NCBI RefSeq assembly: GCF_001194135.2
Contig: NC_068984.1
Coordinates: forward strand, 103,288,273 to 103,352,272
Reading direction: 5' to 3'
Length of the DNA: 64,000 nt
Origin: Octopus bimaculoides
Lineage: Eukaryota
The first letter of the stretch is position 1, and each line of letters begins with the position of its first letter. Under the pieces are notes generated by a model. It saw only the letters and a list, made by a program, of their open reading frames with translations, searched no databases and had not been told where the DNA came from. This document shows positions 1 to 64,000 of this stretch, piece after piece. A program made the position numbers and the translations under genes.

Positions 1-220
1 GGAGGGGGTAAGGAGGGGGTAAGGAGGGGGTAAGGAAGGGGAGGAAGAGGAGGAGGAAGAAGAAGAAAAAAGGAGAAGAAAAAAGGAGAAGAAAAAAGGA
101 AAAGAAAAAAGAAGAAGAAGAAGAAGAAGAAGAAGAAGAAGAAGAAGAAGAAGAAGAAGAAGAAGAAGAAGAAGAAAAAGAAAAAGAAGAAGAAGAAGAG
201 GAGGAGGAGGAGGAGGAGGT
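1..220. repeat. Purine-rich simple repeat, (GAA)n/(GAG)n and GGAGGGGGTAA units
   Basis: Directly visible tandem units at the window start. Confidence 0.95.
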
Positions 221-1147
221 AAAAGAAAGGCAACTATCGAGTAGTAGTTTATATGATAGTCACGGGTTTGACCTCTTGAGATGAATTTTCATGAACAGTT
301 GATCAAAGCCATATTAACTTCAGAAGGTAAGCAGATGGCCATTTGTGTTAGCCATGGCGATTCTTTACGTGGATATCCGAGGCATAAATGAAGTAGGTTA
401 CAGTGAGCGTCGGAACAGCGGTTTAGCAACTGATCAAAAGGAAAAAATTTAAGAAAAAATTGGTGTTAAGAATTTAAAAGCTCCCATAGTTTGCAACGCA
501 CCATCGTTGTTGTCCTCCATCTCGCTCTTCTCATCGTCATCATCATAATCATCAATATCATCATCATCATCATCGTCGTCGTCATCATGATCATCATCAC
601 CACCATCATCATTATTTTTAACTGCAACTTACACTTGTGTTATGGGGAATGACGAATGCTCGATAAGTCCCGTTCCATAATCGGTGTTTTAAGTCTCTCA
701 GTAATCAAGACACCACTGTCAATGTCCTCCATTCGAGTACCAACCATTAGTTTTGGAATGACGCCGAGGATCCGCCCTCCCATGGATTAGTTCTCTGATA
801 CTAAATGGGGTCATAGTTAAATTTCAGACAAAACAGGAGACTCCTAATAACTATGGACAATCAGTACTTCAATGTTGGCTAATATTAGATCATGCCTATA
901 TTGTGAGATGGGATGATATTATAGACGTAGGTCTGTGTGATAAAGAAGTGTGTGTAACAACCCCGTGGGGTTGAAAGGCGCAAATGAGGATCACAGATAT
1001 CACGTGATTTCGAACATTGAGATATTTCCCTTAGTTCTCACCAGCAGGTCTCGCTGTTACCCAAGGATTAAATTTACGCTCGCTTCGTTATGCCTGTCAA
1101 AATCGTTGAAAGACCAACACCAAATGCAAGCGATATCAGTGTATAAT

Positions 1148-1197
1148 TCTTTTACTTGTTTCAGTCATTTGACTGCGGCCATGCTGGAGCACCGTTT
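1148..1197 (-). mobile_element. 3' tail fragment of SINE family S2
   Basis: TTCTTTTACTTGTTTCAGTCATTTGACTGCGGCCATGCTGGAGCACCG matches the tails at 8655, 8805 and 30655. Confidence 0.7.
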
Positions 1198-2599
1198 AGA
1201 AATCAAATATGTAGAACTCACTATATTGCTATCTTCGATAATTAATTGCTTTTTAAATATAATCTTCGCTTACATTCGATTTCTATTTACAAATCTGCTC
1301 ATACAATTTCAATTTTTAACATTTCAATATTTTTTTTTTCTTATTCAACTGTAACATTTTTAGTATCATATATATTATATAATAAATACATAAACGAAAT
1401 ACATTTTAAGCCATTCAAACTTATTATACGTTACATATTAGCATATTGAAATTATTTATAAACCTGAGCACAGTAAATGATCACAAAACTTCGTATCGCT
1501 TGCTGGATTTCTCTGTTCCGCCATTTTTAGTTTGCAAATTTCCATCAAACATTACAATGACTAAAAGTAAACTTTGTCAGCAATTTCCAAATTGGCAGTA
1601 AATTGAACCAGAGATGATATATGGTTTATTGTGAATTCCATACTAATAGAATATATTTCAGTTACAAAATTAATTAAAGTTAAAATGGCAAAATATTTTT
1701 AATATAACCCAAGCATATTTGAATCTTTTGCCTGTCTTCTGTGTTACGTGTGATACGTAGACATATTTCTCCGGTGCCCATGCATCATATATGATATACA
1801 TTGCCATTTTTTTTCCAACGAAGTTGTAACTTATGAAAGGAAAGCTGAAAACAAGCATGTAAATGAAAATGCTTTGGACAGGCAAAGGTTTAAATAGTAT
1901 CAAACTACTTTTAAAAAATACAAAGAAATGTTGATTCTTAATTTAAAAAGATGTGGAGAAATGGTAAAACCAAAATATTTACTCCGAGTAAGAAGCGTAT
2001 ATTCGAAGCACTTTCCTTCCCGATTTAACTCCGCTCTGTCTTTAACGGAACCCACTCTGTTTCAAGTATTTGGAACAAGTCTCCGGCTGAAGGATAACTT
2101 CCTCCCTACCTCCCACTAGTCTCAGAGTTACTCTAAAGGGCCACATGCACTGATTCCTCCGGAGTGAAATTTTTTTTTTAATATATTAGGAATATGTATT
2201 GAAAATTATATGAATTTATAAAAATCGAGACAAGTTTCAAAATAGTCTAAAATATCTTTCCGATATTGCTCCAAGACATCTAATTCGTCTCACAAAAATT
2301 GCTGAGGACAAAAACTAGGTTGAAGTGAAAAGATTTGAGACACTGATAAAAAAAAAAAAAAGAGAAAAAAAACACGTTTTAAAATTGATAAGAAAATGAT
2401 GAAGTAAGACATAAAAAAGTGAAGGCAGACGAATATAAAATTGATAATAAAAAAGTGAAGGCAGACGAATATATAATTAAGTCCAGACCAATTCTCTGTC
2501 GTCATCGTTATCATTGCCGTCATCATCTGATAACGATCAGATGATTGCCTGTGTATTTCAACCAGAGCGAAAACAAGAGGAAAAGAGTGTGTTGAAAAG

Positions 2600-4085
2600 C
2601 AAATCAAAAGGTTAGACTCCAGTCAGTGAAGATGTTGTAGCTATTCTAGAATGAAACTATGTGGGGGGTGGTACACTGATTAGTGTTTCAGTTCATGTGA
2701 ATTGCGGGATTTTCTCAAATATAGAAAAGAACGTACTTTTCTCCCATCAGCCAAATTCTTTTGCATTCGGATGAATGTGGGTTCAAAATTTGATTGAAAG
2801 AGAAAAGATCAATCAATCATGGATTGTTGTTTCTGGAAGTAAACTTCTAACAGTTCTGGAGATTCTGAAATCTAAGACAAAAGATACTTCTGAGATTATC
2901 GTAGAAACATAAGAAGACTGCGGTGTACGCAGTCACAATAAAACTTTATGATTCGATACAGCAAACGTTAACAACGATTTCTGATGGCAGGTTTTTCTTT
3001 TTTTTTCTTTTAATTCAGAGAGCCCTTGGACGTGATCCCTTTTGTTTTCATTTTTTTTTCTTTATTTTTGATTCATATATTTTTTAACTTTTACTTGAAA
3101 ATGGATTTCTGAAACCTGTTTCAAGTGACTTATTTGAAATTCCAATCTTTATTGTCTTCGAAAACGTTCAAACATGTTGTCTTTGTGTCCGCAATCAAGA
3201 TCATAAAATCACAGCAGATATTGAGACGGCAAATCATTTACAACTCAGGTACGGTGATATAATAGACTATTGAAATATATTCTAACTTAGAAACAGCCAT
3301 GAGATGAATACAGAGAGCTATTTGAACTTGTCATCACTTTCTTTGGTGGATTTTGCAAAGAATTCAAAAAAAGGAATTAACGGAAGCAGAAGTAGTAAAT
3401 CAAACAAGATGGATGTCTCCTATTTTATATTCTTTAAAAATGAGAACATTTCAAAAACGATATTTTATAGACATTTTCTCTTATTCCATCCACACCTATG
3501 ACTTCCCATGACCTAGACTCTAAAGGGTTAAAACATTTTAACATTTTTTGTTTTTATTTCCAAACATTGTATTACTTCAGGGTTTTCTATACCAAAATAA
3601 TAGCTAGAAATTCTTGAAAGCCTAAAAAAATATCAGCTATTTATTGTGTAGGATTAAAGTCTTTCAAATGACATCTTTGGTATCTTTAGGAAAGAATGCA
3701 GTTATGCCCTTTTATTTATCAGTGTTTATGCGACAGAAAGTAAAAATGGCATAATAGTTCAAGGTTCTTTTCAATATAACAGATATACCCTTAATATTGA
3801 TCTCTACAAGATATTCCTTTATTGGTGATCCATCCAGAAAATGCTTGCATTGTTGAACTACCAAAACAACCCTTAGTTGATTTTTGTTCTTCACAAGCAT
3901 TGAAATTTTTTGATATGTTGGAAATATCTACTTCGGTTTTAGATTTAGATACTTCTACATGGAAAACCAATGATACGTTCTTGAAAGTAAAAAGAACAGT
4001 TTTACCTCTCACTAACCATACTGAAAGAAGAACAATACTTATTCAGTTATTCACAAAACCACCAAAACTAAAACTGAGTAGTTAG
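2600..4085 (+). pseudogene. Degenerate hAT-like (hATm-type) DNA transposase
   Basis: Collinear peptide remnants across frameshifts and stops: WIVVSG, FDTANVNN, QRALGRDPF, DEYRELFELVITFFGG (3303), TRWMSPILYSLK, HLWYL*E, and ORF 3822-4085 FFDMLEISTSVLDLDTSTW...LTNHTERRTILIQLF. These resemble FDTT.SNTG, DDYRELLEL, ARWM.K.IY.LK, HLWYLSEE and V.ND.AER as recalled for this family; the subfamily name is inference. Confidence 0.7.
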
Positions 4086-4559
4086 AATATCTCTTCTAAG
4101 TAGTTGGAGTGAATAGAGTGGTCTTCAACGTTGCTTGGAATTTGTTGATGGCACCGTTTCCGCTTTTCTTATAACATTTTTCTTCACTTGCAGATCGTTG
4201 AACAATCAAAGGAATTTATTCTTTTAAGCGGAAATCTCTCTCTATTCATGTTTTATTATGTTTGTTATTGCAAAAACGTTTTTTGTTGCCGTATTCGCAT
4301 ACATGCAAATATATCTCCATACATGTTCATGCATGCATCTCGTAGATGCTCCAGAATGAATTATTAGTGATGTTTCTAGAGTCTCATAGACCTTTGGGTC
4401 TTTCGACATCATTTTCCCTGACCTCGCCCTGTTGACCCAACCGGGGTTCAACAAGTGTCAGCTTGTATCCCAGTATGTTCGTGTATTTGTGTTTGTGTGT
4501 GCGTGTCGTCATTTCTTAAAACCTTTTTCTTAAATTTTTCTCTTCCCCTCACAGAGCTA

Positions 4560-5090
4560 CCAATTCTCTCTTCTGAATATTTATTTAAAACTTACTGCCA
4601 TGCTGAGATGTTTCACACTCAAACACTTGCACGAACATCTATCACAACTTCCACATTCCTCTAGCACTTCTTTAGGTTTCGCCAACATCATTTTTTTTCT
4701 TTTTTCCCTCCCACTCGCGTCCCTGCTGTCACTTCCTTATATCCACGTTTCCTTATCACTCACTTAACGATCACACACATACCAACACGTTACACCTCTC
4801 TCTAACTAAAACCACTCCACTTTCACCCTTTCAAACATCTTCACACACACGCACACTCCACCAAAACACATGCACACACCATTTCCTCTTATGCCTGCAT
4901 CCAGACACGGATACACTCCTATTCTTGCAACTACACATCCATTCTCAAATCCTTTGTAGAGACCACCTAGAAAAAAGCATCCCCACCTGGTTTTTGACTC
5001 TTCCTAGGTCTCCTTTCCTTGGTCTCCCTTCCTTGGTCTCCCTTCCTTAGTCTCTCTTCCTTTGTCTCCCTTCTTTGGTCTCCTTTCCCT
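4560..5090 (-). mobile_element. Possible 5' (endonuclease-start) fragment of an RTE-like LINE with a 14-bp TTCCTTGGTCTCCC repeat
   Basis: Minus strand is purine-rich with a weak NVG..R..E..CVQE-like remnant. The 14-bp units at about 5006-5090 are directly visible. Confidence 0.3.
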
Positions 5091-5373
5091 CCTCTCTCTC
5101 TCTCTCTCACTCACTCTCTCTATCTATCTATCTATCTATCTATCACACACTGACTGACTATTTCTCTTTCTCACTCTCCCAATGCTTTCCTCTTCTTATG
5201 AAGGACTAACATCCGAAACATTAAAGCACATTCTCTTTCTTTTGAAGTGTTAAACTAATACCGTATTAGTTAAACATTGTCTTTCTTTTGTTATTTTTTT
5301 TATATTGCTCATTATATTTGTATATAAACTCACTTATATAAATGCATATTTATATACATACATATACATATGT

Positions 5374-5740
5374 AAAAGAGTGTGTCGAAAAGCAAATCAA
5401 AAGGTTAGACTCCAGTCAGTGAAGATGTTGTAGCTATTCTAGAATGAAACTATGTGGGGGGTGGTACACTGATTAGTGTCTCAGTTCATGTGAATTGCGG
5501 GATTTTCTCAAATATAGAAAAGAACGTACTTTTCTCCCATCAGCCAAATTCTTTTGCATTCGGATGAATGTGGGTTCAAAATTTGATTGAAAGAGAAAAG
5601 ATCAATCAATCATGGATTGTTGTTTCTGGAAGTAAACTTCTAACAGTTCTGGAGATTCTGAAATCTAAGACAAAAGATACTTCTGAGATTATCGTAGAAA
5701 CATAAGAAGACTGCGGTGTACGCAGTCACAATAAAACTTT
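5374..5740 (+). repeat. Near-identical 367-bp copy of 2581-2947, ending at an N-gap
   Basis: Direct comparison shows only two substitutions (gttgaaaagc/gtcgaaaagc; gtttcag/gtctcag). Confidence 0.95.
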
Positions 5741-6539
5741 NNNNNNNNNNNNNNNNNNNNNNNNNNNNNNNNNNNNNNNNNNNNNNNNNNNNNNNNNNNN
5801 NNNNNNNNNNNNNNNNNNNNNNNNNNNNNNNNNNNNNNNNNNNNNNNNNNNNNNNNNNNNNNNNNNNNNNNNNNNNNNNNNNNNNNNNNNNNNNNNNNNN
5901 NNNNNNNNNNNNNNNNNNNNNNNNNNNNNNNNNNNNNNNNNNNNNNNNNNNNNNNNNNNNNNNNNNNNNNNNNNNNNNNNNNNNNNNNNNNNNNNNNNNN
6001 NNNNNNNNNNNNNNNNNNNNNNNNNNNNNNNNNNNNNNNNNNNNNNNNNNNNNNNNNNNNNNNNNNNNNNNNNNNNNNNNNNNNNNNNNNNNNNNNNNNN
6101 NNNNNNNNNNNNNNNNNNNNNNNNNNNNNNNNNNNNNNNNNNNNNNNNNNNNNNNNNNNNNNNNNNNNNNNNNNNNNNNNNNNNNNNNNNNNNTATATAT
6201 ATATATATATATTAGCTTAAGTAGAGACACCATGTATGTGGAGCAGATAAATTATAAGTTTACCCACGTACACTTGAACAATTTTAGTTCGATACGTACA
6301 TGCCTATATAAGTTTACTAAATGCATACATGTCACTCTTTTTTCAATCTGTGTATGGGTACGCATGCATGTGCATGTGTGTGTTTCAGTATGTCCTTTTA
6401 TGTGCGTGTAGTGCGGTGTATGTGTGCGTCTCTCTCAGTCTGTCTCTCTCTCTCAATATATATATATATGTATACATGTATGTATGTGTGTGTATATGTG
6501 TGTGCGCGCCCGAACCTACATCAATCAGTCGATCAAACC

Positions 6540-6700
6540 TAAGATAAAACTTACCCATCATGTTATACTTTAACCTTGCTCCTCGTATCAAATTAATTTT
6601 CCACTTGTCTACATCGTTCTCTGTTCGAAACCCTATCTCTTCATTCCTCATACATCTGTCTGTCAGGTGAACCTTTATTTAGCGAGATACAATCCTTATA
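6540..6700 (-). mobile_element. Decayed LINE fragment from the region C-terminal to RT
   Basis: DRCMRNEEIGFRT...IRGARLKY resembles the RTE-type R.RNEEIR.RT...IR..RL.W motif. Confidence 0.35.
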
Positions 6701-7460
6701 TTCTGTTTCTATCCCCGCTGACATGTCTATTAAAACTGTGATATGCTCTAGGTGAATCCCTAACCATCAGCTTGACAGGATGTCTTGTAACTTCTTTTAT
6801 CTAAACTTGTTCAGGTACGGCTACTGAGAATCAATAACAATTGCTAAAACTGCCTGCAGACACATGAATACAAACGCATTCGTGAAAACACGTACGCACA
6901 CGCTCGCGCGCACCCACTCATACACAGACACACACACACACACGCACACACACACACACAGAAGCGTACTATCACATATACGTGTGTGTGTGTGTGTGTG
7001 TGTGCGTGCGTGCGTGCGTGTGATCCCATGCGTTTGTGTGTCTGCGTGATTTTATGCGTAAAAGTATACAATCAAAGAAACATACACTCACGCACACACA
7101 TTCACAAACCTCAAAGATGCTCATCCATAAAATAAATTAAATTAAGTAAGCTCAAGGAAGGTCCCATGATAACCAGTGCTTAGCTAGAATTTCATATTAT
7201 AGATGAAAGGTCGATATTCCCTTGGGTAACATGTCCAGATAACCTGGTACGACTTGTTCCTGGAATTAAGATGATCCATTGTTGCTAGATGAAATAGTTC
7301 TGGCTAAGAACGCTAGCATCAGATTGGGTCTTATTTCACAGTACCTTAAATTATTCATGTACATGTGCACTCCATACATATATGCATACATATGTGTGTA
7401 TTGCATGTGTGTCTGCATATAGATATGTATGTATGTATATTCACGTCCTCATGTTGTCCC

Positions 7461-7496
<36 letters not shown>

Positions 7497-7559
7497 ATAA
7501 TGATACTCTTTCGATGAAGTTATAAATATTTTAATGCATCGCTATGCGCGTTTCTACAA

Positions 7560-8052
7560 ATTACTTGTTTCTTAACCCCATAGGCTGTAACTGTTATTAT
7601 AGAATAGGAGCAAAAACCTGGACCTGCTCCATGATAAAAACTGGTGGGAACGCAAACCACCTCCAGTGCTTGAAAATAATCACATCTCACTCCTTTGGGA
7701 CTTCACCATTCAAACTGACAGAAAGATAGATGCAAATAAGCCAGACATTATATTGAAAGACTTCAGACAAAAATCATGCCTCCTCATTGATATGACTGTT
7801 CCAAACGATATAAACGTATCTGTCAAGACCTACTAAAAACTGAGTAACTATAACGATCTTGAAATAGAAATTAGCAAAATGTGGAACCTGAAGACTAAAA
7901 CAGTACCTGTTGTCATAGGTGCCCTAGGAATGATAACAAAAGGGGCTGATTGCTATCTAGCTCAGATACCAGGAAAACCAAAAATGGCAGAAATTCAAAA
8001 GATAGTGCTGATGGGAACTGCCTATATGCTATGTAAAATACTGACTATGTAA
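7560..8052 (+). mobile_element. 3' fragment of an R4/Dong-clade non-LTR retrotransposon (restriction-like endonuclease domain)
   Basis: Translates KNWWERKPPPVLENN, ISLLWDFTIQTDRKIDANKPDIILKD...CLLIDMTVP...KL..Y.DLEIEISKMWNLKTKTVPVVIGALG, which is the PD..D..K RLE signature, with one stop. Confidence 0.85.
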
Positions 8053-8347
8053 TCTCAAATTGTAAAACAAACTCATAATTTTCTTATGGTTTCTTAAACA
8101 TTCTCTAGAACAATGTATGTATGTATGTATGTATGTATGTATATGCATAACTATATGTAACTATGTATAATTAGAAATGACCACAAAATTAATTACTGAT
8201 ATTAATGTAAGCTACGTAACAAGATGTTACGTAACCACTTGAAAGGAAGTTATTAGATATATTCGAAATATCCGTAATTCGTTTTGTGATAATTTCTAAT
8301 CATATACGATCCATGTTAATAACAAATTAGCTTATTCTTGCTTGAAT

Positions 8348-8404
8348 AATACGGTTGTAATACAATACGGTTGTAATACAATACGGTTGTAATACAATAC
8401 GGTT
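8348..8404. repeat. 16-bp minisatellite (AATACGGTTGTAATAC) x3.5
   Basis: Perfect tandem units. Confidence 0.95.
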
Positions 8405-8548
8405 ATTGGAGTGGAATATGGCTCTGGTCATTCAGTCGAAAATATGTGGTAAAGTTGACTGCATCGAAGCATCTTACCGAAAAATTGTGTGTGTGTGCGT
8501 GTGTGTTTATGTGTGTGAGTGTATGTGTGTGTACACATGTATGTGCAT

Positions 8549-8646
<98 letters not shown>

Positions 8647-8654
8647 CATATATA

Positions 8655-8798
8655 TCTTACTTGTTTCAGTCATTAGATTTCGGCCATGCTAAGGCATCGT
8701 CTTATAGACTTGTAGTAGAAGGCACTAACCCAAGTGCCACGCAGTGGGACTGAACCTGGAACTATGTGGTTGGGAAGCAAGCTTCTTATCACACAGTC
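8655..8798 (-). mobile_element. Internally deleted S2 SINE
   Basis: Tail remnant CTTGTTTCAGTCATT..CGGCCATGC joined to head remnant GTGCCACGCAGTGGGACTGAACC...GGGAAGCAAGCTTCTTA. Confidence 0.75.
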
Positions 8799-8799
8799 T

Positions 8800-9040
8800 T
8801 TTATTCTTTTACTTGTTTCAGACATCTGACTGCGGCCATGCTGGACCACCGCCTTGAAGGCGTTTTTTATTTAGTTGGACATATGGACACCAAGACTCTT
8901 TTTTAACCCTAGTACTCTTTCTATCTTAGCCGAACCGCTAAGTTACGGGAACGTAAACACAGCTACACCGGTTGTCAAGCTGTGATCTTGGGGGACAATC
9001 ACAGACACAAAGACATGCTCACACATACACATACAAACAC

Positions 9041-9071
<31 letters not shown>

Positions 9072-9397
9072 NNNNNNNNNNNNNNNNNNNNNNNNNNNNN
9101 NNNNNNNNNNNNNNNNNNNNNNNNNNNNNNNNNNNNNNNNNNNNNNNNNNNNNNNNNNNNNNNNNNNNNNNNNNNNNNNNNNNNNNNNNNNNNNNNNNNN
9201 NNNNNNNNNNNNNNNNNNNNNNNNNNNNNNNNNATATATATATTTTTACGACGGGTTTCTTTCAGTTTACGCCTACCACAAGGCTTTGGTTGGTCCGAGG
9301 CTATAGTACAAGACAACTGCCCAAGGTGCCACGCAGTGGGACCGAACCCGAAACCATGTTATTGAGAAGCAGGCTTCTTACCGCACAGTCACGCCTG
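8800..9397 (-). mobile_element. S2 SINE (tRNA-like head, internal microsatellite and gap, tail)
   Basis: Head at 9247-9397 and tail at 8800-9000 match the copies at 26279, 30650 and 42795. Confidence 0.85.
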
Positions 9398-9404
9398 CAT
9401 CTAT

Positions 9405-9760
9405 GTATACCTGGTGCCAGTGCTGCTTCTCCTCGTTTCAAAGATTTGAGCAAAGTCCACTGCAGCATCGAGACCAGCTCATGCAAGCATGAAGGCACAC
9501 TGGCAAAATGCTGCTCCTCTAAATGGAAATCTTACCTGTCATTGTTGTTTTGTGGCACGAAACAAGGCAGGCCGTGCCGTCCACTGAAGAAAACATATAG
9601 TAAATGATCCACAAGCACTCGAGCAAACTGAGACCTCAACTTGTTCCATCTGCCAAAATATTTGCAAGGCATCTGTATGTCTCAAGAGACACATGCGTGT
9701 CTATACAACATGATTACCGCTTTATCTTACTGAACCGGCATTTGTCGCTCACGACGAGGG
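9405..9760 (+). mobile_element. 3' end of an RTE (BovB-like) LINE with terminal C2H2-type finger
   Basis: PRFKD... followed by TCSICQNICKASVCLKRHMRVYTT*. Confidence 0.55.
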
Positions 9761-9766
9761 AGCCAG

Positions 9767-9818
<52 letters not shown>

Positions 9819-9864
9819 ATATATATGCATATATACTTACGTATACGTACATACTTGCATGTAT

Positions 9865-10062
9865 GCATATGTGGGCACACACAGGACGTCACAAAACGTA
9901 AGCAACAAAAAATACGAGGTACGAGGACAGAATATCAACTTTTTTGCGAACAACGAAAGAAACAAATGGAAAACAAGACAAACAACACAAAGACCGACTC
10001 TTCATCAGTTGTCGGCTGTTTTTCTAATCCGTATTTCGAGCAACTCGCGACAAGATACGCCT
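9865..10062 (-). repeat. Interspersed repeat, possible Penelope-type terminal repeat
   Basis: Shares the order TCGAAA..CTGATGAAG..TACGTT.TG..GTCCTGT..CATATGC with 11195-11340. Confidence 0.4.
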
Positions 10063-11194
10063 TCGATAATACAGTTGTGTGTATGTATGTATATTTGTAT
10101 GACTGTATATCCATATGTGTTAAGTGTATACATTTTTTCTATCACTTGTAAACTATATAATAATTTTCATATATTCATATATTCGTTTTTGTTCCTATTC
10201 ATTTTTTATTGTCTCCCCCTTCAAGGTAATTCTTGAATACACCGACCGATCCTGTCTGTGATCGTTGCTCTTTCTTCGTTAAGTTCATTCTGGTTTTTTC
10301 TCTGCTTGTATGTACATTTTTGCTTAAATATTGTATCCTTTTCAAACATAGTCTTGCCTATCAGCTTTTAAGGCTCTTGTAATATATATATATATATTTT
10401 TTCGTTTTTCATTATTAATATGCATACGTATAACTCTATTGGGCTTTTTTTCTGCTAGTGCACCTGTTGCGTTATATTCTACTATACACACGTGGCCTTG
10501 TTTACATTATACTTCGTCTCGACCTGTTACTATTTCTTTAAACATATCCGTTAGATTTTTTATAACAATATGAGTATAATATAATACAATACACAGATTT
10601 TAAAAAATGGAATTAAATAACTATATACATTAACAAAATAAATTAAATACTAAAAAAGAAAGAATAGAAAAAATAAGTAGGTATAAACACATGAACAAAA
10701 TAAATGAAAATAAAAACAAATTAAACGAACGTGTATAAGCAGGGGTTACTGATAATACAGACACATCTTCCCCTCACACACACACACTTACTAAATATAG
10801 ACACACACAGGGGTATACGCATGCGCAAATAAGGACACATGCAATAGGAATATAAAATGGCTGATCATTAGTAAGGAAAGACACACAAAAAAGAAAGAAG
10901 GCAAAGGACAACTGATGAGGTCACAGAAGTGTGACGAAAGAACTCTGGCGGAAATACGATTAATATAAAATAAAGCTGAAGCAAATGAACACCAAATATA
11001 TAGTGCGTGTGTTTTTATTGGCTAAACTGGCAACATGACCATCTCCAAATACAACAATATCTGTTTCAACACACGAATTCACATCAAGAATCTTGCAAAA
11101 CGAATATATATATATTTATATTTATTTATTTGTTTATATATATATATATATAAACAAATAGTAAATGAGTATATGCATATATACGTACAGGTAT

Positions 11195-11340
11195 GTGCGT
11201 ACCGACATCCACCTGTATGTATAGGTGCATATCTGGGTACAGGACATTGCAAACAGAACGTAGACGAGAAAACATACAAGCCACATAGAGAACATTCTAC
11301 TTCATCAGCTACCCCCGTTTTAACACCGGCGTTTCGAATA
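11195..11340 (-). repeat. Second diverged member of the 9865-10062 repeat family
   Basis: Same motif order as the 9865 copy. Confidence 0.4.
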
Positions 11341-12021
11341 TATATATAATTACACACACATACACAACACACACACATACACAACACACACACATACACA
11401 ACACACACACATACACACATACGCACGCACACACACACACTAGAGTGTGTTTCTGTGTGCGTCGTTGTTGTTGTCGCAATAGACTTTCTTCTGGTGGACT
11501 AAGTATCTCCATCAGCTGGTAATGGACAGACTTACTTCATTTATTTAACTTTTTATTAATTATTGCCATCAATCTTCGGAAGCGTCATATTCAGAATCTG
11601 GGCGCAGCAGACCGGCACCAATAAATATTCTTGGTTGAAAGTTATTTGTTTAGCTTATTATTAGCGCAATCAATAAAGTCTCGTACGGTAAAATGAATGT
11701 GTGCATATATTTCTTATACACACACACATATACATATGTTTATATTATTTAGTTATTTAGAAATGATATAGCAATTTATGAAAGAAAGATGTCAGTAACC
11801 ATGGATACAAGTATATCTCTACGATCTGTGCGATTACGTAGAAACTACATAAACGCATGTACTCCTGGTTCGATTCTACTTTAACTTTTATCATTTCTCT
11901 CCTACTTTAACCTTGAGTATGCCATGTGCTTATAAGTGACATTTTGTAGATAGAAATAATTGGAAGTCTATCGTATGTACAAAAGTACAGATACGCACAT
12001 ACACACAGATACAAACACGCA

Positions 12022-12063
<42 letters not shown>

Positions 12064-12327
12064 TACATACGCGCGCGCATATACAAGCATATATGTATTT
12101 ACTTTTGTGTGGATTCAGACAAACAGACTGACAGAGCACATATATGCGCTGAATAAAAAGAAACCGAACTTACCAAATGATGTACTAGCTGTTACAACCA
12201 GCTCATACGGTGTAAATTAGGACTGTATATGGTGTAACTTAGGAATCTATTGCTATGCATGTCCCTATGCCAGGTTTCAGGTTCATACATGCATACATAA
12301 GTGCGTGGTGTGTGTGCGTGCGTGCGT

Positions 12328-12763
12328 GTAGGCAGATTAAAGTAGAAATGAATTGACAAACGGTTTGGCAAGACTTGACATGGATTTACCCAATGAATAC
12401 CTATTTTAATTGGATTTTTAATTAGATTTCTCCAAAAATGAACCACAATAATATCATGAATGAGGAATATTCTTCCACTGTTACATATGTTTAACCTATC
12501 TCTTTCCGATGACGGTTTACTCGGCCTATGGAATCCTCGCTCGACACGATATTCCAATAGCTGGAATATTCTAGAAACAGTTGTTAGCGTTTCTGGCAGT
12601 ATATTTTCTTCAAGAGTAATAATTACTTCAACAAAAAAAAGCATTATTTTAAAGACTTTTTACAAACATCTTATAAAACTTTTATTGTATAGCTAAATCA
12701 ATTGTCTTTGTCAAGTCTTGCCAAACCGTTTGCCTTTTCATTTCTGCTTTAATCTATACCTAC
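12328..12763 (+). mobile_element. Tigger-like transposase fragment bracketed by about 53-bp imperfect inverted repeats
   Basis: 12328-12380 is the reverse complement of 12709-12763, with the inner 24 bp perfect. The interior encodes WI..NTYFNWIFN and KSIILKTFYKHL and is homologous to 13745-13834. Confidence 0.55.
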
Positions 12764-13085
12764 AGGCTCAAGGGGAAGCCACTTCCAGCCGCTTTAGAAA
12801 GGCTATCACAAAATCACATGTTCAACTTCAGTTCAAACCGGAATTCGGAATTTTGGTGACATACCAATTTGAGCGCTCAGAGTACCACATGCCTATTAGT
12901 TTAAGTTACCCTGACAAAAACTCTTCGTATCTTCATATATATAACTANNNNNNNNNNNNNNNNNNNNNNNNNNNNNNNNNNNNNNNNNNNNNNNNNNNNN
13001 NNNNNNNNNNNNNNNNNNNNNNNNNNNNNNNNNNNNNNNNNNNNNNNNNNNNNNNNNNNNNNNNNNNNNNNNNNNNNNNNNNNNN

Positions 13086-13160
<75 letters not shown>

Positions 13161-13199
13161 ATGTATGTATGTATATAATGCATAAACTCATATATTCCT

Positions 13200-14520
13200 T
13201 AATGATAAGGAGTTTGCAAATCCAGTACCAAAGATATTTTTCATGCTTTATACCTGCTATTATTATCGAAGCAACTGAATATGTATCAACCCGCCTGGAG
13301 CAAAAATACCCGAACTAGGTTTTCTTGGAGAGGGAATGCAATTCCTTAATTCATGCACTTTAAATAATCAAGATATCTGGAACAATATAAAGTCTAAAAG
13401 ATCTTCTTAACACTTAAAGGATGATGAGCAAATGAAGATGCTGTTCTTTACATACTCACTACTGAGCAGGTGGCCAGTCAAAATTAGCACTCAATTATAA
13501 AAACAAGAAAACAAAATCCATTATCCTGAGATTCAAAGCGGAGAAACTCATTCTTATTGCATGGCTTTACATCAGTAGATGCTTCTCTAAAATTCTGTGC
13601 TCAAATTAGATTCATCTACCAACCAGACTAAAGCAGTTGTATCTGCAAGAAGATATCGCTCCTGGGTATGGAATTCTGTTAGTGAAGGCTATGCAACTTC
13701 TTCAGGAATTTGATGTTAAAGACAAAACGGTATAACTATTCTAGTTATAAGATGGTTGTAACAAGTCTGTAAAATAATGCTTTTTTTTTTTAAGTAATTA
13801 TTACTCTCGAAGAAAATATCCTGCCAGAGACACTGATTATAGGAAATTTGGCACTTCCCAAGAGCATATAAATTTGGTTATTTTCCAAAACTACTAAAGC
13901 ATCTAATCAAATTCTACTCTGCTTTATTCCATTCCACTTTTACTTATGATATGGTTGAAGCAGATTCTGCAACGGTTCTTTATGAAAATCATTTTCCTGT
14001 TTAATTCAAAGTTGCAACACATACTGATTTATCATGGTTGCTATTGTCTAATGTCATAAACTCAAAATGACTAACGGTTCCGCAACCATAATTTTAGGTA
14101 ACAATTACGAATAAATTTTAAAAAGGCTTTGCAGGCTTTTAATTGTCCCAATATGATGAACGTCTTCTGCACTTTATGAATTATGGAGCAACTTTTTTAT
14201 CAAGAATCCAAATTCAGCCATACTCTAATGCATTCGAGTTGGCACATATCTTTCTGCTCGGGTACAGGACTTGCAAACTCTTCCTCATCCATTGTACACA
14301 AGTATCGTCTTTCTCTGGTATTTTTCCTAACCACATTAGTGCCTAGTAAACTTTCTTTACAGAACAAGCTATTATTTTACGGTCCTAAACAACAATATCA
14401 GGCTGGTTATGTTTTTAATTTGTTCGTTGCTTTTATTTCTCTGTTCCACCAATTCTTATTATTGCGATCCAACGATCAGTCTCAACATTTTTATCTTTCT
14501 TTGTTGTTTCATTTATTTCT
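13200..14520 (-). pseudogene. Degenerate Tigger/TIGD-like (pogo superfamily) transposase
   Basis: Remnants KSIILQTCYNHL (cf. KALL.LDNAP.HP) and IPYPGAIS (cf. IQPMDQGVI). 14215-14460 aligns by eye with 27700-27980. Confidence 0.5.
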
Positions 14521-14959
14521 TTAATATTTGAGGTCACTTGTATTTCTCACTCTCCTCCACAGTAGCTCTGTACGTAATCATGAACACAATCCATTCTTTG
14601 TCTGCTTGTTGAGATTGTAAGCAATAAGCAAGTACGAAACTTGAAAATGAAATGATTCATTTAGTGTGAGAAAGAACGCCAGGTTTTGGTATAAATATGG
14701 CCGCCACGTACTTGACTTATGTAGAAAAGAATTTTATAGAATTACTCTTGTATTTTATTCGTATTATATAGTATTAGTGTTGACGATCATTCGGTAGGAA
14801 TGCACCAGTTGATGTGAAATAAGCAATAAAGATGTCTAATACCCTCATAATTCCTCAGCGGAGAGGTGCAGAGCTACTTCATTACTGATTCAGCAGTCTT
14901 GTTAAAATTTAAAAGAACGCAGCTCAAAAGAATTATTGTGTTAGCACTTTGATGCACAA

Positions 14960-16776
14960 ATATAAATATGCATTTCTTTGTGTTCTAATGCGTATTGTAT
15001 GCTTCTATCCAATTACATACCAATGCACATACATATGCATACACACACATACACATACAACCATATATATATATATATGTGTGTGTATATACACTCATAT
15101 ATACATGTATATAAATATATGTATATTTACGTATATATACATATATGTATACGTATATATATGTACATACATAAACATGCACACACATGTTTCAATATAT
15201 GTAAGCTTTGAGATATGTGTTTGAATCTGTATAAGTGGGTTGACGTGTTTGTGTATGTGCGCGTGTATGTATATGTATGTGTGTGAGTATCAAAGTGTAT
15301 ATACGCACGTATTTAAATTGTTGATGAGTCAAATATAGTTTCTCTACTCGTTGTAAAGGAGTATCCATAAAGTCTCTGAAACATATTGCTAATGATGTGT
15401 GGAAGATAACAAGTATAGTAATATTGAAAGCTTAATTATACACTAACCACACAAATGTACAAACACACACACACATACACATACACATACGCATGTACAC
15501 ACCCATACACACTTGATAAAATATATATGTGCTTATATTCGTTTATACACGCATGCTTCATCAGATAATTACATATGTACAATTGCGTGCATATGAAAAT
15601 ATTAAAGCTGCAAACGTAGGCACATATGTACATAATGGGTGTGCGTACATTTGTGTGTGTGTAAGGTGGGGGGGAGAGGAATATTGCAGCGGTTATTGAT
15701 ACGTGTCAAATCCAAAAGTACACACGCACACACACACACTCACTTGCACACACGCACTCACACATACACGCTCAAACACACACGGACTTACATGTACACA
15801 CCCAAACACACACATCCACAAAAGCAAATACACGCACACACACATACACACAAATACGCGCGCATGCACACACACAAACACGCATACACATGCTTACACA
15901 CACACACACGCACGCACACACACACGCACACACACACATGTGCACAACACATGCACGCGTGCAATTCGTATTCGGGTTCTTTTACAAATCGGGTGCAAGG
16001 TATCCTTGTATTACACTTTCTCTAACAGATACACACACGCACACACATACATACATACAATCATACACACATACACTGCATACGTCCACACATACAGACA
16101 TGTACATTCACACAGACATACTCACGCATATAAGTCGTACACTCAGTATCATCATTCTCACACACACATACACACGCATACACTCATACATACACACTGT
16201 ATCCACTTACGTACATATACATGTATACACGTGTACATACACAAACAGACGCATATAAATATACACATCTTTGTATGTCCATGCCAATATCCTCTTCCAT
16301 ATACACACAGACGCACCACATACCCACACGAACATATACACACTCACACCACATCCGCACATATATACATGCACACACCACACACGCACACATACACACA
16401 TCACACACACACACACACACACACACATAAACACACCACATAAACACAGCCGCACACACATACACACATCACATACACAGAGCCACACAGACACACTTAC
16501 GCACACCACGTACACATACACATACCACATAAACAGAACCACATACATACATACACACACCACATACTAAGAGCTACACGCACACACAAGAACACACCAC
16601 ATACACAAAGCCACACACACATACACACCGCATACACAGAGCCACACGCATACACACTCCACATGCACAAAGCTACACACACACACATGCACATTCACAC
16701 ATACATACACACATACACATACACAAACATACACATACGCATATATCGATATGGACATCTCGGCGACATCACCAGA

Positions 16777-16810
<34 letters not shown>
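14960..16810. repeat. Long degenerate (CA)/(TA)/(CATA) microsatellite field
   Basis: Directly visible; source of the His/Thr and Cys/Val pseudo-ORFs. Confidence 0.9.
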
Positions 16811-16813
<3 letters not shown>

Positions 16814-17220
16814 GAATTAAGTTGGATAAATCTCACCAAGTGTTCCAGGATTATCCAGTAAAGCAATTAGAATATACTGTCTCATTTCTGGTCTGACTCT
16901 CCAAGACAAGACTTACAAAATCCTCTGTAATTTCTCATTTCACATTTTCTGCCAGATCCATCAAAGTCTTTTCTTCTCTCAAATACATTCTTCCACTATC
17001 TTTCCTTTCGTTCTCACAATGGATCGAAGTTAATTTGTGAGAATGGAGATTATTGCAAATCGAACATTTTACGCAACGTTGTTCGTGTGTGTGTGTTTAC
17101 ATATATATATGATATATATGTATGTAGATATATNNNNNNNNNNNNNNNNNNNNNNNNNNNNNNNNNNNNNNNNNNNNNNNNNNNNNNNNATATATATATA
17201 TATATATATTTCATATTTAT

Positions 17221-17292
<72 letters not shown>

Positions 17293-17807
17293 GAGAGAGA
17301 GAGAGAGAGACAGAGAGAGACAGAGAGAGACAGAGAGAGACAGAGAGAGAGGGAGACATACATATATAATTTACTGGTGATAAAGAATAAAGAATAGTTA
17401 TCCATACGGTGTTGGGCACTCATTCTCGCAGTTCGATATTAGTGTGTGTGGGTGGGTGTGCGTGTGCGTGTGCGCGTGTGTGGGTGTGCGTGTGTGTGTG
17501 CGCGTGTGTGTGTGTTTGCATATGTGTTTGTGTGTGTCTGTGTGTGTGCGTGCATGTGCAAACTTCAAGTTCGCATATATGCTTGTGACATATTTCAGCT
17601 TCTAAAAGCAAATTTACTGCAGTTTTACGGTGCAGAAAAAAGATTCTGTCTTATGTAAAAGGTGTGAAAATACCATATCTGTCTAACGCTGTTCTCTGCC
17701 GGATTTTCAGACCTGCTTCTAGCTCTTTAGCCATTTTCAATGGGAAATACCGGAGAGAGGCAACTCTGAAAAGACTTGGTTAAAGCCATAGCTTCAACTA
17801 AAACATA

Positions 17808-19712
17808 CCGTATGTACTCGACTAAAAAACGCCCTCGCTTATAAGACTTACAAAGTTCAAATCAGGAATTTTATCATTGACCCGACTATAAGTCGCGGTG
17901 ACTTTTTTGATGTTGGAGAGCAAAGTTTGATTAGGAATCGCGCCAACATAGTTGTTATTCAGTAACCGAGCTTTCAGTAAGCTGAAGATGACTTATAACA
18001 ACTGTTACCCCATTAAGTCCATGCATTTTAGAAACCGTAGTTTATAATGTAAAATTTTATCCTTGATATCGCTAGTTGACTTGTTTATCATATTGAGACT
18101 TAATTGACTCGATACTTTGCCTTTAATTTTTGATTTATGCCTTTCATTATAAGGACACGTTAGCAGCAACTGACACACAAAATTATGCAGTCGTACGTTC
18201 TGTGATTGGAAAAAAATACAATAAACTGTTTTAAATTGTAAGGAAGTATGTGAAACATTGTGACAAAAATCGGAAGAATAAATTAAGAAAGACTCGAGTG
18301 ATACTAATCATCACTTTCATCCTCACTTTCGCCAAATAACTGGTAAAACTCATTGGTTGTGATGGTCTCGTCGTATACAGCCTGATCTTCGTCTTCATTT
18401 GCCTGATCATTAACTGATGAAGCACTGGGGCTAACATTTCTTGCACAGACGATATCACTATATGTTCACCTTAAAAGGCTTTTTCACCGACACGCCAAGT
18501 GACTAAAGCACAGATGTACATCCACCTGGAATCACAACTTGGTAGGTACGACGCTCCTTGAATCTATTTTTTATGCTGTCGATCAGATGAGCCCTGAACA
18601 TATCCCATACAAGAAGCGACTTTGAATTAAGTATAGCCCCTGGGCGCTTGAACCACACGTCATTTAACCAGTTCGTCAACACGGTTTCATCCACGCACCC
18701 TTTCTCCTGAACACACATCACTTTACCCTTCGGAAACTTCTCTTTCGGGTAAGTGTTCCTTTTGAAAACAACAGCTTGGGTAAGTTTCGTACCGTCAGCC
18801 ATACAAACCAAATTTGTGGTAAAGTGGGCCTTGTCGCTCCTCATAGTTTTTACCTAAATTTAGCGTCGACTGCCCGAGTTCCCACCGTATCGAAAAAAGG
18901 GGTGTCTCGTCCATATGGCCGATTGCTTCCAAGGCAAACTCGTGACACTTTCGTAGGTCTATTACATAATGAAAGAAGGAATCAACTCTGTTGCTCTCTA
19001 CGTCGGCGGATAATTTCTGTGCGATATGAGCCTTCTATCTCAGCGTTAGATTGTGGCGTTTCATAAAACTCGTACACCAGCCAGGGGATGCTTTAAAGTC
19101 GGATATACCATGTTCTTTAGTCACTTGGAGAGCCTGCAATATAATGATGTTTCTCGTGACGACAAATCCATTCGTGCATAGTTCAGTCACCCAGTCTCTC
19201 AAGATAATCTCCATCTCCTCATTAGGATACGTTCCTATCCTAATTTTCTTTAACGATTTGATGTCAACGGATTTCCTTTTCTCCTCTTTCAAATGCCAAT
19301 CCTTGAACATTTTTTCTGAGACCCCAAATTCTCTTTCTGCAACTCGATTCGGATGCGACTTCGCGTATTCAACAACTTTCAGCTTGAAAGTGATATCATA
19401 CGAATTCCTCTTTCTCTTCATATTAACAAATAATATGGCGTCCAATTAAAGAAAGACAGGTACGGTACAAAAATAAACAAGCATTAAAATATATATATAT
19501 ATAAAGAAATATCTAAAGATCAACTTCCGTGCACTTCTCAGCTTCAGAATTAGCGATTCGGGTTTTACCAAGTGTCGGAACTTCAGACATGGCTTGAACC
19601 TAGATAATATCTGAAGATTTTTTTATAGGATGCGCTTATAAGTCGCACCCCCAACTTTAGGTGGAAATTTCAGGATAAAAAAAAAGTGTGGCTTATAACC
19701 AAGTATATACAG
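17808..19712 (-). mobile_element. pogo-family DNA transposon (about 1.9 kb) with TIRs and TA target duplication
   Basis: Left TA|CCGTATGTACTCGACTA, right TATAACCAAGTATATACAG|TA (imperfect TIRs), enclosing a transposase. Confidence 0.85.
18231..19445 (-). pseudogene. POGK-like transposase (Brinker-type HTH, CENP-B HTH, DDE_1), disrupted
   Basis: SYDITFKLKVVEYAK..AEREFGVSEK, LRDWV, FKASPGWCTSFMKRHNLTLR, MDETP, AVVFKR, LLVWDMFRAH, VIPGGCTSVL; in-frame stops and a shortened C-terminus. Confidence 0.85.
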
Positions 19713-19983
19713 TAGTCGACAACATTGACTGAATAGCGCCATTAGACCGCCAGGTCAGATAATATTACAGCAGTGTTTAATCATAGACGAGCATTAGGTT
19801 AGTTAAAATATGTTTGTGACATATTTCAACTTCTAAAGACAAATTCACTACAGTTACTGTGGAGAAAAGGAATTCTCTCTTATGGTAAAAAGGTGTAAAG
19901 ACTACCATGCCTGTCCATTGCTGCCCCTGTCGTATTCCCATCGGATTCTCTTCAATATTTTCCTCTGATAAAAACTACGGAGC

Positions 19984-20034
<51 letters not shown>

Positions 20035-21705
20035 CGTGGCGGCACATGTGAGATTGAGGCACTGCATCATGTATTTGAAGGTTTGCTGATCTTGTCTTCC
20101 TCAATGTAGTTAACTGGGTGAAATGTAATCACCTGTACCCGGTAACCAATGTAGGGCTGAGAACAAGATACTTAATGTTGACCCTTTGACCAACAAACTG
20201 TAATCCAAACCTTTTTTAACTACCTCGGTTTTCGTTACTTTGCAAGTCATTGATGTCGATATTTGGTATTTTAGAATCAGCTTATGAACCATTTTAGATT
20301 ATTTTATATATTTACAACAAAATCACTGAGATACACAAATATGGAGTTTTAAAATGCAAGTTCAAAGGAAAATAACTCATAGACTTAGCTACAAAACTGA
20401 AAATATTCTAAATAGCATTGTGTATACCTTACTTAACGTTGACACCTTGTGGAAAGCCATGCGTTATACACCTCGACAAAGCATCTCGTATAGCAGTATA
20501 GTGTTAAAAGCACAGCGGTATATATGTAGCAAACAAAAAGCATCCAGTAGTGGTAGTGGAATTGCTAAATCCAAACTTCAGCTTCTTTGAACGTCACCAG
20601 TAGCAACTATCCCCTAGCAACTGCATGCTTAGACAAATGAAGCCTCAACTGATATATAAAAACAGTGATTTACGAATCACTGGTATCGCAAATAGTCAAA
20701 CACGTTGTATAAAAAATTATTTGCTACAGAAGCAGTATTAACTCAAAATAGTATTCTGTATATCTTACTCAACGTAGATATACTGTAGAAAACAACAAAA
20801 CTGCGACATTAGTCTCGGGAAAACATCTTGTGTAGACGTATAGTGCTAAAAGCACAGAAGTATGCCAGAAACAGAGGAAAAGCGTACAGAAGAGGCTGTG
20901 GAAGTACTAAATCCATATTTCTCTTTCCTATTCTTTTATATTTCTCTTCGAATCCGAACCCCAAAACAAGAGTCAACAAGGGAGCCTGAACTTAGTCAAT
21001 CGACCTGCTAGAAATAATGGTCAAATACCCTCCAGACTATATTCAACAGATTGGGTTTTTTAAATAATGTAGTACACTCTTTCTGTAAATGGTACGAGAT
21101 GGTCATTGTTTGAATTATATGTCCGTTTGATCACGACTCATTTGGGAGCTAAACAACAGCAACAACAACAACAGAAACAACAACAGCAACAATAACAGTA
21201 ACAACAACAGCAAAAAAAAAACGAAATTTAATATGAGCTCAAAGCTTCCAAAACGGTAGTTCCTAACGCTTTTACAGAATTCACTTCCCTAAGTTAGCAG
21301 AGTGGAATAGTTAATAGCAGCCTCGACCAAAATTGAATTCCATCCACGAATGAGAGGAACGCCGAAATTCCAGAAGGTTCGACAATTTATTATCACGAAA
21401 ATTAAAAACAAAAATCCGCTATTTCGATTCGGTAATAATTCACTTCAAGCATTGATGTCCTCTCAACTGAAATTATCATGGGGCAAACCGTTTCATTGCA
21501 GACGCCTTTCGCTTACCTTATCACAGACAATTCCAGCATACTGCAGTGTGTTGCACAAATGCTAATGATGCACTTGATATTCCAAAGCAGTCAACCTGTT
21601 TTGTGGCTGATTGTCTTCTAAGCAGAGATAAAAATGACAGACAAATATTGCTGGAATTCACTTCCAAAAGCATACAAGATATTCGCAACGATTTGACAAA
21701 ATAGA

Positions 21706-21773
<68 letters not shown>
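21706..21773. repeat. (AAT)n microsatellite
   Basis: Perfect trinucleotide run. Confidence 0.95.
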
Positions 21774-22477
21774 GGAATAAATAAATAAATAAATAAATGA
21801 AACAAAACACGAAGGGGAACTGAAGGAACCATCTTGATAAAATTATAACGAATTACATTAAAATGATTAAAGCTTAAAGATTAGAGTTTTATATGCTAAA
21901 AAATGATTAAATTAATGCGAACATTCCACCACACACACTCACACACGCACACACGCACACGCACACATACACACATACGCACGCACGCACTCATATACAC
22001 GCGCTCGCGCACAAACACATACATACACACGCGTATTTCATGCTATAAATTGCAAGAAAAGGATTCAATTGATTGGAGACTGAAGGACAGAAGGAAGGAA
22101 GGAAGGAAGGAAGGAAGGAAGGATAGATGGATGGATGGATGGATGGATGGATGGATGGATGGAACGAACGAACGAACGAACGGAATGAAGAAAGCGAAGG
22201 AAGGAAGATACAAAGAGAGAAAAGGAGAAAGAAAGAAAGAAAGTAAGTAAGAAAGAAAGAAAAGGAGAGAGAAATAAAAAAGAACGAAAACAGGAAGGAA
22301 GGGAGAGTGGGGTGGAAGAAAAGAAAGAAGGAGGGAATGAAATGGAAACTGGACATTTTCAAAAGTCAATAGAACCTTTTGAGATAAAGCTGAAATTCTA
22401 GGTTGCGTAACTGAAGTTGATTACAGTTGCATGACAAGGATTTGTGAGAGAATAAATATTCCTTTCTGCTATAGCCA

Positions 22478-22670
22478 TAAGGCCTGAAATTTGTTGGGAA
22501 TGGGACAGTCGATTACATCGACCCCACTGTTTGTTTGGTACTTTTTTTCTCGACTCCGAAAGGATGAAAGGCGAAGTCGACCTCGGTGGAATTTGAACTC
22601 AAAACGTAAAAACAAACGAAATGCCGCTAACCATTTTGTCCGACGTGCTAACGATCCTGCCAGCTCGTTC
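22478..22670 (-). mobile_element. S1 tRNA-like SINE
   Basis: Minus strand shows GAGCTGGCAG.ATCGTTAGCACG, B-box-like GAGTTCAAATTCC, GAGGTCGACTT.GCCTTTCATCCTTTCGG and GTCGATGTAATCGAC. Confidence 0.85.
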
Positions 22671-22689
22671 ACTTTGAGACCATAAATAC

Positions 22690-22890
22690 TGGTTTCAAAT
22701 CTTGGCACAGGACTAACAATTTCGATTACATTGACCTTAGTGCTCAACTGATACTTATTTTACCGACCCCGAAAGGATTAAAGGCAAAGTCGATCTCGGC
22801 TGAATTTGAACTCAGAACGTAAGGGCGGACGAAATGCAGCAAAGCATTTTGCCCGGCCTGCTAACGATTCAGCCAACTCACCGCCTTAAG
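22690..22890 (-). mobile_element. S1 tRNA-like SINE, tandem to the previous copy
   Basis: Same motifs; a further head-only remnant lies at about 22905-22935. Confidence 0.85.
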
Positions 22891-23643
22891 TATTTTTCCC
22901 GTTAGACTAACAATTCTGCCAGCTGACCGCCTTAATATTAACAGTAAATTTAGCAACAATGGTGGTAACAAAGAATTAGCTAATATGTTTTAGAATCAAG
23001 TACAGGAAGAAAAAGAAGAAGAAGAAGAAGAAGAGGAAGGAGAAGAAGAATAAGTTTGTAATTTTTATAGATATAGGTTCGAGTCTCACGAAAAGCCTTC
23101 AACTTTTTCTGTCCCAAAGGGTTTTCTAACCAAATATTTACATGCTATTATTTATAGCATTATCTACTTCGATTTCTAGTTAAAAATGAATTATTTCACG
23201 TTTTCTCGAAATTTCTAAATTTCTATGACGTAAACAACTTGCAAGAGCAACTGGTAAGAGCAAGTTTTCTAAAATGAATAGAGAATTTCGAAAGATTACT
23301 TTGATCCAGTGTATACTGGAGATGAGGGTACAAATCCCACCAGCAGCCTTTGACTTTTTCTATCCAAAGTGGTTTTTAATCCATTATTATTTATATTATA
23401 GGAGAGTATTGTAGTTCGCTTGAAGCATTATAATTTATAGCTTTATGTATTTCGTGTTTTGCAGTTAAAAACAATTAGAATAACAAGACTATCTATACAT
23501 GTTCTTACTCCGTTCTTTCTATTCTAACAATTGAGGCGTTAGAATAGAAACAAGCTTGGATTTTTGTGGTGGCATAAGACACACATATAGAACTTCATTT
23601 TAAATATATATATAAGTTATAAATATTGCCACTATTTCCTATT

Positions 23644-23644
<1 letters not shown>

Positions 23645-23726
<82 letters not shown>

Positions 23727-24262
23727 GGAGAGAGGGGGAAGAGAGATAAAGAGAGAGAGATAAAGAGAGAGAGATAAAGAGAGAAAGAGAGAAAGAGAGA
23801 GAGATAAAGAGAGAGAGATAAAGGGAGAGAGATAAAGAGAGAGAGATAAAGGGAGAGAGATAAGAGAGAGAGAGAGATAAAGAGAGAGAGAGATAAAGAG
23901 AGAGAGAGAGATAAAGAGAGAGATAAAGAGAGAGAGATAAAGAGAGAGAGATAAAGAGAGAGAGATAAAGAGAGAAGGAGATAAAGAGAGAGAGAGATAG
24001 AGAGAGAGAGAGATAAAGGGAGAGAGATAAAGAGAGAGAGATAAAGAGAGAGAGAGAGAGAGAGATAAAGAGAGAGAGAGAGAGATAAAGAGAGAGAAAG
24101 AGAGAGAGAGAGAGAGATAAAGAGAGAGATAAAGAGAGAGAGAGATAAAGAGAGAGAGAGATAAAGAGAGAGAGAGATAAAGAGAGAGAGAGATAAAGAG
24201 AGAGAGAGATAAAGAGAGAGAGAGATAAAGAGAGAGAGAGATAAAGAGAGAGAGGGGGGAGA
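23645..24262. repeat. Compound (GATA)n and (GA)nTAAA purine-strand repeat
   Basis: Directly visible. Confidence 0.95.
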
Positions 24263-24884
24263 AAGAGTACAGGCACATCGTGTCTAGTGACGTAATAAGT
24301 AATAAAATAAGTGCTCATGTTGACTAATCACCTAAAATTACAACTTGAACTGCGACTAAAACGAAATGGTACGGTAGCTGCCTAGAAATGAATGGCTATA
24401 AGTGGTTTACCTTTGAGCGGGTTCATGTACAGTAGAAAGAATGAACAAGCAAAGGATTGGTATCAGTTTAGAGCATAGAATTTATATATTTGCGGAACCA
24501 AATATTTACGAACACTGAGAACTCAACACAAAATGTCCTGTTGCGTTGTTAGGAATCAGCTTGGCCTCTCACAAAAAGAACTTACATTTAACTCGAAGAA
24601 AAATCATACATATAAACAACTGTGTGTGTATATGTATGTGCATACGTGAGTGAAGATATATATAATGTATAAAACAAGTTATAAATAATGACTATTGAAT
24701 ATTTTCCCTTTATTAGAGTAAATTTGGCTTACAGTTGTTTCCAGTTGTCATTACAGGTACGTTACTGATAGGTTGCTCACTAATAGCTCTGTTATATAAA
24801 ATGTATATATGTATGTACATACGTATGTATGACTGAGTGAGATACTTGAATAGATATACGAAAAGATCCGAGCACACACACGCT

Positions 24885-24918
<34 letters not shown>

Positions 24919-24975
24919 CGATTGTGTTTGTGTGTGTGAGTCTATGCGTGTGTATGTTTGTAAGAATGTATGCAC

Positions 24976-25020
<45 letters not shown>

Positions 25021-25026
25021 CATACA

Positions 25027-25060
<34 letters not shown>

Positions 25061-25687
25061 CATACATACATACAGAAAGGGAGAGAGAGAGAGGGGGGGG
25101 ATGCTTCTTTTATGTAAAAGTTCATTAGTGAATGTGTGTGTATACGTGCGTGTATATATATATATATATATATANNNNNNNNNNNNNNNNNNNNNNNNNN
25201 NNNNNNNNNNNNNNNNNNNNNNNNNNNNNNNNNNNNNNNNNNNNNNNNNNNNNNNNNNNNNNNNNNNNNNNNNNNNNNNNNNNNNNNNNNNNNNNNNNNN
25301 NNNNNNNNNNNNNNNNNNNNNNNNNNNNNNNNNNNNNNNNNNNNNNNNNNNNNNNNNNNNNNNNNNNNNNNNNNNNNNNNNNNNNNNNNNNNNNNNNNNN
25401 NNNNNNNNNNNNNNNNNNNNNNNNNNNNNNNNNNNNNNNNNNNNNNNNNNNNNNNNNNNNNNNNNNNNNNNNNNNNNNNNNNNNNNNNNNNNNNNNNNNN
25501 NNNNNNNNNNNNNNNNNNNNNNNNNNNNNNNNNNNNNNNNNNNNNNNNNNNNNNNNNNNNNNNNNNNNNNNNNNNNNNNNNNNNNNNNNNNNNNNNNNNN
25601 NNNNNNNNNNNNNNNNNNNNNNNNNNNNNNNNNNNNNNNNNNNNNNNNNNNNNNNNNNNNNNNNNNNNNNNNNNNNNNNNNNNNNNN

Positions 25688-25721
<34 letters not shown>

Positions 25722-26278
25722 TGGCACTCGGAAATCTATACATGTATATGTGATGTGTGTATATTCATGTGCATGTAGATGTGTGTATGCATTCAACTCT
25801 CATTGACCGATAATATTGATTTTGAAAGATGATACGTTAAGGCAAATATCAATATAATATTTGACAGAGATTCATCAATGGACGCACCAGTATTATTCTG
25901 ACGTCTATAAATCATCTAAATCTGATTGATACGGAAACAAACATTGATAGAGCTTTAGTATTTATCAACTAGATTGTTTCATCACCATCAATATCAGTGT
26001 ACTAGAAAGTAATTCTGAGATAAAACTATGTCAGCCCCTTCGTAAACCGTTTCAAAACGAGAGAGAAAGAGAGAGATTTCATGACGCGGCAGTTCGAAGA
26101 GATGTAAATCTCAGATATATGGAAGACGAAGATATACATTGTAATTCGTGTATCATTATATAAATACTTACATACACGCATGCGCGCACACACACACACG
26201 CACACACAAACACACACACACACATACACACACACACACGAGCCGTCCGCGCACACACACGTGTACACTTTATAGACA

Positions 26279-26451
26279 TAGGCGTGACTGGGTGGTAAGA
26301 AGCTTGCTTCCCAGCCACATGGTTCCGGGTTCAGTCCCACTGCGTGGTGCCTCGAGCAAGTGCTCTGTACTATATACTCGGACTGACCAAAGCCTTGTAA
26401 GGGAATTTGTTAGATGGAAACTGAAAGAAGCCCGTCGTGTACATATGCACA

Positions 26452-26486
<35 letters not shown>

Positions 26487-26955
26487 CAATGTTAAATCTC
26501 TGAACGAGGTATTAACAGTAACTGCACGACAATGTGAAGTATATTTGCCACTTAAATGTGGCTGACCCCTAAGGGTGGATGTTACTGTTGCTTTTAGCCC
26601 CAGGAGAACATCTCCTCCGGTTAGCTATTGACACACATCTGTGTCCTGTCTGTATTTGCAAAGGGAAGTCATCCTTCCCATCTTGATCTGCGATACGTAC
26701 GGACTCGAGTTTCTGGGTATTTACCCGTCTTCAGCGTATGACAATCGTACATGCATATATAAATGCATGTCTATCTTTTTGTCTATGTTTGTCCCCCACC
26801 ACCGCTTGACAACGGGTATTAGGGTGTTTACGTCCCCGATTACCATGATCAAAAAAGAAATAAGTACTTGGGGCGATTTATTCGAGAAAAATTCTTCAAG
26901 GTGGTGCCCCAGCATGGCTGCAGTCAGATGACGGAATCAAGTCAAGGATAAGAGA
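26279..26955 (+). mobile_element. S2 SINE with internal microsatellite and a nested insert of about 270 bp
   Basis: Head GGCGTGACTGGGTGGTAAGAAGCTTGCTTCCC...GGGTTCAGTCCCAC; tail ...CCCCAGCATGGCTGCAGTC. Confidence 0.8.
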
Positions 26956-27639
26956 TGAAATATATGCGAATGTCTGTGAATACTGTGTTGTGGAGAAAAC
27001 AACGTCAGTTATGACATGCGCAGAGAAATGGAATTCTGCATACAGTTAAACAACTGACGTTGGTTTAGATCATGGCATTTATATAACTAGAAAGGTGTGC
27101 ACATTTTCTTATATCCTTACTGCTTTATTTTATTATTTCTTGTGATCTATTCTACTGTGTTTAAAAATATAAATTCTTTGTTTTTGAATATATAAATGCC
27201 ACGGTCTAAACCGATGCCAGTTGTTTGCCTGTGCATAGTTTCATTCTGCCGTACCGCCTATAGTAATACATTGCTAAGCAGCTCCAACACCATTTTGTTT
27301 TAGTCACAGTTCAAATCGGAGTTTTAGGTAGTAAGTTAACTTGAGCATATATTGTAAATACCTATTACATTACGTCATTAGACGCAATTTTATCTGAACT
27401 CTATGAATTTATATATATGTACATATGTATATACTTGTATATATGTATGTATGTATGATTGTGTGTGCATGTTTCCTTTCCCTCATTGTAGTTTTAGTCT
27501 TCCTTTTCACTCTACATTTCCTTGGTCATGTTACAAGGAACTAAAGAAAAGATAATTCAAAAACAAAAATGGGTTCCTATTCTTTTTTGTCGCTCTTTAC
27601 TCAACCATTCGAGTTTTAAACCTAATGAGGGTCTTACAG

Positions 27640-28290
27640 ATTAATATCGTGATTATCTGTTATGTATGAATAATAGAACAATGTCCTTCCACTGAGAAGA
27701 TGCCATACTTTGATCCAAGCGAGTTGGTACATACCTTATCGGTCCATTAATAATGGATGTAAAACAGCGTGGAATTTTGTTGATAGATATTTTAGAACTC
27801 ATCATCACTGCTTCATAGATGTCTTCTTTCACTGTTATTTTCTTCAATACGTTGGCATCAAAAGAGCAGCTCATCCAACAACAGATCACGCTTATTTTGT
27901 GGCCCCAAATAACAATATCAGGTGGGTTGTGTTTTAATTTGGTCGTAGTGTTTATTCTTAGACTCCAACGATTTTCTTTTAATCCAATGATTTTAGTGTG
28001 TTTAGCTTTTACTTTATATTCCTGTATTGGAGACGGTTGCTCTGGCTACTACATCATACTTCATAGAAAGGTAGTTTCTAGAGGACTTTCTTTTACAATT
28101 GGCAATAAAGTAACTAATGTCTTTGGTTTGGGTTTTGTATAACCTATACTTAATATCCGCCGGTGTTTAGCCTTGCTTTTTTTCTGTAGAAGTTAATTGA
28201 CGGTTATTTCTTGTTCTTTGGTTGGATTAAGACAATACTCAATCTCGGATGTCATAATCTTATTCGTTTTAGGAGCCATGTTTTTCGTTT
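27640..28290 (-). pseudogene. Degenerate Tigger-like transposase N-terminus (HTH/CENP-B region)
   Basis: YDVVARATVSN and SKYGIFSVEG remnants; homologous to 14215-14460. Confidence 0.45.
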
Positions 28291-29023
28291 CAAGTGTTCA
28301 TGTACATACCTTCTAAGCGAACAATCAATTTTTTAAATATTTTCTTGTTCCAATAAGGAGGAGTTTCCAAGATTCGGTGGGAGGAAATCTGTTCCATCCT
28401 TTATTTTACGTTTCTTTTAGCTTTATTAATTATCCCAACGATAGGTCTTATTTTCGTACACAAAAACTTAAGCGACAGAGAGAGAGGGGGGAGAGGGGGA
28501 GAGAGAAAGAGAGAGAGGGAGAGAGAGAGAGGGAGAGAGAGAGGGAGAGAGAGNNNNNNNNNNNNNNNNNNNNNNNNNNNNNNNNNNNNNNNNNNNNNNN
28601 NNNNNNNNNNNNNNNNNNNNNNNNNNNNNNNNNNNNNNNNNNNNNNNNNNNNNNNNNNNNNNNNNNNNNNNNNNNNNNNNNNNNNNNNNNNNNNNNNNNN
28701 NNNNNNNNNNNNNNNNNNNNNNNNNNNNNNNNNNNNNNNNNNNNNNNNNNNNNNNNNNNNNNNNNNNNNNNNNNNNNNNNNNNNNNNNNNNNNNNNNNNN
28801 NNNNNNNNNNNNNNNNNNNNNNNNNNNNNNNNNNNNNNNNNNNNNNNNNNNNNNNNNNNNNNNNNNNNNNNNNNNNNNNNNNNNNNNNNNNNNNNNNNNN
28901 NNNNNNNNNNNNNNNNNNNNNNNNNNNNNNNNNNNGAGAGGTGGGGTTGATAGTTGCTATCTTTTATTCTCTGCTTTAGATGTTATCTAAATCTACAGTA
29001 GACCAAGAAAACAGAGCAACTCC

Positions 29024-29079
<56 letters not shown>

Positions 29080-29376
29080 CTCACAATATTAAAATCTGCG
29101 TTTAATATGATATTAATAGAGATCTAATACCACAGCAGAATTCCTTGCTTGAGAAGTAGAATCCATCTACAACACCTTCGATATTCAACTTTCCAGAAAT
29201 TGGCAGCAGTTTCTTAGTTGTTACCGCTATTTCGCTAAGTTCATGTACTGCTCGATTCCGAGGACGAAATGTTCAGATAGATACTGAAAATATGTTGTGA
29301 CCGGTATGCTCCTTGTAGGCTGAACAGATCTCTTGATCATATTATATTTACTCTCTTTATGTATTCATTTCTCGAC

Positions 29377-29410
29377 GCTCTCTTCTGAATAATATTATTC
29401 AGAAGAGAGC
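29377..29410. repeat. Perfect 34-bp palindrome
   Basis: GCTCTCTTCTGAATAATATTATTCAGAAGAGAGC equals its own reverse complement. Confidence 0.95.
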
Positions 29411-29691
29411 CATCACATTGTTTTATGTAACGCATCGTCAGGCCGTTTGTGTAATCTGTTTTTCAGGGAACAAGTTTTCCTCATCTAACTATTAAAAAAA
29501 TGCATATATGAACCAAACAAATTAAATTCCATTGTCTGTGAAATATCGGGTGATGATCTCCATTTTTTTAAAGTCAATATTTGATCTATACAACTTCAAG
29601 CTGTTTATAAAGCATAGGTGAGAAATGTTTCTGGATTCAGGATATTCATCTTTATAAGCACACTAACTGATGAGCAGGAATGACAAACGGT

Positions 29692-29879
29692 TTAACCCCT
29701 TGTTTTAATTAATTTTGAAAATAATGAAGAATTTAGTAAAATTGCTTCGTTGTTAATAAACTGATGTTTGGAACATTAGCATGAGATTTTAATAGATTTC
29801 AATTTAGATTACATTTGAAACAGGAAGTTAGTGCTAAAGAACCAATGGGCATAGAACCAGAGCTTTAACAAGGGGATAA
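29692..29879. mobile_element. MITE-like element with TTAA-CCCC termini
   Basis: TTAACCCCTTGTT ... AACAAGGGGATAA, a 13-bp inverted repeat with 1 mismatch; piggyBac-like ends are inference. Confidence 0.5.
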
Positions 29880-30167
29880 AAAGCAGTACTGACAAGATAT
29901 CATCTCACAGGATCATATCTTTTTGACAATCTATGATGTCATATTTGAATGGTTTGTTCTCACTTGTGAGAACTAAAGTGATGTGCCAAGACTTGATTAG
30001 GTGCTGATTAGCAGCTACCATTGGTTTTGGAACTTTTGGATAATTGTGATGGTTTGAAAATATACCACCCACAATATGAGATACCATCAAAGACTCTCTG
30101 GTAGTTCGACAATACTACAGTTAAGTTCTTGTGGTTCTTTACTATTTTTGTTCATTAATTCGAAGCT

Positions 30168-30345
30168 GTTAGGCGGTGAGCTGACACAATCGATAGTCTT
30201 TAAGTTCTGAGTCCCAAATCCACCGAGCTCTACTTTGCCTTTCATCTTTTCGAAGTCGATAAGCTAAGGACTAGTTGATCACTGGGATCGACTTACACAC
30301 TCTCCCGAAATTGCTGGCTTTGAGCCAAAATTTGAAACCATTACT
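30168..30345 (+). mobile_element. S1 SINE, internally deleted
   Basis: GGCGGTGAGCTG...AATCG, CTTTGCCTTTCATC.TTTCG, tail CCAAAATTTGAAACCATTA. Confidence 0.75.
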
Positions 30346-30649
30346 TAGAAGCTGCTCTCTGCTTCCCACATTCCCGTAGATGCTATAATGTTATTGGTGG
30401 TATCATGATCCTGCAAACACAAATTCAGACGTTCGGTGTACATCTTATTTATGTTGCTCTGCCTGAATGTTCGTTGATAGCTTTTTAGTTTGAGTGGTTT
30501 GACTATTTTGGGGAATTAAAAGGACAGGGAGAGCTGACAACCAGTTGAGTACGTTTAACGTACCTTTGTATATATGTATGTGTTTGTGTATGAATGCATA
30601 TATGTGTGTGTGCGTGTATCTATGTATGTATATACGTTTGATTGTATGT

Positions 30650-31045
30650 ATTCTTTTATTCTTTTATTTCAGTCATTTTTGACTGCGGCCATGCTGGAGC
30701 ACCGCCTTTAGTCGAGCAAATCGAACTTATTCTTTGTAAGCCTAGTGCTTACTCTATCGGTCTCTTTTGCTGAACTGCTAGGTTACGGGGATGTAAACGC
30801 ACCAGCATCAGTTGTCAAGCGATGTTGGAGGGGACAAACACAGACACGCAAACATATATACACATACAAATATATACATATATACGACGGGCTGCTTTTA
30901 GTTTCCGTCTACCAAATTCACTCACAAGGCTTTGGTCGGCCCAAGGCTATAGTAGAAGACACTTATCCAAGGTGCCACACAATGGGACTGAACCCGGAAC
31001 CATCTGGTTGGTAAGCAAGCAACTTACCACACAACCACTCATATG
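30650..31045 (-). mobile_element. S2 SINE (head, microsatellite, tail)
   Basis: Matches the other S2 copies over both head and tail. Confidence 0.85.
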
Positions 31046-31081
31046 TATGAATATTTGCAATTATGTATGAATATGTGTGAG

Positions 31082-31113
<32 letters not shown>

Positions 31114-31164
31114 CACGCGCGCGCCCACGCGTGTGTGCGTATTTCAATATTTCTATATACCCAG

Positions 31165-32830
31165 GCTTATTCCCCATTTTCTTAAGAGGGGGTAGCCACA
31201 AGATACACACCAGGCATTCCATTCATTTGCCAGCTCAAAGAGGTGATCCCCGGTCTATGCTAGCGTCATGGCATAGAATGCAACACCCAGTATCAACAGC
31301 CGGGCCCGAAAACACATGCTGGTTTACCCCGCCGCATCATGCTGGTTCCGTACCCCTTTGAGCAACTTCAAATTCACTCATCCGTCGACAAACTCTCTCC
31401 AAGCTTTCCTATCATTCATAAACTCTCTTGCCTCTCTCACTCCAACACCGCTAACCACCAAAGCTTTCTTCACTCCATCCATCCACACAAACCGATACCT
31501 GCTGCTGGTTCTGCTGCCTACCACTTCTGCCTTCATTACCAGCCTTACCATCCGCTCTTCATCCATCCTCTCTATGTGGCCAGATCACCTCAACATTTGT
31601 CTGTCCATTTTGGTTGTAAGATTTTCTTTCATTCCTGCTCGCCTTCGCACCTCCTCATTCCTCATCCTGTCTATGTGTGTCACACCAACCATAGCATTCA
31701 GACATCTCATTTCAAACACTTCTAGTCGCCTCCTTTAAGCCTCTCTCAGCCCCCACATTTCTGCACCATATAACATTATCGGCACAGTCACACCCTCATA
31801 CACACTTCTTTTCGCTTTCATACTCAACCTTTTATCTCTCAACACACCTTTCACAACTCCAAGTATCTTACTCCCCTCCCTCACTCTGTATCCCACTTCC
31901 TCAGCCACCATCTCCCATTCACCGTCACATGTGATCCCAGACACTTAAAAACACTCACCTCCCCTAACATCTCACCATTTATACTCACATCCATCCTACC
32001 AGCCATTCCATCTCTCGAACATCTCATCACCTTACTCTTAGCTACATTCACTTTCAGTTTCCTCCTCCCACACACTCTTCCAAACTACCACCAGTCTCCT
32101 CAGTTGCTCTTCTGAATCCGCCACCAGTTCTGTCTCATCAGCAAACAACTGACTCACCTGCCATTTCTCTCCATTTTCTCCCACCATTTGGGCTCCCCTA
32201 CCAAAGGTTCTAGCATTTACCTCTCTCACCACACCATCCATATATAAATTAAACAGCCACAGAGACATCACACAACCCTGTCTTAACCCCACCTTCACAT
32301 CAGACCACTCACTTACTTCACCACCCACCCTAACGCACGCCCTACTTTCTCTATAAAAACCCTCAGCAATCTACCATCTACTCCATACAACCACAATACC
32401 TACCACACTGCATCCCTATCCGACGGTAATATGCCTTCTCTAGATGCTTAAAGGCCCAATACATCTCCCTCCCTTTTGCCAAAAACTTCTCACACGTCTG
32501 CATTACCATATACATTTGATCTGCACACCCCCTTCCACACCTAAAACTTCACACCTCCCCTAGTAACTCTCCCCTAGTACACACCCCAAGTATACTCTCT
32601 GTCTGGTTCCTCCCCCTTACAATCAGAATTCTCCCGTACAGTTTACCAACCACACACAACAAACTTATACCCCTAAAATTTCCACACTCACATTTATCCC
32701 CTTTTTCCCTTGTGCAGTGGCTATACAGGCACTGCACCAGTCCTTTGGTACTCTTCCAGCCATATAAAAAACATTCATAAGCCTTACTAACCATTCAATC
32801 ATTGTCACTCCTTTCTTTAGGCATTCCACT
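31165..32830 (-). mobile_element. 5'-truncated RTE-clade LINE (RT domain to 3' end), frameshifted
   Basis: KGDKCECGNFRGISLL, VGLRQGCVMSLWLFNLYMDGVVRE, QLFADET, LKVNVAKSKVM, FKCLGS, LYGAEMW, WMDGVKKAL, DRKAWREFV. Confidence 0.92.
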
Positions 32831-33019
32831 GTACACCCATTTATATTTCAATATAATTTGGGCAAAACAAAACTTATAGTGTGCTTTCGAAAGCTTCACT
32901 GCGGGTATCGGCTACCAAATGCTATTATACACTTGTTTATTGCCTATGCACAAAACTTTCAGGCCCTGAATGACTTTGAAACTTCTGCTGAGTAACATAG
33001 ATAGATAGATAGATGGATG

Positions 33020-33079
<60 letters not shown>

Positions 33080-33091
33080 CACACACACATA

Positions 33092-33123
<32 letters not shown>

Positions 33124-33525
33124 AGTATGTATATGTATATGTGTATGCGTAAGTATGTATGTTTATGTGCATTTGTACGTATCCATGTATATATATATAT
33201 ATATCTGTTACATATTCTAGTATTTAAATATGTTAAAAATTTTCAATTTCCATTACGTAGATCACAGAACATTACTTTATCTAACTCTATGCCATATTGT
33301 GTTCGTCTAAATGTACTTGTAATAATGTTTGTCGATTACTTAATAAGACAAATGTACAAATACTTAACAAAGACACATTCACACATGCTCAAACGCACAC
33401 ATACACACGCACAATTATGTTTTTATGTATGTATTTATACATATACGCACAAATATTTATTTATGTATGTATTTGTACATGTTTATGCATGCATGTATGT
33501 TTGTGCATGTGTGTGTGTGTATGCG

Positions 33526-33574
<49 letters not shown>

Positions 33575-33657
33575 GCGTGTATGTATGGATCTTAAGTGTG
33601 TGTATGAGATATGCGTTAACAACTCGCAAGCACGCAGCCAAGCGAGAAAACAGTTAA

Positions 33658-33704
<47 letters not shown>

Positions 33705-34237
33705 GAAATGAGAAAAAATAAACGAGGGGGGGATGATTATTTGTGCACATTATAAGTGCATGGAGTAACTGAAACTGTTGTTTGCCCAAGCGGAACAAAC
33801 GTTGTAGTAATTCAATCAAGACTAGCCTGAACTTGTAGCATCTTAGTCAATCCAGTGTTATAAAATGGAATAAGTTAGACGTTGAGGTATAAATCGGTTT
33901 CACATAATTTATTGTATAAATCAACCATTGAAATATCTTCTTTTTCTTTTTCTTTTTCTTTTTATTTTCTTTTACCATTTTTAATTATAATCGGTCAAAG
34001 AAGAATGCGAAGCGTCAATGACCTTTGTGGTTAAAGTTCAGCTTGACCTTCTTCAGTTTAGTTTCTGTGGGAAATTCCTGTAGACAGAAATTTCAGAGAG
34101 ATTCTGTTCTATGGAGAATTATTGTTCCTGGCAAAAACTTTAACTCTGGCTTTGGAAGGTAAGATTGAACAGAGAAACGAAGTGCTGTGTATTTTATTGA
34201 TGTGATGGTATGTAGTTAGAGCATTTATGAATGAGTG

Positions 34238-34500
34238 AAGGTGCATGGTCTTAGGGGTTAGGGTGTTGCACTCCCGATCGTGAGATCGCAGTTTCTGTTC
34301 CTGAACCGGGTGGTGCGGTGTGTTCTTGAGCATAACACTTCATCTCACGTTGCTCTGCGATTACTTCGACACCTGACGAATACTACACTGTGCACCTGTT
34401 CAGACAACGTCGATTTGATGGAGAGAGTGAGCTAATGTACAGCGCATACATTTGATCGCTGTAAAAAATTCTTTTATGCCGGTTTGTTCAGCAAAAGAAC
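34238..34500 (+). mobile_element. tRNA-like SINE of a third family
   Basis: Head GGTGCATGGTCTTAGGGGTTAGGGTG...CGATCGTGAG...GTGTTCTTGAGCA.AACACTT. Confidence 0.65.
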
Positions 34501-34584
34501 TGTCTTTCTCGGACTACGAGAGGTTACCTTGTGATAATTAAATTATATACTGCGCACTTCATTATGTTTTGTGATGCGGATGAT

Positions 34585-34652
34585 TCCCCAGTCCGTGGGA
34601 AAAATTATCCTGCATGAAACCGGTCCGTGGTGCAAAAAAGTTGGGGACCGCT
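34585..34652 (-). mobile_element. Terminal fragment of a hAT/Charlie-like non-autonomous element
   Basis: Minus strand AGCGGTCCCCAACTTTTTTGCACCACGGACCGGTTTCATG resembles Charlie-type termini. Confidence 0.5.
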
Positions 34653-36769
34653 TTAATGTATAGAACTATGCAGTGGAGAAGCGTAGTAGTAGCTGCATAA
34701 GAGACAGAAAGAAAAATTAGTCTGTTTCTGAATGAGTGATTGTAGTGTGCTGCCAGTTGACTGAGTCTGAAGGGGAGTAAGTTCTAATGTCGCCATTTCC
34801 AAATTTGGTTCAAGTATCAGTTCTTGGAGGTAGTCTATGTATGGCGTCAGTCATTTAAGAAATGTAGTAGTATTGGAAGTTAAGGAGAAAAGAAATGTAG
34901 TATGGTCTCTATAAGAATACATGAAGTAATGCAGGTGGAGCAAATTACGGGGAAGAAGCGCTAAGCAGTGATGTATATAACTATAAGATTATTTCCAGTT
35001 CAAATATACTTAGGACATATTCGAACTCGTAAGAAGGCTATTCACTGCGTTTTGTCATGGAGAACATTTCTCACTATAGATAAATGGTGTAAGTACACCT
35101 AAAATCAGCTCGCAGTGTCACCTATCCAGACTGTGAGGTGTAAGCACTTCGGAATGGTTATCTGGTAGTATAAAATCGATACGGGCTTGAATGTGCCACA
35201 AGCATATTTGAACTTGTATTTATAGATGGAACAGTTTAGGAAAGATAACCAATTCTTAAATCATTCTAGTATCGATAAAATAAGAGTCCTTTGGACTCGC
35301 AAATCATTAATGGAGATCCAAGTTCTGGCCAACAACCGCGACTGATGGATAAAATTAGTGTACGATTTGTCGCCACGGTGCTCTTACGATTCCATCAGTA
35401 GTCGAAGGCCCAAGGGTTGGAAAGCCGTGATAACGCACTCTACGAAAGACATAGATGTGTGATTTATCCAGAAAGTTCTAATACCAGATGCAGTAGAAGG
35501 ATTAGCTGATGTTAACAGTAACAACATTGCTTACACTGGAGTTCTATGAAAGGTGATTACAACCACTGGAGAATGACGTAGCAAAGCAAATTTCCAGTTG
35601 ATTTAGCATTACGAAACCTGTATTAGTGGACATTTAGAAAGGAAACAGGCTGACGACAATTAAGTATATGGTTATTTGCGAATGTTTTCATCATATCTGA
35701 GATGTTTAAATGAGGATAAGACAATAGTTGCTTAGATCAAAATTTTGTTGAGAAGAGATTTTGTGTGAGCGTTACATGAAGTTTAAAGCAAGCAGCCGAG
35801 GCAGAGGTTATATTCATTTAATCGAGATCTTCTTGGCAATAGACTAGGCTTCTCGCTACAATTTGGAAAGTAAAACAATTTTCCAGCTGTACGATACATG
35901 AAAGCATTTTTATGTCTTCTCTTAATCATCTTTCAAGAGTTATTGTTGATGCTGTTATTGTTACAGCTACTGTTGATGATGATGATGATGATCATGATGC
36001 AGCTGTTGTTATTGTTGTTTTTATTTTACCTCTAGATCAGGCTTTTTCGAGCAAATTTACGATGGAAGTCATTCCGCTGTTTATCCAGGCAGAGAAATAT
36101 CAAGACCGTACGAATATTTTGTCGACAATGAATTCGTAAAAACTCACTTCCTAATACATTACTAACATTAAAAAAAAAAAAGAAGTTGAAATTCTATTAT
36201 TATGCTAAAAGGTAACTCAATGAAAATAATAAAGAATATCCAACAAGTTGTGAAGGTAAAGTGAACTATAAAATGGTGGCATTCGATTTATTTTACAACA
36301 TTTTTTTGTATCGAGCATAGATTCCACCGTTGAATTGCTGCTATTCAACGTATGTAGTTTAGAATTGACATTGATGGAAAACCTGATCTACAGGATGAAT
36401 CAAAGAATTAAATAAACAGGGAGAATAAATGAAGTGATAAAGCATTCCAGAATAATAAAACCTGATAAAACATGGCATTAATCAGTGAATAGAGAGCAAT
36501 TTCAAACTGACATTCACTATAATACATGATAAGCAGTTGGAAGCAAGGGAAACAGATATATGTGCAATAGGTTTCCATGTCATTGTTGGCATATGTACAA
36601 CAGAATGGGAAGCAAAATCTACTCAGAAAGAGAGGGGGAGAGAATGTAGAAATAATGTTCAGGGCTTTCATCTTCATGTCACTATTACAGTATTTTAATC
36701 AATTTAAATTTATTAGTTAAACGTACACGGTATCTTCAGAAACAAAAATACAGGTGTAATTAATGAAAA

Positions 36770-36925
36770 ATTACGGTATAATTAATGGTATGTTTAATGG
36801 TGTAATTAATTGTATAATTGATATTATAATTAATGGTATAATCAATAATATAATTAATGGTATACTTAATGGTGTAGTTAATGGTAAATTTAATGGCAAA
36901 ATCAGTAATATAATTAACGGTAAAA
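36770..36925. repeat. Degenerate 12-bp minisatellite (AATTAATGGTAT), about 13 units
   Basis: Visible periodicity; source of the IING-repeat pseudo-ORF. Confidence 0.85.
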
Positions 36926-36949
36926 TGCTAAAGATTTGGAAGGCGCAGA

Positions 36950-37170
36950 AATATTGGTATCAAATTTTGACACAAGGCCAGCAATTCTGGGGGAGGGAGT
37001 AAGTCGATTACATCGACCCCAGTGATCAACTGGTACTTATTTTATCGACCCCTAAAGGATGAAAGGTAAAACTGGTCCCGGCGTCATTTGAACTCAGAAC
37101 GTAAAATCGGAAGAAATGCTGCTAAGTATTTTATCCGGCGCGGTAACGATCCTATCTGCTTCCCACCTTA
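36950..37170 (-). mobile_element. S1 SINE
   Basis: Full S1 motif set. Confidence 0.85.
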
Positions 37171-37500
37171 ACGAAGAAAGAACTGTTATGCTAACAATTG
37201 AATTATTATAACAAAAAAATAATCAAATAAAATTATTAAGTATTGCAACTAAGAGGAGTGATATATTATTCTTTACTGTAAAATATATTTTTAGCCGGAT
37301 AAGTGTAATCCATCACCAGATTTAACCCCATCATCAGTTATAGTATTGCCTTGACCAATACTATATCGGACCAAGTTCCTTTTTAAGAAAAACGTCATCC
37401 CTAATGTTCTCCCTCTACACTACAGGCAACTGGACCCTTCCTACCATCACTAAACCGCAATAAAAAAGTTATTGACAATTGGCCTTTCCTCTTAACAGTA

Positions 37501-39052
37501 AAGCTATCTTAATATAATTCTAATTTTGAGGCGTGATGGGTGGATCGATAATATCGACTCTAGTACTTCACTGGTATTTTATTTTATCTACTCGGAAAGG
37601 ATAGAAGGCAAAGCCAACCTCAGTGGATATTGAACTCAGAACGTAAAGAGCCGGAAGAAATTCCACAAAACATTTTGTCCGACGTGCTTACAATTCTGCT
37701 AGCTTATCGCTTTAAAAGCTATCTTAATATACTGTTTTCTTCTAAAGGCACACGTCCTGAAATTTGGGAAGAAGGGACTAGTCGATTACATCGATTGCAG
37801 TACTCAGCTGTCGACTTCGGCAATTTGAATCATAATAAAAACTGGATGAAATGTTGCCAAGCGTTTTGTCCAGCGTGCTAAAGATTCTACCAGTTGATCA
37901 CCTTCAGGTTCCTAATTTTAGCGCAAGGCCAGCAATTTTAGGAAAGAGCAATTTTAGTCGATTACATCAACCCAGAACTTAATTATTTTATCGATCACGA
38001 GAGGATGAAAGGCAAAGACGTCCTTGGCGCCATTTGAACTCAGAACGTAACGTAATGAAAGAGATACTGGTAAGAATTGTTGTCCAGCAAACTGACGATT
38101 CTGTCAGTCCCCCGCCTTAAGCTATCTTAATACAATCGTTTCAAATGTTGGTACAAGGGCAGCAATTTGGTGGGGTCAGGTTAGTTGATGTCATCGACCC
38201 CAGTGTTCAACTGGTACTTATTTTGTTAGTCCCAAAAAGATGAACGACAAAGTCGATCTCAGTGGAATTTGAACTCAGAGCGTAAAGATGAATGAAATGC
38301 CGCCAAGCATATTGTCCAGTGCGCTAACGATTCTGCCATTTGCTGCCTTATAAGGCTATCTTAATATAATTGTTTCAAATTTTGACACAAGGCCAGCAGT
38401 TTTGGAGGAGGGAGTAAATCGATTGCATTGACTCCAGTATTCAAGTGGTACCTATTTTATCAACCCCGAAAGGATGAAATGTAAAGTCGACCTCAGCAGG
38501 TTTTGAATTCAGAACATAAAGACGGACGAAATGCCACTAAACATTTTGCCCAGTGTGCTAAAAATTCTGCCAGCCTGCCGCTTTTAACTATAGGCACAAG
38601 GCCCGAAATTTGAGGGGAAGGAGCTAGTCGATTACATCGACCACAGTGCTCGAATGGTACTTATTTTATTGATCTCAAAAGGGTGAAAGGCAAAGTCAAC
38701 CGCGGTGGAATTTGAACTCAAAACGTAAAAACGGACGAAATGCCGCAATGCATTTTGTCCAGCGTAGTAACTATTATTCTCCCACACGCAGTCTTATAAG
38801 GCTTTCTTAATATAATGATTTCAGATGAGGCACAAGGCCATCAATTTCGGGGGAGAAGGTATGTCGATCGCATTGACCCCAGTACTCAACTGGTATTTAT
38901 TTTATCAACTCCGAAAAGTTGAAAGGCAAAGTCGACCTCGGTGAAATTTGAACTCAGAGCACAAAGACAGGCGTAATGCCGCTAAGTATTTTGTCCAGCG
39001 CGCTAAGTATCATTCTGCCACTCGCTCCCTTATAAGGCTATCTCAATATAAT
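37501..39052 (-). mobile_element. Array of seven S1 SINE copies punctuated by six copies of AA(G)GCTATCTTAATATAAT
   Basis: Motif starts at 37501, 37716, 38119, 38352, 38798 and 39034; one or two SINE bodies lie in each interval. Confidence 0.9.
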
Positions 39053-39591
39053 AAAAACTAATAATAGCTATTTTTATGCTTATATATTCCCCCCTTTTCT
39101 CTTAACACCGAGAAAATTTTATATTTTTTCTAAACTAAATATGTTACATTCAGCAGAAAATATTCCTTTCCATTCATAAAAAAGAGATAACATGCAACTG
39201 TTATATCTTTTTTTATTGTCAGCAGTAACTTGATAAATATAACGTTGCACATTGTAACTAACGCCATTGTTGATATCAGAGAAAATATAACCGCGGTTCT
39301 AGCATTAATAATAAAGGTTAGAAATTCAATAGGGAATTATCGAAAACAATATTCACCATATTATCAATGCGTGGCAATAACCATTAATTACTTCTGTTAC
39401 AAAATACAAAATACAAAATAATAGAAACAACAAATTTTATACAAAACCTTGCCAATATATTAAATGCATCGTATTGACCACAGACCTGTCCGCTTAGTTG
39501 CGACAACTGAAATCTGGAGTTGGAGAGCAAATCTACTGAAATTGCAATTATTGTACAAAATTTATTATTTATTTTCAAATGTATAATGCTT

Positions 39592-39760
39592 TAGAAGGCA
39601 ACGAGCTGGCAGAATCGTTAGCACGCTGGACAAAAATTCTTAGCGGCTCTTCATCCGGCTCTTTACGTTCTGAGTTCAAATCCGTTCGAGATCAACAAAA
39701 TAAAGTACCATCCAAATATTAGAGTAGATGTAATCAACTTAGCCCCTCCCTTCAAAATTA
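39592..39760 (+). mobile_element. S1 SINE, internally deleted
   Basis: GGCAACGAGCTGGCAGAATCGTTAGCACGC...GTTCTGAGTTCAAATCC. Confidence 0.8.
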
Positions 39761-39844
39761 CTTACATTGAACCCTGTAACGGACCGGTGTTCTATTCTGA
39801 GGGAATGGTGTGATCTCGGTCTTTCATACGCCATGGAAATACAG

Positions 39845-40164
39845 GTAATTGGATTTATGTTGTTGGCACTCCGTCGCTTACGACGTCGAGGGTTCCAGTT
39901 GATCCGATCAGCGGAACAGCTTGCTCGTGAGATTAACGTGCAAGTGGCTGAACACTCCTCAGACACTTGTACCCTTAACGTAGTTCTCGGGGATATTCAG
40001 CGTGACACAGTGTGACAAGGCTGACCCTTTGAATTACAGGCACAACAGAAACAGGAAGTAGGAGAAAGTTGTGGTGAAAGAGTACAGCAGGGTTCGCCAC
40101 CATCCCCTGCCGGAGCCTCGTGGAGTTTTAGGTGTTTTCGCTCAATAAATACTCACAATGCCCG
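39845..40164 (-). mobile_element. SINE-like interspersed repeat whose presumed head runs into the gap
   Basis: GC-richer block GGCACTCCGTCG...GTTCCAGTTGATCCG...GGGTTCGCCACCATCCCC...CTCACAATGCCCG; recalled as a common cephalopod SINE, so inference. Confidence 0.55.
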
Positions 40165-40725
40165 NNNNNNNNNNNNNNNNNNNNNNNNNNNNNNNNNNNN
40201 NNNNNNNNNNNNNNNNNNNNNNNNNNNNNNNNNNNNNNNNNNNNNNNNNNNNNNNNNNNNNNNNNNNNNNNNNNNNNNNNNNNNNNNNNNNNNNNNNNNN
40301 NNNNNNNNNNNNNNNNNNNNNNNNNNNNNNNNNNNNNNNNNNNNNNNNNNNNNNNNNNNNNNNNNNNNNNNNNNNNNNNNNNNNNNNNNNNNNNNNNNNN
40401 NNNNNNNNNNNNNNNNNNNNNNNNNNNNNNNNNNNNNNNNNNNNNNNNNNNNNNNNNNNNNNNNNNNNNNNNNNNNNNNNNNNNNNNNNNNNNNNNNNNN
40501 NNNNNNNNNNNNNNNNNNNNNNNNNNNNNNNNNNNNNNNNNNNNNNNNNNNNNNNNNNNNNNNNNNNNNNNNNNNNNNNNNNNNNNNNNNNNNNNNNNNN
40601 NNNNNNNNNNNNNNNNNNNNNNNNNNNNNNNNNNNNNNNNNNNNNNNNNNNNNNNNNNNNNNNNNNNNNNNNNNNNNNNNNNNNNNNNNNNNNNNNNNNN
40701 NNNNNNNNNNNNNNNNNNNNNNNNN

Positions 40726-40822
40726 GAAGAAGAAGAAGAAGAAGAAGAAGAAGAAGAAGAAGAAGAAGAAGAAGAAGAAGAAGAAGAAGAAGAAGAAGAA
40801 GAAGAAGAAGAAGAAGAAGAAA
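40726..40822. repeat. (GAA)n microsatellite at a gap edge
   Basis: Perfect run. Confidence 0.95.
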
Positions 40823-40919
40823 AAGAGCAGGAGGGGAATGAGGAGGTGGAAGAAGGAGGGAACAGTAGCAACAGAAATAGTTACAGTAGCAGGAGGTGAC
40901 AAATTCCGAAGAGTTCGCC

Positions 40920-41400
40920 ACTGTCCATATTTTTGTTTTTTGTTGTTTTTTCGTGAGCCTTTGGTGCCTTATTCTGCCAATTGTGCTGAAGTTCTTATCG
41001 AACCGTTATTGATATCTCTTAGTCTTGAATCAAATAGTTACCTCAGCAATATCTTAAAGTGTGAAAATTCAGCAGGACTACTTGTCATTCATTGATAAGT
41101 TATGCTATCGATAAGTTACTCTACTTTCAGAAAGTGAGTAACTGTCGAACCATTTAATGTCCGTTGCTCTTGAGTGCCGTAGACAAATTACTTACAATCT
41201 GATCTTTATTAGTATCATGCAATGGTATCAATCGATGGTACATCCAACATTCAAGTTCCTTTAATGTACTGATGAGCAGAACATCTTTGCGGTCGACTTA
41301 CGAAACAATGAGGTAATCAGCGAGAAAGACCAGTGTTTGAATTTAGGATTCAAAGATGATGTCTTCTTTTTGTCTTTCTGCTAAAAGACAATGTTGGTAG
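40920..41400 (-). mobile_element. Possible decayed Gypsy integrase fragment
   Basis: Only short remnants: KSNG and SPAE. Confidence 0.25.
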
Positions 41401-41609
41401 AGGTAAGGTCGTAATTTTCACGCGAAAAGGAGATGTGATGCGACTGATGTTAGGTTTACTAACACCAAGGACCAATAATTCGAGAGAGCGAGAGAGAGAG
41501 AGATAAAAGCAAAGAAATAAGCAAATAAAAAGGAAGAATGGATCCGTGCTTAATAGGTATTTTATTTATCGACCCCGAAAGTATAAAAGTTAAAGTTGAC
41601 TTCTGCATA

Positions 41610-41647
<38 letters not shown>

Positions 41648-41689
41648 TTGATCGCTAAATACACAAGTTTGTTTTTTATATTCTTTCTC

Positions 41690-41810
41690 TGTTTATTTCC
41701 TCGTGTTCCTTTCTGTTGAAGAGGGTAGCCTCGAAACGTACGTCAAACAAATACACTTGTTTGTTTATACACCTGTCTTCCTCTTTTGTTTTTCTGTAAA
41801 TTTAAACTAT
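41690..41810 (+). mobile_element. Solo Penelope-type terminal repeat with a hammerhead-like motif
   Basis: CTGTTGA-A-GAGG-GTAG-CCTC-GAAAC-GTAC-GTC; related to 49316-49460 on the minus strand. Confidence 0.6.
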
Positions 41811-42794
41811 ATATATATCCTATATATATCATATATTCAATGTTACATAGGTGACTCAAGGACTGAGAGTTTTATGCATTCCACTTAAATATGTACATGA
41901 GTATCACATACGTATACATACGTACATACGTATGAATACATATATGATTATCTCTATATAACGTTACTAATCCATACAAGTAGTATGAATATATGTATGT
42001 ATGTTTTTCTTTGAGTTTTATTTAAGTTCTTCGTGGCAGAGTTCAAACCGGTCTCTAACAAAGTGACAAGACTTTTTCAGTTAAGAGGGTTCACGGTGTT
42101 TGTAAATGTGTGGTTAAGTTGGTGTGTAGGTTGAGCTGTCGGTGCATGCATCTAAGTGTGTGCATCTGTTCACTAAAGAATCTCATAGGCAAAATTTTTG
42201 GAATGTCTTAGGTATTTTCTGTGCTTATAATAGATTGGATTTAGATCATCCACGTCAGTTCCTTTTGCTTTCTCTCCGTGGAACCGAGTAATTCTAGTTT
42301 TTTGTGCAAATTTGTTGGTATATAAACGAATTTGTATGTATGTACGTAAGTATGTACGTAAGCATGTACCTACTTTGTGTAGCTTATAATGTATTTCTTG
42401 AAAATTTAATCAATACCTAAACACAAAAATGCTTCTAGTGTAAATATCAATTATCCATTGTGTCCTATTTTCCTAAGATGGTAAGGAGTAATTGGTGGGC
42501 GGTGCAAATTGGTGTTATTTTTACGATATTCTGCAATTGAATAGAAACCCCTTCATTTGTTTGTTTAATGTGCCCGTTCGTGATAGCTATTTCTAGCAGG
42601 TCAAGATCCACGTAGAGACTTCGTCGTAAGCCCCCCAACCCTAGAATGTGTTTTATGTTGTTTCTATTGTAAAATTATTGGCGTTTTCTGCATTAGCATT
42701 TGTTTCCTTTTGCTTTTGCTTTTTTCTCTCTGACACGCAAACTAACATTTTCACTATCTGACTAATAAAAATAAATATAGAAAAAGCTGAATTG

Positions 42795-43006
42795 GGCGCA
42801 AGGCGTTGTTGTGTAATAAAAAGTTTGCTTCTGAACCACATGGCTTCGGGTTCGCTCCCACGGCATGGCACCTTAAGCAAGTGTCTTCATTATAACCTCG
42901 AGTTGCCCAAGGCATTGTGAATGGATTTGGTAGACAGTAACTGAAAGAAGCCCATCGTGTATATGTATATGCATGTATGTGTGTGTGTGTGTGTGTGTGT
43001 GTGCAT

Positions 43007-43050
<44 letters not shown>

Positions 43051-43410
43051 GTATACACACACATATATATACTCACACATATATATATACACACACACAC
43101 ATATGTGTATATATATATATGTATGCAAGTATGTGCGTATATATATGTTTGTGTGTGTGTGCGCGCGCGTGCGTATGTATATGCGCGTATATGTGTGTTT
43201 GCCTTGGTTGTTGTTGTCCCCTGTCATTGCTTGATAACAGGTGCCGGTTTGTTTGTGTCCCCGTAGCTTATCGGTTCGGCAAAAGAAAACAATAGAATGA
43301 CTACCAGACACTTTAAAAAGTAAGCACTGGGATCAATGCATTCGACTAAAACACTTCAGTGCAGTGCCCCAGCATGGCCGCAGTCCAATAACTGAAACAA
43401 GCAAATGATA
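42795..43410 (+). mobile_element. S2 SINE (head, microsatellite, tail)
   Basis: Head 42795-42960; tail ...CCCCAGCATGGCCGCAGTC..ACTGAAACAAG. Confidence 0.8.
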
Positions 43411-43809
43411 AACGATATTGTAAGGAATTTGCTTTTAGCTATTGTGTCTTTGCTGGTGACGAGGCAAATAAAGAAGATATTTATTTCCTTTTTACCTCTT
43501 TTTTTCTCTCTCTCTCTCTGCTATAAAATCTAATGCCAGAACGAATTGCGTTTCAAAATACATTACAACTCAATCTTGAGTCTAAACACATTCTATGTTA
43601 ATTTTATTGGTCTCTTATACTAGATCTTTAATTCTTTTCTAATATTCTCGCTTTCCAAATACAATTATTTTTTAAAGTATTATGTTCCAATTTTAATTAT
43701 ACACAATGTCATTCCTACAGATTCTATCGCTACTGTTATAATATCGATCTTCTGCAAGTAAACGTATTGAGATCTTGATACTCTTAACAGTTTTTGTTCC
43801 TTATTTTTT

Positions 43810-43960
<151 letters not shown>

Positions 43961-46900
43961 CTGTTGTTTAAATTATTTTTGCTTCTGGACTATTTCACGC
44001 ATCTTGCAGCTCCGTAATTTTAAAAAGAAAATTTGATGTCGGTTTGTCATTTATATTTCGCTGCGCATTCTGTTTTGGAGATGGTTACCAGGAGAGTTGT
44101 GTTTAGTTTATTTTTCCGAACCATAAAACAGCCGACACAAATTGAAAGTATATATTTGTTGAAAACTTATTTTAAATCATTATCAAATTTACGAAATGGT
44201 TACGCGTGAGTAAGATATAGGAATAACGAAAGAACACGTAAGGGAAGAGAGAGAGAGAGGAAGAGGACAGAGAAGAACTGGGGAAAAATTGACTTTCGTT
44301 TTACAAACAGAGGTTTCAATCCCTTCGTTCAAAATCCAGAGGAAATATATTAACAACGGCAAAGCAAACAAACAGCTCTGTTTCATCACAGCTCACCATG
44401 ACGACAGCAATAACAACAGACACAGCATGTTCTTCAGTAATAGCAGCAACAACAATGTGCCCAACAATAAACAACAACATCGACAATTATACGACAACTA
44501 CCGTCAACAGTCTGAGAATGTAACAAGAGAGACGATTGCCTGCAGCTGTGCCTCCATCATTGCCCTGGTTACCACCAAAAACAACATTTTTGCCACTACC
44601 ATCACCACCAACATCAACAAGTCAATGCCGTTTGCCAAATCTACGAAATCGTGGGTGAAGCATTCGTTTGCGGTGAAAGAAAAATTCAGGCAGAATGTCA
44701 AGGACTGCATAACACAATCTGCTTCTCACTGCCAGGGAAAGTAAAATATAATAATTTTTTTTTAAACTCCAAAAGTAGTATTTACTCCAGTAGATGGAGA
44801 AGATGTATGAAAGACAAGTGGAATCCTATATAGCACGCCAGAAACGGAAGTCAATATGGAGCAAACATGCACGTCTTACTCCTTCGAAAGTATTTATTAA
44901 TTCCATCCTCTTTAAAAACAGCGAATAATCAAGGCAACGCTAAAAAATTGTGTCACCTGAGATAAACGCCAAATATTTTATCTTGGAAATTAGTGGCGTT
45001 GTCAGCTAGACAACCCAATAATTTATCAAAACGAACTTGAAGTATAAATAAGAATTTGAGTGAAGAGTACGAGGCCTAGGTATTACATATGCAGTAGCAC
45101 CAACCACCAGAAGGCATTCGACCCTCACGCGGGAGAGGTGAAAACCTCCTTGCTGCCAATATCACAAACACATCAACATGAGCAACATCAATAATAGCAG
45201 CAAAAACCAAAACCACAAAAATCTCTCAGAAGGGTCCCCACCAAAAAATATGCAGCAGCACAAACGACACATATATGTATCAATTAACTCTCTAACACCC
45301 ATCTCCGAAATTTCATTAATTAGTGAAGGAGAAGAAAGAGAGGGACACTAATAACAAACCAGTTTCTTGAGATCAGTCTGGAACGAGCTCTTTTGGAAAC
45401 ATTGATGTCTCGGGATATAGCTCAGCTCCCTGAACCCTGGTGCTAAGCTGGTTATCCTGACACAATTCCCACAACCACTCTCTCGGCCACTTTAGGAGAT
45501 TGTCCTACTCGCTAGCGCCAGTGGGTGACGGGAATAACGTCTTGCCTGCACGTTGGGATTATGGCGTAGGGGTTGCCGATAAGAGATATAAGCAATGTAT
45601 GAATTTGTGCTAAACACGGTCAGGCTGGCAGTGCGGAGAGGAACATCGAGGATTGATACAAATGCTACTCTCGACGACGACGATGATGATGATGTCGACG
45701 GCGGCGGCGGCGGTGGTGGTGGTGTAGCAGCATCACCACCACCACCCTCACCACCACCACCATCATCACCACCACCAATATCATCACCACTACCACCACC
45801 AGCACCAGCACCAGCAACATCATCATCTCCGCACCGTTTATGTCTCAAAAATACTAATGACGTCGTTTCGTCTTCTGTACCGGTGGCCGCTAAGGTGTGG
45901 GATCCAGTATTGAAAGGTCTTTACCTGTAGACAGACTCATTCAACGACCCATCATTTCAACCATTCGTCTTCCGTCTATGTGGTGATAATGTAATCTGAA
46001 AACAAGTGCTAGCCTGTGTGGATGGAATCAAAACAGCGCTCAAAGGTGACTGACCAAGATTAAAAGCCGCTGATATAGTTTAGCAACACACCTGACTAGT
46101 ACACTTTCTGAATATTTCGCTTTTCACCAGAAAGATTTTGCCTTTTTACACTTTTGCTTCAAATTAACATTCGCACCTGCCACAACTACACACACACGCA
46201 CACACACATATACTCACACACACACAGTATACAGATTTTAAAGAAAATAATTTTAGTGGAAGAAAGATATTTACGAATATAAAAATGAGATTATAAACCT
46301 AACTAAATTCTTTCTTTTGAATTCAATTAATAAACAAAATTTATATTTCGTTTATCCCTTATATCATTTTATTATCCTACACTTTGTCATCCTACTTTTT
46401 TACAACTATTTTCTCGCTCATTCCTGTTTGGTTCTTTCTAGTTTAAGTTTCTCTTCCTTATCTTTTGAAACGTGTCTCCCCATTGTTTTTATTCCTCTCA
46501 AATTAAGTTCCACCGATATAATTCACCTTTCGCTTCTGTCAACGGTTTCTCTGGAATTACAGATTTGAGCTAGTCCATCTGTACGGCCACATAGGCCACG
46601 TGAATTACATAGGCCACATGGATGAAGACATGGCTATGAAGGTCACATAGATGAATACAAATTTTAAACACAGACTTCCCAAACATTTTCAGTCGCTATT
46701 TTCTTATTTATACTCTCGAAAATTATGTTCCTCGTGTATTGTGGAAATATTCTGTTTACTGATAGTTTTAACAACCTTCTGTTTATCGATCCAAACGCAT
46801 ATGGAATGAACTGTAAACTTCCATGTCATCATTATTTTACATCATTCCTTTGGAAATGCTCTGTTCTTTTTACTTTTATTTCTTATCGATTTTTACGTAT

Positions 46901-47207
46901 ACTATGTCATAATTTGTATTAACATCGTGTAATGTTACCCATTTGCGTTTCAGATAGCACAAACTAACGTCCTGCTTTATTCAATTCTAATAGCTGCTTT
47001 TGAAATTTTGCTTTTCATAAGCAAACTTTGTCCATCATGTATTTTCTGTATCTTAATGTTACAAACCATTCTGCATCGGCTTTTGATAAAATACAGTTAA
47101 AAATACATTTATAGTATATTTATAGCTTTGGTTTGATAAATCGGGCGTAGTTATGGACCTTTCAGAGAAAAAAGATATAAATTTTAACTAAATGTTTGTG
47201 TGTTTGT

Positions 47208-47245
<38 letters not shown>

Positions 47246-47504
47246 CCCTTGTATCCTTAACTGCTGCTCCAACTTACACAAACACACATCTAAATATATG
47301 TTAAACGGTAAATATGTATTTTTGTGTGTACGTGTCTGTATGTGTGTGTAATACATGTTTGTATGTATGTATGTATGTATGTATGTATGTATGTATGAAA
47401 AGAACAGAATCAAACTGAAATTTGCTTCTAGACCGGGAATCATTCTCAGATCCAGAACACAGAACTGCTGTTGTCGGCAGTGAATTAAGCAGGTATAATA
47501 TTCT

Positions 47505-47720
47505 TTTCTACTCAAGGAACAAGGCCCGAAATTTTTGGGGAAAGGGGGCCAGTCGATTAGATCGACTCCTATACACAACTGGTACTTAATTTATCGACCC
47601 CGAAAGGTATGAAAGGCAAAGTCGACCTCGGTGGAATTTGAATTCAGAATGTAAAGACATACGAAATACCGCTGGGCATTTCGCCCGGCGTGATAACGAT
47701 TCTGCCAGTTCGCCGCCTTA
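47505..47720 (-). mobile_element. S1 SINE, AAGGCCCGAAATTT tail subtype
   Basis: Full motif set ending GTTCGCCGCCTTAA on the plus strand. Confidence 0.85.
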
Positions 47721-47744
47721 AGTAGGTATAATATTGACATAGAC

Positions 47745-48000
47745 GCACTCTCCGAAAACGGTCCTAATGATGAAGATCATCTTTCAGAGAGGGCTGCTGG
47801 ATACACGTTCTTCTAATAGAAGAAATCGAGTGGAGAGAAACGGAAAAGAGGAGTGGGTTTTGGTGTCCGAACAAAGGTTTGGCAGCCGAAGCAAGGTAAT
47901 CGAATTATGCACTTGAGGGTTCTTCTGTCATGCGGGCGTTTCATGACTGTGATTTCAGTATATGCTTCTACTCTGGATAGTACCCAAGAATCGATTATAA
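47745..48000 (+). mobile_element. RTE-BovB-like LINE apurinic endonuclease fragment
   Basis: GYTFF, RGVGFGVRT, NRIMHLRVLL..GRFMTVISVYASTL. Confidence 0.75.
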
Positions 48001-48169
48001 CTTCTTTTTTTTTTTTTTTTTTTTTCAAGATTTACGGGGATTACATCAATTCTACGTACTACTTGAAAATATTAATACACTTGTAGGCAGTGACCTACAT
48101 GGAATAAATAAAATCATAACATAACCAATTAAATATAAGAAATAATAATTTCTTAAAGTATGCATTAAT

Positions 48170-48202
48170 CCCCATGTACCCAGACTTTGTGGACACCCTG
48201 TA
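48170..48202. mobile_element. Isolated Tc1/mariner-like TIR end
   Basis: GGACACCCTGTA is the reverse complement of TACAGGGTGTCC; partner end not seen. Confidence 0.3.
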
Positions 48203-48289
48203 GATACGCACAAAGTTTAAGCATGGACATATGTTGGATTATATCATTACCAAAAAGATTATTTGTTCTGTAAGAGTGGTCCAGAATGT

Positions 48290-48870
48290 TCCACAGATCA
48301 CAGATTTGTACCATAGTAAGGTGAGAATGCAAATCAGAAGAAAAGTGTGAGCAGCAGAGATCAAAATGCCAAAACACATAGATGTGCTTAAACTACAAAG
48401 TTCAGAAACGCGAGATGATCTTCATAATACACTTGATAACATTATCTTTGATAGAAGTTATGGTCAGTTCAAATACTACTTAACAATGCTGGAGCTGATG
48501 CACTAGGTCTCAAGAAAACAGAACAACGAAACTGATTTGATAGGCGCTTTGAAAAGAAGAACAAGTTAGATGAGAAATACCTTGATGCAGAAGAACCAGT
48601 ACTGGTATTTCTTTCATTTCTTTTAAAGCTTCAAGAAATGTAATAAGAAACTCGTAAGGTGAAGAATAGCTGGTGGTTTGAAGTTCCAGTGAAAATGCAG
48701 GAAACTTATAACTGTGGAAATTTAAAAGCGTTGTACAGCACAATAAAGTAACTTTGCAACCCGCAGTCTTTAAAAGTGGCACCGTTCAAGTCAAAAGATA
48801 GATGCACCCTCATTAGAGATCTAACAGAAATCATGAAACGATAGCCTGAACACATTAAAATGTTATATAC
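48290..48870 (+). mobile_element. RTE-BovB-like LINE linker region between EN and RT, decayed
   Basis: Remnants collinear with, and in the same orientation as, the 47745 fragment. Confidence 0.45.
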
Positions 48871-49315
48871 ACACACACACACACACACACATATATACAT
48901 ATATATATATAAATACATATATATACATAAATACATACATATATATGCATACATACATACATATATATGCATACATGCATACATACATATATATACATNN
49001 NNNNNNNNNNNNNNNNNNNNNNNNNNNNNNNNNNNNNNNNNNNNNNNNNNNNNNNNNNNNNNNNNNNNNNNNNNNNNNNNNNNNNNNNNNNNNNNNNNNN
49101 NNNNNNNNNNNNNNNNNNNNNNNNNNNNNNNNNNNNNNNNNNNNNNNNNNNNNNNNNNNNNNNNNNNNNNNNNNNNNNNNNNNNNNNNNNNNNNNNNNNN
49201 NNNNNNNNNNNNNNNNNNNNNNNNNNNNNNNNNNNNNNNNNNNNNNNNNNNNNNNNNNNNNNNNNNNNNNNNNNNNNNNNNNNNNNNATATATATATGTA
49301 TGTATGTATGTATAT

Positions 49316-49821
49316 ATTGAGAATTCACCAAAAAAATCAAAAGACGGAGATAGGTGGTGTAGACAACAAACAGATGTATTAGTTTGACGCTTGGGAAGAG
49401 AAAAAGTCTTTAACGTTTTGAACCTACGCTCTTCCACAGAAAGGAACACAGAAAGAAACAAGGAGAAAAAATAAAGAATGTGTAATGGCTAGCGATCTAT
49501 CATGGCGAATGCTGGACAGAAGGGTTACACAGGAGAGCTATGAAGAACGGGAGATAATAAAGTAGTGGTGATCCCAAAACGAAGCGGCATCCCGTTTTCC
49601 CGATGTATAGAGAAGGGCACAGAGAGAGCAGGAGATGCAGTAGATGACATTGGTAGAAGTGCAGGTGAAGGAGTCGGTGATGTGATAGGGTCGACGATGG
49701 ATGCCGGTGAGGAGGGTGGTGTTGGAGAGGTAAGGACAAGTGCGGCAGCGTGGGCGGGAGCAGGGTTGGGAGGTTGGTTTAGGGAAGAATCTGTGGACCA
49801 AGAGGTCTCGGAGGTAGTGGG
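49316..49821 (-). mobile_element. 3' end of a Penelope-like element: GIY-YIG endonuclease plus terminal repeat
   Basis: PCSRPRCRTCP..FTCTSTNVIYCISCSLC and, frameshifted, LYIGKTG; then a terminal repeat with CTGTGGAAGAGCGTAGGTTCAAAACG. The upstream part is in a gap. Confidence 0.85.
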
Positions 49822-50478
49822 NNNNNNNNNNNNNNNNNNNNNNNNNNNNNNNNNNNNNNNNNNNNNNNNNNNNNNNNNNNNNNNNNNNNNNNNNNNNNNN
49901 NNNNNNNNNNNNNNNNNNNNNNNNNNNNNNNNNNNNNNNNNNNNNNNNNNNNNNNNNNNNNNNNNNNNNNNNNNNNNNNNNNNNNNNNNNNNNNNNNNNN
50001 NNNNNNNNNNNNNNNNNNNNNNNNNNNNNNNNNNNNNNNNNNNNNNNNNNNNNNNNNNNNNNNNNNNNNNNNNNNNNNNNNNNNNNNNNNNNNNNNNNNN
50101 NNNNNNNNNNNNNNNNNNNNNNNNNNNNNNNNNNNNNNNNNNNNNNNNNNNNNNNNNNNNNNNNNNNNNNNNNNNNNNNNNNNNNNNNNNNNNNNNNNNN
50201 NNNNNNNNNNNNNNNNNNNNNNNNNNNNNNNNNNNNNNNNNNNNNNNNNNNNNNNNNNNNNNNNNNNNNNNNNNNNNNNNNNNNNNNNNNNNNNNNNNNN
50301 NNNNNNNNNNNNNNNNNNNNNNNNNNNNNNNNNNNNNNNNNNNNNNNNNNNNNNNNNNNNNNNNNNNNNNNNNNNNNNNNNNNNNNNNNNNNNNNNNNNN
50401 NNNNNNNNNNNNATATATATGCATATATATATACATATACATATATACATATATATATATATAGAGAGAGAGAGAGAC

Positions 50479-50559
<81 letters not shown>

Positions 50560-51919
50560 GGGGAAAGAGAGAGAGGAGAAAGAGAGAGAGGAGAAAGAGA
50601 GAGATAGTAAGAGAGAGATAGTAAGAGAGAGATGGGTCTCATGTTTGTAATGTCTCACCACCCTGACATGACGTTTACCAAAGTATATTAATTTGTTTTG
50701 GATTTTTTTAATATATATAAGCTGATCCTATTTCGATTTTTAGTTTCATTAATAGCCAGGTTTGTTTTGATTGTTTTTATTTAAACTTAGTATTATTAAT
50801 ATGTATATAGATTCTGGCCTATCATACGTTACGACTAACATGTCCTCCAACATAGGCTATAGATATCGAAAATTTAATTTCCGCCTTTGATGATAATGAA
50901 TCAATTGTCAATTCTATGATTCGCCATCACAGACTATAAATCAGATTTAGTTCGATCTATCTTTATTCGGCTTGTACATTCATCATTGATTACTTTTAAC
51001 TTTGTGAAGACTTCTCCAAAGACAAGAAAAATATAGTTCTTGATTGTGATAGATTTACGTCTAGGAACAATCACTTCTACGGTGGTTGGATATTTCCCCT
51101 ACGTTATCCTTCTATTCTTATTCCACCATGTAAGTTGCCGATGTTTATACTTCAGAATGGATCTATTTTTGTAATTTCCAAAAAGTTCTAATTCTAGTAA
51201 ACGACTTTCTATAGAGAGAGCAAATGACTACTTTCCCAGTTAGCATCGTCAGTGTGTTTCGAGACGCAATATTTAATATATGGCTTAGAATTTAAATTAT
51301 TTCGCCCTCTATTAAAGCGGGATTTTATTTTAAAATGTGTCAACTAATACAAAAGTTCCTTGAATGAATACTTTGAATATGAATTGGGAAATGGTTTCCT
51401 GAAAAACAGATAATTGTGAGTCTGGAAAGTTAATTAATTATCTTATATGAGACATATTTATTTTTCGCCTTCTATACATTTAAGAAACTCGATCGACATG
51501 AAATCTATAGCAATTGTTATAACATAAAATGTTATTAATTATTAATTTAATCAGACTGGTTAACACTATGAGGTACTTTGAAAACGCCATATATTCTATG
51601 GAAAGAATCATGCAAAATTGATAAAATAGAAGACAACTAATTTCTAGAGAATGCTTCTTTAACTTCCCTTCAGTGACGTAATCTATCGTTGGTTCTTACC
51701 ATATTCTGATCTCTAATCATCAGATATTCTAAAGTAGTTCTGTAGCAGTTTGGTGACACTAGAAAAGTCCTTTATATTGCGTTTAATGACAGCATCGATC
51801 AATTCTCTGTGAGAAGACCATAAATAATTTTGCTGCATTTGATTTACAGACCCAACTAACAAATCATCGACCTCCAGACAGCAAGTCAATTATTGATTTG
51901 ACACAATGTCAAATGAGTA

Positions 51920-52090
51920 TTTCGATTACATCGACCCCAGTGCTTAAGTGGTATTTATTTTATCGACCCCAAAAGGATGAAAGACAAAGTCGACCTAGGC
52001 GGAATTTGAACTCAGAGCGTAAAGTCGGAAGAAATACCGCTAATAATTTTTTTCCGGCGCAGTAACGATTCTGCCAGCTCGCCGCCTTAA
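51920..52090 (-). mobile_element. S1 SINE
   Basis: Motif set ending GCCAGCTCGCCGCCTTAA. Confidence 0.85.
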
Positions 52091-52289
52091 GTATAGAGTT
52101 ATATTGACTATTTAACTGACATCGACAGCACAGCGTCAAATTGTCCATTTTAACGACTATAACAGTAATGGTTTTGCTTAATATTGTCACATTATCTAAC
52201 TCACATTGTCTATGCTTCACGGACATTGTCAGATCTATGTCAAATTGATAGTGATAATCCCATTGAGTTACGTCATACCTGGTCAATAT

Positions 52290-52510
52290 ATATCAATAAC
52301 GGACGTTGACAGTACTTGATTAACTAATCGATATTAAAAGTTCTTTACTCACTAATGGATATTGACGGTAGATTAGTAACTAATGGACATTAGCTGTACT
52401 TTACAAACAAATGAACATTAACAGTAGTTTAGGAACTAATGGATATTGACAATACTTCACTAACTAATGGCGTTAAAAGTACTTTACTAACTAATGGATG
52501 TTGACAAGAG
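52290..52510. repeat. Degenerate minisatellite of about 27 bp (ACTAATGGATATTGAC core)
   Basis: Recurrent ACTAATGG(A/C) cores. Confidence 0.7.
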
Positions 52511-52670
52511 GAGTTACCTCAATCTTCAGGAGGAGTTACCTCAATCCTTTCTACATTAACCAAAATGAAGTAGATTGACAAATTTATATTTTGAACCCGT
52601 TGAAGACACACAAGATGTCGAAATATCGTTCATTAGATAACAATGACACTCTTCTTTTAATTTTGACTCT

Positions 52671-52705
<35 letters not shown>

Positions 52706-52707
<2 letters not shown>

Positions 52708-55700
52708 AACACCGGGGACGTTTAACATGTGAGAGGGATAAAACAAACACTGCACCGAAACCTATCCAAAAACATCAGGAATAAAGGCAACAAATGGAGC
52801 CTAAAATAACTGACAAAGTGTTGGACTATATCCGAGTAAGTAATACTCATTAAAATTTTTATTTCTATTTTCCGAATGAAACGATGAATTTTAACTATGT
52901 ATCATTTCCGTCACTCACACAACACGTGTAAATACGCTCCTCACACTGACAAGGTGCTGGACTACACACGAGTAAGTAATGCTCCTTAAAAGTGTTGGAC
53001 TATATCCGAGTAAGTAATACTCATTAAAATTTATTTATATTTTCCAAATGAAATCATGTATTTTAACTGTGTCTCATCTCTGTCACTCGCACAATACGTG
53101 TAAACATGCTCGCCATATTACGATCAAATTAACATCAGACCATCTCTGTCCTCAACCACCATGCACAAAACAAATGAAAAGTAAATTAAATAATACCCGA
53201 ATTATTCAACCCAAAGATAACAAACAGGAAGTATGTACTTTAAACTTGTTACACAAAATGTACGAAAAACTACACGTGCAAAACCATTTCACACCAAAAA
53301 TGAACAGACCGGTACCCTACGCAAATAACGACCATCAAAACAAAGGGCCAGACGTTATTCCTCATGTCCCGCAACTAAAATCAAAAAAGCATAAATGGAC
53401 ACGTGAGGAATGTATTTCAATCTTACACCCTTATTTTACAGCAGTGCTCTACCCACGGAACGAAAACTCAACATATACAAATACAATCTGGAAGAAAAAT
53501 AACCTAGGTAAAGATTTGAATACAGCAATGAACCCTAATACTCTAGCAAACATACGGAGATATATTCTCAAAAAAAAAACATATCAGAAATAGAAATAGA
53601 ACACTTAAAAGGAAAAATACATCAGGAAAACCTAGATAGTAGCCACACAGCAATGTCAAATATTATTATAAGCACTGGGACTGTAAAATACAAAGACAGG
53701 CGTAACATGTCCAACAAAAACGAAGTAAACAACGAAGGACAACAACTCCAGGCCGTAGGAATGTATAAATGATGTGCAAAATGTACCAAACCAGAACACC
53801 ACGGACAAAAATATGAACGGGTGGGGATATGAAACAAATCTAAAACCTGGAAACAATGAAGGTGAAACTAACAATGATGATACTCTAAAAATTAGCATAA
53901 TCAAAGAATTGAAAGCCACAGATTTCAGTATGGACCACCGATTGCACTTCCCCAAAATTAAAATTGATAATAAAACAACATCAATAATAAATGGCATGAA
54001 CCTGGTCGTCACAGAACTAATAGCCACAGAAACAAATGTCAATATGACCAGGCTAAATGATATAATATATGCAGCAGCCTCTGTGGCCACAAAAGAAGCT
54101 GGATGCCCCCTAAAACTCATCCAAACAGGAGTATCACCACCCAAACAAACCCTGTGGATAAATAATATTCAGAAAAAAAAAAGAAAATGAGAGGAAAGGT
54201 TTGTCAATCCTTAATGAAACTAGTAGACAATGAACACTACTAAGCAACAAGAAGAGAAGAAAATACTACGTAAATATAAAATTACAGAACAAGGTACACC
54301 CAAGCACTGCAAAAACTAAGGAACTGGAAGGCACTCGGGCATAATAAGATCCCCAACTTCTAGTAAAAATACCTAGCAGGAACACAAAAAAGCTGGCTGA
54401 GAAATTTAATGAAATACTAGCAGAGCCAGAGACAGTGCTTGAATGGCTCACGGAAGGGAAAACTATCCTAATTCCTAAGTTCACTGAAGCGGCAAACCTA
54501 CAAAATTACAGACCGGTTACTTGTCTCCCTACAATTTACAAAGCCTTTACTGCAATAATATCGCAGAGAGTGAGCAAGCATCTGGAAGAAAACAACCTGT
54601 TTCCAGAAGAGCAGAAGGGTTGCTGCAAGGGTTCATATGGCTGTAAAGATCAGCTATTGATCAATAAAGCCATAACTGAAGGCACCCGCAGAAAGAAGAA
54701 GAGTCTAAATATGGCCTAGATCGATTACCGAAAGGCTTTTGATAATATTCCTCACACATGGATCCTAGAAACACTAGCCATTAATAAGGTAGCACCAATA
54801 ATCATAAAATATATAAAACATTCCATGAATAAATGGCAGACAGTGCTACAGCTCCAAACAAAAGTGGGACTCATAAAAACCAAAGCCTCCCCATTAGAAG
54901 AGGAATATTCCAGGGAGACACGCTCTCTCCACTCCTTTTCTGCTTGGCACTGACGCCTTTATCTGACATGCTAAACAGAACTGGATATGGATACAACTGT
55001 CACAGCAAAATAATCAGCCACCTCTTATATATGGATGATTTAAAACTTAACGCTACAAATGATAAACAGTTGGAAATATTACTACAGACAATACATGGAT
55101 TAACCAAAGAAATAAACATGAAATTTGGCTTAGAAAATGTGTCAAAGCAACCTTGAAAAGAGGAAAACTAGTTAAGAGTAGCAACATCACACTAGATAAA
55201 GCAAATGAAATAAGAGAATTAGACGAAAGCAAGACATACAAATACTTAGGAATCAATGAACTGGATACGATACAACACACACAAATGAAAGAGAAGATAA
55301 AAAAAGAATACTACAGACGAGTTAGCTTAATACTGAAAGCAGAACTCAATGCGAGAAACAAGATAATAGGTATTAACACTCTAGCCGTTTCAGTTATAAG
55401 TTATAGCTACAATGTTCTTTACTGGACTCTATGAACTAATCAAAATAGACAGGAAAACAAGAAAAATAATGACAGGATTTAGGATGCACCACTCGAAATC
55501 TGACATAGGCTATATATACAACGTATCAAAGGTGGCAGAGGCCTTATACAACTAGAAAACTATTACAAAATAACCACCGGGGGACTACAGCAATGCCTAC
55601 TTCAGAAGCAAGGAAAACGAATAGCCACAAAACAAAAAAACTGTTTTCAGTCTTGAAGGAAGCTGATAACAACTATCAAGAAAAAGAACAACAAATGGTG

Positions 55701-56477
55701 TAAAACAACTGAAATCCAAACTAAAACTGGAACAGCAACGGATCATGATAAAACGAAGGCCAGAAAAGTCGCTTCATGGCAAATACTGGGTTAAACTAAA
55801 CAGAAAAGAAATAGACAAAGCAAAATCCCAACAATGGCTGAGAAGCTCAGGACTCAAAGCAGAGACTGAAGGATTTTTAACTGCCGCACAACATCAAAAC
55901 CTTCCCACCAGAAATTACCAAAAACATGTAATGAAAAGAAATACAAGTAACTGTAGGATATGTGGAGATGGAGAAGAAACAATAAATCATACTGTCTCTG
56001 GCTGCTCAGTCCTTACTAAGAAGGAATATATTCGTAGACACGGCAGATTTGGGACTTGCATACAGGCCGGATATAGTTGTCAGAGATCACCAAGAAAAGA
56101 AATGCTTTCTAATCGATGTATCAATACTAACAGATGACAATGTGTCTCTAAAAGAAACGGAGACACTTTCAAAATACAAAGACCTGTAAATAGAGGTAAC
56201 TCGAATGTGGAGTCTAAAAACAGAAACAATTCCTATCATAGTAAGCGCATTAGGTATGATGAAAAAAATGTTCAGACAAATACTTAACAAAAACACCAGG
56301 ACTTACAAGTATATATAACATTCAGAAAATAGCATTACAAAGCACTGCACATTAACTGCGTAGAATGCTTTCAATACAGTAAAAATAAGAGCATCACAGC
56401 AAAACATAATACATACCCAAGGCACACATAGCTGCGCTCGGTAGAGCAGTGAAAGCACGTGATGAAAAATAAGACTA

Positions 56478-56480
<3 letters not shown>
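52706..56480 (+). mobile_element. Near-full-length R4/Dong-clade non-LTR retrotransposon between (TAA)n tracts, degenerate
   Basis: KWTREE N-terminus; RT motifs LIPK, NYRPVTCL, EEQKGC, IDYRKAFD, GIFQGDTLSPLLF, LLYMDDLKL, YKYLGI; CRICG..EETINH..SGC finger; RPDIVV..DVS..KYKDL..W RLE. Flanks are (TAA)n at 52672-52705 and 56481-56555. Confidence 0.92.
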
Positions 56481-56556
<76 letters not shown>

Positions 56557-57974
56557 TACAAAACAACAAGATTTCCACACGTTATTATGTCGCTAGGTTT
56601 ATCACGTTCAAATATACAATTTCATACCAGTGAACTAGAAATACTAATACTAATAATAGTATATTGCTTCAACTAAATCACTTACACCTCTTATCTACAA
56701 AGTTATTTGGCCTTGTGCTCGGTCAATATACCTCAGTATTTATCTTAGACTCTTTATGAGATAACTGGTTTCAATATGAGATTATTAAAATCGTTTGCAA
56801 GTTTATTATTTGTTTGAAAGGAAATTTGAAATTCGTCTGGAAACTGACAGTTTTAATTCAGACTGTCTATTTTGGCGTCAGTGAAGCCATAAATTTTAAA
56901 GTGTGAATTTAGATATAGTGATTATAAGTACATTAATTCACTTCAATTTTCATCAATTCCGAAACAAGAAAATAAAAGTAAAATTATGTAAGACGCTTAT
57001 TGCAATGTCGATACTTTCGCTGGAAGCTCCAATTCTGTTTGTATATGCTTCTCTTGAAACTTCGCTTTCTGATGCCTCCTTCCCCGCCTCCTGCTAAATG
57101 TTAAATGATTCATTCATTCACTTTTCTGTTTTCTTATATTTTCTAAATTGTTACGGATCACATATTTTTCTCATTACAAGTTTACTTTTTTACGCCAGTA
57201 AACAGGTAAATATTATGCTTTTAAGATTCTGCCTATTACTCGCATAGACTACAGAATATATATTACGAGCGCGCGCACATACACACACACACATATATAC
57301 ATACATATATANNNNNNNNNNNNNNNNNNNNNNNNNNNNNNNNNNNNNNNNNNNNNNNNNNNNNNNNNNNNNNNNNNNNNNNNNNNNNNNNNNNNNNNNN
57401 NNNNNNNNNNNNNNNNNNNNNNNNNNNNNNNNNNNNNNNNNNNNNNNNNNNNNNNNNNNNNNNNNNNNNNNNNNNNNNNNNNNNNNNNNNNNNNNNNNNN
57501 NNNNNNNNNNNNNNNNNNNNNNNNNNNNNNNNNNNNNNNNNNNNNNNNNNNNNNNNNNNNNNNNNNNNNNNNNNNNNNNNNNNNNNNNNNNNNNNNNNNN
57601 NNNNNNNNNNNNNNNNNNNNNNNNNNNNNNNNNNNNNNNNNNNNNNNNNNNNNNNNNNNNNNNNNNNNNNNNNNNNNNNNNNNNNNNNNNNNNNNNNNNN
57701 NNNNNNNNNNNNNNNNNNNNNNNNNNNNNNNNNNNNNNNNNNNNNNNNNNNNNNNNNNNNNNNNNNNNNNNNNNNNNNNNNNNNNNNNNNNNNNNNNNNN
57801 NNNNNNNNNNNNNNNNNNNNNNNNNNNNNNNNNNNNNNNNNNNNNNNNNNNNNNNNNNNNNNNNNNNNNNNNNNNNNNNNNNNNNNNNNNNNNNNNNNNN
57901 NNNNNNNNNNNNNNNNNNNNNNNNNNNNNNNNNNNNNNNNNNNNNNNNNNNNNNNNNNNNNNNNATATATATAT

Positions 57975-58840
57975 ATATATATACTACATATGCGGGAAAT
58001 TTTGTCTGTGGGGGTGTTTGTGGAGTTGTTAGCTAGCTCCTCCTACATCGTTTTATCGATTTCGATGAAACTTGACACGTAAGTACAACTCAGGTCTGGA
58101 AACCTCATGGCATACTCAGATTGTTGAAGAAATCGATAATAAGGACCCTGCAAGGGATCCTTATATATATATATCTAATATGTTTTATTTGAAAAACCAA
58201 TGGAAATTATCCATTCACCCCTGGAAGGGGTCGTTATATATAGCCAAGGGAAATAACCCATTCATTTTCCTAGATTATTTGGTATAAATCAAACTGAGTT
58301 TATAATTTCTTAGTATTTATTTTCCTAAACAATAGATTCACACTTATTTCGGTTAGTGACTTATTCACGAATTTACCAATACTAGCGCCGCTGTGGGTAA
58401 TATTCTCTGGGAACGCACAAAAGCCCTCTTCAGAGTTATTTACTCTGAATTGTTATTATCTCATATCTGATTAGCCTGTTATTACGTAACACTCTTCACG
58501 ATTTTAGTATACATACCTTATTAGTATTTCCTCTTATGTTCTATATACTCTGGGAATGTATTAAAGCCTTTTTCGGGGGTACTTTATTTGAATTCTTGCT
58601 ATCGGGCAACTAATTTCCTGTTATTACACAACCGACTTCACAATTTGGGTATTCATAACTTATTGGGAATTCCTAACAACAAGATCCTGTATAAGACAGT
58701 TTAGTACTCTCTGTAAATGCACAAAACCGATTTAAGGGCTACATGCTTTGTATTGTTGTTATTGGCTTAGCGAAACAATTATGAGAACGGAACTAAGGGA
58801 TAAGCCCCACTTTCCGGGAATTACCGGGTACATCAGCTAG
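57975..58840 (+). mobile_element. Non-autonomous Helitron-type element
   Basis: 3' end CCGGGAATTACCGGGTACATCAGCTAG|T (hairpin plus CTAG); internal inverted repeat TTATCGATTTC/GAAATCGATAA; 5' end lies in an AT-rich tract beside a gap. Confidence 0.65.
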
Positions 58841-58899
58841 TATATACATATATTTGTATATATACTCACCCACACATCAACAAATGCTTTGCATGCATT

Positions 58900-59260
58900 T
58901 TCCATTGCGTAAATGCCAATCTTTCCACTTTGAATAGCCAAAATAACAGAATACAAACGATATTAATACCAAGAAAACATTATAATACCAAACACAGCTT
59001 GATCAGGGACAGCATGCAGCTAGAACCTTCCCTATCACTCCAAACATTTGGTCTTACTATCACCAAGGATCTCTCCTGGTGAAAGTAAATCGCAGATATA
59101 ACTAAAAATGCATCTCAAATGCTGGCCCTAATCTTCAGATCCAAAAGACACCGCATTTCCCCATCCCACATTATGCTACAAAGCTCAGACGAGGCCCACA
59201 ACATACTGAAAATCAAGATTGAGCGAGCCTTTGCCCTTTTGCAACGATAGAATGGTGGAA
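58900..59260 (+). mobile_element. Decayed CR1/L2/Jockey-group LINE RT C-terminal fragment
   Basis: FGLTITKDLSW..IADITKNASQMLALIFR, YKAQTRP. Confidence 0.55.
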
Positions 59261-59314
59261 AATAGTGGTAGTAAAAACTCATCAATTTAGAAGTACAATA
59301 CAAACATAAGAAAA

Positions 59315-59760
59315 ATGAGTGCACGATTACAAGAGGAAGAAGTAAGAGGACCAGCAATAGCAACGCCACAGAAAAAGAAGGGAAAAAATAGTATCATGTG
59401 TAACTACATACGTAAAGACGAATGCAGATTCGGCAACTACATGATACGGAATGTAGTGTACAAATGCGAGGTGAAGGCAAATATGCAGAAATATGTGTAC
59501 ATTGGTTGTACTGTTGACACCATGAAAAATCGTCTGAGAAACCATCTACCATCGTTTTCCAATATAAATAAAAGACATTCCACATCTGTGTCAAACTTCG
59601 TCTGGAGGCTAAAACAGAATGGAGTAGAATACACAACCCACTGGCCCATTATAAAAATGCTACACCATATAACGGAACTTCACGAGTATGCAACATATGT
59701 GCTTTGAAGAAACCCTGAAAATAATCACATCCAGGCAAAACGTGATAAATAGACACTCTG
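59315..59760 (+). pseudogene. GIY-YIG endonuclease fragment, Penelope-like
   Basis: ORF 59315-59707: CN...C..NVVYKCEV..YVYIGCT..MKNRLRNH..SF..STSVSNFVWRLK..W.II. Confidence 0.75.
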
Positions 59761-60660
59761 AGATGGTCGTATCATATAAGCAAAGGAACAAAATATTATT
59801 CATGGAATTTTTTTTTAATATTTTGAAAAGAAGTAACAAATTATAGAATCCAAACAAATAAACGAAAATACTAATGTTTAAGATGATACACACTATAACA
59901 ACAGAAACAGTGAAAAAGTCGCCATAAGAGGGTAGGTATTAGTCAATTCAGTTAATAAACCCCACTCTATAGCAGCTGACCACCAGTTGGGTTCAGAATT
60001 TATTGAGGGGGGTCAAGTCTTGAATGAAATAGAACAAAGAAATGTACTATCATCCTTAAATCTGCTGAATGGATAAACATCCTTAAAATCTGCAGAATGA
60101 ATAGCAAATAAATCCATTACCACCATACACGCCTCCTTTCCCATATTACTACCATTCCTTTCTCTACCCCCATCATCTACCTCCCCCCTACCAAGTACAT
60201 ACAGAAATTGTCACATAGCTAGATTGGCCTTCATACTGACAAGAAGTGATGAACATCCCGCAGTGATTCATCGCCTAATGAAATGAATCAATGATGAATA
60301 TCAACCAGATGCCCACGGATAATACGGACTATACTATTCAAAACCCAAGGATACAGACTCTGATGTTAAACTCGTGTGATTCGTGGAAACCCGTGTAGCG
60401 ATGTATTAGGTATTTATAAATTCCATCCTAGAATTATTGCCATTATATATATATATATATATATATATNNNNNNNNNNNNNNNNNNNNNNNNNNNNNATA
60501 TGTGTGTGTGTGTGTGTGCATATACACACAACACACACATATATATATGTACACACATACATACACACACATACATACACACACACACACATATATGTAT
60601 ATATATATAATAAGGACTCTTGATCGAATCAGGTACTTAAAAGAATAGGCACCAGGTAGG

Positions 60661-60712
60661 GTTGGATAAACCTGTTGGATAAACCTGTTGGATAAACCTG
60701 TTGGATAAACCT
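60661..60712. repeat. 13-bp tandem repeat (GTTGGATAAACCT) x4
   Basis: Perfect units. Confidence 0.95.
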
Positions 60713-60927
60713 ATGGTCGATTAAATATCCAGTAGGATATTCAGTTTGTGTACACAGAGATACCCCCCCCCCCCTACGAGTATTAAGCCCCTAGGGGCTG
60801 GTCCAAAGTACTCATTGTGTTGATCATATATTATTTGCAGTAGAAGAAAAAATATTTATCTGATCAGGATCCGGTTTGCACTTATGAAAGTTTGGGAAAA
60901 TTTTCCCATTTGTAAAAGTCTTATGTA

Positions 60928-61892
60928 TCAGGTTGAACCAAAAGTTTTTTTCGGATTTTTACTGATTTTTATCATTAATTTGATACTACTTCTTGTACAA
61001 TTGTTGTTGAACTGTTTATCTTTTATTTTTATATATAACATATAAACATCGTTTTTTTTCTTTATTTTAGAGCTTTGATCATGAGTAATGAAAAATGGCA
61101 ATTAGAGCCATTTTCCGCTACCTGTGGGGAAAAGGACCAAGTTCAAGGACAGCAGCAAAAGAAATTAATGTTGCCCAGGAAATGTCAACGAACGTGTGGC
61201 ACAAAACTAGTTCAGTAAGGTGACACCAGCCTCGAAGACAAAACAAGGTCAAGGAGGCGTTCTGTTGTGAAAGATGAGGCCTTGATTGAAATGGCTGAAC
61301 AACAGTGAAGCACAAACACTCGTACATTGCCGACAGAACTTTATAAATGGACATCGCCATAAGCTCGGTCTTGTGAACAGACGTTTTCGAGAAACATCTC
61401 ATGAACTGACCAATGACCAGCCTCAATGACGTATGAACAACTGCAAACAACTGCTGGCAAATCCTCGAGATGACCGTTTTGGGGAGTCGAATTGTAACTG
61501 GGCATAATAAAAAAAAAGGATCTATTTTCGTAATCTTAATAAAATAAATGAGCGACTTCGTTCCGGCTAGGCTTCAGAACAAAGGTGGCTTGAACAGAAG
61601 GTTGTATGTCTGGTGGAATTTCAAAGGGTGTTGCACTTTGAGGTTGTCTCAGATGGTCATGCTGGGAACGCTTACATTTTTGCTCAAAAACTGCAGCGAG
61701 TATATGGTACTTTGAAAGTTGGCTACCTGGCATTAGTCAATCGAAGATGCGCCCTCCTGCAGCATAACAATGTACCAGACCACACTACCAAAATGACCAG
61801 GTGCAATCTAGGGTATCTTGAGAGGCTGGAAGTGCTACTTCACACTACCTACAGTCCAGATACCCGCCAAATATTTTGGAAACGAACCTAGA
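60928..61892 (+). mobile_element. Internally deleted mariner transposon, degenerate transposase
   Basis: Left TA|TCAGGTTGAACCAAAAG TIR-like; AAKEIN, SLEDKTRS, RIVTG, LVNRR.ALLQHNNVPDHT, LLHTTYSPD (cf. HDNARPH, YSPDL); probable right TIR ...AACGAACCTAGA. Confidence 0.85.
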
Positions 61893-61956
61893 AAATATCC
61901 GGCAGAGTATCATTTGAAGAGATGGAGTGGTGGTTATATAACGTTTTACAACGGAT

Positions 61957-61987
<31 letters not shown>

Positions 61988-62451
61988 NNNNNNNNNNNNN
62001 NNNNNNNNNNNNNNNNNNNNNNNNNNNNNNNNNNNNNNNNNNNNNNNNGTGTGTGTGTCTGTGTTGCGGTCCAGAAAGGATAGAATGATGAAGTATTTTC
62101 AATGCAGCACTCAAGAGACTATCTAACTCTTGAATTGTGGCCTTAAATTCTTCTGGTGTAGTAGAAAATCAAGTTGTAGCATCGGTAAAACCAACGTCTG
62201 GGATTAGCGAAGAGTAAAATATAATCCAAACAATAAGACAAATACAGAATTTAACACATTTTCAATGACCAGTTACAGCTGTTTCTGTAACACTCTGTTT
62301 AAAACGTCAAAGTTCAATGTAAAAAGTTGAGTAATATTTGCGGTCTGAAACACTCGAGTAGCATTTCATCAGACTTGCATCAAAAGCTTGCCCTGGTAGT
62401 GTGCACATTAATAGATAAATAGATAATAGATAGATAAATTGATTGGGAGTT

Positions 62452-62488
<37 letters not shown>

Positions 62489-62511
62489 GTCAGACAGACA
62501 CATGGAGGGAT

Positions 62512-62573
<62 letters not shown>

Positions 62574-64000
62574 TGCATATCTTATGACCCTTACTTTTGG
62601 GAAGTTTTAGTTACATTATAAAACTTTACATACAGAACACAATACATGCTTATGTTGTAGTTGGTGTTTTTTTCTGTGTGAAGTTGATGTTGATAGTTTC
62701 AGCATCCTTATTCAAATAATAATTCGCTCTTAGGATCTCTTATAAGCGAAGAAAATTTACTAGTCAAAGGAAATCGTTTATGTATGTGTATATCTAAATA
62801 TGTGTGCGTGTGTCCATATACATTGATGTATGTATGTGTACCCGTATGTGTGTATGCTTGTTAATGTATGTATGTATGTATGTATGTATGCATGTATGTA
62901 GGAAGGAATACATGTATGTAATCAATCTGTATTCACGCAGAATATTTGTGGGTACTGTACATTTTGCAATAATTTCTTAAGTATTACGTTATGTGTGCGT
63001 ATGAATATGAGTTAGTGTGTGCGCACGCGGGCGTTTGTACGTGTGATTCTGTGTATGTACATGTATGTATATGTGTATGAACGCGTGTGTGTGTATATAA
63101 GAGTTATGAAAAGAACACCATTAAAGAAGTCACTCCAGCGATACTGATCAGACATTTCCGTTAGGCTATAATCAGAACGGAGTATACCTCATTGATGCAC
63201 TGACATATCAACTTCAAATAAATAGACACAATTATTTATCAAACTGGCAAAGGAAATATCAACACAAATTTCATAAGAATAGGTTATCAAGATGGTTATT
63301 AGCTGAAATATCAAAGAAAATGAAAAGACCAATAACAGTAAGATGAAGCGCAAATCCAACGAGAGAAGCGCAATCTTTTGATCTGGTCTGTATATTTAAC
63401 TAAACTCCTTTTCCACAAACTCCTTTCCTGGTCACTATATATATATATATATATATATAATACCTATAAACAAAGACGTGGCGGTGAGAGAGCGTAATAT
63501 GAGAACGGAAATAACGGCTTAATCAGCCTCAAACTACACTTTACCATCTTACAAAAAAAAAAAAAGAATACACTGCATAAAGTTATGTTAAATATATTAG
63601 TGCTTAAAATAAAAAGACAGGATGGTCACAGTTGGAACGTCTTTAGTTTATAGAAACGTTCGAAGTCATACTAACGCAGAACTAAACAGGGTAACTGAAA
63701 GAGAAACATCCGACACAAAATCGGAAATTGGGTGCAGCATTAGAACAGTGTTTAACCTTGTACAACGCAGTAAATGAATAATGACAACAATATGCAAGAG
63801 CTAAACATAATTTTTAAATGTGTGTGTATGTGTGTGAGTATGTGTGTGTGTGTGTGTGTATGTGTGTGTGGGGGGGGTCTGTCTGTTTGTCTGTACATAT
63901 ATTATCAATGGTTCGCTCTGCCTCGCTTGATAAAGGAGTTTCGAAATACAGATGAGTTGTCCAAGTATTAATGAACGAATTTCCAAATATTCATAAATGA

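Follow-up and report, generated by a model that had tools for sequence, protein, structure and literature searches.

Seven SINEs are arranged head to tail on the minus strand within 1.55 kb (37499-39052; Table 1) of the window, the whole 64-kb stretch of DNA analysed here. A profile HMM built from the copies, together with BLAST, found exactly seven SINE copies within 37503-39051, all of them on the minus strand. This is the number and the orientation reported in the preliminary description of this DNA. A 16-nt core motif, GCTATCTTAATATAAT, occurs six times with 0-1 mismatch (plus-strand starts 37503, 37718, 38121, 38355, 38801, and 39037). As had been described, the motif is non-SINE sequence and lies at both outer edges and at four inner junctions of the array. 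The spacings of the six copies are 215, 403, 234, 446, and 236; the third had been given as 233, and the other four are unchanged. In the rest of the window, the core is matched only at three mismatches, by unrelated sequences, and shuffled sequences give 1.6 matches at three or fewer mismatches. The flanks of the array are unique within the window.

The repeated unit is longer than the core. It comprises 17-20 nt, and its native form, T20, is ATTATATTAAGATAGC[C/T]TTA on the SINE strand. The unit is 20 nt long at both outer edges and 20, 20, 17, and 19 nt long inside the array. The outermost copies, M6 and M1, match each other over 20 nt (best local match 18/20) and then run into unique flank. 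The repetition at both edges noticed earlier is thus confirmed, with the unit extended to a 17-20-nt sequence that corresponds to the native flank. This motif behaves as a target-site duplication (TSD). On the SINE strand, the native target is preceded by ...AGTTTTT, followed by CTGTTAAG..., and AT-rich. In the order of the SINE strand, the locus consists of the X flank (...TTAGTTTTT), M6, c7, M5, c6, c5, M4, c4, M3, c3, c2, M2, c1, M1, and the Y flank (CTGTTAAGAGG). Two internal SINE-SINE junctions do not have the motif, and therefore the array contains five TSD-bounded units, not seven. The repeat-insert-repeat organization proposed earlier is retained with this correction.

Table 1. Positions of the array components and of other features in the window.
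Feature	Position	Strand	Description
Decayed DNA transposon	18503-19445	-	pogo/Tc5-type, two ORFs
Second, smaller stack	22453-22936	-	head fragment, type-A x22719, 16-nt TSD, type-B x22479, same TSD
SINE copies/fragments outside the array	22453-22680; 22680-22899; 22888-22936; 30160-30355; 36946-37173; 39579-39771; 41544-41606; 47494-47736; 51890-52093		
Minisatellite	36753-36926		12-bp unit GGTATAATTAAT, 14.7 units
Neighbouring SINE	36946-37173	-	type A, same orientation as the array
M1	37499-37518	-	target copy T20 (ATTATATTAAGATAGCTTTA), 3'-outermost; native flank CTGTTAAGAGG follows
c1	37519-37714	-	type A; internal 3'-region deletion, 4-nt loss at 3' end, GC insertion as in solitary x39592
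M2	37715-37733	-	target copy T19 (AGTATATTAAGATAGCTTT)
c2	37734-37906	-	type B; 3' end ...CCTTTAGAAGAAAAC directly on M2; internal deletion of ~45 nt
c3	37907-38119	-	type A; complete 3' end ...TTAGGAACC abuts first base of c2 head (TGAAGG...)
M3	38120-38136	-	target copy T17 (ATTGTATTAAGATAGCT)
c4	38137-38350	-	type A; 1-nt head deletion common to c6 and c7
M4	38351-38370	-	target copy T20, CCT variant (ATTATATTAAGATAGCCTTA)
c5	38371-38587	-	type A; 3' end on M4, head directly on c6 3' end
c6	38588-38796	-	type B; nearest relative is solitary type-B copy 22465-22680
M5	38797-38816	-	target copy T20, CCT variant (ATTATATTAAGAAAGCCTTA)
c7	38817-39032	-	type A; AAT duplication and C-to-A change in head common with c6
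M6	39033-39052	-	target copy T20, CCT variant (ATTATATTGAGATAGCCTTA), 5'-outermost; native flank ...TTAGTTTTT precedes
Inverted SINE	39579-39771	+	internal deletion, GC insertion as in c1
Run of N	40165-40725		
Microsatellite	40726-40860		(GAA)n, ~34 units
zf-RVT domain	55745-56137	+	C-terminal domain of non-LTR retrotransposon
Gap	57312-57964		

Two other identities of the motif were considered and rejected. It is not part of the SINE, as it is missing from all eight other SINE copies or fragments in the window, as had been stated, and adjoins unique, non-SINE flank. It is not a SINE tail either, as it occurs at the 5' outer edge, where no tail exists.

The SINE family is ~200-220 bp long and dispersed, with 14 copies and 2 fragments spread over both strands of 60 kb. 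It may be of a cephalopod (octopus) type. Two 3'-end types are distinguished, in agreement with the two tail subtypes reported before, one of which had been assigned to copies 2 and 6. The type A 3' end is AAATTGCTGG...CCAAAATTTGAAACC, i.e. ...AAATTGCTGGCCTTGTGCCAAAATTTGAAACC, and is seen in c1, c3, c4, c5, and c7 and in the solitary copies x22719, x30196, and x36957. The type B 3' end is AAATTTC[G/A]GG...CCT[A/T]TAGnAGAAA, i.e. ...AAATTTCGGGCCTTGTGCCTATAGnAGAAAAG, and is seen in c2 and c6 and in the solitary copies x22479 and x47515. The two types differ at 10 or more positions in the 3' 45 nt, and both are found as solitary copies as well.

Box-like strings, TGGCAGAATCG and GAGTTCAAATTCC, were recognized in the head by eye only, in comparison with the Pol III A and B boxes. 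ARAGORN found no tRNA in the head, and Rfam gave no match at E<=1. Neither SINE tail has a non-SINE match in the window that could represent the tail of a partner LINE. Exact look-ups of three ORFs from the window returned no record. No protein matched the open frame of the SINE consensus, the SINE core pattern is missing from the metagenome and viral contigs, and no printed match to the SINE sequence strings was found in the literature text searched. Of the 14 CpG sites in the consensus, 5-9 are kept in the array copies versus mostly 8-12 in the solitary copies, and non-CpG divergence is equal. The lower CpG content in the array could mean that the cluster is older or more heavily methylated.

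Some solitary copies have readable TSDs of their own: AATATTATACCT[A/G]CTTAA (17/18) for x47515, ATTA[A/C]TT[C/A]GAAGCT (12/14) for x30196, and A[G/A]TATTTAT[GG/TC]TCTCA (13/16) for x22479. All readable TSDs of the family, including ATTATATT of the array, begin with A(A/T)TA(A/T)(A/T). Judging from these sequences, the common start reflects either a preference for certain targets or microhomology in priming, and it is no tail. The ATT(A)-type tail recorded at 30340 is the start of the TSD of that copy, and so it belongs to the target.

The seven SINEs do not form a single lineage. The neighbor-joining (NJ) tree included 14 copies, the seven of the array and seven others from the window; with an outgroup of this size, the subfamily consensus sequences are crude. 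The array was monophyletic in 0/300 and 0/500 bootstraps, and its five type-A members alone in 0/500. A monophyletic cluster, named in the preliminary description as the sign of tandem duplication, is thus not recovered against the window copies. The type-A clade has 100% support, with c2 and c6 outside. Copy c6 pairs with the solitary type-B copy x22479 at 80-83% bootstrap support, and c4 pairs with c7 at 60-63%. The pairwise distance among c4-c7 is 27.5%, versus 27.1% to the solitary copies; it becomes 33% when c1-c3 are added, and array bodies overall differ by 27-33%. Segment-wise distances gave no clear mosaic signal among the copies.

Given the 10 or more positions that separate types A and B, a single insertion cannot yield all seven copies. 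The type-B 3' end of c2 and the type-A 3' ends of c1, c4, c5, and c7 meet the target at the identical position, which indicates that different elements used the same first-strand nick. The 5' junctions vary (T17, T19, and T20), as expected with variable second-strand nicks. Subfamily membership, polyphyly, and divergence show the independent origin of adjacent elements for the array, but not for each single unit.

The target copies are less diverged than the elements that they separate. The six copies require a minimum of 7 changes in 107 cells (6.5%), versus 12-19.5% in the bodies, and their pairwise divergence is 10.9%, 2-3 times lower than that of the SINE bodies. Such a difference would be produced by bodies that were inserted separately at a target renewed at every insertion. 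The binomial test, which covers just 18-20 nt in each of six copies, gave P = 1.5e-4 when all sites were used, 7.7e-3 when only A/T-consensus sites were, and 0.046 in the most restrictive subset; in the most conservative setting, P is ~0.05-0.12. None of 199 overlapping 18-column windows in the bodies is as conserved as the target. In three solitary insertions, the two TSD copies of each element differ by 12.5% in total (6/48), and the solitary bodies differ by 27%. This comparison implies that, in this family, most differences between bodies were already present before insertion or stem from subfamily structure. On either measure, the array resembles a set of independent insertions of the same era.

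We consider, with a probability of roughly 0.55, that the locus was a retrotransposition hot spot, where one and the same bond of a single target was cut on at least five occasions and the target was regenerated each time. On the SINE strand, the first nick would lie 5' of ATTATATT, and at least five separate events of target-primed reverse transcription (TPRT) would have started from it. The second-strand nick, 17-20 nt downstream, would re-create the target on both sides of each new element. The site would stay available in this way, and one target would become six copies. The inserted RNAs would come from different source genes of one SINE family, belonging to subfamilies A and B. Serial insertion with target regeneration had been proposed before, and it is still the best reading given the polyphyly and the lower TSD divergence, with the modification that two of the junctions may each be a single template-switch event.

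These are the two junctions without a target copy. At the c3-c2 junction, there is neither a spacer nor a target copy. At the c6-c5 junction, the c6 3' end ...GCCTATAG continues into the c5 head TTAAAAGCGG..., with an AAAAG overlap (microhomology). They may be template-switch dimers, formed when the reverse transcriptase, on reaching the 5' end of one SINE RNA, switched to the 3' end of another; five events would then suffice. Alternatively, each may be an additional insertion that started from the same nick, the second cut being blunt for c2 and deleting 8 nt for c5, which would make seven events. Precise deletion of a target copy from the c3-c2 junction was rejected, as it must remove exactly 17-20 nt.

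Passive re-use of a site is unlikely to produce such an array. A target preference of 6-7 nt corresponds to one site per 117-578 nt per strand in the window. With this preference and the local SINE density, the expected number of sites with five or more insertions is 6e-9 to 3e-6 per window, and 3e-4 to 0.14 genome-wide if a 2.7-Gb genome is assumed. These counts are so low that an extra cause for the heat of the site would be needed. It could be either a far higher real specificity or a resident SINE promoting insertion at its own boundary.

The strongest competitor, which we regard as a possible but clearly less probable history, is a mixed one. A few insertions, at least one of type A and two of type B, would have been followed by unequal crossing-over or gene conversion between neighbours, so that some units would be local copies or chimeras. 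Neighbouring units offer ~200 bp of roughly 75% homology plus a target copy for such exchange, and unequal recombination between TSDs was proposed for the TSD1-(SINE-TSD1)n arrays of a bivalve (PMC11481361). The indels in the heads would fit such exchange. Copies c4, c6, and c7 have in common a 1-nt deletion between AAGG and TGGCAG, and c6 and c7 have in common an AAT duplication and a C-to-A change, all of which are missing in the other window copies. The heads with these nested indels, ((c7,c6),c4), are precisely those that lie next to the CCT target variant. The pairing of c4 with c7 and 11 derived substitutions common to c1 and c5 are further points for local exchange. Against it, in no fifth of the element is any pair of array bodies closer than unrelated copies are, and the heads of c6 (type B) and c7 (type A) are only ~74% alike overall despite their common indels. 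The lower divergence of the target copies holds against every pair of bodies, and the direct c3-c2 and c6-c5 junctions are not products of exchange in unit register. The GC insertion in c1 is also present in the solitary inverted copy x39592, which shows that indels can be subfamily markers in this SINE family. The head indels can be markers of an evolving source lineage, traces of local gene conversion or unequal exchange, or the result of a 5' junction templated on the resident head.

It is improbable that the array arose in one concerted episode, in which the LINE endonuclease and reverse transcriptase stayed on the site and took several SINE RNAs in turn. Such an idea was raised for target site triplications (PMC1687206). 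All units would then be of the same age. Heterogeneous bodies with well-kept target copies are consistent with this, the target copies have similar numbers of private changes (0-1 each), and the array contains template-switch-like dimers. However, the C/T variant divides the target copies 3:3 in blocks (M4-M6 versus M1-M3), which needs a mutation between events. In addition, c1-c3 are more decayed than c4-c7, and TSD lengths vary among the units.

A single SINE insertion that was tandemly duplicated, by TSD-mediated unequal recombination or slippage, and then decayed was the main alternative in the preliminary description. TSD-(SINE-TSD)n arrays usually arise in this way (PMC11481361), and the unit period is regular (234-236 bp; TRF detected a period of 234/236 bp with 76-77% identity across the array). 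In its simple, pure form it was nevertheless rejected, and we consider it very improbable: the two 3'-end subfamilies are not interconvertible by point mutation, the array is polyphyletic, the bodies differ by 27-33% against 11% for the target copies, the junction lengths vary, and the target is missing at two junctions. Near-identical or monophyletic units, with the identical truncation and junctions of an unequal-recombination array, are not seen here. Nor does the array resemble a SINE-derived satellite, since it has only five units and no homogenisation, and its motif is found nowhere else in the window. Least probable of all is an assembly artefact in a gap-rich draft: the window (34% G+C) does contain 12 runs of N, but 37174-39578 is free of N, the flanks of the array are unique in the window, and the units are ~25% different with many indels, giving an assembler no reason to collapse or invent them.

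If the hot-spot reading is correct, several features bear on the direction of growth, and they point to opposite ends. The nested head indels, taken in the order c4, c6, and c7, are consistent with the addition of units at the M6 end. So are the heavier decay and large deletions of c1-c3, which are 21-31% diverged from the consensus versus 16-19%, and the slightly better CpG retention in c6 and c7; CpG retention gave no age gradient of practical use over the array. The T20/T20/T20/T17/T19 series, which needs a single C-to-T change, is consistent with addition at the M1 end, and in that case all seven 3' ends would have been joined to the target when inserted. The two polarities are about equally parsimonious. 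A self-renewing target, with the array growing only at the end where the target keeps its native flank, is offered as a tentative extension that we rate below even odds by a wide margin. Its likeness to an array growing at a leader end is formal only. If it were true, the stack would be a dated, ordered record of active SINE subfamilies. It would also mean either that LINE endonuclease or priming is far more site-specific than is assumed for non-site-specific LINE/SINE pairs, or that SINE-guided targeting occurs beside resident copies.

Similar structures are known. Consecutive retroposition at a common site generated target site triplications of snoRNA retroposons with Alu or B2 in mammals (PMC1687206), and an Alu target site triplication is attributed to Lee et al. 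2015 (Gene 561:283), as cited in PMC11481361. As in those cases, an identical TSD flanks and separates adjacent retroposons, the elements differ from each other, and the same nick is re-used. The known triplications comprise two elements and three target copies, whereas the present array has seven SINEs in five TSD-bounded units, with six target copies. In contrast to those cases, the LINE partner here is probably not L1, and the target is AT-rich and not poly(A)-related.

In Felidae, insertion hot spots of CanSINEs also yield tandem arrays, with several independent SINEs in one short target region (PMC4084570). The argument for independence is similar, as a SINE identity of ~82% versus a flank identity of ~96-97% shows it there (PMC4084570). 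The CanSINE TSDs are different but overlapping, and the events occurred across species; here, insertions within one genome used precisely the same TSD. In the clam Scapharca broughtonii, TSD1-(SINE-TSD1)n and TSD1-(SINE)n-TSD1 arrays are ascribed to unequal recombination (PMC11481361). There too, one TSD separates SINE units, and some SINE sub-units have no TSD between them. The clam units are highly similar and truncated at the same point, whereas the units here are polyphyletic, 27-33% diverged, and from two subfamilies. Template switching of the L1 reverse transcriptase yields chimeric retrocopies bracketed by one TSD (mentioned in PMC1687206). The c3-c2 and c6-c5 joins resemble them in being direct 5'-to-3' joins within one TSD pair, one with microhomology; they differ in that both partners are SINEs and that both orders, A-B and B-A, occur.

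The locus is thus an extreme and heterogeneous form of the known target site triplications, hot spots, and TSD arrays, and does not represent a new class of mechanism. If confirmed, it would be among the clearest examples of a LINE/SINE system returning many times to one target site, and would extend target site triplication to a six-fold target. The array is a natural substrate for analyzing where an unstudied invertebrate LINE partner nicks, how widely its TSD lengths vary, and how it switches templates, and it bears on why SINEs cluster. For repeat annotation, it cautions that the TSD-(SINE-TSD)n form does not automatically indicate tandem duplication.

There is one further stack in the window, which is smaller. 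In it, a type-A copy comes after a 49-nt head fragment and a 12-nt spacer, and the 3' end of this copy exactly abuts the 5' TSD copy of a type-B element, AGTATTTATGGTCTCA. The other TSD copy, AATATTTATTCTCTCA, lies after the type-B element. A search upstream of the type-A copy revealed no TSD. As a single further case, this stack hints at a general or genome-wide tendency.

Two more SINEs lie close to the array. The same-orientation type-A copy is 327 bp from M1, which makes nine SINEs in 2.8 kb, and it is located beside the 12-bp minisatellite. The inverted copy is ~530 bp from the array. It has several substitutions in common with c2 and pairs with c2 at 93% in the NJ tree. This copy and the array constitute inverted repeats, which could give dsRNA if they are co-transcribed.

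Other repeats are scattered in the window. The pogo/Tc5-type DNA transposon was recognized by DDE_1 (E 2.6e-13) and HTH_Tnp_Tc5 (E 4.3e-15). The zf-RVT domain (E 5e-6) is the only LINE remnant in the window, and at its 3' end it extends toward the gap at 57312-57964. The search with its ORF found one 612-bp ENA contig, and its sole database relative is a 117-aa ENA protein, P0001. The (GAA)n microsatellite borders the run of N at 40165-40725, and many other microsatellites of the CA, TC, and ATAC types border gaps across the window.
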